DNA from: an uncultured bacterium
GTDB taxonomy: Bacteria; Chloroflexota; UBA5177; JANWHV01
Assembly: GCA_963827235.1 (NCBI GenBank)
Contig: CAWHAE010000014.1
Coordinates: 64,001 to 128,000, forward strand
DNA: 64,000 bases
Direction: 5' to 3'
Shown here: piece after piece, positions 1-64,000 of the stretch
Position numbering within the stretch: position 1 is the stretch's first letter
How the letters are laid out: every line of letters starts with the position of its first letter
The notes under the pieces: model-generated
Databases searched by the model: none
Seen by the model: only the letters and a program-made list of their open reading frames with translations
What the model was told of the DNA's origin: nothing
Made by a program: the position numbers and the translations under genes

Positions 1-176
1 CTCCAGCTACACGAACTGCGGCCCTTGCCGCGAGGGTTCAGCCTGCAGCTCGATTCCCGTCCCAGATCACACAAACAGATGCGGGCCCGGCAACTCACGT
101 CGGCACCGGGCCAACTGAATTGGTGTTGACAATGGTAACAACTTCCTGGACCGCAGCCAATGGCGAAGAGCCGGCG

Positions 177-956
177 ATGCCTGATGCAGCTGAACGCGTG
201 CAGGCCATGGAAACGCTCCTGGGCATAGTGTTCAACGATCGACGACTTCTGCTTCAGTCGCTGCTGCACCGCTCGGCGATACTGGAGCGGCAGAGAGACC
301 ACGCTGTCCTGCCCAATATGGAGTCCAACGAGCGCCTGGAGTTTCTCGGCGACGCGGTGCTCAGCATGTTGGTAGCCGAGTACGCGTATACGAACTTTCG
401 CGGGTACGACGAGGGACGACTGACCGAGGTGCGGGCAGCCCTCGTCAGGCGTTCGACGCTGTCCATTCTTGCCGAGGAGCTCGGCATGGCAGATCTACTG
501 TACGTGGGTCGCTCGGAACGGCGACCCGGTACGAGGGGACGGATGACCGTCCTGGCCGAGGCTTTGGAAGCCGTTGTGGCGGCAGTGTTTCTCGACCAAG
601 GGCTGGAAACCGCTCGGCGGTTCGTTGTCACTCTGCTCGAGGGAAGGATACCCTACCTCTTGCAGCGCGCCGGTTCGCTCAACCCCAAATCGCGCTTGCA
701 GGAGCTGGCGCAGTCGACATTGCATCAGCTTCCCACGTATGCGTTGCTCGGCAGATCGGGCCCTGCACACGACAGCCGGTTTACGGTGGAGGCGAGCGTT
801 GGCGGCTACCACGCAACCGGGCACGGGACGTCCAAGCAAGAGGCGGAACAGCAGGCGGCGCAGATGCTGCTCGAGCAAATTGCAGCGCTGCTGCACGGCT
901 CCGAGGATCCTTGCAAGTCCGACGACCGTCAGCTGGAGCAGCCGGATGGCAGATAG
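177..956 (+). CDS. rnc: Ribonuclease III
   Basis: Signature NERLEFLGDAVL, catalytic-region LAEALEA, C-terminal dsRBD (NPKSRLQE...GTSKQEAEQQAA). ATG at 177 chosen over the upstream TTG. Confidence 0.96.
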   Translation: MPDAAERVQAMETLLGIVFNDRRLLLQSLLHRSAILERQRDHAVLPNMESNERLEFLGDAVLSMLVAEYAYTNFRGYDEGRLTEVRAALVRRSTLSILAEELGMADLLYVGRSERRPGTRGRMTVLAEALEAVVAAVFLDQGLETARRFVVTLLEGRIPYLLQRAGSLNPKSRLQELAQSTLHQLPTYALLGRSGPAHDSRFTVEASVGGYHATGHGTSKQEAEQQAAQMLLEQIAALLHGSEDPCKSDDRQLEQPDGR

Positions 957-2133
957 GCGACCACGGCGGGACGATGCATGGCAGAGCGATGGGCCGCGGC
1001 AGCTGGCTTTGTTCGACCTACCCGAGACCAGCAAACATGAGCGCGCGGGTACCGGACATCTAGCCACCGATCATGGCTCGCAGGCAGCGCCTGGGGCCGA
1101 AATCGCGTCTCTCCAGGCCATAGACGAGAAGCCCACGGACGAGCGACCCGCCAGGAGCGGCGATCTGGCTCTGGCGGAAGCCAAGGGTGCCACAATCGCC
1201 CTGCGGCCGCTCGTCACGACGCTGCGCGCGGCGATCGAGGAGTACAAGCAGTACCTGGCGGCAATGAACCGCTCCAAACACACTCGCGAGAGCTTTGCCC
1301 TCGATCTCAGACTGCTGCTGGAGCATCTGGGCAACGCACCACTGCAGAACATCGGCGAGCGTGAGTTGCGCTCGTTCATCAGTTGGGTGAGCGTGCAGCG
1401 CGGCAATAGCGCCACATCCGTGCGCAGGAAAGTGGCAACGCTCAAGAGCTTCTTCGCTTACTTGCACCGCGAGCGCGCCATTGCCATGGATCCCGCGGCA
1501 ACGCTGATCTACCCGGAGATCTACCCGGCGCTACCCGAGTTTCTCGAGGATCAGCAAGTCGAGGACCTGCTGGCTGCGGCCGAGGAGCACCAGTTCTGGA
1601 ACGCGCTCGTGATGCTGATGCTGGCCACCGGCCTGAAGCGCGATGAGGTAGTGGCCCTGGGCCGCTCGGACGTCGTGCTGGCGCCTACCGGTGGTGAGTC
1701 GTATCTGGTGGTTCGGGAGACCGAGCAAGCGAAGCGGCTGCGGTCGCGTCGCCTGGATCTCGATGGCGAATTGGTCGACGTGCTGGCAGGCTACCTTGCT
1801 GCGCAGCCGGTCCGCGAACGGTTCTTTGACGTTTCAGCCCGCGGCGTCAACTTCATCGTCGAGACCTGCGGGCGGCGGGCGCACATCGCCGCCAAGGCCA
1901 ACAAGCTCACGCCCCAGATCCTGCGCTCCACCTTCGCCGTGCGAGCCATGCGCGCGATGATAACGGCTGAGGATGCACAGCGTATGGCTGGCGTATCTGA
2001 GATCACGGTGGCCGGTGTGGCGGAGCAGCACGATCTTCAGCTACTGAGGCTGCTCGGATTACACGAAGAACCGGAGTCGGCCAAGAAGTACCGCAAGCTC
2101 GTGCGAGGCTGGTCGGCGCACACCAGGCAGTAG
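946..2133 (+). CDS. Atypical tyrosine recombinase / Xer-like protein with substituted catalytic residues
   Basis: Core-binding domain (SATSVRRKVATLKSFFAYL), LPEFLEDQQVEDLL, box I LATGLKRDE, box II TPQILRSTFA...LLGLH...KKY. ATG overlaps the end of rnc. Confidence 0.85.
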   Translation: MADRRPRRDDAWQSDGPRQLALFDLPETSKHERAGTGHLATDHGSQAAPGAEIASLQAIDEKPTDERPARSGDLALAEAKGATIALRPLVTTLRAAIEEYKQYLAAMNRSKHTRESFALDLRLLLEHLGNAPLQNIGERELRSFISWVSVQRGNSATSVRRKVATLKSFFAYLHRERAIAMDPAATLIYPEIYPALPEFLEDQQVEDLLAAAEEHQFWNALVMLMLATGLKRDEVVALGRSDVVLAPTGGESYLVVRETEQAKRLRSRRLDLDGELVDVLAGYLAAQPVRERFFDVSARGVNFIVETCGRRAHIAAKANKLTPQILRSTFAVRAMRAMITAEDAQRMAGVSEITVAGVAEQHDLQLLRLLGLHEEPESAKKYRKLVRGWSAHTRQ

Positions 2134-2177
2134 CGGACGCTACGCCAGGGGGCTGAGTGCGGGTTATATGCGCCGGC

Positions 2178-3361
2178 TTAACCGAGTTCGATGATCGCGT
2201 CGAGTATCGCCTCGGCCACCTGCCGCTTGCTAGCCATGGGAACCTCTCGCGGCTCGAGGCCCGGCCGGCATAGCCAAACGTGATTGGTGTCATGATCAAA
2301 GCCGGCTCCGGGCTCGCAGACATCGTTGGCTACAAGTAGGTCGGCACCCTTTTGATCCATTTTTGCACCGGCCCGGTGTAATAAGTTCTCAGTCTCTGCC
2401 GCGAACGCCACCACGCGGAGCCCGTTTGGCCTGCTGATTGAGCCCAGCACGTCGACAGTGGGGACGAGCGACAGCGTAAGCTCATGGGGAGCTCGCCTAA
2501 TTTTGCTGGGGGAGGGTTCTGCAGATTTGTAATCGGCCACCGCCGCGGCCATGATCAGGACGGAGTTCACTCTGATATATTTTTGCACCCCAGCAAAAAG
2601 ATCTTCGGCCGTTCTGACGCGAACTACAACGACGCCGGGAGGCGGCGTCAGCGCAACCGGTCCGCTGATAAGCGTGACGTCTGCTCCGCGCTGCACTGCG
2701 GCCGCCGCGATCGCGTAGCCCATCTTGCCGGAGCTGCGATTGGACAGGAAGCGTACCGGATCGATCGCTTCTTGCGTCGGGCCGGCCGTGACCACGAAGT
2801 GCCGCCCCGCCAGATCCTGCCGGCTCCGCGCGAGAGCGAGAATAATGGACACGATTTCCGATGTCTCCGCCAGGCGCCCTTCGCCGGTCGTTCCTTCCGC
2901 GAGATAACCGCTTCCGGCCCGACGACGTGCGCGCCTCTCTCGCGGAGCAGTGAAACGTTCTGCCGCGTGGCGGCGTTGGTCCACATGGACGTGTTCATCG
3001 CCGGCGCCAGCAATAGAGGTGCGGACGAAGCCAGCAACGTAGCCGTCAGCGCGTCGTCCGCAATGCCCAGCGCGCACTTGGCGATCACGTTTGCCGTGGC
3101 GGGCACGACGGCCACGACGGCGGCACCGTGCGCCAGGCGAATATGAGAGATGTCCATGTCCGACTGCTCTTCCCAGAGGCTGGTTAGCACGCGATGGTGC
3201 GTGATGCTCTCGAATGAGAGCGGCGCCACGAAGCGCGTGGCGTTCTCGGTCATGATCGTGCGCACCGACAGACCGCTCTGTACCAACTTGCTGGCGACGT
3301 CCAGCGCCTTGTAGACCGCGATGCTGCCCGTGACTCCAAGGACGACCGTGCTATCGTCCAT
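2178..3361 (-). CDS. coaBC: Bifunctional phosphopantothenoylcysteine decarboxylase/ligase CoaBC (one frameshift near 2913)
   Basis: N-terminal frame GVTGSIAVYK...APAMNTSMW...HVVGP continues in another frame as SGYLAEG..GEGRL, VTAGPTQEAIDPVRFLSNRSSGKMG, AAAVADY. Confidence 0.93.
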
Positions 3362-3967
3362 CTCAACTCCCCCGCGATTAACCCCAGATCACAGATCCAC
3401 GTGCATTGCGTCCTGGCCAGGCGCATGGGCCTGCCCAGGAGCAGCACCAGCCGGAAACCGAGGTGGCCTACGAGCACCTCCGGCAAACTGTCGCACTGAT
3501 ATGTTGCGCCGGCACTGCTGTCGGCGCGCCGGCCGTTGCTCCGCCCGGCCGCGGGCGGCCGGGGCCCTTGGTACCTGCCTCTGGGACCCCTAGCGAGGCA
3601 GACGTGCCGCACGCTGCGTGCTGAGCCGACCGCATAAACTTACGGCAGCCAACAGGGCCAGTGTACCGTGTGCACCTTGCCTGGGGAGTGCCACGGAGAT
3701 CGGGCGAGCCCTGAAAGAGGGTCGCAGCGGTCTGGCGGTCCGGAGCCCCACGAAGCCATGCCGGCATGTCCCGTGGTGGCAGGCGTAGCTGCCGCCGTGG
3801 GCTTGCCCGCTGGAGGCGCCGGACCTGGCGCCGTGTGCACGAGATGTCGTCCCTGTCGTCCCTGCCGGCTGGTCGGAATGCCTGCCGTCCCCTATACTCT
3901 ATATGCTGCGGTGCCGGAGACGTACGAATCCAGAAGGCACGCAGATCCGTAGTAAGGAGAGCGGAGG

Positions 3968-4240
3968 GTGGCTGCCAAGCGCGATGGCGAAATCCAATAC
4001 CCCAGCTCGAAGCTGGTCAAGAACCTGAATGTCTTGTCCGCGGGCCTGGGCATCGCCAGTATCGTGCTCGATGCCGTAGTTCCCGTGGTGCAGCAGGTCG
4101 GCAAGAAGAAGCAGGCCAAGGAAGGTCTCGAGCGTGCGATCTCGCTCATGATCTTCTTCACCGCCATCCGCACCGTGCCGCGCTTGATTCGTGAGATCCG
4201 CAGGCTACGGGCACAGATCGGCACTCCCGTCACTGGCTAG
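3968..4240 (+). CDS. Small hypothetical protein, probably membrane-associated
   Basis: GGAGG directly before the GTG start, GC3-rich codons, two hydrophobic stretches, upstream of rpmE. Confidence 0.65.
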   Translation: MAAKRDGEIQYPSSKLVKNLNVLSAGLGIASIVLDAVVPVVQQVGKKKQAKEGLERAISLMIFFTAIRTVPRLIREIRRLRAQIGTPVTG

Positions 4241-4318
4241 CGGCCGCGACCGGGATTGAGCGTTGTGGGACCTGGTGTCGCCATGCGCGCCAGAATACAC
4301 AGAGAGTAGGTCAATAGA

Positions 4319-4531
4319 ATGAAGCAAGGAATCCACCCCACGTATTACCACGACTGCAGGGTTACCTGTGCTTGCGGCAATACGTTTCTCACCGGCTCGA
4401 CGGCCAAGAGTGTGCGAGTCGACGTTTGCGCGAAGTGCCACCCCTTCTACACCGGCCAGCAGCGCATCATCGACACGGGCGGTCAGGTGGAGCGGTTCCT
4501 GAAGCGCCAACGGCGAACCGAGGGTGCCTAG
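4319..4531 (+). CDS. rpmE: 50S ribosomal protein L31 (Zn-binding, Cys-containing type)
   Basis: MKQGIHPTY...CACG...[24 protein letters not shown]. Confidence 0.98.
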
Positions 4532-4681
4532 GGTCACGAACACAGCGACCGGATGGCCGGCGCTGTAGACAAGCACTGCTGTAGGGGCGTGTGGCAGGCG
4601 AGAACGCGGCGCCATCGTGCCCACCGCCTGTCATCCCCCGGCAGTGACACATGCTGGGTGACCAGGCGGGAGAGCAAGCTG

Positions 4682-5572
4682 ATGGCTACACACTACGGTG
4701 GTCAGGCACTGATCGAAGGCGTCTTGATACGCGGCCATTCAGGCGTTTTCGCCGCCGTCCGCGCGCCGGACGGCCGGATCATCACGCGCGAACTGCGACT
4801 GGACGCCGCCCAGCACAAGGGTTTGCGGCGTGTCCCGGTTGTGCGCGGGCTGCTGGCCTTGGGCGACACTCTGTCGTTCGGCTCGCAGATGCTGCTGTTT
4901 TCAGCGGACGTGGCGGCGGGCGGCTCGGGTGAGGAGCTGAGTCCGGGCGGCAAACGTGCCACGGTTGGTGCGGCGGCTGTGGCCGCGGCACTGTTCGCCA
5001 TCGCTCCGGCGATAGTGTCGGTGCGCCTGAAGCCGGCACGCCCCGGGGACAAGAAACCGCGCTCCAGTGTCGCCGACCACCTGGCGGAGAGCGCCACTCG
5101 CGCGGGCATATTCCTGGCCTATCTGACGGCCGTGGGTCGCTTCAAAGATGTTCAGCGCGTATTTGCCTATCATGGTGCGGAGCACAAATCGATCAGCGCT
5201 TTGGAGGCAGGGGCAGAGCTCGTACCAGCGTCGGTTCAATCGTTCGACACGGCACATCCTCGATGCGGCACCGCGTTTCTCTTCCAGTCAATCCTGACTT
5301 CCAGCATCGTCTACGGGCTGGTCGGTGACCGGACGCCTCTGGGAAGAATCGGCACCCGCGTTGCCTTGGTCCCGGCAGTCGCGGGCATCAGCTTCGAGGT
5401 GTTGCAGTTCAATGCACAGCACCTTGACTCAGTGGTCGTAAAGCTGCTCAACGTACCGGGAATGCTGCTCCAGCGTCTTACCACGCGCCAGCCGAGCGAC
5501 GATCAGGTAGAGGTGGCGCTGGAGGCCCTGCGCGGGGCCATGGCGATGGATGAACACGCTGGACAAGAGTGA
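4682..5572 (+). CDS. DUF1385 family membrane protein (putative metal-dependent)
   Basis: YGGQALIEGV, YHGAEHK, HPRCGTAF, LQRLTTRQP; the usual rpmE-DUF1385-prfA/prmC context. Confidence 0.9.
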   Translation: MATHYGGQALIEGVLIRGHSGVFAAVRAPDGRIITRELRLDAAQHKGLRRVPVVRGLLALGDTLSFGSQMLLFSADVAAGGSGEELSPGGKRATVGAAAVAAALFAIAPAIVSVRLKPARPGDKKPRSSVADHLAESATRAGIFLAYLTAVGRFKDVQRVFAYHGAEHKSISALEAGAELVPASVQSFDTAHPRCGTAFLFQSILTSSIVYGLVGDRTPLGRIGTRVALVPAVAGISFEVLQFNAQHLDSVVVKLLNVPGMLLQRLTTRQPSDDQVEVALEALRGAMAMDEHAGQE

Positions 5573-5575
5573 CAG

Positions 5576-6661
5576 ATGACCGGAGACATCATCGCAGAAC
5601 GATTGGAAGCGTTCAAGCGGCGCCACGACGAGCTCAACGTCAAGCTCTCGGACCCGAAGGTCTTTTCGGACAGCGGGTTGCTCTCATCTTATGGCCGCGA
5701 ACAGGCTGAGATCGCTCCATACGCCGAGCTTTTCTCGAAGCTGGAGGCGATCGACGGCGACATCGCGCTGTACGATGAGCTGGCGGGCTCGGGGCTGGAG
5801 GGCGCCGACCTTGACGATGCTCATGGAGAAGCGCGCCGCCTGCGTGCCGAGCGAGCAGACCTGCTTGAGCGAGCCCGGCTCATGCTGCTGCCCAGGGACC
5901 CGAACGACGACAAGAATGTGATTGTCGAGGTGCGTGCCGGCACGGGTGGCGAGGAAGCGGCGCTCTTCGCGCTCGAGCTGTTCCGCATGTACAATCGCTA
6001 CGCCGAGCGGAAGGGTTGGTCAGTCGATCTGGTCAGCCTCTCTGAAAGCGGCGCCGGAGGTACCAAGGAGGCGGTGTTCGAGATCTCCGGCCGCGGGGCA
6101 TACAGCAGGCTCAAGTACGAGAGCGGCGGACACCGGGTGCAGCGAGTGCCTGTGACGGAGTCCGGGGGGCGGCTTCACACCTCCATGGCCACGGTCGCCG
6201 TGCTACCCGAGGTCGCGGACGTGGACGTGGAGATCAATGAGTCCGACCTGCGTATCGACGTCTACCGCTCCACCGGCCACGGCGGCCAGAGCGTGAACAC
6301 GACCGACTCCGCGGTTCGCATCACCCATGTGCCCACCGGCCTCGTAGTGACCTGCCAGGACGAAAAGTCGCAACTCAAGAACCGGATCAAGGCCATGGCG
6401 GTTCTGCGCGCGCGCCTCTACGACATCGAGCAGCGCAAGCGCAGCCAGGCCCTGAGCGAGCATCGTAAGACCCTGATAGGCAGCGGCGACCGAAACGAGC
6501 GCGTGCGTACCTACAACTTCCCTCAGGACCGGTTGACCGACGAGAGGCTGGACAGCAACTTCCACAATTTGCCGCTGATCATGGACGGCGACCTCGATGA
6601 GTTGCTCGACGCGCTCGCCGCGGTCGATCGCGATGAGCTGCTCGCGGCGAGCTTGTCCTGA
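5576..6661 (+). CDS. prfA: Peptide chain release factor 1
   Basis: GGQ motif ([18 protein letters not shown]), PVT anticodon-mimic tripeptide, AGTGGEEA. Confidence 0.97.
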
Positions 6662-6684
6662 CGGCCAGAGCAGACCAGCCTGCG

Positions 6685-7590
6685 ATGGATCACCTGGCTC
6701 AGCCCGCCGGCCCACGGGGCAATCCGGTGGCACCGCCAAGAGCGGGACAGGTGATGGCCCGCGCAAGAGCCATGCTCCGGGAACGCGGCGTGCCCGAGCC
6801 CGGGCTGGAGGCTGCAATTCTCCTTGCCGGCATCCTGCGGCGCTCGCGCGCCTGGCTGCTTGCGCATGCCGACGAGCCGATCGCGAACGTTGAGCACACC
6901 CGCTATCTCGCATTCGTGGCGCGGCGTTGCCGGCGCGAGCCCACGGCCTACATTCTGGGTGAGAAGCAGTGGCTTGACATAACGATCATGGTGAATCGGA
7001 ACACCTTGATACCCCGTCCCGAGTCGGAGCTGCTGGCCGAAGAGGCAATGGCAGCTATGCTCGAACTCGATGGCGCTTTCGAGCGCGCACCGGCCGCGAT
7101 CGACGTGGGAACAGGTTCCGGTGCCCTGGCGATCGCCCTCGCACGGCGTGTTCCACTGGCGAAAGTGCTCGGCGTGGATACCTCGGACGGAGCGCTACGC
7201 CTGGCGCGGGCCAACGCGTTGCGCCTCGGCGCACCTGGCGTGCGTTTCGAGCGCGCCAGTCTGCTGGAGTCTGCGGCCGGGTCGCCGGACCTCGTAGTTG
7301 CCAACCTGCCATACGTGCCGTCCGGTGAGATCGAGGCGCTCGCACCCGAGCTTGCCTACGAGCCGCGGGGCGCACTCGACGGCGGAGCGGATGGCCTGGA
7401 TCTGATTCGCGCTCTCGTGCGTCAGGCGCGCGGGCTGCTCCGCGTGCCCTCGTATGTCCTGCTCGAGTGCGGACACGGCCAGGCTCGTGAGGTCGCACGG
7501 ACTCTACGCGAACACTGGCCGGATGCCCTGATCCGGGTACGGGCAGACCTGGCCGGCATCGATCGCGTCGTAGCTGCCCGATTGGACTGA
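6685..7590 (+). CDS. prmC: Release factor glutamine N5-methyltransferase
   Basis: EPTAYILG, LIPRPESE, DVGTGSG, ANLPY, ALDGGADGL; directly after prfA. Confidence 0.95.
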   Translation: MDHLAQPAGPRGNPVAPPRAGQVMARARAMLRERGVPEPGLEAAILLAGILRRSRAWLLAHADEPIANVEHTRYLAFVARRCRREPTAYILGEKQWLDITIMVNRNTLIPRPESELLAEEAMAAMLELDGAFERAPAAIDVGTGSGALAIALARRVPLAKVLGVDTSDGALRLARANALRLGAPGVRFERASLLESAAGSPDLVVANLPYVPSGEIEALAPELAYEPRGALDGGADGLDLIRALVRQARGLLRVPSYVLLECGHGQAREVARTLREHWPDALIRVRADLAGIDRVVAARLD

Positions 7591-7716
7591 CCACACTCGT
7601 CCGCATCGCCGGTGAGCCGACCGACGGATCGAACCCAAGGCGATGCCACCACAGTGAAGGCTCGCCCAGGTCCTTGAGGGCAGCTTTTCAGCAAACCAGC
7701 CCGGCGACGAACGTCG

Positions 7717-8691
7717 CTAGCCGGCGCGACGGCTCGTCACCAGCGCGTAGAGCACAGCCTGCCCAGTGGGCAGCCGATTGGCGGCCTGCTGGAAGACCAC
7801 GGACTGCGGTCCGTCAATCACCTCGCTAGCCACTTCCTCGGCGCGGTTTGCGGGCAGACAGTGCATGAACACCGAGTGCGCGCTGGCATGGCTCATCAGC
7901 TCCGCGTCCACCCGATACCGGGTGAAGACCTTGGCGCGGGCCGGGCGCTCGTGGTCCGCATTGCCCATGGAGACCCAGAGATCCGTGTAGACCGCGTCGG
8001 CGCCCGTGACCGCTTCATAGGGGTCGACTGTGAGCATGAGGTGGCCACCGCTCTCCTCGTTCTTTGCCTTGGCCCAGGCGATAACCTGGGGCTGCGGCTC
8101 GTAGCTGGGAGGCGCGGCAACTACCATGTCCATCCCAACCAGCGCAGCCGCCTCGATCAGGCTGTGGGTCACGTTGTTGTTGCCGTCGCCCACGTAGGCG
8201 AGGCGAAGACCGGCCACGCTGCCGTAGTGCTCTTTCAGCGTGAGCAGATCGGCCAGACTCTGGCATGGGTGGTGCTCATCCGTCAGCGTATTGATTACCG
8301 GGATGCTCGCCGCGTTCGCCAGTCGTTCCACGTCTTCATGGGCGAACGTGCGAATACAACAGGCCGTCGCGTAGGCGCTGATCACGCGGGCCGTGTCTTC
8401 TATTGTCTCTCCCTTGCCAAGCTGCAGCTCGGTTGGGCGCACGGTAATCGGATGCCCGCCCAGCCGGGTGACCGCGGTCTCCATGGAGATGCGCGTGCGC
8501 GTGGACGGCTTGTCGAAGAAGAGCACGACCGTGCTGCCGGCAAGCGCGTCGCGGTGGGCCAACGGGTCCTGCTTATACGACGAAGCGAGATCGAGCAGGT
8601 AGTAGAGACCTTCCTTCGTCAGGTCCGCCGTCTGAAGCAAACTGGCCGGGACTGCCGGCAACGTTTGCGGCGCCAGTGTCGCTGTGCTCAT
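7717..8691 (-). CDS. argF: Ornithine carbamoyltransferase
   Basis: STRTR carbamoyl-phosphate motif, HPCQ, WVSMG, HCLP; AAGGAGAG RBS before the ATG at 8691. Confidence 0.95.
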   Translation of the reverse strand: MSTATLAPQTLPAVPASLLQTADLTKEGLYYLLDLASSYKQDPLAHRDALAGSTVVLFFDKPSTRTRISMETAVTRLGGHPITVRPTELQLGKGETIEDTARVISAYATACCIRTFAHEDVERLANAASIPVINTLTDEHHPCQSLADLLTLKEHYGSVAGLRLAYVGDGNNNVTHSLIEAAALVGMDMVVAAPPSYEPQPQVIAWAKAKNEESGGHLMLTVDPYEAVTGADAVYTDLWVSMGNADHERPARAKVFTRYRVDAELMSHASAHSVFMHCLPANRAEEVASEVIDGPQSVVFQQAANRLPTGQAVLYALVTSRRAG

Positions 8692-8818
8692 AGTTCTCTC
8701 CTTTGAATGCTCGTGCCGGCGCACCGCGTTGTGCCCTGCCGGCGGCGCAGATGCCGGTGGTGGCGCTCCGAGTGGCGTGCGCTTTGCGGGCCGCGCGCTC
8801 GCCCGCGTGGCAAGGAAG

Positions 8819-8859
8819 CTCATGATTATGCATTATACTGCAACTACATGCGAGATCAA
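8819..8859 (-). promoter_or_regulatory. sigma70-type promoter of argF overlapped by ARG-box-like sequences
   Basis: Minus strand reads TTGATC-16 nt-TATAAT (8859-8832), overlapped by GCATGTAGTTGCA and TGCATAATCATGA, which resemble tandem ArgR boxes. Confidence 0.6.
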
Positions 8860-8926
8860 GACATCAGCCATCAGCCCATCAGCCTTAGCTACCGTGCTGG
8901 GGGACGCGCCGTCTTTAGGTGTTCGC

Positions 8927-10090
8927 TCAGATGAACTGTTGCCACACCTGGTTGGCCAGCAAGTATCCTCGCTGGCTCAGGCGAACATAGTCGCCGACTT
9001 TCTCCAGCAGGCCGGCGGCGCTCAGCCGCTCGATGGCCCCGGCGTGCGCCGCGAGCAGGCTGCCGCCGAATCTGCTATCGAAGGTAGGCACGTGGATGCC
9101 ACGCATGAGCCTCAGACCCAGCATGATTGCGTCGGACCTGGCCCTCGACGGCTCGATCACCTCGCTGGAGGCTGTAGGCAGCCTGCCGGACTTCAACCTG
9201 CCTAAGTAGCTCTGCAGTCCTCGCACGTTCGCGAACCGGACGCCGTCGACGTAACTGTGCGCGGAGAGCCCCACGCCCAGGTACGGATGATGCTCCCAGT
9301 ACAGCAAGTTGTGACGGCTACGGTGTCCGGGACGGGCCCAGTTGGAGATCTCATAGTGCACAAATCCCGCCGATGCCAGCGTTTCTCGCGCTGCCTCGTA
9401 CATGTCCGCGGCCTCGTCATCGTCGGGAAGCGCCCTGTCACCTCTGCGCACCTGGCGGCGCAATAAGGTGCCAGGCTCGAGAATCAGACCGTATGCCGAG
9501 AGATGGTCCGGGCTTTCCGCCAGTACATCGCGCAACGTGGCCGCCCAATTCGACCGGTCCTGACCGGGCAATCCAAAGATCAGGTCGGCACTCACCGACT
9601 GGAACCCGGCGGCACGTGCCTGCCTCAAGGCATCGACGGCCTGTGTCGCGTCGTGGATGCGATTCACACTGCGGAGAATGGCATCATCCAGCGTTTGCAC
9701 GCCGATGCTCAGCCGGTTGACTCCCGCGTCGCGCAGAGCGCAGAGCTTCACCGCGTCGAGCGTGCCCGGATTTGCCTCCAATGTGACCTCTGCGTTCGGG
9801 GACACGAGAAAGTGTTCTCGGATCGACTCGAGAATGCGCTCCACGGCCGGCACTGGCAGCCGGCTGGGCGTGCCGCCGCCGAAGAAGACGGTGGTCACGA
9901 AACGTCCGTACATACCTCGGGCACGGCGGTCGATCTCTTCCAGGAGGCTCGCGACGTAGGCAGCCATGTGCCCGTCCTCACCGGCATAGGTCGCGAAGTC
10001 GCAGTACGAGCAGCGATATTGGCAGAAGGGTATGTGCACGTAAATGCCGAGCACTGAGTCCGCCTGCCTCTGCGCCTCCAGCTCATCCAT
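8927..10090 (-). CDS. hemW: Radical SAM heme chaperone HemW (HemN-like)
   Basis: YVHIPFCQYRCSYCDF, FFGGGTPS, EANP, HYEISNW, HNLLYW. Start uncertain (10090 or 10282). Confidence 0.9.
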   Translation of the reverse strand: MDELEAQRQADSVLGIYVHIPFCQYRCSYCDFATYAGEDGHMAAYVASLLEEIDRRARGMYGRFVTTVFFGGGTPSRLPVPAVERILESIREHFLVSPNAEVTLEANPGTLDAVKLCALRDAGVNRLSIGVQTLDDAILRSVNRIHDATQAVDALRQARAAGFQSVSADLIFGLPGQDRSNWAATLRDVLAESPDHLSAYGLILEPGTLLRRQVRRGDRALPDDDEAADMYEAARETLASAGFVHYEISNWARPGHRSRHNLLYWEHHPYLGVGLSAHSYVDGVRFANVRGLQSYLGRLKSGRLPTASSEVIEPSRARSDAIMLGLRLMRGIHVPTFDSRFGGSLLAAHAGAIERLSAAGLLEKVGDYVRLSQRGYLLANQVWQQFI

Positions 10091-10406
10091 CTCGGACTCG
10101 GGCGGTGGGCCCTCCGGCAGACGCGTTCGCTCCCGTGTCGTGCTGCTAAACGTCCCGAAGGCAGTGCCGGCGTCTCCGGAGCCTGCCGAGTCGCGCACGG
10201 TGCCGGGAGCTCCTGGCGGGTGCACGGGCAAAGGGGTGGGAGGAGAGTTGGCGGGTGCCCGCCGGGTTTCGCTTTCGCCCAATACAGGTTATCCTTTTGA
10301 AGCTGTGCCACACGCGGCGCGCTGGGTCGAGACGCGACCACATGCAGACCAGTCTACGGCAAAGGCATAATCGCGAATATAGCTTGCACATTGCGGGAGT
10401 GAGCAG

Positions 10407-11027
10407 GTGGACGTACTCATCGCGACGACGAACGTACACAAGATCGCTGAATACCGGCGGCTGTTCGCCGAGTCGGCTATCGCCATACGCACTCCATCCG
10501 ATGCGGGCGTCGCGCCGCCGGAGGTTAACGAAGACGGTGCAACATTCGGGGCGAATGCTGCGAAGAAGGCGATCGCCTTCGCACAGGCGGCCGGTATCCC
10601 TGTGCTCGCCGACGACTCCGGAATCTGCGTCGACAGCCTTGCGGGGGCGCCGGGAGTGCGCAGCGCGCGCTTCGGCTCTCCCCACCTGGACGATGCCGGA
10701 CGGCTGTACTACTTGCTGGAATGTCTGAAGGACGTGCCGGTAGGGCGGCGCGGTGCGCACTATAGTTGTGCCCTCGCGCTCGCCACACGTGGTGGCATGG
10801 TTCTCGCAGTTGAAGGCAGGCTATACGGGGAGATCGACCGCGTGCCGAGTGCCGGTTCAACGGGCTTTGGCTACGATCCTGTTTTTGTCGTGCCGCGATT
10901 CGGCAGGACCGTGGCGGACATAAGCCCTGAAGAGAAGGACGCCGTCAGTCATCGAGGGAATGCAGTGCGGCATCTACTCAGTATGCTGGGCCGGCGGTCT
11001 CTCACCCCGGGTACACTGAATCTGTGA
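10407..11027 (+). CDS. rdgB: Non-canonical purine NTP pyrophosphatase (RdgB/HAM1)
   Basis: ATTNVHK, ADDSG, PGVRSARF, FGYDPVF, SHR. Confidence 0.95.
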   Translation: MDVLIATTNVHKIAEYRRLFAESAIAIRTPSDAGVAPPEVNEDGATFGANAAKKAIAFAQAAGIPVLADDSGICVDSLAGAPGVRSARFGSPHLDDAGRLYYLLECLKDVPVGRRGAHYSCALALATRGGMVLAVEGRLYGEIDRVPSAGSTGFGYDPVFVVPRFGRTVADISPEEKDAVSHRGNAVRHLLSMLGRRSLTPGTLNL

Positions 11028-11968
11028 ACAACCCGCAGCCAGACAGAGGCACCGCGCCGCCTAAGCAGCATCGCTTGAGCCTGGCGCAGGAAACCCGAGA
11101 GATCTTGTATGCACACCATCTGCGTCCGCGACAGCAGCTTGGCCAGAATTTCCTCATCGATCGTGAGGTCCTGGAGTCGGTTGTGGCGGCGGCGGAGCTG
11201 CTACGCGGACAGCAGGTGCTCGAGGTCGGAGCAGGCATCGGTACCCTCACGCTAGCGCTCGCTGAAGCCGGGGCGGATGTGACTGCGGTCGAGCTCGACC
11301 CGGCGCTGGCCCGCATCGCCACGCACCGCGCCGCCTCGTTGGAAAACGTGCGCGTTCGCGAGGCAAACATCCTGCACACCGACGTGTCGACACTCGTGGA
11401 CGTCGGGCGCGACTACGCGGTAGTAGCCAACATACCGTACTACATTACGGCGCCCATTCTGCGCCATTTTCTGGAACGCGTGGCTAGGCCGCGCGCCATG
11501 ATTCTAATGGTGCAGCGTGAAGTAGGAGAAAGGCTTGCCGCGCGGCCGGGCAAGATGAGCGCTCTCACGGTGTTCGCCCAGGTGTATGCGACGGTGGAGC
11601 TGGTGCGCGTGGTATCCGCATCATCGTTTATGCCGCCGCCCGAGGTCGCGTCTGCGATTATCCGCCTGAGGCTGCACGAGTCTCCGCCTGTGCCCTACGC
11701 CGAGCTTCCCTATTTCTTCACCGTGGTCAAGGCCGGGTTCAGCGCCAAGCGAAAGATGCTTCATAATGCGCTCGACCATGGATTACCGAATTCGACCGGC
11801 GTGATCGAAGTCGCTCTTGACGAGGCCGGCATCGAGCGCACGAGGCGCGCGGAGACTCTCAGCCTGCGTGAGTGGCGAACGCTGGCCATGGCGCTGCGCC
11901 TCGACGCGGACAACGTGCCCAAGCACGCGCGCATCGACGCAGCGGCAGCACAAGGCGGGCAGGCATGA
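11024..11968 (+). CDS. rsmA: 16S rRNA adenine dimethyltransferase RsmA/KsgA
   Basis: LGQNFL, EVGAGIG, VVANIPYYIT, RRAETLS. Confidence 0.96.
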   Translation: MNNPQPDRGTAPPKQHRLSLAQETREILYAHHLRPRQQLGQNFLIDREVLESVVAAAELLRGQQVLEVGAGIGTLTLALAEAGADVTAVELDPALARIATHRAASLENVRVREANILHTDVSTLVDVGRDYAVVANIPYYITAPILRHFLERVARPRAMILMVQREVGERLAARPGKMSALTVFAQVYATVELVRVVSASSFMPPPEVASAIIRLRLHESPPVPYAELPYFFTVVKAGFSAKRKMLHNALDHGLPNSTGVIEVALDEAGIERTRRAETLSLREWRTLAMALRLDADNVPKHARIDAAAAQGGQA

Positions 11969-12642
11969 CCGCTGAGACGCCGGCAACTCCGGCCATAAAG
12001 CTCATTGTCGGCCTGGGCAATCCCGGCAGGCGATATGCCAGGACGCGGCACAACGTCGGCTTCATGATCGTGGACGAGCTTGCCCGCCGCCTTGGCTGCC
12101 GAGGCTGGCGAGATGAGCGCCTGGCTTCCCTGTGCGAAGCCCCATGCAAGCCGGACCCGGTGCTGCTCATCAAGCCCCAAACCTTCATGAATCTCAGCGG
12201 CCATGCCGTGGTAGCCTACGCATCGCGAGCGAAGGCGGTACCTGAGAGCATCCTGGTAGTCGGCGACGACCTCGACCTGCCGTTTGGCAGGCTGCGCCTG
12301 CGACCGGGCGGGAGCGCCGGAGGGCACAACGGTCTGCGCTCTATCGCCGCCGAGCTTCAGTCGGATACCTTCGCCCGTCTTCGCGTAGGCATCGGCCGGC
12401 CGGCAGGGGGAGATCCGATCGATTATGTGCTTGCCCAGTTCAGCGAGGAGGAGTCGACGGACCTTCCTACAATCGTTGACGCCGCCTGCGAGATGGCGAC
12501 AGGCGCCCTAGAGACCGGCCTGCTCGCGGCGATGAACCGCTTCAACGGCAGGCGCAACGTGCTGGATCCGGCACCCGGGCCGGCTCCAATCTCCGGTGGA
12601 GGATCACCTTCGCCGGATGCGACGGACGGCGATCGTGCCTAG
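11965..12642 (+). CDS. pth: Peptidyl-tRNA hydrolase
   Basis: VGLGNPG..Y..TRHNVGF, KPQTFMNLSG, GGHNGLRSI; ATGA overlap with rsmA. Confidence 0.96.
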   Translation: MTAETPATPAIKLIVGLGNPGRRYARTRHNVGFMIVDELARRLGCRGWRDERLASLCEAPCKPDPVLLIKPQTFMNLSGHAVVAYASRAKAVPESILVVGDDLDLPFGRLRLRPGGSAGGHNGLRSIAAELQSDTFARLRVGIGRPAGGDPIDYVLAQFSEEESTDLPTIVDAACEMATGALETGLLAAMNRFNGRRNVLDPAPGPAPISGGGSPSPDATDGDRA

Positions 12643-15600
12643 CTTATCGGCGAACCTTCACCCGTTAGTCGGGCAGCTTACCGCGACGTCCGCAATCGGC
12701 ACGGTGCTGGCGCAACTTCGCAGTACAGGTTCGACCGCAGTACACGGCGCTCCGAAGGCCGGTCTGCCTGCTCTTGCGGCGATGTTGCAGTCAAGCGCGA
12801 ACGACGGCAAGCCCGGACAGGTGCTGCTGATCACAGCGGACCCGGAGCAGGCTGCGAGCTGGGCCGACGAGCTGCGGTACTGGATAGCGCCTGGAATTCC
12901 CGTCCTGCCCTTCCCCGCTCTCGAGGCGCTTCCCTATGAGCGCGCGGCGCCTGAACCCGGTTTGGTGCAACAGCGACAGGCAGCGCTCGAGGTGCTGGCC
13001 GGCGGTCGACCGGCCATCGTGGTCGCCCCCGCCCGCGCCCTGCTTCAGCCGCTGCAAGAGCCGCGCGCCTTCCTGTCGCTCACCCAGTCGTTCGCGGTGC
13101 GAGACACGCTCTCGGTCTCCGCGATGACCGCGAGGTGGCTGTCGCTTGGATACGCGGCGGCCACCATCGTGCAGCAGCCGGGTGAGTTCTGCAGACGCGG
13201 CGGTATCATCGACGTCTATCCTGCGGAAGCAGAATGGCCCGTGCGTATCGAGCTGGTGGGCGCCGAGATCGATTCACTGCGGCTGTTCGATCCGGCAACA
13301 CAGCGCTCCCACGGTCCTGTCTCGAGCTTCAAGATAGGTCCCCTGCATCCGTTCGCGTTGCCGGCGCCCGAGAGTGTTCTCGCGGCGCTTGAGGCCGTGG
13401 ATGCCTCACGTTGCCTGCCGCACGTGCAGGCGCTCTGGACCGAGGAGCTTCGCAATCTTAGGCTCGGGAAGCGCTTCGATGGCCTCGAATTCTACACGCC
13501 ATACCTGACGGTGCCGCAGGTCTCGGTCCTCGGCTACGTCGCCGAATCCGCGGTGCTTCTGCTGGATGATCGCGAGGAGCTGGCACGGACCCTGGACGAC
13601 CTGGTGCAGCGTGCTCGGGAGCTAAGCGATGAGCTGGTCGGGCGAGGCGAGATTCCATCCGGGTTGACATTCCCGTTGCTGGCTACCGAGCGGATCTGGG
13701 ACGATGTCGACGCGCTCCCGCGGCTCGAATGGCGACCGAGAGGGGGTCGCGGCAGCTACGATCTCGGCACGCACGGAGTGCTCCGCACTTCTCCCAGTTA
13801 TGGGGGCAGTTTGCGGCGCTTCGTGGAGGACTGTGACGAGTTCAGACGGCAAGAGGAGCGAGTGGTCATCGTGTCGCTGCAAGAGCAGCGCCTGGCCGAG
13901 CTCCTGCGGGAGGCCGGCGTACCGGTTACCGGGCTGGCGACCCTCGCTTCTGCACCGGATCGCGGTACGGTCGTCACGGTGCCGGGCCAGCTGCCCGAGG
14001 GCTGGCTCTCACCGGAGTCGCACCTCGTCGTGCTGACCGACTCCGAGATCGTAGGATGGGTCCGGCCGCGCGCGGCAGCTCGCTTCCACCGCGAAGCCGA
14101 CGAGAGCCTTGCCCTGGACTTCGTGCCCGGCGATTACGTCGTGCACATCGAGCATGGCATCGGCCGTTACCAGGGCGTGGTCAAGATGGGCAGCGGGAGG
14201 GCGGAGCGAGAGTACCTGGATCTTCAGTACGCGGGCACGGACCGCCTGTATGTGCCGACCGACCAGCTCGACAGAATCACAAAATACCGGGGCATGGGCG
14301 AGGAGAATCCCGCCCTCAGCCGGCTCGGCACCCAGGAGTGGACGCGCGCCAAAGCCAAGGCGAAGGAATCGGTGGAGGCCATCGCGCGCGAGTTGCTCGA
14401 TCTCTACAACTTCCGCGAGCAAGCGGACGGCCACGCCTTCGGCACGGATGGACATTGGCAGCGTGAACTCGAGGCAGCATTCCCGTTCGAGGAAACGGTT
14501 GACCAGGCGCAGGCCATTGCCGACGTGAAAGCAGACATGGAGCGGCCCCGGCCCATGGACAGGCTCGTGTGCGGCGACGTGGGCTACGGCAAGACTGAGG
14601 TGGCGCTGCGCGCCGCCTTCAAGGCGGTGATGGATGGCAAGCAGGTCGCCGTGCTGGTGCCGACTACCGTCCTGGCGCAGCAACACTACAACACGTTTCG
14701 GGAGCGCATGCAGGCCTTTCCCGTCCGCGTGGCGGTGCTCAGCCGATTCCACGCACGCGGTGACCAGCTGAAGGTGGTGGAGGGGCTCAAGCAGGGCAAC
14801 GTCGACATCGCCATCGGCACCCATAGACTGCTGCAGAAGGATGTCGAGTTTGCCAAGCTCGGACTTCTGATTATCGACGAGGAGCAACGGTTCGGAGTCA
14901 AGCACAAGGAGCATTTGAAGCAGATGCGCAGAAGCGTGGACGTGCTCACACTCACCGCCACGCCGATCCCGCGCAGCCTGCACATGAGTCTCACACAGGT
15001 CCGCGACCTGAGCGTGATCGCTACCGCTCCCGAGGGCCGGCTGCCTATCAAGACCTACCTGGAGCCTTTTGACGAACATCACGTGCGCGATGCCATCATG
15101 CGCGAGATGGATCGCGGTGGCCAGGTGTACTTCGTGCACAATCGCGTGCAGACGATCGAGGCCGTCGCGGAACGGTTGCGGAGGTTGGTGCCGCAGGCCC
15201 GCGTCGCCGTCGCCCACGGTCAGATGGTCGCCGATGCGCTCGAGCGAATCATGTTCGACTTTGCCGATCGGCGGTTCGACATCCTCGTCTGCAGCACGAT
15301 AATCGAGAACGGCCTGGATATCGCGAACGTGAACACGATGATCGTCAATGAGGCCACGCAGTTCGGACTTTCCCAGCTCTACCAGCTTCGTGGCCGCATC
15401 GGCCGGGGGAGCCGCAGAGGCTACGCATACCTGCTCTACAACCCGAACACGCCGGTGAGCAGGACCGCCGAACGACGGCTGAGGGCAATCTTCGAGTCCA
15501 CTGAGCTGGGTGCCGGATTCCAGATTGCGTTGAAGGACCTGGAGATCAGGGGTGCGGGTACAATCCTCGGCAGTGCACAGCACGGGCATCTGATTGCGGT

Positions 15601-16198
15601 CGGCTTCGACCTGTATTGCAATTTGCTGGCCGAGGCGGTGAATGAGAAACGAGGCATCGCCGCCAGCGGGCAGGCCGAACGGATCGTGCCAACGATCGAT
15701 CTTCAGGTCGACGCGTATATCCCGCCGGAGTATGTCGAGGACGAGAATCAGCGGTTGCGTCTCTACCAGCGACTGGCCGGGTTCGTGTCAGTCGATTCGG
15801 TCGACGACCTGGGAGGAGAGATGCGCGATCGCTTCGGCCCCCTGCCTGCTCCCGTGCAGGCCACGCTCGCCATCGTGCGCATCCGCATCAAGGCGGAAGC
15901 GCTGCATATCGCGGCGATCACCGTCGATCCGATGTGGCTTCTGATGCGCGGCTCGCCGGACACGTCCTACGACAGGGTCAGTCTCTACGGTCACTTCGGC
16001 ATGGCGGCGCGGATAGACCGCGGCAACCTTCGCGTTCCCATCGCGCGGGTGCAGCCGACCGCAGTTGAGGTCGTTGAAGAGATACTGGACAGAGGCCTGG
16101 CTCTGGCCGGTTCCGACGGTGAGGAACGCGACCCGCAGGCCGCGCTGCGCCGGGGCGGGTTGCGTGCCGTCACGGCTCCTCGCGGTTTTCCCATCTGA
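12635..16198 (+). CDS. mfd: Transcription-repair coupling factor Mfd
   Basis: CarD-like RID (GDYVVHIEHGIGRY), CGDVGYGKTEVA, DEEQRFG, QLRGRIGR, DLEIRGAG and C-terminal TRCF domain. Confidence 0.97.
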   Translation: MPSLSANLHPLVGQLTATSAIGTVLAQLRSTGSTAVHGAPKAGLPALAAMLQSSANDGKPGQVLLITADPEQAASWADELRYWIAPGIPVLPFPALEALPYERAAPEPGLVQQRQAALEVLAGGRPAIVVAPARALLQPLQEPRAFLSLTQSFAVRDTLSVSAMTARWLSLGYAAATIVQQPGEFCRRGGIIDVYPAEAEWPVRIELVGAEIDSLRLFDPATQRSHGPVSSFKIGPLHPFALPAPESVLAALEAVDASRCLPHVQALWTEELRNLRLGKRFDGLEFYTPYLTVPQVSVLGYVAESAVLLLDDREELARTLDDLVQRARELSDELVGRGEIPSGLTFPLLATERIWDDVDALPRLEWRPRGGRGSYDLGTHGVLRTSPSYGGSLRRFVEDCDEFRRQEERVVIVSLQEQRLAELLREAGVPVTGLATLASAPDRGTVVTVPGQLPEGWLSPESHLVVLTDSEIVGWVRPRAAARFHREADESLALDFVPGDYVVHIEHGIGRYQGVVKMGSGRAEREYLDLQYAGTDRLYVPTDQLDRITKYRGMGEENPALSRLGTQEWTRAKAKAKESVEAIARELLDLYNFREQADGHAFGTDGHWQRELEAAFPFEETVDQAQAIADVKADMERPRPMDRLVCGDVGYGKTEVALRAAFKAVMDGKQVAVLVPTTVLAQQHYNTFRERMQAFPVRVAVLSRFHARGDQLKVVEGLKQGNVDIAIGTHRLLQKDVEFAKLGLLIIDEEQRFGVKHKEHLKQMRRSVDVLTLTATPIPRSLHMSLTQVRDLSVIATAPEGRLPIKTYLEPFDEHHVRDAIMREMDRGGQVYFVHNRVQTIEAVAERLRRLVPQARVAVAHGQMVADALERIMFDFADRRFDILVCSTIIENGLDIANVNTMIVNEATQFGLSQLYQLRGRIGRGSRRGYAYLLYNPNTPVSRTAERRLRAIFESTELGAGFQIALKDLEIRGAGTILGSAQHGHLIAVGFDLYCNLLAEAVNEKRGIAASGQAERIVPTIDLQVDAYIPPEYVEDENQRLRLYQRLAGFVSVDSVDDLGGEMRDRFGPLPAPVQATLAIVRIRIKAEALHIAAITVDPMWLLMRGSPDTSYDRVSLYGHFGMAARIDRGNLRVPIARVQPTAVEVVEEILDRGLALAGSDGEERDPQAALRRGGLRAVTAPRGFPI

Positions 16199-16314
16199 GC
16201 CACGGCACCCCACTGAGAGTCCGATTCCCCTTCTGAACTCCCGTGAAGCCTTGACGCGGGGTACACTTGGCACAAGACGTAGCCGACCTCCACAGCGATC
16301 GGGAGCGAGATCAC

Positions 16315-17322
16315 ATGGCCGCAACAACACCGGATCGTCGCGCCGACCGGAAGCCTTCGACCCGGTGTCAGGTTTCAGCCGCCTCGTCAGGCTCGCCTGC
16401 GACGCTACCGAGCGCTCTGGGCCGGGCGATCGAGGAGTTCTTGCTCGACGAGCTGGCCCGGCGAGGTGAAAAGGCGCAAAGCCTGCGAGCGCGGACCTCC
16501 GACACGCATACACTTCTCGAGTGGGCGATCGGCCAGGGCGTTGCCGAGCCCGAACGGCTGACTCGCAACGTGCTGCGGAGCTGGATTGCCACCCTGCACG
16601 CGCAGGGCTATGCGCGCAGCTCCATGGCCCGCATGCTCTCGACGGCCCGCTCCTTTCTTCGCTTCTGCGAGATCAGGGGTGCGACGATCGATCGCAACGC
16701 GCTCTCGCTGAGCGCGGGCAGGCAGCAGCGGTCGCTGCCGGCGGTGTTGACGGAGCCTCAGGCGGCGCGCTTGCTGGATAGCCCGGCTGGTCGGTCTGCC
16801 GGCAACCGAGATCCTCTGCAGCTCCGCGACCAAGCAGCACTCGAGCTCCTCTATGGCGCTGGGCTGCGAGCAGCCGAGCTCTGCTCGATTCGCCTCGACA
16901 GCTTGTCCCTGGAGCGGCGCGAGCTGATCGTGATGGGCAAAGGTGCCAAGGAGCGGCGAGTGCTCTTTGGCCAGCCTGCGGCGCGGGCCGTGGAGGCCTA
17001 TCTTTCACGCTCCAGACCGATGTTGGTAGCCGGCGCGCGCGGGCACCAGGCGCTGATAGTCAACTGGCGAGGCGGACCGCTGACTGCGCGCGGACTCGCT
17101 CTGATCGTGGAGCGGCGCGCCGTCGCGGCAGGACTGACCGGCGGATTGCATCCGCACACGCTCCGCCACTCCTTTGCCACCCATCTGCTCAACGGTGGGG
17201 CGGATCTCAGGACGGTCCAGCTTCTGCTGGGACACGAAAGCCTGGCCACCACGCAGAAGTACCTGCACGTGGCGGATCCGACGCTGCGGCAGCTCTATCA
17301 CCGCTGCCACCCGCGCGCATAA
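16315..17322 (+). CDS. xerC: Tyrosine recombinase XerC/CodV-like with an intact active site
   Basis: GAGLRAAEL, MGKG, HPHTLRHSFATH, LLGH, TQKY; xerC-hslV-hslU synteny. Confidence 0.88.
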   Translation: MAATTPDRRADRKPSTRCQVSAASSGSPATLPSALGRAIEEFLLDELARRGEKAQSLRARTSDTHTLLEWAIGQGVAEPERLTRNVLRSWIATLHAQGYARSSMARMLSTARSFLRFCEIRGATIDRNALSLSAGRQQRSLPAVLTEPQAARLLDSPAGRSAGNRDPLQLRDQAALELLYGAGLRAAELCSIRLDSLSLERRELIVMGKGAKERRVLFGQPAARAVEAYLSRSRPMLVAGARGHQALIVNWRGGPLTARGLALIVERRAVAAGLTGGLHPHTLRHSFATHLLNGGADLRTVQLLLGHESLATTQKYLHVADPTLRQLYHRCHPRA

Positions 17323-17373
17323 CGTACACTGAGTCTGGGATCGCCTAGGCTGCGATCCAGCGGGATGACTCAA

Positions 17374-17910
17374 ATGGCACGGTATCGAAGCACGACGATA
17401 GTGGCTGTGATTCGCGATGGCGTGGCTGCCATGGCAGGCGATGGGCAGATCACGCATGGCGAGATAGCTCTAAAGCATAATGCGCGCAAGATCTATCGCG
17501 TGTACAATGATAAAGTGGTTGTTGGGTTTGCCGGCTCCGCGGCCGACGGCGTGACGCTGGTCGAGCGACTGGAGGGCCAGCTCGAGCAGAACAGCGGGCA
17601 GCTCCGGAAGGCAGCAGTAGAACTGGCAAAAGATTGGCGAACCGACAAGTACCTCAGACGGCTGGAGGCTGAGGTGGTTGCGGCGACCGCCGAGGAGCTG
17701 CTCGTCGTTACCGGCACGGGCGACGTGATCCAGCCCGACGAGGGCGTGATAGCCATAGGCTCAGGCGGCCCGTATGCGTACGCGGCTGCATCCGCCCTGC
17801 TGAAGCACACCGGTCTCAGTGCGCCGGAGATCGTGCGCTCCGCACTCTCGATTGCTGCGTCGCTATGCATATATACGAACGACCACGTCACCCTTGAGAC
17901 TTTGCCATAA
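17374..17910 (+). CDS. hslV: ATP-dependent protease subunit HslV
   Basis: N-terminal STTIVAV (catalytic Thr), AGDGQ, GFAGS, WRTDKYLRRLEA, IGSGG. Confidence 0.97.
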   Translation: MARYRSTTIVAVIRDGVAAMAGDGQITHGEIALKHNARKIYRVYNDKVVVGFAGSAADGVTLVERLEGQLEQNSGQLRKAAVELAKDWRTDKYLRRLEAEVVAATAEELLVVTGTGDVIQPDEGVIAIGSGGPYAYAAASALLKHTGLSAPEIVRSALSIAASLCIYTNDHVTLETLP

Positions 17911-18011
17911 TGTGCTCGGCTCGACGCTGCAGCCTCCTATCGGCCGCGCGATCCTGCCCTGCCCGCGTCTCTGCGCCTGCGGCGCGGAGAGACCTGTAGA
18001 AGGAAGCTCCC

Positions 18012-19439
18012 ATGGACGAGAAGAAGCTGGAATCGTTGACGCCTCGGCAGATTGTTCAGGAGCTCGATAAGTACATCGTGGGCCAGGACAAGGCGAAGCG
18101 GGCTCTGGCGATTGCCCTGCGCAACCGCTATCGCCGTCAGCTCGTACCAGCGGAGCTTCGAGAAGAGATCACGCCGAAGAACATCTTGATGATCGGGCCA
18201 ACCGGAGTCGGTAAGACCGAGCTTGCGCGTCGTATCGCCAAGCTTGCGGACGCGCCGTTCATCAAGGTAGAGGCGACGAAATTCACCGAGGTCGGATACG
18301 TCGGCCGCGATGTCGATTCGATTATCCGCGACCTGGTGGAGACGAGCGTCAACATGGTCCACGACGCCCAGGTCGAGGAGGTGCGAGCGGAGGCCGAAGG
18401 GCTGGCCACGGAGAAGCTGATCGGCTACCTGGTCGGATCGCTCGACGGCGAGACACCCGAGAACGCGCCCGCGGCAGCGCCCAGCGAGGCTCCGGCCGGC
18501 GAGAAAGTCACTGCCACCGAGAAGAAACCGCGCTCGGGTGAGCAGGCACGAGAGCGCCGCCGGCGGAAGTCGGTGGCTAAGATGCTCGCGGACCAGAAGC
18601 TGGAAGAACACATCGTGGAGATCGAGCTCGAGCCGGAGGACTATGGGTGGCCGGCCATGGAGTTCACTGCCGGCATGAGCGGCGACGACATGGGAGAGGC
18701 GTTCCAGGATTTCCTGGCGCACATGCAGAGCCAGAGGAAGCGCTCGCGCCAGGTACCAGTGCGCGAGGCTCGCCAGCTGCTCATTCAGGAGGAATCCAAC
18801 AAGCTGATCGACTGGGATGCAGTGGTGGACCGCGCCGTCGAAAAGGTTGAGCAGGGTGCCATCGTGTTTATCGATGAGATAGACAAGATCGTGGGCCGCG
18901 GCGGTGACTCGGGTCCGGACGTATCCGGAGAAGGCGTGCAGAGGGATCTGCTGCCGATCGTGGAGGGTTCGCAGGTCACCACGCGATATGGATCGGTGAA
19001 GACCGAGCATGTGCTCTTCGTCGCTGCCGGCGCTTTCGGGCGCGTGCGGCCGTCCGATTTGATTCCCGAGCTTCAGGGCCGATTCCCGATCCGCGTCGAA
19101 CTGTCTCGACTCAGCTTTGACGACTTCGTGCGGATTCTCACGCAGCCAGACAACGCTCTGACGAAGCAATACCAGGCGCTGCTGGCTATTGAAGGTGTCG
19201 ACCTGCAGTTTACCGAGGAGGGTCTCCGGGAGATGGCTCGTTGCGCTTGCGACATGAACGAGCGCAACGAGGATATCGGGGCCCGTAGGCTGCACACGGT
19301 GGTCGAGCGCGTACTCGAGGAGATCAGCTACGATGCCAGCGAGCACTCGGGCGAGGCGGTCGTGGTCGACGCGGAGTACGTCAAGGGGCATCTGGCCGAT
19401 GTGCTGGCCAGGCCCGATCTGTCCCGATTCATCCTGTAG
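18012..19439 (+). CDS. hslU: ATP-dependent protease ATPase subunit HslU
   Basis: GPTGVGKTE, GYVG, DEIDK, IGARRL, C-terminal DLSRFIL. Confidence 0.97.
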   Translation: MDEKKLESLTPRQIVQELDKYIVGQDKAKRALAIALRNRYRRQLVPAELREEITPKNILMIGPTGVGKTELARRIAKLADAPFIKVEATKFTEVGYVGRDVDSIIRDLVETSVNMVHDAQVEEVRAEAEGLATEKLIGYLVGSLDGETPENAPAAAPSEAPAGEKVTATEKKPRSGEQARERRRRKSVAKMLADQKLEEHIVEIELEPEDYGWPAMEFTAGMSGDDMGEAFQDFLAHMQSQRKRSRQVPVREARQLLIQEESNKLIDWDAVVDRAVEKVEQGAIVFIDEIDKIVGRGGDSGPDVSGEGVQRDLLPIVEGSQVTTRYGSVKTEHVLFVAAGAFGRVRPSDLIPELQGRFPIRVELSRLSFDDFVRILTQPDNALTKQYQALLAIEGVDLQFTEEGLREMARCACDMNERNEDIGARRLHTVVERVLEEISYDASEHSGEAVVVDAEYVKGHLADVLARPDLSRFIL

Positions 19440-19642
19440 CGGCGCGCACGGCGCGGGTTGCCAGCGCACTGTGGGATCAATGGCATCGGGGGTCGAACTT
19501 CCGTCCTCAGCACCGAAGTAGTCATCTCGGCCGCTCGAGCAGTGCCGTTTCGGCAGGCAGTTGGTCGTGGGAATGCAACCAAGCGCTCGACGTCGTTTGC
19601 TCGCGCCCAGGTCGGCTGCTAAACTTCATAACTGGCTCAAAT

Positions 19643-19719
19643 ACACACGAGGACCGACCGCGCCATGGTGGCTTCGTCGAAGCTCTGCGCGCGGGAAGAC
19701 GTTCTCGGAGGATGCAACC
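19643..19719 (+). ncRNA. rpsB (S2) leader autoregulatory RNA
   Basis: CACAC-GAGGAC pairs with GTTCTC-GGAG; internal GGT plus downstream AACC give pseudoknot potential; an extended -10-like TGCTAAACT lies just upstream. Confidence 0.65.
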
Positions 19720-19739
19720 AAGAAAAGGGGCATACGCAC

Positions 19740-20636
19740 ATGGCAGTCGCTAGCATGCGCCAACTGCTTGAGTCTGGAGTTCACTTCGGTCACCAGACAC
19801 GGCGCTGGAATCCCAAGATGCGCGAGTACATCTTCGCTGAGCGCAACGGGATCCACATCATCGACCTGCAGCAGACAGTTCATCTTCTGCAAGACGCCTA
19901 CACGTACGCGCGTGGGCTGGCAGAGCAGGGCCGCACTATCCTCTTCGTGGGCACGAAGAAGCAGGCCCAGGAGGCGGTATCGGAGGAAGCCGCGCGCTGC
20001 GGAATGTTTTACGTGAACCAGCGCTGGCTGGGCGGCATGCTGACCAACTTCACCACGATCCAGCAGCGGCTCCGCAGAATGCTGGAACTGGAGAATCAGG
20101 TCAAGAACGGCGATCTCTCTCGACGGACCAAGCGCGAGGCACTTCACGTGCAGGAGGAAATCGCCAAGCTCAACCGTCTGCTCGGCGGCGTCAAAGGCAT
20201 GCACAGGCTTCCCGATGCTGTGTTCATCATCGATACCAAGAAGGAGCGGTTGGCCATCCAGGAGGCGACGAGGCTGGAGATTCCGGTCATCGCCCTTCTC
20301 GATACAAACTGCGATCCGGACGAGGTTCAGTACCCGATCCCGGCCAACGACGATGCCATCCGTGCGGTACGCCTGCTCACCAGCAAGATAGCCGACGCCG
20401 TGATCGAGGGTCACCAGGCTCGCGAATCTGCCAACGCCGACCTGGAAGTCAACGTACGCGGCGCGGAATCGTTTAGCTTTGCACCGACGCCGAATGCCCA
20501 CGACGACACGCCGGCGCCACGTGAGGCGGCTGGCGCCGAAGCAGCCGACAAGGCTTCGGCTCCACTGGTGGACGAGAGCGAGATGAGCTTTGCCCCGCCT
20601 GCCATCGCTGAGGAGCCGGCCGCCGAGACCGCCTGA
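19740..20636 (+). CDS. rpsB: 30S ribosomal protein S2
   Basis: [35 protein letters not shown]; acidic/Ala-rich tail. Confidence 0.98.
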
Positions 20637-20702
20637 TCCCTCGCTTCGCTCATGCTGCACGACCTACAGCTCAGGTGCAATCAGACTCGAAGGGATGACA
20701 AC

Positions 20703-21293
20703 ATGGAGATCACTGCGCAGATGGTCAAGGAACTGCGCGACAAGACCGGTGCTGGCGTTATGGACTGCCGGAAGGCGCTGACCGGGGCCGAGGGCAACAT
20801 GGCCAAGGCCGAGGCCATGCTCAAGGAGAAGGGCATGCGCGGACCCAAGGATCCGACCCGCGTGACTAAACAGGGGCTTGTCGAGTCGTACAAGCACCCA
20901 GGTGGGCAGCTTGGCGCTCTCGTCGAGCTGAACTGCGAGACCGACTTCGTATCGCGAACAGAGGACTTTCAGAAGCTCGCTTACGAGATTGCTCTGCAGG
21001 TCGCGGCTGTTGATCCAAAGTACGTCGACCGTGACTCCGTGCCGCAAGGTGACGTCGACGCCCAGAAGGCCGCCTTCGCCGAGCAGCTTGCTCTTTCCGG
21101 TACGCCGGAGCAGGATCTGCCTGGCAAGCTGGAGGAACGGCTGGCGGAGTGGTTCAAAGAAGTCGTGCTGCTCGAGCAGGCCTACGTGCGCGATCCGAAA
21201 CAAACCATCAAGCAGCTGATTCTCGGCCTGGTGGCCACGACTCGAGAGAATATCCGCGTCGGCAGGTTCACGCGTTTCAAGGTCGGGGAGTAA
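20703..21293 (+). CDS. tsf: Elongation factor Ts (short, about 196 aa form)
   Basis: [37 protein letters not shown]. Confidence 0.96.
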
Positions 21294-21300
21294 CCGGTAC

Positions 21301-22020
21301 ATGTATCGTCGCGTCCTGCTCAAGCTCAGCGGTGAGGCGCTGGTCGGACAGGTTGGCTACGGCATCGACCCAGGTGTCGTACAGCGCATCGCCAGGCAGG
21401 TTGCGCGGGTTCGCGAGCTCGGCGTGGAGCTGGCAGTGGTCGTGGGAGGTGGCAACATCTTCCGCGGCCTGGCAGCCAGCTCGCTCGGCATGGATCGAGC
21501 AACTGCCGACTACATGGGCATGCTGGCCACGGTGCTGAACGCACTCGCGCTCAAAGATGCGCTCAGCCAGGTCAGTGTGGATACCAGGGTGCAGACGGCC
21601 ATCGCCATGAACGCGGTGGCCGAGCCCTACATCCGGGGACGTGCCATACGGCACCTGGAGAAAGGCCGCGTGGTCATACTCGCCGCCGGTACCGGGAATC
21701 CGTATTTCACGACGGACACGGCGGCCAGCCTGCGGGCCATCGAGCTCAATTGCGAGGTGTTGCTGAAGGCTACCAAGGTCGACGGAATCTATACCGCGGA
21801 TCCCGAGGTGGACGTCACGGCGACACGGTATGTTAGGCTCGACTATTACACTGCGCTCGAGCGCGAGCTTCGGGTTATGGACAGCACCGCGTTCGCGCTC
21901 TGCAAGGACAACAAACTCCCCATCATCGTCTTCAATCTGGAGGGACCGGACAATATCGAGCGTGCCGTGCGCGGCCTCGAGATCGGTACGCTGGTGACCG
22001 CGACGGAGCGCCCTGCGTAG
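21301..22020 (+). CDS. pyrH: UMP kinase
   Basis: [25 protein letters not shown]. Confidence 0.97.
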
Positions 22021-22200
22021 GCCGCAATATGACCGCCCGTCGGCTTCACGCTGCCTCCGCGTCGAGGCGAGGGACAATCTGTGGCAGGGTGCGCCCAACG
22101 ATCTACAATGTGATCGCCGGCCACCGCGGCGGGAGGGAGCCGTGGATGGCAGAAGGAACGGCGCACGTGAGTTTGTCCGTTTCAGTGGAGGAGCAGACCG

Positions 22201-22758
22201 GTGATTCAGGAAGTTCTCGATGACGGCGATCGCCGCATGCAAAAGGCGATCGCCGTTCTGACGGAGGATCTCGCCACCGTGCGCACGGGCCGTGCATCGA
22301 CATCCCTGCTCGATAGCGTCCAGGTACAGTACTACGGCGCGCCCACCCCGCTGAATCAGCTAGCCTCAGTCACCGTCGGTGACGCGCGCACCTTGCTGAT
22401 CACCGCGTATGACCGCTCGGTGCTTTCGGAGATCGACAAGGCGATCCGCAAGGCGGACCTCGGATTCAACCCGTCCAGCGACGGCACCATCATGCGCGTG
22501 ATCGTACCGTCCTTGACGGAAGATCGACGCCGCGAGATGGTCAAGATGGTGCACAGAAAGCTCGAGGAGCACAAGGTCGCGGTGCGCAACGTGCGCCGTG
22601 AAGTTCATGACAAGCTCAAGGCGCTTGAAAAGGATAAGTCCGTGTCGGCTGACGAGGTACGCCGTGCAACCGAACGGCTGCAGAAGATCACCGACCACGC
22701 GATCGCCGAGATGGACCAGCTGGGCGCGCAAAAGGAAGCGGATGTGATGGCGGTCTAG
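22201..22758 (+). CDS. frr: Ribosome recycling factor
   Basis: VRTGRA, YYGAPTPL, LTEDRR, VRNVRR. Confidence 0.97.
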   Translation: MIQEVLDDGDRRMQKAIAVLTEDLATVRTGRASTSLLDSVQVQYYGAPTPLNQLASVTVGDARTLLITAYDRSVLSEIDKAIRKADLGFNPSSDGTIMRVIVPSLTEDRRREMVKMVHRKLEEHKVAVRNVRREVHDKLKALEKDKSVSADEVRRATERLQKITDHAIAEMDQLGAQKEADVMAV

Positions 22759-22845
22759 GGCCACGTCGGCGCGCGACTGGCTTGAGGCCGGGCACGGTCC
22801 GTTCCGAGAGTGGGTAGCCATCGATACTGAAACGGCCCGGCCGAA

Positions 22846-23706
22846 GTGCGTCACGCCACGGCCCAGACTAAGGCGGAGACAGAGATTCCGCGAGCTGCAG
22901 GAGACGAGGACAACGCGGTGAGCACTTCCGATGCCGCTCCCGAGGTCGACTCACCGTTGGGCGACGATGCTGCCGGTTCCCCGGGCAACGGGGGCGAGCC
23001 TGCTGCGTCCCAGCTACTGGGTCCACCGCCGAGGCATGTCGCGATCATCATGGACGGCAACGGCCGCTGGGCACAGTCACGCAACCTGCCGCGGCTAGAC
23101 GGCCACCGGGCCGGCATGGACAACATCCATCGCATCGTGCCGTGTGCCATCGATCTCGGAGTCGAGATACTGACGCTGTACGCATTCTCCACCGAGAACT
23201 GGGGTCGACCGCGGGAAGAGGTGAGCGGCCTCATGCGACTGTTCGCCCTCGCGAGCCGACGCGATACACAACGATTGCACCGAAACGGCGTGCAGGTGCG
23301 GCACGTGGGCTCGTTCGTGGGTGTGAGCAAGTCGCTGGAACGCGCCATCCGCGGAGCCGTCGATCTGACGAAGGACAACAGGCAGCTGATCCTCAACATC
23401 GCATTCAACTACGGCGGTCGCGCGGAGATCGTAAGCGCCGTGCGCGAGCTGATTCGTGAGGGTGCCATGGCCGAGCAGGTAACCGAGGAGGCGATTTCGA
23501 AACGGCTCTACACTGCCGGTTTGCCCGACCCAGATCTGATCATTCGTACGGCAGGCGAGATGAGGCTTTCCAACTTCTTGCTCTGGCAGGCTGCCTACAG
23601 CGAGTACTACTCAAGCCCGAAGTGCTGGCCCGACTTCGGGCCGGATGACCTGACGCATGCCGTGAAGACGTTCGCGGGCCGCAAGCGCAAGTACGGCCGG
23701 TTGTAA
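22846..23706 (+). CDS. uppS: cis-prenyltransferase (undecaprenyl diphosphate synthase)
   Basis: HVAIIMDGNGRW, FSTENW, IRTAGEMRLSNFLLWQ. Start uncertain because the N-terminal extension is low-complexity. Confidence 0.94.
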   Translation: MRHATAQTKAETEIPRAAGDEDNAVSTSDAAPEVDSPLGDDAAGSPGNGGEPAASQLLGPPPRHVAIIMDGNGRWAQSRNLPRLDGHRAGMDNIHRIVPCAIDLGVEILTLYAFSTENWGRPREEVSGLMRLFALASRRDTQRLHRNGVQVRHVGSFVGVSKSLERAIRGAVDLTKDNRQLILNIAFNYGGRAEIVSAVRELIREGAMAEQVTEEAISKRLYTAGLPDPDLIIRTAGEMRLSNFLLWQAAYSEYYSSPKCWPDFGPDDLTHAVKTFAGRKRKYGRL

Positions 23707-23712
23707 CAGCGC

Positions 23713-24526
23713 ATGAAGCTACGCGTATTGAGCGCCGCAGTGCTTGCCCCGGTAGCAGTCTTGCTCGTGGCGCTCGGCGGATTGCCTTTTCTGGCGGGCG
23801 TGGTGGTCATGTGCCTCATTGCCCTCTGGGAGCTCACGGGACTCTGCTGGCCGCCGTCGCGTCGGCTTTGCTGGAAGGCAAGATCTGGCGCTATCTGAGC
23901 CTGGCTGCCGGTGCCGTGCTGCTGATCGGCGTCTACGGCGACCATTTTCGCAGCGGAGCGGGTCAGGCAACGGCGGCGGCCCTGATTGTTGTCAGCCTGG
24001 CCGAGCCTTGTGCTCGCCGGACCGCCGGGCAGACGCGTCGTCGCCTGGGCAGCCGGCGCGGCCGCGATCATCTACATCTGTGGCCTCGGCCTGCACTTCA
24101 TTCTGCTTCGCGAGACCACCCGGGGGCTGGTGTGGACGTCTGCTGGCATGCCTGGTGACCTGGGCCACGGATATCGGCGCCCTCTTTGCCGGCAAGTACT
24201 TCGGCACGCACCCGTTCTTCCCTTCCATCAGCCCGAAGAAGACGATCGAGGGCGCTGCCGGCGGTCTGCTGGCTGGGACCCTCGTGGCACTGCCGGTGAT
24301 GGCGCTGGGCGACCTCCGCGCCCCCATCGCACTGGCTCCTCTGGTCGGACTCTCGGTAAGCGTCGCGGCGCAGCTGGGCGATCTCGTGGAGTCGCTGGTC
24401 AAGCGAGAGGCGGGTGCTAAGGACTCGGGCACGATTATTCCGGGTCATGGCGGTGTTCTCGACCGCATCGACAGCTTGCTTTTTGCCGTGGCGGTGATGT
24501 ACTACTGGAGATTGGTGTTCCCGTGA
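23713..24526 (+). CDS. cdsA: Phosphatidate cytidylyltransferase (about 3 frameshifts, probably sequencing indels)
   Basis: C-terminal SPKKTIEG, GDLVESLVKR..KDSG..IPGHGGVLDRIDS; hydrophobic N-terminal segments are split between frames near 23840, 23995 and 24140. Confidence 0.88.
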
Positions 24527-25665
24527 AACGCGTCGTCATCCTTGGCAGCACCGGCTCGATTGGCGTTCAGACGCTGGACGTGGTTGCCCGGTTCCCAGAC
24601 AAGCTCCAGGTGATCGGCCTGGCTGCGCGCCGACAGGAAGTGCTTGCTGCACAGGCGCAGGCGCATTCAGTCCCGCTGGTGAGTATCGGCAACGCGGCTA
24701 TCACGGCTGACTTCCCTGCCGGCACGACTGTGCTCGCGGACCCCGATAGCCTGCAGACCATGGCGACGCTGCCTGAGGCAGACGTCGTTGTGGTCGCGAC
24801 GGTGGGGCGTGCCGGACTGGCGGCAACGCTCGCCGCGTTGCGTGCAGGCAAGCGCGTGGCGCTCGCCAACAAGGAGGTTCTGGTCATGGCCGGCGAGCTG
24901 GTGCGGCGGACCGCTCGCGAGCATGGCGGTAGTCTGCTGCCCGTGGATAGTGAGCACAGCGCAATCTGGCAATGTCTGGTAGGCGAGAGCCACTCGAGCG
25001 TGCAGCAGATCATACTGACGGCGTCCGGCGGTGCCCTGCGTGAGCTGCCGCTGGAGTCGCTGCGCTCGGTAACACCGGAGCAGGCACTGCGACATCCGAC
25101 CTGGAAAATGGGCCCGAAGGTGACCGTTGACTCCGCAACGCTGATGAACAAGGGACTCGAGGTCATCGAAGCGCACTGGCTGTTCGACTGCCCATACGAG
25201 CGCATCCGGATCGCGATACAACCAACCAGCTCCGTACATTCACTGGTGCAGTTCGTGGACGGATCGGTAAAGGCCCAGCTTGGGCGCCCCGACATGCGCG
25301 TACCCATCCAGTACGCGCTCAGCCATCCCGAGCGCTGGCCATACCCCGAGATGCTAGTCGACATAACAGCGTTTGGCAACCTTCAGTTTGCTGAGCCTCA
25401 GTGGGAGCGATACCCGTGCCTGCGACTGGCACTTGAAGCCGGGAAGCGCGGCGGCACATACGCGGCCGCCCTGTGCGCCGCGGACGAGCTGGCAGTGGAC
25501 ATGTTCATCGCCGGCGCTATTCCGCTGACCGCGATCTCGGAACTGGCAGAACGGGTGCTCGATCTGCACCAGGGAGCGGTAGCGCCGAGCCTCGACAACG
25601 TGCTGGCGGCAGATGCGTGGGCGCGCGAGTGCTGCCTGAAGGTCTACAGGTCCGGCACCTGGTGA
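24523..25665 (+). CDS. dxr: 1-deoxy-D-xylulose 5-phosphate reductoisomerase
   Basis: LGSTGSIG, LANKE, PVDSEH, HPTWKMG, NKGLEVIEAH. Confidence 0.97.
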   Translation: MKRVVILGSTGSIGVQTLDVVARFPDKLQVIGLAARRQEVLAAQAQAHSVPLVSIGNAAITADFPAGTTVLADPDSLQTMATLPEADVVVVATVGRAGLAATLAALRAGKRVALANKEVLVMAGELVRRTAREHGGSLLPVDSEHSAIWQCLVGESHSSVQQIILTASGGALRELPLESLRSVTPEQALRHPTWKMGPKVTVDSATLMNKGLEVIEAHWLFDCPYERIRIAIQPTSSVHSLVQFVDGSVKAQLGRPDMRVPIQYALSHPERWPYPEMLVDITAFGNLQFAEPQWERYPCLRLALEAGKRGGTYAAALCAADELAVDMFIAGAIPLTAISELAERVLDLHQGAVAPSLDNVLAADAWARECCLKVYRSGTW

Positions 25666-25673
25666 GAGCGGCT

Positions 25674-26095
25674 TCAGCCGACGTGCTCCTTGAATCGCCG
25701 GATCGCCGCGATGTGCTGAGCCGGACCTGCCAGGCTGGCACCCGTCGTGTTCAACGACAGATGACTCGCGCCTTGCGCTCGCAAAGCCCGAACCATATCT
25801 GCCCACCTTTCGGCCGTGCCCCCGGCGTAGGTGATGCGGCCCTCGACGGCGATTGCCGCCGATCCCTGCCCGCCGCAATCGCCGTGCCATGAATCGTCTC
25901 GATTGCCGCGCTGAGCGAATCATCCGGCGGCAATTGCGGGAACCAGCCGTCCGCGAGTCTGCCGACCCTGCGGAGCGTCGCCTCGGTGCCGCCGCCCAGC
26001 CAGTTTGGAAGCGGCTGCCTACCGGCCGCGGACCGATGCCCGCAGCCTCGATGGTGTGCCAGCCACCGCGAAAGGTGACCGAATCCCGGCTGAAC
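25674..26095 (-). pseudogene. 3' remnant of an LLM-class (luciferase-like, putatively F420-dependent) oxidoreductase
   Basis: Three joined frame segments read VTFRGGWHTIEAAGIGPRPV / QPLPNWLGGGTEATLRRVGRLADGWFP / EGRITY...GASHLSLNTT...HIAAIRRFKE-stop; the N-terminal half is missing. Confidence 0.7.
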
Positions 26096-26451
26096 GGGGC
26101 TTTCAGGACGGCGATTGAAGCAGACCGATGCGCCTGCAGAGTCGGGGCGCGTCTGGTCGACTCGCCCGCTGAGCCAAACGGCGCGGCCCGAGGCGACAAG
26201 GCGGCATGAACAACGTAACGGAGATGGCTGGCTGACCGCACCCGGGAACCAGACCGCTTGGTATGCTCAAGTGAGGTCTTGACCGCTCTTTCGACCCCTG
26301 AGGCCCTCGCGGAGGGACACGGTAGCGGCGGGATCAACCTTCACGCCGCAACTATCAGGGCGGGCCGAGCATCGATTCGCTCCCCGGCTGGCAAGTGGCA
26401 TCGCCCCGGCGCACGTCGACGGCCGTGTGCATGGCAAAGCAGAGATACACG

Positions 26452-27492
26452 ATGAGTGTTATTGTAGACATAATGTCCTTCGCAGCCATGCTGCTCGTGC
26501 TGGTCGGTGTTCATGAGCTCGGGCACTTCGCTACCGCGAAGCTCTGCGGCATTCGTGTCGAGGAATTCGGATTCGGATTCCCACCGCGGATCTGGGGACG
26601 CCGTTACGGCGAAACCCTGTATAGCGTGAACGCCATTCCCTTGGGTGGCTTCGTCAGGCTCAGCGGTGAGAACGGCGACGTGGTCGGAACCGGAAGCTTC
26701 GCCTCCAAACCGGCTTGGCAGCGGTCCGCCGTCCTGGCAGCGGGCGCGGCGATGAATCTGCTGCTTGCCTTCGTGCTCTTCTTTCTGGTTTACACGATCG
26801 CGCCGATCCCGTTCGACCAGCCGCGCGTGTCTATGGTGCAGCCGAATTCTCCCGCCGCTGCCGCGCTGCGAACAGGCGACCTGGTTACCGCCGTCAACGG
26901 CATCGCGGTGACCACCCAGAGCGACCTGCAGGACGAGGTTGCCTGTGCGCTGGGCAAGCCGACAGTGCTGTCGATCGACAGGAGCGGGCGCCACATCAAG
27001 GTCACCGTGGTGCCGCGCGTCGATCCGCCGCCCGGACAGGGCCGCATAGGGTTCCGCGGTAGCATTGCCTGGACGGGAACGACCGGCTGGGATGCTCTCG
27101 GCCAGACGCTCAGCCAGCCGGGCGATTTCGCCAGCAGTATCGTGCAGCTCGTCACTAAGCGCTCCTGCAACGCGGCGGACAGCGGTGTGACAGGGCCGGT
27201 CGGCATTGCTAGGGCCACGGGCGATGCGACCAGCGAGGTCAGTAACCTGGGTTCTGGGCCTGTGCTCTATCTCGCCGCCGTAGTGAGCATGAATCTGGCG
27301 TTCGTCAACATCCTCCCGTTCCCGGCACTCGATGGCGGACGGCTGGCGTTCGTGTTGATAGGCGCGGCTCGCAGACGCCGAATCGATCCGCGGCGCGAAG
27401 CTATAGTCCACCTGATTGGCTTCGCGCTCTTGCTACTGTTTGTGCTGGCGGTTAGCGCGCACGACATAGGCATCTGGATGGGCAGCAAGTAA
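26452..27492 (+). CDS. rseP: RIP metalloprotease RseP (M50 family, with PDZ domain)
   Basis: HELGH, GFGFPP, IPLGGFV, NILPFPALDGG; follows dxr. Confidence 0.94.
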   Translation: MSVIVDIMSFAAMLLVLVGVHELGHFATAKLCGIRVEEFGFGFPPRIWGRRYGETLYSVNAIPLGGFVRLSGENGDVVGTGSFASKPAWQRSAVLAAGAAMNLLLAFVLFFLVYTIAPIPFDQPRVSMVQPNSPAAAALRTGDLVTAVNGIAVTTQSDLQDEVACALGKPTVLSIDRSGRHIKVTVVPRVDPPPGQGRIGFRGSIAWTGTTGWDALGQTLSQPGDFASSIVQLVTKRSCNAADSGVTGPVGIARATGDATSEVSNLGSGPVLYLAAVVSMNLAFVNILPFPALDGGRLAFVLIGAARRRRIDPRREAIVHLIGFALLLLFVLAVSAHDIGIWMGSK

Positions 27493-27550
27493 AGTCGGTG
27501 GCCGATCTGCTATGATGATCGCTTTGAGCGCGCGCGAAGGGGGCTTTCCG

Positions 27551-28252
27551 GTGCCGGTAATCGAGGTGGCCATCGTCGGTGATTACGACCCGGTCTCGCC
27601 CACGCACGTAGCCACCGACGCTGCTCTGGAGCACGCGGCTCGGCGCATCGGCGTGAAGGTTCGCAGCACCTGGATACCAACGCCGGAGCTGGACGCCGGC
27701 GCGGAGCAGCGCCTCTCAGGCTACGGCGCCGTCTGGTGCGCGCCCGGCAGCCCGTATCGCAGCTTGAAGGGCGCCCTAAACGCCATTCTCGCGGCACGTA
27801 CGACCGGTACGGCGTTCATCGGCACCTGCGGCGGCTTCCAGCATCTCGTGCTGGAGTACGCGCAGAACGTGCTGGGCATCGAGGATGCGAGCCTCGCCGA
27901 GTACAATCCGTACTCCTCGCGGCTTTTCATCACAGCTCTGGCGTGCTCGCTGGTGGGCAAGACCATGCAGGTCAGGATCAACCCGGCCTCACGAGCCTTC
28001 CAGGCCTACGGCTGCGAGACCGCCGAGGAGCACTACTACTGTAAGTTCGGTCTCAACCAGCAATACCGTGCGCAGCTGCATGATGCGGGACTTCGCGTAG
28101 TCGGCACGGACCAGGACGGCGAGGCACGCATCGTCGAGCTGCCCACGCATCGCTTCTTCATGGGCACGCTCTTCGTGCCGCAGACATCCTCAACGTTCGA
28201 TCACCCGCACCCGCTTATCGTGGCGTACCTTCAGGCAGCGCTCAAGGAGTAA
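27551..28252 (+). CDS. Stand-alone CTP-synthase-like glutamine amidotransferase domain protein
   Basis: IVGDY, PGSPY, GTCGGFQH, HRFFMGTLF.P, HPLI; no synthase N-domain. Confidence 0.85.
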   Translation: MPVIEVAIVGDYDPVSPTHVATDAALEHAARRIGVKVRSTWIPTPELDAGAEQRLSGYGAVWCAPGSPYRSLKGALNAILAARTTGTAFIGTCGGFQHLVLEYAQNVLGIEDASLAEYNPYSSRLFITALACSLVGKTMQVRINPASRAFQAYGCETAEEHYYCKFGLNQQYRAQLHDAGLRVVGTDQDGEARIVELPTHRFFMGTLFVPQTSSTFDHPHPLIVAYLQAALKE

Positions 28253-28300
28253 TGAGTGAGGGCAGGACGCGTGCCCGACCGGAGCCGGGCAATAATGTCA

Positions 28301-28328
28301 TCTTCACATAACCTACATTATCAGAAGT
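28301..28328 (-). other. dif-like Xer recombination site
   Basis: Minus strand ACTTCTGATAA-TGTAGG-TTATGTGAAGA has 11-6-11 geometry with 8/11 identity in each arm to B. subtilis dif; intergenic. Confidence 0.75.
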
Positions 28329-28457
28329 TAGCAGCAGAAGTGTGCTGGCTGACCGTGGCGCGGCAGGGAACATAGGCGTAACGGGTCACCATGTACGCTG
28401 CAGGCTGCCGCGTTGCTTGAGCTCGCCGGAGTGCATCGTTCACCAGAACTGGCCCGC

Positions 28458-28736
28458 CTACATGACCTGGACACGGGGCAGCAGTCGGATCGCTGAGCGC
28501 CGGCAGACGGCGCTGCAGTCGCCGCAACCGTAGCACCGCGCCGGGTCAACCTGAATCTTGGCCAGCAAGGACGAGTAGATCAGCGCACCGCACCGGCTGT
28601 GTTTGGAGCAACGTTGACAGCCTCGACACAGCTCCGAGTCCACGCGCGCAACGTACTCGCTCCGCAGGTAGCTCTTCTCGACTATCTTTTCGACAGGCGC
28701 CTCCCTGCCGGCGAAGCGGCGTACGCGCTCGCTCAT
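28458..28736 (-). CDS. 4Fe-4S dicluster ferredoxin-like protein (short, possibly degenerate)
   Basis: CRGCQRCSKHS (fourth Cys replaced) and CYGCGDCSAVC. Confidence 0.6.
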   Translation of the reverse strand: MSERVRRFAGREAPVEKIVEKSYLRSEYVARVDSELCRGCQRCSKHSRCGALIYSSLLAKIQVDPARCYGCGDCSAVCRRSAIRLLPRVQVM

Positions 28737-28820
28737 CGGCTCGCGCCCCGTTCGTGCATCCGATCGCTTCTAGCCATCGGTCCTGCCTCGCACACGTCTC
28801 GTAGTAGTTCTCTCGATATA

Positions 28821-28852
28821 TCTATGATATACATAGAGTGCTACGCTGTCAA
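28821..28852 (-). promoter_or_regulatory. sigma70 promoter with an overlapping palindromic operator
   Basis: Minus strand TTGACA-17 nt-TATCAT; TCTATG-N5-CATAGA palindrome at 28821-28837 covers the -10. Confidence 0.65.
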
Positions 28853-29015
28853 CGGGGCAGAGGTGCGGATTGGACTCCAGGTCACCGAGCCATGCAGATA
28901 CGACACTGATTCTTCCGATTCGGAAAAAGCAACTTTGTCGTACCGCGGAAAAAGCAATCTTGCGTCAGTCTGCAGGGCTCATGAAGACTGCGACAACTCG
29001 TTCGCGCACCAGGCA

Positions 29016-29205
29016 GGCTTCCCAGTAGTATTCGCCGAAAAAACAACGGATAGAGCGCTGGCCATGGGCACGGGTGACGTGCGCAGATTAGTTCCGTGGC
29101 GACACGAGTGTTCTCGGAGGAGGAGCTGGAGCGTCTTCGGGGCTTTCCGGAGATCAGTGGTGAGGCGCTGCTGCGGTTCTTTACCCTTACTCCAGCAGAG
29201 GTGGA
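29016..29205 (+). repeat. Left 190-bp inverted repeat (38-bp IR, tnpA leader, first 36 codons)
   Basis: Near-identical to the reverse complement of 34251-34440 (2 internal mismatches plus differences in the first 4 bases). Confidence 0.95.
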
Positions 29206-32140
29206 GTTCATCGCTCCGGGCCGGGGTCGCGGTCCGGCGGACCGCCTGGGTCTGGCTATTCAGCTGTGCACGCTCCCTTGGTTGGGGTTTGTCCCGGACG
29301 ATGTCGGCGCGGCTCCGACGGCTGCGGTCGCCCGGCTGTCGGAAAGGTTGGCTATCCCGATAGGGGAGCTGCGCTTCTATGGCCACCGGGAGCAGACACG
29401 TACGGACCATCTTGGGATGGTGGCGCGCTATCTGGGTTGGCGGCAGGCGGGACCGTTGGAGCTGGCGGCGTTGGATGAGGTCCTCTTGGCCAGAGCGATG
29501 GAGCACGATTCGCCCACCCTCCTGTTCCGTCTGGCAGGTGAGCAGCTGATCTCCTCCCACGTGATCCGACGTGGTGTCGTCACCTTGGTCGGGCGCGTGG
29601 CCAAGGCGCGCGCGGCGGCGAGCTGGGAGACCTTCGATCGCGTTGCCCATCTGCTCACGCGTAAGCGGCAGGAGGAACTGGACGCGCTGCTCGTGGTCGA
29701 TGCCGCAATTGGTACCACCCGCCTGGCCTGGTTGGGCAGGGGTCCGACTGAAGCGTCCGCTGCAGCCGTGAAGGCGGAACTCGGCAAGTTGCGGTACCTG
29801 CGCAGTCTGGACGCCCACACGCTCGATCTGTCGACGTTGCCAGCCGCACGCCGCCGCTTCCTCGCCGCTGTGGGTCGGCGACTGAGCGCACAAGCGTTGG
29901 CACGGCGGGAGCCGGAGCGCCGGCATCCGATCCTGCTGCTGCTGGCCCAATCGGCCAGCGACGTGTTGGACGAGGTGATCCAGCTGTTTGAACCAGGCAC
30001 TGTCGGCCGAGAGAGCCTGGCGCGCCACCGGATGATCGAGCAATTGGCCGAACGCGCTAAGTCTGGTGAGGACTGCCAGGCGCTGCTCGATGACATCCTG
30101 GCGATCGTGACCGACCCCGCGATCCCCGACGAAGCGATCGGGGCGCTGATCCGAGGCGATCGGATCGGGTGGGAACGGCTGACGGTGGCGGTCGCAATGG
30201 CACCCGCGCGGTTACCCCGCGATCACCGTCACCTGGCGCGGGTAGCTACCTCCTACCTGTACTTACGCCAGTTCTCACCAGGGTGATCGACGCCATCGAC
30301 TTCGTGGGGAGCAGCACGGCGCAGCCATTGATTGCAGCGCTGAGCATCCTGCGGGAACTGAACGCGACCGGGGCGCGCAAGGTGCCCAAAGGGGCACCGA
30401 CTGACTTCGTCCCCACCCGCTGGCGGGGGTACCTGGAGCAGGCCGCCACAGCGGGGAACCCGACCGCCTATCGGCATTACTGGGAGTTGACCGTGTTGCT
30501 CGCCTTGCGGGACGGGCTTCGCTCCGGGGATGTGTCCGTTCCAGGCTCCCGACGCTATGAGAATCCGACCGCCTACTTGATCGCCCCCGCTACGTGGGAA
30601 AGCCAACGGGCGACGTTCTGCCAGTTGGTGGGAAAGCCCGCCACCGCATACCTCGCGCTGCAGCAGGCCGACGCGGAGCTACGGACTGCCCTGGCAGCGT
30701 TGGAGCGGGTGCTGGCTTCGGGAGCGGGTCCGATCCGTGTGGCTCAGGACGGCGACCTTGTCATCCCACCGCTTTCCGCCGAGGACATCCCCGCTGCGGT
30801 GCAGGCGTTAAAAGCGGAACTGGCCGAGATGCTCCCCCATGCGCCGATTGTCTCGCTGCTCATCGAACTGGACCGGCGCACTGGCTTCCTGGACTGCTTC
30901 ACCCACGCAGGAGGCAAGCAGTCCAGGAGTCCCGAGCTCACGCGCAACCTGATCGCGGTCCTGGTTGCCAGCGCAACCAACCTCGGTCTGGTCCGGATGG
31001 CGGAGTCCTGTGGCATCTCCTACGAGGTGCTGGCCTGGACTGCGGAGTGGTATGTGCGAGAAGAGACGCTGCGGGCGGCGAACCTGGTAATCGTGAGCTA
31101 TCACCAACGGCTGCCGCTCGCCCGGGTCTTCGGCGGTGGCACCCTGTCCAGCTCGGACGGTCAGCGCTTCCCGACCAAGGGTAAGTCGCTGACCGCGCGC
31201 GCCCTGTCACGCTATTTCGCTGACGAGGGGCTGAGCACCTATACCCACGTGACTGACCAGCACGCGACGTACGGGACCAAGGTCATTGTGGCCACCGACC
31301 GCGAGGCGCATTATGTCGTGGACGATGCTCGGCAACGCCACCGACCTGCCCATCACCGAGCACGCCACCGACACCCACGGGGTGACCCTGGTCAACTTCG
31401 CCTTGTTCGATCTCGTCGGCCTCCAACTTTCGCCCCGCATTCGCGACCTGGGCAAGATCACCCTGTACCGGACTGGCCCAAGAGCCGCCTTCGAGGAGAC
31501 CTATCCCACTGCGGAGATATTGCTGACGCGACGGCTGAACACCGCGCTGATCGCCGAACACTGGGACGACCTGCTCCGGTTGGGCGGCTCGCTCAAATTC
31601 GGGCACGCCACTGCATCCTTGATCGTCGGCAAGCTCTCTCGCTCGGATCGCCAGCAGAATGCGGTCGCTGCCGCGCTCAAGGAGTACGGGGCGCTGCGCC
31701 GTACTATCTTCACAGCGCGCTACCTGACCGACGAGGCCTACCGGCGGAAGATCACCCGGCAACTCAACAAGGGCGAGAGCATCCATGCGCTACGCCGAGC
31801 ACTGCACTATGCGCACCAGGAAGCGGTCCGTCAGCGGCACCTGGAGCAGCAGACCGAGCAGGCCTGGTGCCTGACCCTGGCCACCAACGCCGTCGTGACC
31901 TGGACCACGGAGTACTATGGCCTGGCGGTGGCGGCGATGCGGGGGCAGGGGCGGCGGGTGGACGACGAGGCGCTGGCCCACATCTCCCCCGCGCACACCG
32001 AGAGCGTCAACTTCTTCGGGTCGATCGCCGTGGATGTGGAGCTGGAACTGGCCAAGCGCGATCCCGCCGGCTATCGGCCGCTGCGGGAGCGGGTCCTCCC
32101 GCCAGCAGTGGCCCTCGACCCAGACGAGCGTGCCGGATGA
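29096..32140 (+). pseudogene. tnpA: Tn3-family DDE transposase (DUF4158 plus DDE_Tnp_Tn3), frameshifted near 30280 and 31325
   Basis: RLGLAIQL..L..LGF, YWELTVLLALRDGLRSGD, SSSDGQRF, HATDTHG, QLNKGESIHAL, HISP distributed over three frames. Confidence 0.9.
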
Positions 32141-32793
32141 GGGTGGCGATCTATGCCCGTGTCTCGACCAGGGATAGGGATCAAAACCCGGAGACGCAAC
32201 TGCGGCCGCTGCGGGACCATGTGGTCCGGCTCGAAACGGTAACTGCGGTCGAGGAGTTCGCGGACCTAGCCAGCGCGGGCGACCTGCGCGGCCGGCGTCA
32301 ATGGCGGCGGCTCCTCGATCTCGCGCTGAGCCAGAAGATCGACCTGGTGGTGGTGTGGAAGCTGGACCGGGCCTTCCGGTCCGTGGTGGACGGCGCCACC
32401 ACCCTTCAGACCCTGCGCGCGGCGCGGTGCGGGATACGCTCGCTGCAGGAGCCCTGGATTGACACGACGACGCCGATCGGGGAGGCGCTCTACCACATCA
32501 CCCTCGCCTGGGCGCAGCTGGAGAAGCGCCAGCTCACCGAACGGGTGAAGGCGGGGATGGAACGAGCACGATCTGAGGGCAAGCACCTGGGACGCCCCAC
32601 GCGATCTCGACCGCTCAGCGACCATCCGCTGTGGCCGAAGGTGCTGCCTGCCCTCCAAGCTGGCCACCTCACCCGGGCGGAGGCGCCCAAGACGCTGCAG
32701 GTCCGGAAATCCACGCTCATCGCGGCCCTCGCAGCGTTCCCAAAGGGGGGTGGCAAAAACGCACCGACCGTCAAGACCGGGGACGAGGCCTAA
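32137..32793 (+). CDS. tnpR: Serine recombinase (resolvase)
   Basis: AIYARVST, VWKLDRAFRS, ERVKAGMERARSEGKHLGRP, C-terminal HTH; ATGA overlap with the tnpA stop. Confidence 0.92.
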   Translation: MRVAIYARVSTRDRDQNPETQLRPLRDHVVRLETVTAVEEFADLASAGDLRGRRQWRRLLDLALSQKIDLVVVWKLDRAFRSVVDGATTLQTLRAARCGIRSLQEPWIDTTTPIGEALYHITLAWAQLEKRQLTERVKAGMERARSEGKHLGRPTRSRPLSDHPLWPKVLPALQAGHLTRAEAPKTLQVRKSTLIAALAAFPKGGGKNAPTVKTGDEA

Positions 32794-32924
32794 CCGGGCG
32801 TTCCCAATGGAAGTCCTTTGAGAACAACGCCTGCGGGCATCGAACCCGCCGCCATGACCCTCTGGCGGAACCACGTCACCGACGAATGCAATTGGGGGGT
32901 AGTGCACCCCCCTCAAAAAGAGCA

Positions 32925-33997
32925 CTACGGTTGGGTTTGCTCGTGGTGCTCAGCAGAGTCGCTGGCTTCAGCCTGTCTGAGGAACAGGAGAGTCTGCTCG
33001 CGAACCTTGCCGAGGACGCCATAGGTGTTCAGAATCCCTGCGGCGATGCCTTTGCCCTCACGCACCAGCCCGAGGAGCAAATGCTCGGTAGCGACATGGT
33101 CATGGCCAAGGGTTTGCGCCTCATCGACGGCCAAGGCAAGCACTTTGTCACCTGTGCCGCTTGCAGGACATTGGCGAGGAACGAATAGGTCATCGGGCGG
33201 GGCATCTCTGTCTGATCCAGGGTAGCCGTAAGCTGGTACCCCTCGTGCTCACCAACGTGGATCAGCAGGTAGCGAAGACCGTCTATTTCTTCAAGAAAGA
33301 TAATTCTTTGGAGGTGGGGGTGGCTAGACGGGACATGAGGAGGGAGGCCGAGGTTCTCGGCTAACTTACGCACACTTGCGATGCGCATCACTACCATGGG
33401 CGACGGCACTGGCGTGGTCATCTGGTCCTCCCAAAGTGCCAATAACTGCTTGCGTAACGTGCCGCGCGCCTTGTGCAACCGGGTCTTGACCGCACCTAGC
33501 TCGATGCCCAGGTGCGCCGCTGTTTCGGCTTGCGTCAGCCCGTACAGGTAGTAGAGCACGATGGCAGCGCGTTGACCTCGCGGTAGTGCAGCAACCGCTG
33601 CCTGCACGCGTGCTCGCAGTTCACTCGCTTCGGCCCGTTCGTCCGGGCCAAGGTGCTCGTCAGCCAACACGTACCTGGGATCAAAGCGCCCACCCACCAG
33701 GACATCCCATGAGCAATCGCCCTGGCCGTGGTTCCTCAGCCAATGCCGGCTGATGTTGAGGGCAATCCCACTCAACCAGGGACCGAACTGCTCGGGGCGT
33801 TTGAGGCGATCGAGACTTAGCCAGGCCTGCATGGCAGCCTCTTGTACCGCATCCTGTGCCAGGTCGTCGCTCCCCAGCATACGACGACATAGGGAGAGCA
33901 CCAGCGACCAATGCCGAGCCAGCAAGGAGCCGAGGGCCCCTTTGTCACCTTGACGGGCGGCCTGCACCAGGACTCTATCGTCCGCCGCGCTGTCCAT
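32925..33997 (-). pseudogene. ECF sigma factor fused to a truncated bifunctional nuclease (DUF151-like) domain, followed out of frame by a Clp N-terminal repeat
   Basis: sigma2 (AQDAVQEA..FGPWL..IALN) and sigma4 (GAVKTRLHKAR); then L.IHVGEHEG..PRPMTY; then KVLALAVDEAQTLGHDHVATEHLLLGL in another frame from about 33145. GAGGAGG RBS. Confidence 0.8.
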
Positions 33998-34250
33998 CGC
34001 CTCCTCATGCCGGCACACCCGACGCTCGTGTCTCCACTATATAGTGCCCGTGGTAAGACGATGGGTTACCCTGAGCGAGCAAACAACGAACGTTGGCTCT
34101 CTCACGCACGAAGCCCAGCTCAATGCCGTCGTGCTCCTATGCCATGGGTAGCTGTTTTACGTCCGAATCGTCGCCGTACCCCACAAAGCCAGGTAAAGGC
34201 GACAGGCGAGCAAGGCGTGCCAGCTTGCTGCCCTGGGGTTCTGCCATTCA

Positions 34251-34440
34251 TCCACCTCTGCTGGAGTAAGGGTAAAGAACCGCAGCAGCGCCTCACCACT
34301 GATCTCCGGGAAGCCCCGAAGACGCTCCAGCTCCTCCTCCGAGAACACTCGTGTCGCCACGGAACTAATCTGCGCACGTCACCCGTGCCCATGGCCAGCG
34401 CTCTATCCGTTGCTTTTTCGGCGAATACTACTGGGAGCCG
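34251..34440 (-). repeat. Right 190-bp inverted repeat (second copy of the tnpA-proximal end)
   Basis: Encodes the same MATRVFSEEELERLRGFPEISGEALLRFFTLTPAEV, then diverges. Confidence 0.95.
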
Positions 34441-35755
34441 AGGCAGACCTTGGGCTGCGCACGCGGCGCCCGACTCCCCCTGACGCCAACGGGGCTTCCG
34501 TTGAGGCACGCGGTCATGAGAGGGCGCAGACGAGCAAGCAGCTACAGGCGTATGCCAACATCCTCCGTGCCCCGATGAGTGCGAGTGACACCGCGAGAAT
34601 ACCCCTGCAGGCTCTTGAGCCTGTTGTCGACTGCGATCGGGAGGGGCGCAGGGCGCAGATCTGTGCCGTGGCAAGGGGCGAAGGAGAGTGCGACCACCGA
34701 AGCGCTGGCTGCGAAGTCATGTCGATGCTGCGGTGCTTGTCATCATGGCCGAGCTAGTCTGCGAGCCTAGGGCGATCGTGCTCGGTTGCAGCGAACTGCG
34801 GCTGAGTCTGAGCGATGCCCCTTTGCCACTGCCGGGGCTCGACTCGGCCGGCTGACTGGCAAGGGCGACCGTGCTCCGAGCGGGATAGGGCACGCCGTCA
34901 GGGTGCGGCGATCGTGGCCTGCTGGCACCGGCGACGGGCCGGGCGCAGCGACGTCCACGGTGACCTGGGGCCCGCTGTGCCGGATCTCGTCAGGCAGCAG
35001 CGATACAGGGCTACTAATGGGAGCAGTCCGTGAGATCTGCTCCCTCTCGTACGTGCCGAGCAAAGCCCGAGTGCTCATCGCCGGTACTTGACTGGTGGCG
35101 AGCTATCTTACTCTGTGCTCACCGAATCTGTGCCTACCTGCGTCTCGCTACCCGAAATGCCCTTGCTGGGGGCGCCGCTTCCGGCCGCAGGCGCAATTGC
35201 TCGCGCAATGCCGTCGAGCGCATGACAATAGGTGCTGCAGATAGCATCAAAGCGCGACGAAGCAGGCTTCACTCCGGGAGCGCGGTCAGACAGGCGGCGC
35301 ACTTGCCAGATCCAACCAATTATGAGCGAATTAGGGGCTGCGTTCTGGAAAAAGGTGTGCATCCCAATTGGAATCGGCAGGCTTCGTACGGCAAAACGGC
35401 GCTCTCGACTGTGCCTCGGGTGGCATGGCGCGCGGTGGGGCCAAAGGAGCCGCTCGCACCGGACACATGCAGGGGCGCTCGGTCCGACACGCTTCTCGGC
35501 CGTGGTCCCGGCGATCAGTATTACGCAAAACCGTGACCGCTGGCAGGCATTCGGTCGCGCACTTTCGCAGATAGCGCGCAAACCTCAGGCATGATGTAGA
35601 TGGAGTGGCCGGCTCAGCCACACCAGCGGCCGACTCGTGCAGTCGCCGGCGCGCGGCGCAACATGGCGATCGGTGTCTGCCGGCAATGTGCGTTCCGGCT
35701 GGGACGAGCACAACGCGCGGGACGGGCTAGCCCGACGGATGCTAATCTCGAGGTC

Positions 35756-37438
35756 ATGAAGAAGATGAGCCCAAAGCACTTGCGCGGATGGCATAGCCGC
35801 TCTCGCCGCATTTTGCTCGGGGCCGCGCTGGCAGTCAGCTCGACGATCATGCCCGCGCGATCGGCGGCTGTGACTCAGGTCGACTGGCCGATGTTCGGCA
35901 ACACGAGCAACCAGCAGCGCTATGCCGCGCTCGACCAGGTGAACGCGAGTACGATCGGCCGGCTCGGCGTAGCCTGGTCGATCTCTCTCGGCGCTCAGGC
36001 GGCGTTGTGGGAGGACGATCCGGTCGTGGTCGGGGGCGTGATGTACGTCACGAACGGTACCGACGAGGTCATGGCGCTCCACGCCGATACCGGTCGCCGC
36101 ATCTGGACGTATGCGCCGGTAGTGGATTTCTTGCGAGCTTTTGCCCGCGCCGGATTGGTCGCTCCGGTGAACCGGGGGGTAACCGTGGCCGATGGGCGCG
36201 TCTACCTCGCCACATTCGACGAGCAGCTAATCAGCCTGGATTCGGCGAACGGCAAGGTAGTCTGGCGCAGCGTGATCGCGGACCCGTCTACCTACTACGA
36301 GGATTCACCGCCCTCCTACTGGCACGGATCGCTTTACGTCGGTGAAGCCGCGAGCGGCCTCGGCACGCGCGGATTCGTAGCAGCCTTTTCGGCAAAGACA
36401 GGCAAGCCGCTGTGGCGATTCTATACAGTGCCGGCACCTGGTCACTCCTGGGCGATCCGGACGGGACGCGTCGGCGGCGGCGACGTATGGATGCCAGTCA
36501 CCGTAGATCCGGCTACTGGCACGCTGTACGTGGGGACCGGCAATCCCACGCCGGATCTCGTCGGGCAGGATCGCCCGGGCTGCGATGTCTGGACCGACTC
36601 CACGCTGGCGCTCGATGCACGTACCGGCAAGCTCTTGTGGGGCCGGACGCAGGTGTGCCACGACGTGTGGGATTATGACTCGGCACAGTCGCCCATGCTC
36701 CTGCCCATCAGGCACGGTACGAGCGAGGTCGCGGCAGTGGGAGAGGGCAGCAAGGCCGGTCGGTTCTGGGTTTTCGAGGCCCGCACCGGTGCCGTTATTT
36801 CCGTCTCGTCGCCGCTCGGCGAGCAGACGATTCCGCGGCCTGTGCCGACGCCCATGGGCGTCAGAGTCTGCCCTGGCATCTACGGCAGTCTGGAATACTC
36901 GCCGCCCGCCTATAGCCCCGTAGCGGGACTCGTATATCTTCCGGGACTGAACCTCTGCACGGTCGACCGCGCGCTGCCCGCCGCACCGGACTCAACTCTA
37001 CCGGCCGGCGTGGCCGCTTTCGGGGGTACCGCGAAGCCGAGCGGCGACCGCAATTCCGGCTTCCTGGCGGCGGTGGATCCGGCGACAGGCCGGATACGCT
37101 GGCTGGCTCGAGTATCGCGGCCGATGATCGGCGGGGCGCTTGCCACGGCCGCCAACCTGGTGTTCAGTGGTGCCGACGATGGCTACCTCTATGCCTTCGA
37201 TGCCAGAAACGGCGCCACAGTGTGGCGGGAGGACTTCGGGCTGGGCTTCGGCGCGGCGCCTTTCACATACATGGTCGACGGCATCCAGTACGTCGCGGTG
37301 GCGGCCGGCGGGTCGGGCGAGGCCACCATCACCGGCGCGCGCACCGGCGCACTGCTGGTCGCGTTTCGGCTTGGCGGCAGGCCTGCACCGTGCTCAGTGC
37401 TGGCGACATGCGCCGATGCCCTGCCGCATGCCGGGTAG
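35756..37438 (+). CDS. Secreted PQQ-dependent dehydrogenase (alcohol dehydrogenase-like beta-propeller)
   Basis: Signal-peptide-like N-terminus, DWPMFG..QQRYA.LDQVN, VNRGV, GGGDVW, GTGNP, HDVWDYD, Trp-docking repeats; lacks the vicinal Cys-Cys. Confidence 0.88.
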   Translation: MKKMSPKHLRGWHSRSRRILLGAALAVSSTIMPARSAAVTQVDWPMFGNTSNQQRYAALDQVNASTIGRLGVAWSISLGAQAALWEDDPVVVGGVMYVTNGTDEVMALHADTGRRIWTYAPVVDFLRAFARAGLVAPVNRGVTVADGRVYLATFDEQLISLDSANGKVVWRSVIADPSTYYEDSPPSYWHGSLYVGEAASGLGTRGFVAAFSAKTGKPLWRFYTVPAPGHSWAIRTGRVGGGDVWMPVTVDPATGTLYVGTGNPTPDLVGQDRPGCDVWTDSTLALDARTGKLLWGRTQVCHDVWDYDSAQSPMLLPIRHGTSEVAAVGEGSKAGRFWVFEARTGAVISVSSPLGEQTIPRPVPTPMGVRVCPGIYGSLEYSPPAYSPVAGLVYLPGLNLCTVDRALPAAPDSTLPAGVAAFGGTAKPSGDRNSGFLAAVDPATGRIRWLARVSRPMIGGALATAANLVFSGADDGYLYAFDARNGATVWREDFGLGFGAAPFTYMVDGIQYVAVAAGGSGEATITGARTGALLVAFRLGGRPAPCSVLATCADALPHAG

Positions 37439-37563
37439 CGCTTGCAAGCTAGCCCAGCGCAGGTGGGCTGCCGGCCCCTGGCGAGCCATCCTGACGCGGC
37501 GGATCGTTGCCGCTGCCGGCGAGAGCCACCGCCGGACCTGATACCATGCGGGCATACGCCACA

Positions 37564-38709
37564 TTATGTCGAGACCTGTGGTAGATAGCGATATGCCCCG
37601 GCCGACGTAGCAGCGATCAGGGTCGGAAGCGGGCCCGGCGTTTCCGCTAGGCCTATCACCGTGGCAGCGGGGCCGCTTAACCCGCGCCCCAGTGAGCGCC
37701 ACCGGCTCTCGCCCGCTCGCTCGAACACACCGGAGGCCATCGTACCCGCGTAGAGCACGACGGGATCAGTTGCCTGGGCCACCAGGAGCTGCATGGCGTG
37801 CCTCTGGGGCAGTCCCAGGCTGATGTCGTGCCAGCGACCGTCCGCCGCTCGCTGCCAGACACCGCCTCCCATCGTGGTCAGGTAGACTTGCCGGGCAGGG
37901 CTCTTGCCCGCCGCGAGATCCTGGACGGGCAGAAGCGCCGGGAGATTCCTGGCAGCCGGCGTCCAATGCAGGCCGTCATCGCCACTGACCAACACAGGCG
38001 GGCTTGACTCGAACACGCAGGCAAGAATCTGATCCGGGTTCCACGGCGCAGGCAGCAGCGACGTCACCGGCGCGCCGCCGGCCCGCCCGCCCGTGCCGGC
38101 AGTCGGCTGCCACACGCGATGCCAGCGCCATGTGCGACCGTCACCAATGGGGTCTCCGCGGAAGATCGCCCCCAAGGAACCGGCCAGCAACGGGTGCCCT
38201 TGGGCCGGAAGCACCGCCAGGCTATAGACAGGCACGGCCCCATACGACGGCTCAGATACCAGTGTAGGGCTGATTCTCCGCCAGGTCACCTTACCGCGGA
38301 TGCTGCCTCGCATGTAGACGGAGCCGTCGAAGCTGCCCGCCCAAGTGTCATCGCCGTTCGACGTGCCGGCGAGTGCGAACACGGCATGGCCATCAAGGCC
38401 CGACCCATCCCGTTGCCAGGAAGTGCCGCCGTCGCCGGAACGCCAAACGCCGTTCGTCGTCGCGGCGAGCAAACCCGCTCGCCCGCCGGAAAGCGGCAGC
38501 AGCGCCGTGGTGTCACCGCGCAGAGAGGTCGGAGCCCATCGGCCGTCAAGTGGCAGTGCCAATCGGTTCGCCGCTCGTGACGAAAGCGATCTGATAGCAG
38601 CTATCGTGGCGAGAAGACAGAGCAAGGGCACGACTCGGCTCGTAGCCGTCTTCAGGAGCAAGTACATTCTACGTGGAGCGTGTGCCATGTTGCTATTCCC
38701 TGCCGCCAT
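37564..38709 (-). CDS. Membrane-anchored or secreted BNR/Asp-box beta-propeller protein
   Basis: N-terminal hydrophobic segment; Asp-box repeats RSGDGGTSW and SGDDGLHW. Confidence 0.75.
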   Translation of the reverse strand: MAAGNSNMAHAPRRMYLLLKTATSRVVPLLCLLATIAAIRSLSSRAANRLALPLDGRWAPTSLRGDTTALLPLSGGRAGLLAATTNGVWRSGDGGTSWQRDGSGLDGHAVFALAGTSNGDDTWAGSFDGSVYMRGSIRGKVTWRRISPTLVSEPSYGAVPVYSLAVLPAQGHPLLAGSLGAIFRGDPIGDGRTWRWHRVWQPTAGTGGRAGGAPVTSLLPAPWNPDQILACVFESSPPVLVSGDDGLHWTPAARNLPALLPVQDLAAGKSPARQVYLTTMGGGVWQRAADGRWHDISLGLPQRHAMQLLVAQATDPVVLYAGTMASGVFERAGESRWRSLGRGLSGPAATVIGLAETPGPLPTLIAATSAGAYRYLPQVST

Positions 38710-38734
38710 CGCCCTCGATCCGCCAGAAGCAGAC

Positions 38735-38766
38735 GACTGGAGGGCGCCGCGCGGCGCCCTCCAGTC
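38735..38766. terminator. Perfect 32-bp palindrome (hairpin) downstream of the PQQ-cupredoxin gene
   Basis: GACTGGAGGGCGCCGC/GCGGCGCCCTCCAGTC; no U-tract. Confidence 0.55.
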
Positions 38767-38801
38767 TTCCGTGCCCGCAGGCACCAGCCCGCGTGGAGTA
38801 C

Positions 38802-40931
38802 CTAAATGGGAGTGACGACCACCTCTCCCGTCATCCACGGATGGGGAATGCAGTAGAAGTGGAATGTACCTACCTTGTTCATCACCGTCGTGGCCGTTCC
38901 GCCGGGTACGATGATGCCCGTGTCCCATCCGCCGTCGCTTGACGTGGAGGTATGGGGCTGCGTTCCGGTATTGACCCACGTGACCTTGGTCCCTACCGGC
39001 ACCGTGAATATCTTGGATCCGCCGAAGCCTGTTGGCGTGCCGAACGCCTTGTAGCCGTAGTCGTAGATCGCGATCTTGCCGGTATGTATGGCGGCGCCGC
39101 TGATCTTGGTCACGTTGTCGATCGGCGACGGTGCCGGAAGCGGGCTGACTGTCTTGCCGTCTGGTGCTCCCTGCAGGCTGAATACATACAGCGCATCATG
39201 GTCTGCCTGTGCTCCCTGCAGGTAGCCGTGCCCACCCACGTCGACGGCCAGGTACTGTACGCCGCCGACCTCGTAGGTCATGGGCGGTGCGTTATCCGGG
39301 TAGCCGGTCTGGTATTGCCAGAGCACGCGACCGGTGCGTGCATCGTAGGCTTTGAGTACGCCGTCGATCTGTCCGCTGAAGACCAGGCCGCCCGCGGTTG
39401 ACATGGCGCCGGCGCCGCTGCCGTCTTCATCGCGCAGCTGCTTCTGCCAGGCGATCTTGTTGGTGCGGGTATCGATCGCGGTGAATGTGCCGCTGTTGAC
39501 GGCGCCGACCAGTGCATTGGTGCCGCCGGCGTCGATCCAGAATTGACCGACCTTGTTAGGTTGCACGGAGTAGGTCGCGTCGATAGGCTGGTTGTCGGCG
39601 CCCACATACAGGTAGCCGGTCTGCGGACTGAAGGACACAGGTGATTCGTCGACGCCACCGTTGTAGATCGGTTCAAACACCTGATCGACAGTGGTCACCG
39701 GATCGAAGATGCAGGCCGCGTGGAATCCCTTGATCTTCTGCGCGCACTGCGCGGAGACGGGATCGCCGACCGGATAGGGCTGCGTGGGATAGGTAGCCTG
39801 CGCGGCGTACTGCGGCACCGGCTTCTCCGTGATGCCGATTATCGGCTTCCCGGTCGCGCGATCGAGCAGATAGGTGAATCCTGTCTTGCCGTCCTGGCTG
39901 ATACCGTGGCGTAGCGTCCCGTTGATCACGGTGTCGAACAGCACGACCGGGCTGGGCGCGTCAAAGTCCCACAGGTCGTGATGTACTTCCTGGAAGTACC
40001 ATGCCACCTTGCCCGTGCTGACGTGCAAGGCGACGATAGATGAGGTAAAGAGGTCAGCGCCCTTACGGCTGCCGCCGTAGAGATCAGGGGCAGCGTTACC
40101 AGTGCTGAAGTACATCAGGCCGAGCGACGGATCGAGGGCGGGCGTGTTCCACACCGTGCCGCCGCCCGTGAGATAACTGCCGTTGTTCGGCCAGGTGTTT
40201 CCTCCGAGATCCTTCGGCCCTGGAATAGTGTAAAACACCCACTTGACCTTGCCGGTCGCCGCGTCGAGTGCGTACACGCTACCCCGCTGGCCAAACTCAC
40301 CGCCGACGGTGCCGATGTAGATCGAACCGTTGTAGTAGAGCGGCGCCGCCGTTATGCCGGCGCCTAGCTGCCACTTGACGAGATGCTCTTGCCACACCAC
40401 CTTGCCCGTTGCCTGGGAGAGGGCCACCACGGAGCCGTCGATTTGCGGATTGAACACCATCCCCTGGCCCAGCGCCACGCCGCGATCGTCCCACTGGCAG
40501 CAAATGGTGCTGTCTTTCACGTCGGTGGTGGACTGGTATGTCCAGAGCTTGGCGCCGGTTGCGGCGTTGAAGGCAAATACGTCGTTCTTGCCCGTCGGAA
40601 TGTACAGCACTCCGTCCTGCTCCAGAGGCGTGGCTTCCTGATTGTATTTCCCCCAGTAGGCTTTGGCCGCTGTGCCTGGCACCAACGAGGTCCGGAACAC
40701 CGGCTTGAGCTGAGCGACGTTCTGCGTATTGATCTGATCGAGCGCCGAGAAACGCTCGTTGGTCATATTTCCGCCCACGTCCGCCCAGTTCGCGGTGACG
40801 GGCGACGTCTGTTCGGCGTCGATAACCGAATCGACTCCACTCTGGGCCCGACCTGTGCGTGGCGCAATGACGCTGCATGCGATCAACGCCGCCGCAAAGA
40901 GCGCCTTTGCCACGTGCCGTGTGAAGACCAT
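38802..40931 (-). CDS. Secreted PQQ-dependent dehydrogenase with a C-terminal cupredoxin (type-1 Cu) domain
   Basis: Signal peptide, ICCQWDDRG vicinal Cys, GGEFG.RG, GGGTVW, STGN, HHDLWDFD; C-terminal VTWVN...PHT...FYCIPHPWMTGEVVV. Confidence 0.92.
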   Translation of the reverse strand: MVFTRHVAKALFAAALIACSVIAPRTGRAQSGVDSVIDAEQTSPVTANWADVGGNMTNERFSALDQINTQNVAQLKPVFRTSLVPGTAAKAYWGKYNQEATPLEQDGVLYIPTGKNDVFAFNAATGAKLWTYQSTTDVKDSTICCQWDDRGVALGQGMVFNPQIDGSVVALSQATGKVVWQEHLVKWQLGAGITAAPLYYNGSIYIGTVGGEFGQRGSVYALDAATGKVKWVFYTIPGPKDLGGNTWPNNGSYLTGGGTVWNTPALDPSLGLMYFSTGNAAPDLYGGSRKGADLFTSSIVALHVSTGKVAWYFQEVHHDLWDFDAPSPVVLFDTVINGTLRHGISQDGKTGFTYLLDRATGKPIIGITEKPVPQYAAQATYPTQPYPVGDPVSAQCAQKIKGFHAACIFDPVTTVDQVFEPIYNGGVDESPVSFSPQTGYLYVGADNQPIDATYSVQPNKVGQFWIDAGGTNALVGAVNSGTFTAIDTRTNKIAWQKQLRDEDGSGAGAMSTAGGLVFSGQIDGVLKAYDARTGRVLWQYQTGYPDNAPPMTYEVGGVQYLAVDVGGHGYLQGAQADHDALYVFSLQGAPDGKTVSPLPAPSPIDNVTKISGAAIHTGKIAIYDYGYKAFGTPTGFGGSKIFTVPVGTKVTWVNTGTQPHTSTSSDGGWDTGIIVPGGTATTVMNKVGTFHFYCIPHPWMTGEVVVTPI

Positions 40932-41125
40932 CAATGTATCCCTTTCCCGAGCCTACACTCCGCCACGGAGAGCATACGAAGCCACAAGCACACGTCTACC
41001 TCACCACGCCAGGGCTCAAGCAGTCACTAGGCGTGGTAGCGCCGCTCTGTCGAGACACCCCCTTTGCTCAAGGCCTGCCTGCGATCGGCGCGCAGGCAGG
41101 GGCATTTCCAGTGATGCGGTACCGT

Positions 41126-41620
41126 TCACTTGCTGGACGGCAAACCGAAGTTTCTGTGCAAGGTGAGGGCGTAGCGCGTCTTCGAGGCCATGGCAATCTG
41201 CCCTACCAGGTCACCACGGGTCGTGCGCCGCACATAGAGGTATCCGAGCAAGGGCGTGCCGAGCGGACCAAGTACTTCAATGGTCATCCTGTTCAGAGCC
41301 GTCAGATGGAAGTTGTAGACGGTGACCACCGAGCTGGTTGGAAAGCCGTTTGCGTCGTAGCCATAGATGGTAGCCACACCCTGCAGGTAGCCAATGGGAT
41401 TCAGCTCAATCAGCAGCTGAAGCTGTCGCAGTCGAGCCGCGGGCGCCGCGGACTGCAGACTGTACTGCCCGGGATAGAGAACAGCCACCTGCCTGGGGAC
41501 TCGATACAACGCGGGAACGGGCGTTGTAGACGTGTTGCCCGTTGTGGCAGATGCCGTTCCGGCGCCGAACAATCCGACTGCCGCCAGCACCATAGCCAGG
41601 CTTCGAAGCAGACGTGTCAT
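41126..41620 (-). CDS. Hypothetical secreted protein
   Basis: Clear signal peptide (MTRLLRSLAMVLAAVGLFGAGTASA), beta-rich mature part, co-oriented directly upstream of the PQQ-cupredoxin gene. Confidence 0.7.
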   Translation of the reverse strand: MTRLLRSLAMVLAAVGLFGAGTASATTGNTSTTPVPALYRVPRQVAVLYPGQYSLQSAAPAARLRQLQLLIELNPIGYLQGVATIYGYDANGFPTSSVVTVYNFHLTALNRMTIEVLGPLGTPLLGYLYVRRTTRGDLVGQIAMASKTRYALTLHRNFGLPSSK

Positions 41621-42349
41621 CCGGACCGCTCGCGTCACAACACAACTCCTTCGCGCATTTGCGGTGTCGCCCTGCCTCCGATCGCTACGGCAACCGGGTC
41701 TCGCGGCGCCAGCACACGCGACACCAAACATGCTCTCTCGGAACATGATCCATTCGGGAACTCGGTACCTCGAGTCCGGCGCAGTCAGCCACGGCGGGAC
41801 CGTGACTAGTGCCAGGCCGCTACCGGCCGATGCTCAGGGCGGACTAACTGCGGTCAGTCGGCTCGGCAAGGAGTGCCTGCCAACTCGCTTCTTCAATCAA
41901 CGGATGAGCACACCAGTCTCATCGTTCCATGCCGAATCGGCGCCCGTCAGCTGAGCCATCGACCCCCCCACTCTTCGAACTCACACCACCCCAATTGCGT
42001 TACTTTCATTTTTATCACATCTATTTTGTTTTATCAATTGGTGATGGCGGAGGAATTGTTCTCAGGCGGTGACCATGTGCCGGTCGGCGATATCGTGGAT
42101 CTGGGGGTGTGGTCCCGGCATCGTCACACGCTTCGCACTTCGCGTTCTGCGGCTTCGTCGTGGCTGGAGGGCGGATATAATGGACTTCGAGTTCATGGCT
42201 CGTTGTGGGAGTCGTCGGCTTGCGAGAGGAACTGCGGTGATCGTTCGACGAATGACCGGCGGCGGCGAGATAGGCGCGAACGGGCCGTCGGTTCATGCTC
42301 CCGGCCATCCAGGCCGGCAGAGCCGGGCGGCACCGATCACGCAAGCCTC

Positions 42350-43231
42350 ATGATCGCTGAGACGGGTGAGCGCCCCGCGAGTGGCTCCCTTCCACCGGAA
42401 GATCGCCGCACCAGCGCGCTTGAGATCGTGGTACGCCCCAGCAAGGGGTTTGTGCCGCTCAATCTTCGCGAGCTGTGGAACTACCGTAACCTCCTGTACT
42501 TCCTGGCTTGGCGCGACATCAAGGTGCGCTACAAGCAGACGGTTCTCGGCGCCGCTTGGGCTGTCCTGCAGCCGGTGCTGAACATGGTCGTGTTCACCAT
42601 TATCTTCGGTAGGGTGGCCCACATCCAGACTGACGGCCCTTACCAGCTGTTCAGCTTCACGGCGCTCGTGCCCTGGACGTTCTTCGCCTATGCCATGACG
42701 CAGTCGGCCAACAGCTTGGTCAACAGCTCCTTCCTGGTCTCGAAAGTCTATCTCCCGCGCCTGATTATCCCTGTTGCCAGTGCCATGGCCGGTCTGGTCG
42801 ACTTCATACTGGCTTTCGTCGTTCTGCTCGGCATGATGGTGTACTATCGCGTCGCACCCACGCCTGCGCTGGTGATGCTTCCGGCCTTTGTGCTGCTGGC
42901 CCTGCTTGCCGCCCTCGCGGTCGGTATCGGTCTTTCGGCGGTGAATGTGCAATATCGCGATGTTCGCTACCTGGTGCCGTTTCTCAGCCAGATGTGGATG
43001 TACGCGACTCCGGTCGTCTATCCGATCAACCTGGCACATGGCACGCTGCACACGGTGCTGTCCCTCAATCCAATGACGGGCGTCGTGGAGGGTTTCCGGT
43101 GGGCGTTGTTGGGCAGGCAGGGACTGGACACGGGCGCGCTCCTCGCGTCGGCGGCGGTCACGCTGGCAGGCCTGACCCTGAGCCTGTTCTATTTTCGCCG
43201 AGTCGAGAAGCAGTTCGCGGACGTGGTGTAG
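42350..43231 (+). CDS. wzm: Polysaccharide ABC transporter permease (Wzm/TagG)
   Basis: RDIKVRYKQTVLG..WA.LQP, YATPVVYP, LNPMTG. Start uncertain. Confidence 0.92.
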   Translation: MIAETGERPASGSLPPEDRRTSALEIVVRPSKGFVPLNLRELWNYRNLLYFLAWRDIKVRYKQTVLGAAWAVLQPVLNMVVFTIIFGRVAHIQTDGPYQLFSFTALVPWTFFAYAMTQSANSLVNSSFLVSKVYLPRLIIPVASAMAGLVDFILAFVVLLGMMVYYRVAPTPALVMLPAFVLLALLAALAVGIGLSAVNVQYRDVRYLVPFLSQMWMYATPVVYPINLAHGTLHTVLSLNPMTGVVEGFRWALLGRQGLDTGALLASAAVTLAGLTLSLFYFRRVEKQFADVV

Positions 43232-43234
43232 AGT

Positions 43235-44521
43235 ATGAGCGACCGCGTCATCCGCGTGGCAGGACTGGGCAAGAAGTACCGCATGGGCGCCCGATTGCAG
43301 CCTTATCGGACTCTCCGAGACAGCTTGTCCGGTGCAGTGCTGATGCCGTGGAAGATGGCGTCTCACGCCCTTACTGGTCGGCCACTCCGCACTCCACGGC
43401 CGGAGTTTTGGGCCCTGCGCGACGTCGACTTCGAGGTGTGCCGTGGTGAGACACTCGGCATTATAGGCAGGAACGGCGCGGGCAAGAGCACCCTGCTGAA
43501 GCTGCTGAGCCGCATCACCGAGCCGACCGAAGGGGAAATCCGCATCAGAGGGCGCATTGCCTCCTTGCTCGAGGTGGGAACCGGTTTTCATCCCGAGCTG
43601 TCGGGCCGGGAGAACGTCTTTCTCAACGGTGCGATTCTCGGCATGTCCAGGTCGGAGATCGCACGCAAGTTCGACGAGATCGTAGCTTTCGCGGAGGTCG
43701 AAGACTTTATCGACACGCAGGTCAAACACTATTCCAGCGGCATGTACATGCGCCTGGCCTTTTCGGTGGCAGCGCATCTCGAGCCCGATATCTTGATCGT
43801 GGACGAGGTACTGGCCGTGGGCGACGCCGCGTTTCAACAGAAGTGTCTCGGCAAGATGGGACAGGTGAGCGCTCTGGGCAGGACCGTGCTGTTCGTCAGC
43901 CACAACATCGAGGCGGTGCGAACCCTCTGCAATTCGACCATACTTATCGAGCGGGGAAAAGTAGCCTTCAACGGCACAACCGAAGAAGCTATTCGCACGT
44001 ACGAGCTCAGTTACGAACCCAACGTGGTCCAGCAGACGACCGCCGGAGTGATCTATGAGAGCCGAGAGGAACAGAAAGACCAGGCTTGTTATGTCGAGAG
44101 GGTCGAGCTGCTCGACGGCGACGGAAACAGACTCGCAGAGGTTGGGACGTGGGATCCCGTCCGCTTCCGTATCTGGTATCGCTCGCGGACGCGCATTCCT
44201 GACTCATCGGTGGAGTTCTGGCTCAGGTCCAGGATGGGCGCCAAGCTTCTGGTCTTCTCGACCCAACCGGACTCGGACGTAGCACTCGACTTGCTACCGG
44301 GCCTGCATTATGTCGATTGCTTTGTGCCCCACATGCCATTGTCGGCCGGAGAGTATCTGTTTGGGGTAGGACTTGCGAAGCCGGGCGTGCACTTCTACTT
44401 CCAGGATGGCGAGTCCGCGGTGTTCGAGGTCAAAGGGCGCGAGGTGCTGCGCTCTGGCTCGCGTCCATCGGCCGACAAGGCGCTGGTAGTCGTTCCACAC
44501 TCGTGGTCAGTCGGCGACTGA
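43235..44521 (+). CDS. wzt: Polysaccharide ABC transporter ATPase with a C-terminal Wzt carbohydrate-binding domain
   Basis: GRNGAGKST, YSSGMYMRLAFS, DEVLAVGD, VSH, about 170-aa C-terminal extension. Confidence 0.93.
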   Translation: MSDRVIRVAGLGKKYRMGARLQPYRTLRDSLSGAVLMPWKMASHALTGRPLRTPRPEFWALRDVDFEVCRGETLGIIGRNGAGKSTLLKLLSRITEPTEGEIRIRGRIASLLEVGTGFHPELSGRENVFLNGAILGMSRSEIARKFDEIVAFAEVEDFIDTQVKHYSSGMYMRLAFSVAAHLEPDILIVDEVLAVGDAAFQQKCLGKMGQVSALGRTVLFVSHNIEAVRTLCNSTILIERGKVAFNGTTEEAIRTYELSYEPNVVQQTTAGVIYESREEQKDQACYVERVELLDGDGNRLAEVGTWDPVRFRIWYRSRTRIPDSSVEFWLRSRMGAKLLVFSTQPDSDVALDLLPGLHYVDCFVPHMPLSAGEYLFGVGLAKPGVHFYFQDGESAVFEVKGREVLRSGSRPSADKALVVVPHSWSVGD

Positions 44522-45882
44522 GCGCCTGCTCCTGCCAGCAGCCCGTCGATTTCGGACTGTACGCAACGCGCAGTGTTGATCCACGTTGGCGAGACGTAGG
44601 AGCGGGCGATCGTGTTCTCCTTTTCCTCGAGCGCACAGTGATTCTCGGCGTAGAACTGGATCCTCTCGGCCCACGCTCGCACGTCCCAGGGATCGAGGAG
44701 CTCGGCAAAACCCGCGCCTGCTTCGGGCATTGACGACCGATCGGACGCCAGCACGAACTTGCCGTCACGAAGGCTCTCCGCTATGGGCAAGCCCCAGCCT
44801 TCGTACAGCGAAGGGTACACGGTGAACAGGCAGTGCTCGTACAGCCACCGGAGCTGACCGTCACCGATCCGGTGCAACACGAAAAAGTCGCCCTTTACCC
44901 GCGGATCGGTTTCGATATCTGAGAGAACATCATCAGTGCCCCATCCAGGCGCGCCTACGAGCACGCACTTCGGCGGTATCCTGCCAAGCCGCTCTCGTAT
45001 TGTCACGTACGCCTTGTACAGCACTTCGTGGTTCTTCCGTCGCTCTATCGTCGACACATACAGCACGAACCGGTGATGAGTCAGGAAGTCAAGGTCACCA
45101 GGGTCGCTCTGCGCGTGCTGCGCATCGGCGCCCAGGTACAAGGTAACCAGACGGGGCCGCCGCAGCGCCAGGCCGGCTAGAAAGGCCTCGAAGTCGTCCC
45201 GGGTGTTTCTCGAGATGCAGAGCACCGTGTCCGCCGCTGCCGCAAGGTCCGCTAGATGGTCTCTGAATCGCGTCGTCGCGTCTGCCATGCACAGATGCGG
45301 GAGGAGCAGCGGAATGAGATCGTGGCAGCAGAGCATAGTCCGGATCCCTCGGTTCCTGAGACCCTCGATATGCAGCACTTTGGTGGGCGGCACCCACTCG
45401 CCTCCAACCGAGGCGTAGATGTCTCCGTCTTGGAATCGGATCACTCGGGAGTCGTGGACGAAAGTCGCCTCGGGAGCGGCATTATCTACGCGCCGTCTTG
45501 CCCGGGCGACGATTGACAGGGCTGGGAAGACTGTGCGTTTCGCTGCCCACACGCTCAGCTTCAGGGTGGATCGCAGTGGCGCCGGTGCGCCCCGCAATGC
45601 ACCGCCGTATAGAGCTATCGCCCGGCCTCGCAACGATTGGTCGTTTCGCCCCGGCTCCGGCACCTTCAACACAGTCTCGCCGCTGCGCAGTGCGCGCACT
45701 CGCTCGGTAAACACATCTCGTTCGATGTGTACGAAGTCACCGGCACTCTCATCGTATACGCACAGACCCAACTCATCGCCGTGCATATCGAGCAACCGGA
45801 CACCGATCTCCGTCTGCATGCGGACAATTCCGCTTGGTGGCACAAACCAGGCCATGGTGTTCGACACATCGAACCAGATCAA
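44395..45882 (-). CDS. Glycosyltransferase family 4 (paralog 3)
   Basis: IWFDV start, HDLIP, VSTIERRKNH, PSLYEGWGLPIAES. Confidence 0.9.
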   Translation of the reverse strand: MIWFDVSNTMAWFVPPSGIVRMQTEIGVRLLDMHGDELGLCVYDESAGDFVHIERDVFTERVRALRSGETVLKVPEPGRNDQSLRGRAIALYGGALRGAPAPLRSTLKLSVWAAKRTVFPALSIVARARRRVDNAAPEATFVHDSRVIRFQDGDIYASVGGEWVPPTKVLHIEGLRNRGIRTMLCCHDLIPLLLPHLCMADATTRFRDHLADLAAAADTVLCISRNTRDDFEAFLAGLALRRPRLVTLYLGADAQHAQSDPGDLDFLTHHRFVLYVSTIERRKNHEVLYKAYVTIRERLGRIPPKCVLVGAPGWGTDDVLSDIETDPRVKGDFFVLHRIGDGQLRWLYEHCLFTVYPSLYEGWGLPIAESLRDGKFVLASDRSSMPEAGAGFAELLDPWDVRAWAERIQFYAENHCALEEKENTIARSYVSPTWINTARCVQSEIDGLLAGAGAQSPTDHECGTTTSALSADGREPERSTSRPLTSNTADSPSWK

Positions 45883-45941
45883 GGCGGACTCCCTACCAGA
45901 TCGATGTCGCGCTCAGTAGGCCGTTCCTACCTCACGCGACA

Positions 45942-47282
45942 TCATGAGATCACCCGCATTCCACCGGGCACTCGTTGCTCGATGTGCTCCACCAGGCTCG
46001 CGGCCGAGTCATCCCAAGTCGGAGCGGCGAAACCATCTCGAATCCGGGCCTCACGTTCCAGGAGTGCGACGCGGTTGCCCGAGTAGAACATCATCTGCTC
46101 GGACCATGCCGATACGTCCCACGGATCCAGGTACTCTACGAGATCTCCGCCCACTTCCCGGATCGACGACGTGTCGGCAGCGAGCACGAGCTTGCCATGT
46201 GAAAGACTTTCGACGATCGGCAATCCCCACCCTTCGTAGAGCGATGGAAACACGGTGAACAGGCAGTTGTCATACAGCCAGCGGACTTCGCCGTCGCTCG
46301 CACCCGTGAGAATCAGAAAATTGCCCTTCACACGCGGATCGAGGGTGATGTCGGAGACAATCTCCGCCGCGGTACGGCTGGGCATGCCAACCAGGACGCA
46401 CTGCGGCGGATCTGTCCGGTGCTTTTCGTGTAGAGATACATACGCCTTGTACAGGACTTCATGGTTCTTCCGCCTGTCGAGCGTCGCTACGTAAAGTATG
46501 AATCGAGGCGCGACCGACGGCACCGGCACGGGCTGCGCCAGCGTGTAGTCGCTGCCCAAACGAAGCAGGCCGGCGCGAGCCGGCGGAGTGCCCTGTGCCC
46601 TGGCGAACTCGGTCAAGTCACGCATCGTGCAGTGCGAGATGCACAAGACGGAGTCGGCCGCCCGCAACATGCCGCGAACGTACTCCGTAAATCGCGCAGT
46701 CTCCTCTGGGCCGTAGAGCTGAGGAAACAGGTACGGGATCAGGTCGTAGCACAGTAGCACGGTCCGCACGCCGTTGGCGCGCAGCGCGCCGATCTGATCC
46801 ATTTTGCCGGGAGACTTCCAATCACCTCCGAGAGAAACGTACACGTCACCGGCTGCGAACGGTGCCAGAACCGCGGCGCCGCCTTCAACGCCGGCGTGGC
46901 TCGAGGTAATTACCCCTCTTCGCCCGTCGGACGATACCTTGATCGAAGCAGCAGACCGCTTGGCTAGCCGCACCAGCAGTCTCAAAGGCTCGCGCAGTGC
47001 GAACGGTCCATGATTGAGCACAAATCCGTAGACCGATTGCAGCCTGTGAAAGGTTGTCCGGGGCGGGTGCGCGCGCGAGGTCTCGCTCTGGTGCAGCAAG
47101 GCGACCTTTGCCTCGAATGCGTCGACCTGTACGGATCTGAATGACCGATCGATGTACCTGCAGAACCGCACTCCGGCGCCGGGACCTGCGCCCAATCGCC
47201 TGCCGATCTCAACTTGCGCCCGGATTATCCCTACAGGGGGTCGCCACCACTCAAGTACGTCGGTAACGTCAAACCAGATCAA
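45942..47282 (-). CDS. Glycosyltransferase family 4 (paralog 2)
   Basis: IWFDV start (TTG), YDLIP, TLDRRKNH, PSLYEGWGLPIVES. Confidence 0.9.
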   Translation of the reverse strand: MIWFDVTDVLEWWRPPVGIIRAQVEIGRRLGAGPGAGVRFCRYIDRSFRSVQVDAFEAKVALLHQSETSRAHPPRTTFHRLQSVYGFVLNHGPFALREPLRLLVRLAKRSAASIKVSSDGRRGVITSSHAGVEGGAAVLAPFAAGDVYVSLGGDWKSPGKMDQIGALRANGVRTVLLCYDLIPYLFPQLYGPEETARFTEYVRGMLRAADSVLCISHCTMRDLTEFARAQGTPPARAGLLRLGSDYTLAQPVPVPSVAPRFILYVATLDRRKNHEVLYKAYVSLHEKHRTDPPQCVLVGMPSRTAAEIVSDITLDPRVKGNFLILTGASDGEVRWLYDNCLFTVFPSLYEGWGLPIVESLSHGKLVLAADTSSIREVGGDLVEYLDPWDVSAWSEQMMFYSGNRVALLEREARIRDGFAAPTWDDSAASLVEHIEQRVPGGMRVIS

Positions 47283-47414
47283 ACGTGCACCCTTGTCACG
47301 ATTTGCCGGGTGTGCTCCGCCAGAACTGCTCGATCGCGGCCCGCGCCGGCCGCATGACACTGCGCAGCCTCGGCGAAGGGCTCGGCGAGAGCCAACACCT
47401 GACTTTCGACAGCA

Positions 47415-48728
47415 TTATACTTGCTGACCACCTGTGGGGTCTCCTTCGATCGCCTCACGAACGGCCTCCAGGCTTTCCTTCCAGGTAGGCGGATGGTACT
47501 CGAGACGTATGCGCTCCTCGCGTGCCTGAAGCAGCGCACGGTCCTCCGCGTAGGTAACGATGCGCTCGGCCCAACTGTTCACGTCCCATGGCTCCAGGTA
47601 TTCGACGAGCGGGCCGCCCGCCTCCGGAATGGACGATCGGCCGGTGGCAAGCACGAACTTGCCGTTCTTCAGACTCTCGGCAACCGGCAGTCCCCAGCCC
47701 TCGTAAAGTGACGGGAAAACCGTAAACAGACAGTTCTCGTAGAGCCACTGCAGCTCTCCATCGCTGACTCGGTTCAGTACCAGGAAGTCACCGCTGACCC
47801 TCGGGTCCTGCGAAAGGTCCGCGATCAAATTCTCGACCCCCCAGCCCGTTGCGCCGACCAGCACGCAGAGCGGGGGCCGCCTGCGGAGCTTGCTATGGAT
47901 CGTCACGTACGCCTTGTAGAGCGTCTCGTGATTCTTCCGGCGCTCCAGGGTCGAGACGTAGAGGATGAAGTCTCGAGAAAGCTGTTCGCGCAAGCGTCCC
48001 GGCGTGCTCACGAACGACCTGCCGTCGGCACCCAGGTAGAACGTCCTCAGCTGTGGATGCGAGGCACCGGACCTGGCGAAATAGGCTTCCAGATCCCTGC
48101 GGGTGCTCTCGGAGATGCACATAATGCTGTCGGCAGCGCGGCCGAGCTGGCTCAAGTACGCGGGGAACAGCTTAGCAGTCTGCTCGTACGAAAGGTGCGG
48201 GAACAGGTAGGGGATGAGGTCGTAGCAGCAGAGGATAGTACGAACGCCGCGAGAACGAAGCTCCGCGATGCGACCGACCTTGTCCTCAGGCACCCAGTCG
48301 GCCCCGAAGGAGATGTACGTGTCGCCGCTCGACATTCGGCATTCCGCACTCCTGCCGCCGGCTCCTCTGCCTCTCGTGGCGCTGTCGATCGGCATGTGCA
48401 GGCGCGACGCGGTCCGCACGAGGAACCTGAGCACCGGTCGCGCCACGCCGGGTCCGTACCGGATCGCCGAGGCGTAGAACCTGTGGAGCAGGCCGCGCGG
48501 AGAAGCATTGGCGTCGTCGGGTGTGTCGGAATGCGGACTCTCGAGCATTCGCACGTGCGCTTCGAATGTCACGCGAGGAACGGGCACAAACTGGCCACTG
48601 CGAAAAATGCATAGCCGAGCTGCCGGCACGAGAGAGAAGAGCTGGCGGGAGATCTCGATCTGCGTCCTGACCATGCCCGAGGGAGGTCGACGCCAGCGCA
48701 TGACGGCGGTGACGTCAAACCAGATCAC
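47415..48728 (-). CDS. Glycosyltransferase family 4 (paralog 1)
   Basis: IWFDV start (GTG), YDLIP, STLERRKNH, PSLYEGWGLPVAES. Confidence 0.9.
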   Translation of the reverse strand: MIWFDVTAVMRWRRPPSGMVRTQIEISRQLFSLVPAARLCIFRSGQFVPVPRVTFEAHVRMLESPHSDTPDDANASPRGLLHRFYASAIRYGPGVARPVLRFLVRTASRLHMPIDSATRGRGAGGRSAECRMSSGDTYISFGADWVPEDKVGRIAELRSRGVRTILCCYDLIPYLFPHLSYEQTAKLFPAYLSQLGRAADSIMCISESTRRDLEAYFARSGASHPQLRTFYLGADGRSFVSTPGRLREQLSRDFILYVSTLERRKNHETLYKAYVTIHSKLRRRPPLCVLVGATGWGVENLIADLSQDPRVSGDFLVLNRVSDGELQWLYENCLFTVFPSLYEGWGLPVAESLKNGKFVLATGRSSIPEAGGPLVEYLEPWDVNSWAERIVTYAEDRALLQAREERIRLEYHPPTWKESLEAVREAIEGDPTGGQQV

Positions 48729-48911
48729 AGTTCTCTCCCAGCTTTGATAGACGCAGTCAAGCGGGCGCAGGCCTCCAACGACCGCGGCGACCGAGCGGTT
48801 CCTCGAGCCATTATAGCTGTGGGCGCATGCCCGGGGTATCATGTTCGCTGACACGCCGCCCTTGCAGCCGGGCAGCGGCTCTGCCGGTGAAATCGCTTAA
48901 TTGGAGGCGAC

Positions 48912-50054
48912 ATGCGGATCGCGATCGATCTCACGCCGACGGTGCAGAGCCACGCCGGGTTGGGTCGCTATGCCGGTGAGCTTGCGCGCGCGCTGCAGTC
49001 GTCGGCACCGGCGGACGAGCGCTACTCGATCTTCTACGACGATCCCTCCGGCCGACTGCCGCCCTCCCCTCTGGATGAGCTGCCAAGGCAGGCTTTGGCC
49101 ATGAACAATAAGCTGTGGCGGGCGACCGTGGCGACCGCCTACGCCGCTCGACTGGGCCAGGATCGCCTGATTGGCTCCCCAGATGTATTCCTGGCCACGG
49201 ACCACCTTCTACCCCGTCTCGCAAAGGCCTCGTCGGTGTTCCTGCTGGCGGACGTGACCTTTCTCACGCATCCGGAGATGCACTCGGTCATGAATCGCGG
49301 CTACCTGCGCATCATGATGCCCCATTTCCTCCGTGCCGCCGATCGAGTCATCACGATTTCCAGCTGTAGCCTCGAGCGAGCGGTTGCCTACTACCCGTTG
49401 GTCAAGCGCAAGATACACGTCGTGTATCCCGGCGTGCCGAGCTGGGCCGCGCCGGTCGACGATGGTGCCGCGCTGCGCGCCGTGCGCGAGCGCCTCGCGC
49501 TTCCCGCGCGGTTTCTGCTGTACGTGGGCATGATCGAGCCGAGAAAGAACCTGGCCACCCTGGTGGATGCATTTGCGCGGGCACATCTGGGCGGCGTGGG
49601 ACTGGTGATCGCGGGCAGGACTGGCTGGATGTCGAGCGCTATCTTCGAACAGGTGCGAAGGCTTGCTCTAGAGCACCTGGTGACGTTCGCCGGCTTCGTG
49701 CCCGACGAGGATCTGCCGGCGCTCTATTCTGCTGCCGAGGCCTTTGTATTTCCTTCCGTCTATGAGGGCTTCGGCCTTCCGGTGCTCGAAGCGATGGCGT
49801 GCGGTGCGCCCGTGATCTGCTCGAACGCGTCCAGTCTCCCGGAGGTGGCCGGTGATGCGGCGGTTCTGCTCCCTCCACGGGACGCGGACAGCTGGGCGCG
49901 CGCTATGGTCGAGATCGTGGGCAATCCAGGACTCAAGCGAGATCTCGGCGAGCGCGGTCTTCGGCGCTCCGCTCGATTCACGTGGCGCGCAGCCGCCGAT
50001 CAGACGCGCCGGCTGCTGCGGGAAGTGGCGGACCGGCGAGTGCCGGTCAACTGA
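48912..50054 (+). CDS. Glycosyltransferase family 4 (mannosyltransferase-like)
   Basis: GGAGG RBS, GLGRY, EPRKN, PSVYEGFGLPVLEAMACG. Confidence 0.92.
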   Translation: MRIAIDLTPTVQSHAGLGRYAGELARALQSSAPADERYSIFYDDPSGRLPPSPLDELPRQALAMNNKLWRATVATAYAARLGQDRLIGSPDVFLATDHLLPRLAKASSVFLLADVTFLTHPEMHSVMNRGYLRIMMPHFLRAADRVITISSCSLERAVAYYPLVKRKIHVVYPGVPSWAAPVDDGAALRAVRERLALPARFLLYVGMIEPRKNLATLVDAFARAHLGGVGLVIAGRTGWMSSAIFEQVRRLALEHLVTFAGFVPDEDLPALYSAAEAFVFPSVYEGFGLPVLEAMACGAPVICSNASSLPEVAGDAAVLLPPRDADSWARAMVEIVGNPGLKRDLGERGLRRSARFTWRAAADQTRRLLREVADRRVPVN

Positions 50055-50226
50055 CCGGCGTCTAGCCTCGGCTACGCCGGATCTTCCTACCGCGCCCGGT
50101 GCCGGTAGGGTCCCGGAGACCGGGAGTTTACTTGGCCGCCTCCTCCCAGGTGATTGCGAGCGCCCGCATACCCTGCTACGGTGTGCAGCGTAGAGACCAT
50201 GCGGAGGGCTGAATACTCATGACCCC

Positions 50227-51882
50227 ATGACGCCGCTCGCCGACCGCGAGAGTGAACGGCAGACATCGGCCGAACCCGCGCAGCCGAGTGCGGCAGGCGT
50301 TGCACGAGTTTCTCCGGTGCTTCCCGCGGGCCTGGCCTGCGTGTTCTGCTTGCTGGTGCTGTTACCCTTCGTGCTCGGGCCCGAATGCGCGCCGCCGGGC
50401 AGTGTGTTCGGCGGCACCCTCAAGGCGCTGGGCGACGAAGGCGTCTACATGTCCGCAGTCCGGCAGGGCGCGGACGGACTCTGGCTTTGGCGAGATCAAT
50501 TCATGGTGAGGACGCCTGCCGGCGTGTTCTCCTATCTCACCTACATGTTCTTCGGTCACCTTGGCGCCCTGCTCGATCTGTCTGTGCCGGCAAGCTACGC
50601 ACTCATGCACGGAGCGGCCGCACTGCTGCTCTTCGTCACCCTGTGGCTCATGGGATCGTTCTATCTCCAACCGCGAGAGCGCGCCTGGTTCGTCGCCCTT
50701 GCACTCGGCACCAGCGGCCTCTATTGGCTTGATGCGATGTCCAGCCTGACGGGCCACGAGCTAGCATCTCTGCCCTGGATGGCCATGCCGCCGCTCGGCG
50801 GCCTGACCTCGGCCCTGATGGGCCCGCACGAGACCATCGGCACGGCGGGTCAGGTCATGGTCCTCACCGGCTTGCTCGCGGTGACGGATCGCCGAAATGG
50901 CAGGGTATGGGCAGCTACCGCCTACGGTGCTTGCGGCATGGTGCTGGTCAGTCTGACCCTGCCCATGCTACTCCCTGAGTCGATGTTGGTAGTTGCAGTT
51001 CTTGCGCTGTTGTCGGTACGCGCAGTCGCGGAGGGCCCGCGTCGTCGCTTGGCGGCCTGCCGCGAGCTCGTGTGTTGCTGCGTGATCGGGCTTCCGGCCG
51101 TGCCCGCCGCGACATACTATTTCTGGGAAGTGAAATTCGGTGCCTGGTCGACGGGCGACCTGAGCAGCGTGCAGGGCAGACCATTTGTGGAAGCGGTGTT
51201 GCAGTGGGGAGTGGTGTTGCTGGTCGGGGCTTGGGCTTGGCTGCAAACGCCGCCGGCCACGCGGCCGCTCGCCAACGCGCTGGCACTCTGGTGCTGCGCG
51301 GCCCTTGCCTGCATGGCCCTTCCGCTCTGGCAGTCCTTTCGATTCAGTACCGGCATGACCACGATGGCCGGTGGGTTGCTGGGCCTGGCCGTTGTTCGCC
51401 GTGTGAGAATGCCCCGCGTGCGTGCCCGCCTCCTTCTCCTGGCCGGACTGGGGGCTGCCATTCAGTACGTGTTTATGGTCACGCTGCTCCTTGCTGGCCG
51501 GGACACTGTGCTGTACATGCCGCGGGATCGGCAGGCCGCTATGAATTGGATCGGCGCGCATTGCAGCGAGCGCGACGTGGTGCTGGCACCTCTTGGCTTC
51601 AGTAATCGCCTGCCTTCGGTCGCTCGGAGCAGGCTGGTGGCTGGATACGGCCTGCTCACGTTCGACATGACTCTGCGGGATGAACAGCTACATGCCTTCT
51701 ACGACCCTTCCACTTCGCCTCAGCAGCGCGTGGTCGTGTTGCGTGCCACATCGGCCGATCTCGTAGTGTACGATCCGACCGACAGCGAAGACGGCACGTT
51801 CGACCCGCGAGGCATGCCTGGACTCGAACAGGTGTTCGCCTCGGGAGACGTAGCAGTGCTCAGGGTCTCCACCGCGGTCTAG
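50227..51882 (+). CDS. Polytopic membrane protein, GT-C-fold-like glycan-modifying protein
   Basis: Many TM segments, D...Y...RQG motif in the first loop, soluble C-terminal domain; lies inside the glycan locus. Confidence 0.65.
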   Translation: MTPLADRESERQTSAEPAQPSAAGVARVSPVLPAGLACVFCLLVLLPFVLGPECAPPGSVFGGTLKALGDEGVYMSAVRQGADGLWLWRDQFMVRTPAGVFSYLTYMFFGHLGALLDLSVPASYALMHGAAALLLFVTLWLMGSFYLQPRERAWFVALALGTSGLYWLDAMSSLTGHELASLPWMAMPPLGGLTSALMGPHETIGTAGQVMVLTGLLAVTDRRNGRVWAATAYGACGMVLVSLTLPMLLPESMLVVAVLALLSVRAVAEGPRRRLAACRELVCCCVIGLPAVPAATYYFWEVKFGAWSTGDLSSVQGRPFVEAVLQWGVVLLVGAWAWLQTPPATRPLANALALWCCAALACMALPLWQSFRFSTGMTTMAGGLLGLAVVRRVRMPRVRARLLLLAGLGAAIQYVFMVTLLLAGRDTVLYMPRDRQAAMNWIGAHCSERDVVLAPLGFSNRLPSVARSRLVAGYGLLTFDMTLRDEQLHAFYDPSTSPQQRVVVLRATSADLVVYDPTDSEDGTFDPRGMPGLEQVFASGDVAVLRVSTAV

Positions 51883-51961
51883 TCCGCCTGCTTCGCGCCG
51901 GCGGCCTTGCTTCGGCCCAAGGCAGATCGTGCCGGGATCGCGCGAAGCCGGGGCAACGCGG

Positions 51962-54237
51962 TCAGGATTCGCCGACCAGAACGATGCGGTTCAGCTCCTT
52001 TGGATCCAGGACGCCGAAGCTCACCAGCTTCGCCACCGGCATATCCAGGAAGAAGTCCGGGATACCTCCTGCCGGATCGATCTCGTCCAGCCGCGCCCGG
52101 TAGCTGTCCATGTGTGGCTCGAGCAGCTTCCGCCCGAGCGGATGGGCCAACCAGGTTCGGATGGATGTAAGCCGCGTCAGCCGCAGATTGACCTGATCGG
52201 TAGACTTGAGCTGCACCGTCGTGGTGAGTCGAATATCGCGCGACGATGCGCCAACCAGCAGCTCGAACGGTCCACTGCTTGTCACCCACTTGCCCTCGAG
52301 GGGATCGTAAAAGGCGAAGGCGCTTCTATCGAGGCTGAATCGCACCTGTTTCCCTTCGCCCGGCTGCAGGCTTACCTTTGCGAACGCCTTCAGCTCTTTG
52401 TGCGGCCTGGGCAGCCGCGGTTGCTGCTCCCGTACGTAGAGCTGCACCGCCTCCTTGCCTGCACGATCGCCGTCATTTCGGACCTGTAGCGAGACGTGGA
52501 GCAGTTCGGTGTCCTCGATCACCTGCTTGTCGAGCACAAGGTCCGCATAGCTGAACGTCGTGTAGGACAGACCGTGCCCGAAGGCGAAGAGCGGATCGAT
52601 GGCGCGAGCGTCGTACCACCGGTAGCCAATGAACAGGCCTTCGCTGAACTGCACGGAGCCCTGCCTGTCCCCAGGGAAGGACAGGAAAGCCGGTGTGTCC
52701 TCCAGCCGCTCCGGGAAGGTCTCCGCGAGCTTTCCCGACGGGTTGACGCGACCGGTCAGCACGTCCGCTATCGCTCCGCCGCCTGCCTGGCCACCCAGCC
52801 ATGCCTCGAGGATGGCCGGCGCGCTGCTCACCCATGGCAGGGTGACGGCGCTGCCGTTGACCAGAACGACCGCGCTCCTGGGCTGCGCGGCCAGCACGGC
52901 TTCTACCAGCACGTTATGGCTGGGTGGAAGGTCCATATGGCGCCTGTCGACACCTTCCTCCTCATACGAGCCCGGCAACCCCACGACTATCACCGCTGCG
53001 TCTGCCGCTTGCGCGGCCGCGCAGGCTTCCGCTATGAGCCCCGTGTCCGGCTGCTCCTCAGCGCTGTAGCCTGCCGCGAACGTGATCCTGCACGAAGGCC
53101 CGGCGATGCGAGCGAGCTCCTGGTAAACGGTGTCCAATCGTGTGGGCACGACCTGCGAGCTTCCTGAACCCTGGAAGCGCGGCGCCGAGGCGAAGGCGCC
53201 GACAACCGCTACATTCGAGAGCCTGGTCACGTCGAGCGGGAGCGTACCGCGCTCGTTCTTGAGCAGCACGATCGCCTCGGCGCCAGCAAGTCTCGCCAGG
53301 TTATGGTGCGTCTCGAGATCCGCCGCCGTGCCGGGTCGCCGTCCGGCGTCGCACCTCAGCACGAAGCGCAGGACGGCGCGCACGACGGTATCAAGGCGAC
53401 CCTCAGGCAGAGTCCCGTCCCGCACGGCCGCGACGATGCTCGGCGCCGACGGCGCTCCCGGCATCTGCAGGTGCATACCGGCCTGGACGCCCGCCGCCCG
53501 GTCGTTCACGGCGCCCCAGTCCGACACCACGATGCCGTCGTACTGCCATTCCTCTTGCAGGATTCTCTGCAGAATGAAGGCGTTCTCGGCGCAGTAGGTT
53601 CCGTTCAGCCGGTTGTAGGCTGCCATGATGGTCCACGGATTCGCCTTGCGCACGGCGATCTCGAACGGTCGCAGGTAGAGCTCGCGCAGCACCCGATCGT
53701 CCACCACGCAATCGACGACTGGCGCTCGGTCTCTTGCTCGTTGGCCACGAAGTGCTTCAGCGACGTGCCGACTCCCTGCTCCTGCACGCCCTGAATGAAT
53801 GCAGTGGCCATCTCTCCGCTGAGCACGGGATCTTCGGAGAAATACTCGAAATTCCTGCCACACAGCGGCGACCGCTTGAGGTTGACTCCTGGACCAAGAA
53901 GCACCTGCACTCCTTCGGACTGGCATTCAGCGCCCATTGCGCGACCGACCTCGCGCACCAGATCGAGGTCCCAGGTCGCGGCAAGTGCGGACTCCGTCGG
54001 GAAGCACGTGGCAGGAATGCTCGAGCCAACTCCCACTTCGGTCGCGCTGCGCGCCTTTCTCACTCCCGTGGGTCCATCCGAGAGCCATATCGGGGGTACG
54101 CCCAGGCGCCCGATGGGCTCGGTCGTCCACATATCATGACCCACGCAGAGAGCGGCCTTCTCCTCGAGCGTCATTTGCGATAACAGCACCTCTACTGGAT
54201 CCAACGTGCCGGACTTCGAGCCCTCTTCAGCGGCCAT
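51962..54237 (-). CDS. GH3 beta-glucosidase with Fn3-like domain (frameshift near 53715)
   Basis: [21 protein letters not shown], then [29 protein letters not shown] in a second frame. Confidence 0.9.
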
Positions 54238-54469
54238 GGTGCATCAACCTTCTCTTCTTCGTATCGCGACGCCTGCCGGCGGCCGGTGCGATCCGTCCCG
54301 GTGTTGGGCCGTGACGGGCTCTCACACCGCCGGCCCGCACGGTTCACAGTCTACATCGCCCTGCCGGGAACACGGTATCATGGCTCGCGGGACACTCCCG
54401 GATCCGGCAGTGTACCTTGAGCGAGTGGAGCGCCGCGACCGGTACCGGTCGCGCACTGGAGCATGAGCA

Positions 54470-56929
54470 TTGTCAGATCCGTTGGTTCAGTTCGAATGGG
54501 CGCTGCCGTGGTTTGCAGGCGATGACAATGCCTACTATGAACGCCATCTCGTGCTCGATCAGGTTGTCGAGCCCGGATCGGCGAGCGCACGCCAGCGATT
54601 CGAGGCACTGGCACGCGCCCTGCGGGACCTTCTTGCGCAGCGCTGGCTGTGGACAGAGCAGCACTACGAGCGCGTCAACCCCAAGCGAGTCTACTACCTC
54701 TCGATGGAGTTCCTGATCGGGCGCTCGCTGACAAACAATATCGTCAATCTGCTGGTGGAGCCGGCCGTGCAGTCGGCCATGGAGCAGGCCGGGGTCGACT
54801 GGCGGCAGTTGGCCGAGCTCGAGCCGGACGCGGGCTTGGGCAACGGCGGCTTGGGTCGCCTGGCCGCCTGCTATCTCGATTCCATGGCCACGCTCAAGTA
54901 TCCTGCCATGGGATACGGGCTGCGCTACGACTACGGGATCTTTCGCCAAAGCGTCCGGAACGGATATCAGGTGGAGGCTCCGGACAATTGGCTGCGGCAT
55001 CCGGACCCCTGGGAAGTGGCCAAGCTGGAGGAGGCAGTTTCCGTGACTCTGCAGTCCTCGCTGCGGCTGCGTGAGGGCGGCCAGGGGAGGATTCCGAGCC
55101 AGCAGATGACCCTGGTCGGCACACCGTACGACCGGCCGGTGGTCGGATATGGAGGCGCGACAATCAACACGCTGCGCCTCTGGAGCGCCGATTCGCCGGA
55201 TTACTTCGACCTCGGCGAATTCGATACCGGCGACTTCGTGGGTGCGCTGCTGCACCGCGTGGTCGCGAACACGGTGACGCGCGTGCTCTACCCGGACGAC
55301 GCGACGCGCGAGGGCCAGCAGCTCCGTTTCGTTCAGGAGTACTTTCTGGTCGCCTGTTCGCTTGCCGACATCATCCTTCGTTTCCGCCGGCTCAACACGG
55401 ACTGGTATATGCTTCCCGAAAAGGTGGCAATTCAGCTCAACGAGACCCACCCGTCCCTGGCGGTGGCCGAGCTGATGCGCATCCTGCTCGATCAGGCCAG
55501 GTTGGGCTGGGACGATGCCTGGGTGCTCACGTGCAACACACTGGCTTACACCAACCACACGCTGCTTCCCGAGGCGCTTGAGCGCTGGCCGGTAGCACTA
55601 TTCGAGGAGCTGCTGCCTCGGCATCTTGAGATCATCTACGAAATCAACCGCCGATTCCTCGACGATGTCCGCAAGCGATATCCCGACGACCCGGGCCGCC
55701 TCCTGCGCACGAGCTTGATCGAGGAGGGACCGGTCAAGCAGGTGCGCATGGCGCACCTGGCTATTGTCGGCACACACAAGACGAACGGAGTGGCCAGCAT
55801 CCATTCACGGTTGCTTCAGAGCAGGGTCGTGCCCGACCTGGCGGAGCTTTATCCGGACCGGTTCACCAACGTGACGAATGGAGTCACGCCAAGGCGTTGG
55901 CTCCTGATTGCCAATCCCGGTCTGGCAGATCTGATCACGGAGGCCGTTGGTGAGGACTGGATCACCTACCTCACCAAGGCGCGGTCGATACTCCCGCTGG
56001 CGACCGACTCCTGGTTTCAGGCCGGCTTCCGTTCCGCCAAGCGCGATGCCAAAGCGAAGTTCAGCGACTGGCTTCGCGCCGAGACCGGCCAGATCGTGGA
56101 TCCCGATACCATGTTCGATTGCCAGATCAAGCGAATCCATGAGTACAAGCGCCAGCTCCTCAATGTGCTCAGAATTATCGTCATGTACAACCGGCTGCGC
56201 AACAATCCATCGCTGGCCATCCCTCCCCGCACCGTATTCTTCGCGGGAAAGGCGGCTCCGGCCTATCACCTTGCCAAGCTGATCATCAAGCTGATCAACA
56301 ACGTAGCCGAGGTTATCAACACGGACGAGACAATCAGCAGCCGCTTGCGAGTGCTCTTCTTGCCCGACTACAACGTCACCCTAGCGGAGAAGCTGATCCC
56401 GGCCACCGACCTGTCGGAACAGATCTCCACGGCCGGCTACGAGGCCAGCGGTACCAGTAACATGAAGTTCATGCTGAACGGAGCGCTTACCATCGGCACG
56501 CGGGACGGAGCCACCATAGAAATGGCCGAGGAGGCCGGTGAGGATAACTTCTTCCTCTTCGGCTTGACCGCAGAGCAGGTGCAGGCCAGCCGCGACTGGT
56601 ACGACCCCCACTGGCACTACGAGCACGATTCGGAGACCAGGCGTGCGCTGGACATGATTGCCTCTAGCTACTTCAGCCGCGAAGAGCCCGGCGTGTTCGG
56701 ACCCATCGTCGACGCGCTGCTCAACCACGGCGACTTTTACATGCACCTGGCCGACCTGGTGGCCTATCTGCACACGCAGGACGGCGTGGGCGCGCTGTAT
56801 GCCGACCAGCAGGAGTGGACTCGAAAGGCAATCATCAACGTCGGCTGTTCCGGCACGTTTTCGAGTGATCGCGCTATAGCGCGGTACGCCTCGGAGATAT
56901 GGGACGCGAAGCCCTGCCCGGTGGCGTGA
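54470..56929 (+). CDS. glgP: Glycogen/starch phosphorylase
   Basis: LGNGGLGRLAAC, YTNHT, KRIHEYKRQ, PLP lysine motif EASGTSNMKF. Confidence 0.96.
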   Translation: MSDPLVQFEWALPWFAGDDNAYYERHLVLDQVVEPGSASARQRFEALARALRDLLAQRWLWTEQHYERVNPKRVYYLSMEFLIGRSLTNNIVNLLVEPAVQSAMEQAGVDWRQLAELEPDAGLGNGGLGRLAACYLDSMATLKYPAMGYGLRYDYGIFRQSVRNGYQVEAPDNWLRHPDPWEVAKLEEAVSVTLQSSLRLREGGQGRIPSQQMTLVGTPYDRPVVGYGGATINTLRLWSADSPDYFDLGEFDTGDFVGALLHRVVANTVTRVLYPDDATREGQQLRFVQEYFLVACSLADIILRFRRLNTDWYMLPEKVAIQLNETHPSLAVAELMRILLDQARLGWDDAWVLTCNTLAYTNHTLLPEALERWPVALFEELLPRHLEIIYEINRRFLDDVRKRYPDDPGRLLRTSLIEEGPVKQVRMAHLAIVGTHKTNGVASIHSRLLQSRVVPDLAELYPDRFTNVTNGVTPRRWLLIANPGLADLITEAVGEDWITYLTKARSILPLATDSWFQAGFRSAKRDAKAKFSDWLRAETGQIVDPDTMFDCQIKRIHEYKRQLLNVLRIIVMYNRLRNNPSLAIPPRTVFFAGKAAPAYHLAKLIIKLINNVAEVINTDETISSRLRVLFLPDYNVTLAEKLIPATDLSEQISTAGYEASGTSNMKFMLNGALTIGTRDGATIEMAEEAGEDNFFLFGLTAEQVQASRDWYDPHWHYEHDSETRRALDMIASSYFSREEPGVFGPIVDALLNHGDFYMHLADLVAYLHTQDGVGALYADQQEWTRKAIINVGCSGTFSSDRAIARYASEIWDAKPCPVA

Positions 56930-58494
56930 ACAGTCCGGCCGGCGGCGACAAGCAACCGGCTCTGGACGCAAGCGGCGCTGGTAAGCCGGACGGCGTCCGC
57001 ACGGATCGCGCTCGCCCTGTGCTGTTCTGGCTGTTCATTGCCAGCCTGACGATCTACGCGTTCACCGCGGGCAGCAACTTCACCAGCGGGGATTCATTCG
57101 CCGAGCTGCACGTGACAAGCAGCGTGCTTGGACACGGCTGGTTCGACGTACCGGTGCAGAAGGCCGGCGTGGCCTGCGCGGGCTGGGGTTGCCGCGGCGC
57201 TGACGGCCGGTACTACGCCTCTCACGCCGCCGGCTACTCCATTTTCCTGATCCCATTCTACGGCGTGGCTGAGGCAGGCAGGGAGCTGGCACAGGCGCCG
57301 AACTGCGGCGATCCGTTCTGGACTCGTTGTATACCCATCCACCTGATCAGCTGGAATACGACCTTGGTGTCCGCGGCGACAGTAGCCCTGCTGGCGCTCT
57401 TCGGCCTAGAGCTCGGCTACGACCTCAATTCAGCAGTGACAGTCGCTCTGCTCTACGGATTCGCAGGCATGGCCTGGCCGTACTCGCGCTACGGCTTCGA
57501 CGTGACGCTTACTGGGATCCTGGTGCTCGCGTCGCTTCGAGAGGTGGCACTAGCTCTTGCCCACCCGCCGGCCGGCGCCCGCTGGCTTCGAGCCGGAACC
57601 TGGTCTGCTCTGGCCGTGCTCGTGCGGCTGCCGACCGCGATAGTGGTCGTGCCCCTGGCCGTGGCATGTCTTCTGGCGTACCCGAGAGACACGGGAAGCC
57701 GGTGCAGACGGCTGGCAGCGCTGGCGGCGCCGCTGGTCGCCGCCGCCGGCATCACGGCCTGGTACAACCTCGTGCGATTCGGCACTATGTTCGACGATGG
57801 CCACTCCGCCAATGCGGCGGATCGGCTTTCGACTGCGCCCTGGGCCGGCCTCTATGGCATTGCCCTGAGCCCGGGGAAGGGACTGATCTGGTATTGCCCG
57901 ATCGTCGTGCTCGCCGTGCTCGCGGCTCCCGCCTTCTACAGGGCGCGGCGCGCCACCTGCCTGTTGGCACTCAGCGTGGGCGCGATCTCCCTGCTGCCGT
58001 ACGTGCTCGTGAACGACTGGTATGGAGGAGACGCATGGGGCCCTCGCTTCGTCATGCCGGTGCTTCCACTTCTGCTGCTCCCGCTTCTGGAGCTTCGTTC
58101 GCTGATCTCCACCTCTGTCCTGAACAAGGCCGGCGCGATCGCGCTGACCGCGGTCAGCGTTTGCGTGCAGCTTGCCGGGCTGTTGGTGAGCTACAACGAG
58201 CGGTTGACTCTTGCCGCGCGGAAAGGCTTTGGCACCAGCATCTTCTGGAATCCTATGCACTCACCGCTGCTCGACCAGGTGGGCACGCTGATCACCTATC
58301 TTGCCACCCCGGCTGCCGCTTCGCACCCTGTGCCGGAGACCCAATCGTTCGATGTGTGGTGGCTCGACCTCTGGCGCATCGACGGTGTGTCACCCACCGC
58401 GAGCATGTGCGCCGGAGCAATTGCCGGCCTGCTTGCGGTGGCAGCCGTTTGCCGGCTGGTTGCACTCACCGCACAGGCCCGCGGGCACGTCTAG
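56926..58494 (+). CDS. Polytopic membrane protein, GT-C (ArnT/PMT-like) family
   Basis: SGD motif in the first loop, SPGKGL..Y.P, WYGGDAWGPRF; GTGA overlap with glgP. Confidence 0.7.
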   Translation: MNSPAGGDKQPALDASGAGKPDGVRTDRARPVLFWLFIASLTIYAFTAGSNFTSGDSFAELHVTSSVLGHGWFDVPVQKAGVACAGWGCRGADGRYYASHAAGYSIFLIPFYGVAEAGRELAQAPNCGDPFWTRCIPIHLISWNTTLVSAATVALLALFGLELGYDLNSAVTVALLYGFAGMAWPYSRYGFDVTLTGILVLASLREVALALAHPPAGARWLRAGTWSALAVLVRLPTAIVVVPLAVACLLAYPRDTGSRCRRLAALAAPLVAAAGITAWYNLVRFGTMFDDGHSANAADRLSTAPWAGLYGIALSPGKGLIWYCPIVVLAVLAAPAFYRARRATCLLALSVGAISLLPYVLVNDWYGGDAWGPRFVMPVLPLLLLPLLELRSLISTSVLNKAGAIALTAVSVCVQLAGLLVSYNERLTLAARKGFGTSIFWNPMHSPLLDQVGTLITYLATPAAASHPVPETQSFDVWWLDLWRIDGVSPTASMCAGAIAGLLAVAAVCRLVALTAQARGHV

Positions 58495-58715
58495 GGGCAC
58501 ATCCGGCGAGCACCGCTGGGCAGGGCAGGACGCGCCCAATCCCAGGAATGTATGCGCCCCTGCCGTTTCTATGACTGGCCGGCCGTGTCATGGTTTCGGA
58601 TACCGGCGCACTGGTACGGTGGCCGCCTCGCTCTCCTTGGAAGGGCCGCCGGAGCGGGCACGATGCCGGCGTCCCGGGTCAAGCCTTTCGTTCCTCCCAC
58701 GGCGACTCGCCAGCC

Positions 58716-59672
58716 CTATCGGACTGCCTGGACGCCACCTCGGCGCATGGCGGCAACGCCGATGGCAGCGTAGCCGCACAGAACCCAGGCCAACAGTACC
58801 ACCACGTGGCCACTGCCGCCGTTGCCGTCGAAGAATGCCGTGCAGCGAAGCAGACTGCCGCCGGCTCCCGGCGGCAACAGCTGGCCCACGAGCCCGGCGG
58901 CTTTGGGGAGCAGCTCCGGTGCGGACGTTATTCCGGATAGCGGGTTGCCGACGAAGATCATCAGGAGCATGCCGGCCGCCATGCCTGCAGGACCAATGAG
59001 GTCCTTCAGACCGACCACCGTGGCGGCTATCGCCAGCAGCATGAGAGTCAGGGCACCGGCGTTTGCCTCCCAGCTTCCCTGCAACACGCCGAGCCAGCCC
59101 TGAGCGCCCCCCGTAGCGACAAGACCGCTCAGCACACAGACCACGACCAGCATGGCGGCCTGCCAGATACCCGCGAAGCTGAGCAACGCGACGAGCGCTC
59201 CCGTGATCGCGCCGGTGATCACGAGCGGCAGAATCGAGGAACCCAGAGCAGCACCGCGAGGATCGTTTGCCGGTGCAGGAACGACGTCTACCACGGTCGG
59301 GGGCCGCTGGCTGCCATGTCCGCTCATGGCCGCCGTCAAGAGCTGGGCGACCACTGGCCCGGCAGCGGTGGCGACGAGTAAGGTTACGCCTGATCGGCCA
59401 ACCACGATGGCAGCGTACACATCTCGATGCCGGATGGCTTGCGTGGCGGCGGCCTCGTCGCCAAACTGACGCAAGTCGAAGCCGGAGCTGGTGGCTGCCT
59501 GTAGCCGGGCACCGATCTGGGCCGTCGCCTGAGCCGGCCCCACCAGGCCGACCGGCAAGTCGCGAGGTGCGAGGTTTGCATTCGGCCAGGCAAACATGGC
59601 GAGCGCGAAGGCGACGAAGATCGGGATGGCCACGGCGAGGCCGACCAGGCGACGGGATGGCGCGATGAACAT
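58716..59672 (-). CDS. ABC-2-type permease-like membrane protein (DUF3533/YhgE-like)
   Basis: PRDLPVGLVGP, AIRHRDVYAA, DPRG, several C-terminal TM helices; GGAGG RBS; divergent from the TetR gene. Confidence 0.75.
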   Translation of the reverse strand: MFIAPSRRLVGLAVAIPIFVAFALAMFAWPNANLAPRDLPVGLVGPAQATAQIGARLQAATSSGFDLRQFGDEAAATQAIRHRDVYAAIVVGRSGVTLLVATAAGPVVAQLLTAAMSGHGSQRPPTVVDVVPAPANDPRGAALGSSILPLVITGAITGALVALLSFAGIWQAAMLVVVCVLSGLVATGGAQGWLGVLQGSWEANAGALTLMLLAIAATVVGLKDLIGPAGMAAGMLLMIFVGNPLSGITSAPELLPKAAGLVGQLLPPGAGGSLLRCTAFFDGNGGSGHVVVLLAWVLCGYAAIGVAAMRRGGVQAVR

Positions 59673-59689
59673 ACAAGCCTCCAAAAAAC

Positions 59690-59764
59690 GAACGACCGTT
59701 CTCTCTTAGCTACAGCCTAGTAATGACGACTGACCTTGTCAAGAGCGAATGTTCGTTCTATGAT
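59690..59764. promoter_or_regulatory. Two TetR-type operators and the tetR promoter
   Basis: GAACG-AC-CGTTC (59690-59701) and GAATG-TT-CGTTC (59747-59758); TTGTCA-17 nt-TATGAT (59736-59764). Confidence 0.7.
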
Positions 59765-59770
59765 ACGATA

Positions 59771-60358
59771 ATGGCTCGTGTGAGTGCCGTGCATCTCCAG
59801 GCACGGCGACAGCAGATTCTGGATGCAGCCCGGCGGTGTTTCCTGCGCGACGGCTTTCACGCCACGTCCGTGCAGGACATCCTGCACGAAGCCGGTATGT
59901 CCGCCGGGGGCGTGTACCGCTACTTCAAGAGCAAGGAAGATATCATAGAGGCGGTCGGTGCCGAGAACGTCGCCCTGGTGACGTCCGCGTTCGAGAGCGC
60001 GCTCTCCAAGTCCGACCCTCTGCCGTTTCGCGATCTCTTGCCACACCTGCTCACCCTGCTGCAGGAAGCCGACAGGAACCATGGGGCCTTGTCGATCGCC
60101 GTGCAGATCTGGTCCGAATCTATGCGCAACGCGGCGCTTGCGGGCAGGGTAGCAGAGCTCTACGCGTCGCTTCGCGACACGTTGAAGGACCTGGTCACCT
60201 ACTATCAGTCTCGGGGAGAGATATCGCCCGAGGTTGCGCCGGATGACGTCTCGTCCACACTGCTGGCCCTCATCGTAGGCTGTATGCTCGAGCACGGTGT
60301 GTTTGGTGGACTCAACACCACCTCCGTCGGATCCGGGCTTTGGGCGTTAGTGCGGTGA
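59771..60358 (+). CDS. TetR/AcrR family transcriptional regulator
   Basis: ILDAARRCF..GFHATSVQDI...AGMSAGGVYRYFKSKEDI. Confidence 0.93.
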   Translation: MARVSAVHLQARRQQILDAARRCFLRDGFHATSVQDILHEAGMSAGGVYRYFKSKEDIIEAVGAENVALVTSAFESALSKSDPLPFRDLLPHLLTLLQEADRNHGALSIAVQIWSESMRNAALAGRVAELYASLRDTLKDLVTYYQSRGEISPEVAPDDVSSTLLALIVGCMLEHGVFGGLNTTSVGSGLWALVR

Positions 60359-61019
60359 AGCGCGCAGGTATTCGCCGGCTGCAATCAGACGCTTTTGTGT
60401 GGCCCTTGCAGTGGCGGGCACGCGCCATACCATAATGTTCTGGTGCTTGACGGGTAATGCGCCACGCCTGCGACGCTGGCTGCCAGCCTCCCTCTGCCTG
60501 AGATGCTCAGATTCCTGCGGCAAGTTTGGCGGCGTCGCGTTGACGGCATGCTTTACGGCCCAAGGCGTCGTTGGTCCAAGTCCGTTCCGTATCGGACACG
60601 GGCCTGGGGAGGCCCGAGTCGCTTCGCGCGCGTCGGCCAGATGAATCTGGGACTCCCCGTGCGCCGCGAGCTCCGGCACCGGGCTCGAAACGAGGTCAGC
60701 AGCGCCAATTGCCGGACGGCCCCCTCTGCCGGTGACGGATGGTTCTTGTCAACTCTGCCCAGAACACTGTAATCTTCGCATCGGTGCGGCCAGGCTACCC
60801 GGCGGCACTGCACGCGCTGATCCGGAGTACAGGTGTGCTGCGCGCGACTTCCACGAACCGTACACGCGCCAGGCACCGGAGCGACGAGCTGAGAGGTTCT
60901 GTCCACGTTCCCAGCTGCACGGAGTTGGCCGTCGACGAGATGACGATGCTGTCCGCCTGTGCGCTCGGGGCCGGAAGCGCCGTCGAGTTGGTGAGGGTTC
61001 GGAGGAGGCAAGTAGGTAC

Positions 61020-63137
61020 ATGGATAGTTGGGGTCCTTGGTTTGCACTGGGTTGCGCGGCCGTCGCGGTCGTAGCAAGCGTGCTACTCATCATGTGGGTC
61101 CTGCAGCAGGATCAGGGCAACCAGCGGATGAGGGATATCTCAAAGGCCATACAGGAGGGCGCTCGCGCCTACCTTAATCGACAGTATCGAACAGTGGCCA
61201 TGGTTGCTGTAGTGGTCGCCGTGCTGCTGATCTTCAGTCGGGTCAACAATCCGAGCATCGGAGCCGATAGCGGTCTGAGCCTCCACGAAGGCCTCAAGTA
61301 CATGCTCTGCTTCCTGGTTGGAGCAGCGTGCTCGGCGGCAGCCGGGTACATTGGCATGAACGTGTCGGTGCGCGCCAACCTACGCACAGCCCAGGCCGCT
61401 CATAAGGGCCTTAACAGCGCGCTGACGCTGGCCTTCCGAGGCGGCTCTGTGACCGGGCTGATGGTGGTCGGCCTCGGACTGGCCGGCGTCTCGGTGATGT
61501 ACGAAGTGTTCAACGATCCGAAAGTGCTCGTCGCACTGGGCTTTGGCGGCAGCTTGATCAGCGTGTTCGCCCGCCTTGGCGGCGGCATCTACACGAAAGC
61601 CGCCGACGTTGGCGCGGACCTGGTGGGCAAGGTAGAAGCAGGCATCCCTGAAGACGATCCCCGTAATCCGGCCGTGATCGCAGACAACGTGGGCGACAAC
61701 GTGGGCGACTGCGCTGGCATGGCCGCCGACCTCTTCGAGACCTATGCCATCACCCTCCTCGCTCCGATGGTCCTGGCCTCCCTGCTGTTCGCGGGTTCTC
61801 CAAACCTCAAGCAGCTCTACGTCCTGCCACTCGTGATGGGCGGCGTGTCCATAATTGCCTCCATCATCGGTGTGTTCTTCGTGCGTGTGAATGAAGGCAG
61901 CAAGGCGATCATGGGCGCCATGTACAAAGGCACCATCGTCAGCGCCGTACTGGCAGCCATCGCCTTCATCCCGGTGTTCTTTAGCATGCTCACGAAGCTG
62001 GACACGGTCAACTCCTTCGCGGGCGGTGGTCTCAACCTCTCGGCCGGCCGACTCTACGGCTGCGCCTTGATCGGCTTGGTGATCACGGGCCTGATCGTGG
62101 CAATCACCGACTTCTATACGGCGGCGCAGCACCGGCCGGTGAAGACAATCGCCGAGGCGTCCTCCACGGGACACGCAACCAATATCATCCAGGGCTTGTC
62201 CGTAGGCCTTGAAGCCACCGCTATCCCGGTGCTCGTGATCGCGATTGGCATTTGGGTCTCGTACAGCCTTGTCGGCAGTCTGTACGGCGTCGCCATCGCC
62301 GCCACGGCCATGCTTTCCATGGCCGGTATCATCGTGGCGGTCGACTCCTACGGGCCGATCACCGACAACGCCGGCGGCATCGCCGAGATGGCCGAGCTCG
62401 ACGAGAAGGTGCGGAATATCACCGACCCGCTCGACGCCGTGGGCAACACGACCAAGGCCGTGACCAAGGGCTACGCGATCGGCTCGGCGGCTCTCGCCGC
62501 CCTGGTGCTGTTCGCTTCCTTCCAGAACGAGCTTCCGCGGGTCTTCCAGGCCGGCGGGAAGAGCTACCTCGCCTTCCAGTTGACCGACTACAAGGTGATC
62601 GTCGGCCTGTTCATCGGCGGCATTTTGCCCAGCCTGTTTGCCTCGCTCTGTCTGACCGCTGTCGGGAAGGCGGCGGGCGGCGTGGTAACCGAGGTGCGGC
62701 GGCAGTTCCGCGAGAAGCCGGGCATCATGAAGGGTACGGACCGGCCCGACTACGGCCAGTGCGTCGACATCGTGACCAAGTCCGCCCTGGGCCAGATGGT
62801 CCTGCCTGCCCTGATCCCCGTGCTCTCACCCGCGATCATCGGCTTCCTGCTTGGCCCTGAAGCCCTTGGCGCCGCGCTGGTCGGCAGCATCGTAGTCGGC
62901 GTCTTCATGGCCATCTCGATGACCAGTGGCGGTGGCGCCTGGGACAATGCCAAGAAGTACATCGAGGAAGGCAACCTGGGTGGCAAGGGCTCCCCGACAC
63001 ATGCCGCCGCTGTAACCGGCGACACGGTTGGCGACCCCTACAAGGACACCGCGGGTCCGGCCATCAACCCGATGATCAAGGTGCTCAACATCGTGGCCGT
63101 GCTGCTGGCTCCTCTTCTGACCCACCACTTGTGGTAG
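61020..63137 (+). CDS. hppA: Membrane-bound H+-translocating pyrophosphatase, K+-independent type
   Basis: [26 protein letters not shown] (Lys at the K+-dependence position), [11 protein letters not shown]. Confidence 0.95.
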
Positions 63138-63200
63138 GCGCCAGCCAGGCTCGATGTCTGGTAGTATAGGTGAGCCAGGGTTTGGCTCGCACGTTTGCGA

Positions 63201-63232
63201 ATGTAGCCCCCAGCGCATGCTGGGGGCTACAT
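63201..63232. terminator. 14-bp stem hairpin downstream of hppA
   Basis: ATGTAGCCCCCAGC-GCAT-GCTGGGGGCTACAT; no U-tract. Confidence 0.55.
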
Positions 63233-63332
63233 GGCGCCAGGTAGCGGCCTGTTGAACTATCTCGCCGGCCAAGACGTGCGCGGCGGCAAACGCGTCGCGG
63301 CGAAGACCGCGCAGCGACTGGAGTGTGCGGCG

Positions 63333-64000
63333 GTGCAAGTGCTCGTGACCGGCGGGGCCGGCTTTATTGGCTCCCATCTGGTCGACGCGTTGATCGAACA
63401 AGGCCACGACGTACGCGTCTTGGATGACCTTTCGACGGGCAAGCTTGAGAATCTGGCCCGGCACTCTTCGCAGAAGCGGCTCACCTTCCGAAAAGCGTCG
63501 GTGCTCGACACGGAAACTGTGCGCGCCATGACCTCCGGTTGTGCTCTCGTCTACCACCTGGCAGCCGCCATAGGCGTCCGATACGTGATCGACGATCCCC
63601 TTCACGGCATATTGACCAACGTACGTGGCACCGAGGAGGTGCTGGCTGCCGCCGCCGATGCCGGCGCGCGTGTCGTACTTGCCTCGTCGTCGGAGGTCTA
63701 CGGTAAGGGCAGATCCGGAGCCGAGTGGGAGCCTTTCAGCGAGGAGTCCGACAGTGTCATAGGTCCGACCTCAGTACCGCGCTGGTGGTATTCCCTTTCC
63801 AAGGGCCTGGACGAGCACCTTGGTTTTTCGTATCACAGGCAGCGCCGGCTTCCCGTCTCGGCCGTACGGTATTTCAATATCTACGGGCCGCGTTGCGATC
63901 CGGGCGGCTACGGCGTGCTCGCTCGATTCATCAGCAGGGCGCTCGCCGGAGAACCGCTTACCGTTTACGGCGACGGCCGGCAGAGCCGCACCTTTACCTA
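63333..64000 (+). CDS. NAD-dependent epimerase/dehydratase (runs off the end of the window)
   Basis: VLVTGGAGFIGSHL, HLAA, ASSSEVYG, YSLSK (YxxxK), RYFNIYGPR, VYGDGRQSRTF. Confidence 0.92.
   Translation, partial: MQVLVTGGAGFIGSHLVDALIEQGHDVRVLDDLSTGKLENLARHSSQKRLTFRKASVLDTETVRAMTSGCALVYHLAAAIGVRYVIDDPLHGILTNVRGTEEVLAAAADAGARVVLASSSEVYGKGRSGAEWEPFSEESDSVIGPTSVPRWWYSLSKGLDEHLGFSYHRQRRLPVSAVRYFNIYGPRCDPGGYGVLARFISRALAGEPLTVYGDGRQSRTFT

Follow-up and report, generated by a model that had tools for sequence, protein, structure and literature searches.

A conserved Lys-type family of Xer-like proteins in Chloroflexota with an altered catalytic pocket and a predicted sliding-clamp-binding motif

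The identity of a tyrosine recombinase is usually taken directly from its catalytic residues, a set that consists of Arg-I, Lys-beta, His-II, Arg-II, His/Trp-III and Tyr. Type IB topoisomerases feature an Arg-Lys-Arg-His-Tyr pentad on a related catalytic fold. In streptococci and lactococci, XerD-like proteins have an incomplete catalytic set and take no part in dif recombination, and to our knowledge they carry no clamp motif. We also know of no clamp motif in Bacillus subtilis XerD, which reportedly does not need catalysis to unload SMC. This XerD is described as an SMC unloader at terminus sites (Karaboja et al. 2021), an example of a Xer protein that serves as a DNA-bound, sequence-specific factor and not in recombination. 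SroF is described as an integrase-fold repressor of SPbeta-like phages that is controlled by an antirepressor (bioRxiv 10.1101/2025.11.27.690993), and here the tyrosine-recombinase fold is used for DNA binding without recombination. Enzymes of mobile DNA are reported to use the sliding clamp (PMC11417375, PMC6698660). The clamp-binding proteins Hda, Pol IV, MutS, Tn3 TnpA and a group II intron protein are described as having a flexible segment with a terminal Q-phi-x-L-F or Q-phi-x-L-x-L peptide, and none of them has a tyrosine-recombinase fold.

The protein described here shares features with each of these systems and is encoded in a window of 64,000 nucleotides from an uncultured bacterium of the Chloroflexota, where the adjoining genes are rnc, coaBC and rpmE. 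The features of the gene and of the rnc upstream are:

120..956, forward strand: rnc (RNase III), start codon provisional
946..2133, forward strand: Lys-type Xer-like protein P0001, 395 aa, no internal stop
1000..1014, forward strand: QLALF, a beta-clamp-binding-type pentapeptide, residues 19-23
1015..1215, forward strand: disordered, poorly conserved linker, residues ~24-90
1234..1473, forward strand: N-terminal core-binding (SAM-like) domain, residues 97-176, Pfam PF02899
1540..2118, forward strand: C-terminal catalytic-type domain, residues 199-391, with K231, E234, Q324, R327, L372 and Y382
1978..2043, forward strand: clade-specific insert of 22 residues (345-366) that separates the LLGL turn from the QxxR helix

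The initial annotation described an intact reading frame whose start overlaps the rnc stop, and this is borne out. The ATG at 946 lies inside the rnc frame and overlaps the rnc stop codon (TAG, 954-956) by 11 nt. It is preceded by GGAG 7 nt upstream, and an alignment of relatives places the start of the homologues at the same position. The upstream gene was assigned as RNase III on the basis of a TIGR02191 score of 210 bits (cut-off 166) and the Pfam domains Ribonucleas_3_3 and dsrm.

The protein has the two-domain architecture of a tyrosine recombinase, a SAM-like domain followed by a catalytic-type domain, and the fold predicted by AlphaFold is confidently that of this family (mean pLDDT 82, with 264 of the 395 residues at 90 or above). 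The model matches XerA (5hxy) with a structural Z of 19.9 (VIA) and a Foldseek E of 9e-12, and XerH, Tn1549 Int and lambda Int are matched at Z 17-19. The helices at residues 93-175 have block-mean pLDDT values of 92-98, and integrase N-terminal domains match the core-binding domain at Z 13.7-15.8. The catalytic domain of HP1 integrase is matched at Z 16.6 with an rmsd of 2.7 over 154 residues. SroF structures (PDB 9rd5 and 9rgl) score Z 14.8-15.0; unlike the Lys-type protein, SroF is a phage repressor (11-12% identity) that features neither the clamp motif nor a chromosomal housekeeping context. Profile searches assigned the protein to Phage_int_SAM_1 (PF02899, E 4.9e-13) and to Phage_integrase (PF00589, 31.2 bits against a cut-off of 27.1), and phmmer matched XerD (1a0p) with an E of 6.3e-11. 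Scores against the XerA, XerC and XerD models are about 80-90 bits, far below the cut-offs of 220-335 (81.1 bits versus 335.15 for TIGR02224 and 79.7 bits versus 329.6 for TIGR02225), and by score the protein does not qualify as an equivalog of XerC or XerD. It shares with the streptococcal and lactococcal XerD-like proteins (NF002685) the character of a chromosomal Xer-derived protein; however, it scores only 13.7 bits (E 0.042) against a cut-off of 178 and is distant in sequence from that family, whose members are shorter (model length 245).

Catalytic positions were mapped by alignment with the genome's own XerD, with its XerC-like protein and with family members that lack the insert. The TGLKRDE, QILR and LLGLH motifs and the terminal Tyr (KKY) reported initially are all present in the 946..2133 reading frame, at residues 228-234, 324-327, 369-373 and, for the Tyr, 382 (nt 2089-2091). 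K231 (nt 1636-1638) occupies the Arg-I position and Q324 the His-II position, while K263 is the beta-hairpin Lys, R327 is Arg-II and Y382 is the nucleophile. LLGLH was at first taken for a variant of LLGH, a reading that has to be corrected because no Leu has been added. The His-III position is itself a Leu, L372 (LGL versus LGH), and H373 sits outside that position in a column that holds H, K, Q, F, R, S, T or A among relatives and is not conserved. The full catalytic set is therefore incomplete, with three residues replaced by K231, Q324 and L372 and K263, R327 and Y382 retained.

The comparison with XerC, XerD and XerA reveals a shared two-domain fold, the best sequence-model hits and a similar chromosomal housekeeping setting, and the Arg-II, Glu, hairpin Lys and Tyr are kept. 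The Lys-type protein differs in its Lys, Gln and Leu at Arg-I, His-II and His-III, in an Arg-rich beta-hairpin with 4-5 additional residues (K263 RLRSRR, rich in Arg and Lys, in the catalytic-type domain), and in the addition of the insert and of an N-terminal arm with a clamp-binding-type motif. An insertion of roughly 25 residues between the box II halves had been noted; the insert exists, but its length is 22 residues, which appear as a 22-column gap in canonical Xer proteins and in the family members L033-L041. In the model the insert extends helix 323-347 and forms part of helix 352-370, with block-mean pLDDT values of 96-97 over residues 341-370, and its sequence is the least conserved of its domain.

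The N-terminal arm is about 70-90 aa long and features a short conserved peptide followed by a linker that varies in length and sequence among relatives and is modelled with pLDDT below 50 at residues 25-77. Q19, L20, L22 and F23 are at least 90% conserved in an alignment of 31 relatives (A1), in which the rest of the first ~90 residues cannot be aligned. The motif is present in 49 of 57 relatives with a Met start and in 38 of the 73 N-terminally extended K-type cluster representatives; the strict motif is missing from the other 35, for some of which the start may be miscalled, and a sister clade features hexapeptide variants of the form QLxLP[LF]. Within the genome the motif is rare, occurring in the first 60 residues of 5 of 10,564 ORFs of at least 200 aa. 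Five ORFs carry it in their last 15 residues, and four of these encode MutS, UDG, an ExoIII-type nuclease and an HhH protein. QLALF adjoins residues with pLDDT below 50 and is conserved among relatives, in line with the exposed, flexible and conserved position expected of a beta-clamp-binding peptide, and its near-terminal place on a flexible segment is shared with the clamp-binding proteins introduced above. The clamp-binding consensus is given as Q-phi-x-L-F or QL[S/D]LF (bioRxiv 10.64898/2026.05.27.728225). The organism's DnaN is encoded on the reverse strand at L042:1489-2625. The QLxLF motif is the most informative clue to the function of the protein. A literature search found no paper that combines the terms 'tyrosine recombinase' and 'clamp-binding motif', none of the best 15 of 60 and 12 of 80 partial matches shows such a link, and the top 12-15 of 60-373 partial matches contain no description of such a Lys-type family. 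The QLALF motif was not part of the initial annotation.

The gene encodes a chromosomal, vertically inherited Xer paralogue and belongs to a 'Lys-type' family that so far is found mainly in Chloroflexota. About 64 close relatives share 44-80% identity (E <= 2.4e-42) and are separated by a gap from the canonical XerC-like proteins, which appear at E 1e-9. The family profile matches 73 of 301 Chloroflexota genomes at a threshold of E <= 1e-20, which the canonical Xer genes of the same genome do not reach. Automatic annotation names family members 'XerC/XerD' or 'site-specific integrase', and matches in a protein atlas are confined to automatically named Chloroflexota integrase clusters. K231, R232, D233, E234, K263, Q324, R327 and Y382 are invariant in all 31 aligned relatives, among which canonical residues were not seen at positions 231 and 324. 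The dN/dS ratio is 0.04-0.18 overall; for pairs with unsaturated dS it is 0.13, 0.04 and 0.056 at dS 0.72, 0.58 and 0.45, and 0.11 at dS 0.06. That the gene is a maintained paralogue whose active site has changed, and not a decayed integrase, is upheld by the family-wide K/Q substitutions, by these ratios, which reveal purifying selection, and by a separate XerD in the genome.

The signature residues were counted in 153 aligned stretches from representatives of clusters at 50% identity. The Arg-I column features K in 102 stretches and R in 35. K at Arg-I was never paired with His at His-II (0 of 84; Q in 53 and E in 22), whereas 20 of 29 stretches with R at Arg-I did have His there. At His-III, Leu occupies the column in 78 of 82 K-type tails. 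The nucleophile Tyr is kept in 58 of the 82 K-type representatives, with Leu, Ile or other residues in its place in the remaining 24, most of which form one clade (22 rows, support 98) that retains the clamp-type motif (P0137, P0156, P0164 and P0200 are examples). The subclade that includes the window's gene retains the Tyr in 25 of 27 tree rows. At the hairpin Lys position even Tyr-keepers differ (K, R, Q, S, A, E or N), in a region where the alignment is uncertain. One family member, P0080 (1051 aa), features a Ser/Thr kinase and a beta-helix joined to the family domain and may be a gene-calling fusion; in L043 a kinase gene lies directly upstream of the Lys-type gene.

The initial annotation placed a canonical XerC and a dif-like site within 28 kb of the gene, and an XerC-like gene and the site are found:

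16267..17322, forward strand: XerC-like tyrosine recombinase with the canonical R...HxxR...LLGH...Y set, context
28301..28328, forward strand: dif-like site, TCTTCACATAA-CCTACA-TTATCAGAAGT, context

The XerC-like protein scores 272.3 bits against TIGR02224, below the cut-off of 335.15. The separate XerD of the genome is canonical (366.7 bits against a TIGR02225 cut-off of 329.6), and canonical-type Xer proteins were found in all five of the other genomes checked. The dif-like site is real. It forms a conserved island in four of four same-genus genomes, with flanks that cannot be aligned, and lies in the 10-kb bin at the cumulative GC skew maximum of contig C14. The XerC-like gene is 15 kb and the site 26 kb from the Xer-like gene, and one contig of the same-genus genome G154 carries the Lys-type gene and dif at a distance of 24 kb. 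Comparisons of conservation, half-sites and gene position found no link between the site and the Xer-like gene. Half-sites of dif with at most one mismatch number 18 and 17 genome-wide, against 17 and 28 for reversed controls, and are not enriched; 4 of the 17 right-arm hits, dif included, fall on contig C14, too few to interpret. A location at the terminus was rejected as a general rule, as the Lys-type gene lies 0.19 genome lengths from dnaA in G076, 0.08-0.14 in G111 and 0.10-0.15 in G272.

In 20 loci from 20 genomes the neighbours are mainly housekeeping genes, and include a GH113-like gene, Tex, ComEC, coaX, tilS, scpA and cmk. The neighbourhoods differ by lineage and none is common to all, and a universal gene partner was therefore rejected. 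Repeats, att-like sites and a typical set of mobile-element genes were not found flanking the Lys-type genes of these 20 loci; the exceptions are IS605 OrfB two genes away in one locus and an integrase fragment nearby in another. The setting is thus not that of a phage or mobile-element integrase with att sites and excision or transfer genes. In two genomes of the f47 family the Lys-type gene is convergent to scpA, which recalls the SMC unloading by XerD; that system differs in that an ordinary catalytic XerD performs a second job.

The conserved family, the three catalytic replacements and the clamp motif suggest that this is probably a replication-linked DNA-binding protein and not a normal recombinase. 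With slightly better than even confidence, we consider it a clamp-recruited, probably site-specific DNA-binding factor that acts on newly replicated DNA with little or no strand cleavage, since the predicted docking peptide, the linker and the altered pocket make a clamp-recruited DNA binder most likely. The steps that we infer for clamp binding, DNA binding, the lack of catalysis and the process served would be as follows. The QLALF peptide would dock in the hydrophobic cleft of the DnaN sliding clamp, and the flexible linker of ~70 residues would give the two-domain recombinase-fold body the reach to close around duplex DNA in the vicinity. The former pocket keeps its Arg-II, Glu and hairpin Lys and, in the window's clade, its Tyr. 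With Lys, Gln and Leu at Arg-I, His-II and His-III, the residues kept and replaced suggest a pocket that would still hold the backbone phosphate and would stabilise the transition state poorly. The retention of Tyr, Arg-II and the hairpin Lys in the window's subclade hints that the pocket still does something with the phosphate. As a guess, the process served could be modulation of Xer/dif or the handling of SMC as described for XerD. A genome search with the local dif half-sites found no target DNA site for the protein.

The retained residues could also belong to a working enzyme with non-canonical chemistry, in which members of the Tyr-keeping clade nick or recombine DNA through Y382 together with Lys231, Arg327 and Lys263. 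Such an enzyme might work slowly or under tight control as a replication-coupled recombinase, or it might act as a clamp-recruited topoisomerase IB-type swivel. The invariance of Y382, R327, K263 and E234 and the frequency of the Tyr in the window's clade and among K-type representatives are consistent with it. Work on Cre bears on both sides (Gibb et al. 2010, PMC2943603): the R173K variant failed to cleave in vitro, and both Lys201 and Tyr324 are called essential, yet recombination by R173K is reported in vivo, and H289Q is an active variant whose covalent intermediate accumulates, so Lys and Gln are no proof of inactivity. The same source gives the share of natural tyrosine recombinases with Gln at His-II as ~1%. 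A further resemblance, to topoisomerase IB (Z 13.4-13.7), is confined to the catalytic domain, and the pentad is not preserved, with Lys in place of the first Arg and Leu at the His position. Against an enzyme stand the joint alteration of three of six pocket residues, the large sister subclade that has lost the Tyr yet keeps the architecture and the clamp motif, the variable hairpin Lys column (uncertain alignment) and the lack of repeats, att-like sites and typical mobile-element genes in the flanks, and we regard catalysis of this kind as unlikely. Still more doubtful is a new class of replication-coupled DNA transaction, a clamp-loaded recombinase derivative whose retained Tyr, in its Lys/Gln/Leu pocket, would make slow or long-lived covalent nicks on freshly replicated DNA, for which the covalent intermediate that reportedly builds up in Cre H289Q (PMC2943603) offers a parallel. 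If this were true, the protein could trail the fork as a swivel, help in decatenation or form a protein-DNA roadblock that passes control to Xer or SMC at the terminus, and the sister clade without the Tyr would represent a solely structural form.

The nearby dif site and XerC-like gene, and the similar spacing in G154, would suit a dedicated non-catalytic partner of XerC/XerD that binds a dif arm or dif-like site and tunes the order or timing of strand exchange, and the clamp would then tie dimer resolution to the end of replication. XerC R148K is cited in Gibb et al. (PMC2943603) as stimulating catalysis by XerD. Such a partner is nevertheless improbable given the position of the gene away from the terminus in G076, G111 and G272, the presence of both canonical partners and half-site counts that give no sequence support for an association with either dif arm. 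The RNase III coupling reported initially holds in the window and in the genus, where 3 of 3 gene-bearing genomes have rnc directly upstream, but it does not extend further: rnc is upstream in 0 of 36 other loci (flanks of 1.5 to 6 kb) and is also missing from 7 more distant Lys-type loci. The linkage is a genus-level operon arrangement, context only, and being limited to the genus it says little about function. An RNA- or RNase III-tied role, which the overlapping stop and start suggested, is very improbable, since neighbours in other lineages are a GH113-like gene, ComEC, coaX, tilS or scpA and the fold features no pointer to RNA. The Phage_integrase score barely above its cut-off would fit a decaying integrase, and the substitutions could in principle be drift or assembly or sequencing errors. 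These readings were ruled out, and we give them practically no weight: the reading frame is intact, the model is confident, the substitutions are invariant in 31 of 31 relatives under purifying selection, and no typical set of mobile-element genes adjoins the Lys-type genes.

The reading of a clamp-recruited DNA-binding factor bears on a family whose profile reaches about a quarter of the sampled Chloroflexota genomes. A large, old sister group of Xer appears, from its aligned residues, to have fixed Lys, Gln/Glu and Leu in its pocket, to have lost the nucleophile in one big subclade and to have gained a predicted sliding-clamp docking peptide. Lys-type genes should accordingly be left out when Xer recombinases or mobile-element markers are counted. 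Should the clamp link prove true, recruitment by the replisome clamp would be shown for a recombinase-fold protein for the first time, and this would point to an unrecognised chromosome-handling step in a phylum with poorly known cell biology.

The Xer-like gene of the window (946..2133, forward strand) is an intact ORF with a 395-aa product. The gene upstream is rnc, the RNase III gene (TIGR02191, 210 bits; cut-off 166), and its frame stops at the TAG at 954-956. The ATG of the Xer-like gene is located inside this frame, so the two genes share 11 nt, an overlap that the initial annotation had noted. The motifs quoted there, TGLKRDE (residues 228-234), QILR (324-327), LLGLH (369-373) and KKY with Y382, are each found in the protein. 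Pfam detects an integrase SAM-like N-domain (E 4.9e-13) and a Phage_integrase domain that is barely above threshold (31.2 bits versus 27.1). The curated XerA, XerC and XerD models give 80-90 bits and their cut-offs of 220-335 are not reached; a streptococcal XerD-like model gives merely 13.7 bits. Downstream, coaBC is split across two frames on the reverse strand at window 2178-3361 (flavoprotein N-part, ORF 2648..3361; DFP part, ORF 2178..3077), and the switch of frame falls close to '...HVVGPEAV / GSGYLAEG...'. It is a single open frame in a genome of the same genus (G154), and the split reflects either a frameshift or a mistake in the assembly.

C-terminal alignment to canonical Xer proteins alone is ambiguous and was resolved by adding distant, insert-less family members. 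This alignment places K231 at the Arg-I position, K263 with the hairpin Lys, Q324 at His-II, R327 at Arg-II, L372 at His-III (LGL versus LGH) and Y382 at the nucleophile Tyr. The LLGLH motif had been read as a variant of LLGH; however, L372 holds the His-III position, and the His in the motif is the next residue, which is not conserved among relatives. The proposed insertion of about 25 residues is confirmed, with a length of 22 (345-366). Compared with Xer proteins, the beta-hairpin has 4-5 additional residues and is rich in Arg and Lys (AKRLRSRR).

The structure prediction that had been suggested was made using AlphaFold2 with a family alignment (mean pLDDT 82, pTM 0.66). The pLDDT is at least 90 for 264 residues and below 50 for residues 1-18, 20-22 and 25-77. 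In the model the insert lengthens the QxxR helix and forms part of the following helix. Foldseek and a second structural aligner match the fold to tyrosine recombinases.

Structural matches to the model of the window protein
XerA 5hxy: Z 19.9
XerH: Z 18.9
Tn1549 Int: Z 18.2
lambda Int: Z 17.4
HP1 Int catalytic domain: Z 16.6, rmsd 2.7 over 154 residues
SroF, integrase-fold phage repressor: Z 14.8-15.0
Topoisomerase IB: Z 13.4-13.7

The Xer-like query aligns with residues 52-256 of PDB 9i5v chain 14, a Porphyromonas gingivalis protein of ~400 aa deposited as 'RaiA', which keeps canonical GLRRSE and HVLRH motifs. The 9i5v paper models 34 residues and its text lacks the word 'recombinase'; the entry could represent a Xer-RaiA fusion that has gone unremarked, or two sequences could have been mixed up.

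A word-indexed protein search finds 64 relatives at E <= 2.4e-42 (44-80% identity), followed by a gap down to E 1e-9, where canonical XerC-like proteins start. An alignment of 31 relatives shows no variation at K231, R232, D233, E234, K263, Q324, R327 and Y382, so the K/Q substitutions are conserved in homologues. Database names for these Lys-type proteins, which carry Lys at Arg-I, are XerC, XerD or integrase. The nine related loci from species genomes are without exception from Chloroflexota MAGs. At E <= 1e-20 the family profile matches at least 73 of the 301 Chloroflexota genomes in the sample (the unpublished G226 included) and at least 57 of 245 high-quality ones, both lower bounds since the initial screen was stricter; the canonical Xer genes of the window genome fail this threshold. 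Among 1.84 billion cluster representatives the profile has 64 matching proteins at E <= 1e-30, a number that rises to 2,891 at E <= 1e-10.

Arg-I column in 153 aligned stretches (best 150 representatives and two relatives)
K: 102/153
R: 35/153
T: 4/153
A: 1/153
D: 1/153
Gap: 10/153

Lys at Arg-I never occurs with His at His-II (0/84; Q 53, E 22, S 4, N 2, D 2, K 1), whereas Arg at Arg-I does in 20 of 29. The His-III column is Leu in 78 of 82 C-terminal tails of Lys-bearing (K-type) representatives, and in their Tyr column 58 keep Y, 12 have L, 8 have I and 4 have some other residue. A FastTree phylogeny of 97 rows (representatives of 270-460 aa; 13 of 110 tails excluded by length), with local support values and an arbitrary root, features a branch (support 99) separating 22 canonical R/H/Y rows from all K rows. 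Most of the rows without Tyr group in a single clade (22 rows, support 98). The clade that contains the window protein (27 rows, support 94) keeps Tyr in all but two rows. Gene calling makes one family member, P0080, a 1051-aa protein in which a Ser/Thr kinase and a beta-helix are fused to the family domain, and a Ser/Thr kinase gene lies immediately upstream of the family gene in another genome (L043:7121-9367, reverse strand).

Pairs of family genes were compared by the Nei-Gojobori method.

dN/dS and dS for pairs of family loci
L013 and L014: dN/dS 0.13, dS 0.72
L055 and L056: dN/dS 0.04, dS 0.58
L047 and L049: dN/dS 0.056, dS 0.45
L020 and L021: dN/dS 0.11, dS 0.06

Four more pairs give dN/dS of 0.10-0.18 with dS saturated at 1.7-3.1, among them both pairs with the window gene (0.14 and 0.18). 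The low values (0.04-0.18) show that purifying selection acts on family genes, and the view of a maintained gene, which absent purifying selection would contradict, therefore stands.

The proposed coupling to RNase III holds within the genus, with rnc upstream and coaBC downstream in all three same-genus genomes carrying the gene (G154, G172, G181), but not beyond it: this flanking occurs in 0 of 36 other family loci (flanks 1.5-6 kb) and in none of 7 more distant ones. In other lineages the gene can be followed directly by a GH113-like gene, or have as neighbours ComEC together with a glycosyltransferase, coaX, or tilS together with a LytR-type gene. A typical set of mobile-element genes was not found beside a family gene, the exceptions being single IS605-type and integrase-fragment ORFs at two loci. 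In two genomes of one Chloroflexota family (L059 and L060; G176 and G242) the neighbours are a convergent scpA by cmk, a DUF512 radical-SAM gene and a pseudouridine synthase, a placing reminiscent of XerD-like genes in streptococci. In these two members no clamp motif could be detected, and Phe replaces the Tyr in one of them.

The N-terminus features a QLALF at residues 19-23 (nt 1000-1014) that the initial annotation overlooked. Conservation reaches at least 90% at Q19, L20, L22 and F23, in a region otherwise unalignable and variable in length. Passages of a preprint (bioRxiv 10.64898/2026.05.27.728225) give the clamp-binding consensus as Q-phi-x-L-F, specifically QL[S/D]LF, and a hexapeptide form Q-phi-x-L-x-L, e.g. 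Hda QLSLPL. Family variants are QLSLF, QLALF, QLTLF, QLVLF and QMTLF, with QLALPF and QLVLPL in a sister clade and QPSLF, QANLF and QPDLF in more distant members. Of 57 close relatives that start with Met, 49 have the strict pattern among their first 60 residues. Of 73 K-type representatives, 38 have it in their N-terminal extension, and of 14 representatives with Arg at Arg-I, 3 have it, all three non-canonical and Tyr-less. Among 10,564 six-frame ORFs of at least 200 aa in the window genome, Q[LM]x[LM]F is found within the first 60 residues in only 5 and within the last 15 in 5. Four of the latter are MutS, a UDG-superfamily glycosylase, an ExoIII-type nuclease and a helix-hairpin-helix protein, so the motif marks DNA-repair proteins in this organism. 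The last three, with MutS-like QLSLF, QLTLF or QLPLF C-termini, are likely further clamp clients.

Loci of the predicted clamp clients in the window genome (G000)
L071: C8:344618-345301
L072: C9:1065324-1066592
L073: C12:394573-395856

A literature search found no paper combining 'tyrosine recombinase' with 'clamp-binding motif', and none of the best 12-15 of 60-373 partial matches describes such a family.

Gibb et al. (2010) report that Cre R173K performs neither cleavage nor recombination in vitro but recombines in vivo, that His289 tolerates many substitutions, with H289Q building up covalent intermediate, and that Lys201 and Tyr324 are essential. Judged by these mutants, the Lys/Gln/Leu pocket is predicted to be a poor catalyst, though not a provably dead one. 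The main alternative, in which members of the Tyr-keeping clade are active non-canonical enzymes, fits the retained Tyr and the in vivo activity of R173K. A function shared by the whole family cannot need covalent catalysis, however, because fold, Lys and clamp motif all persist in a large subclade that has lost Tyr, and we consider such an enzyme unlikely. A narrower variant makes the protein a dedicated Xer/dif partner, for which the ability of XerC R148K to stimulate XerD (Gibb et al. 2010) offers a parallel. The XerC and dif-like site earlier placed within 28 kb hold up: an XerC-like gene lies at 16267..17322, and TCTTCACATAA-CCTACA-TTATCAGAAGT at 28301-28328 has dif architecture. As an exact match this sequence occurs once in the genome. 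All four same-genus genomes conserve it as an island between wholly unalignable flanks, with variation mainly in the central hexamer; it is a credible chromosomal dif site. It lies at 92.3 kb of the contig (C14), within the bin of the cumulative GC skew maximum, and the replication terminus is thus probably inside the window. The Lys-type gene, however, lies 0.08-0.19 genome lengths from dnaA in G076, G111 and G272, and its closeness to dif is not general. The separate canonical XerD that was to be sought is present (366.7 bits versus 329.6), adjoining mutS on a different contig, and canonical-type Xer matches occur elsewhere in 5 of 5 other genomes with a Lys-type gene. We regard a dedicated partner as highly doubtful. 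As a separate observation, 4 of 5 Chloroflexota genomes checked (G111, G165, G138, G272) have two separate full-length DnaA matches, each above the curated cut-off.

Recombinase-fold proteins that serve without recombination include the streptococcal XerD-like proteins and, reportedly, XerD as an SMC unloader. SroF, whose fold matches the model here (Z 14.8-15.0), is another according to its abstract. The motif is still present in Tyr-less family members. The weakness of the pocket and the Tyr-less subclade tip the balance modestly towards a clamp-recruited DNA-binding role, in which the Lys-type protein would be a DNA-binding factor brought to DNA by the sliding clamp, DnaN.
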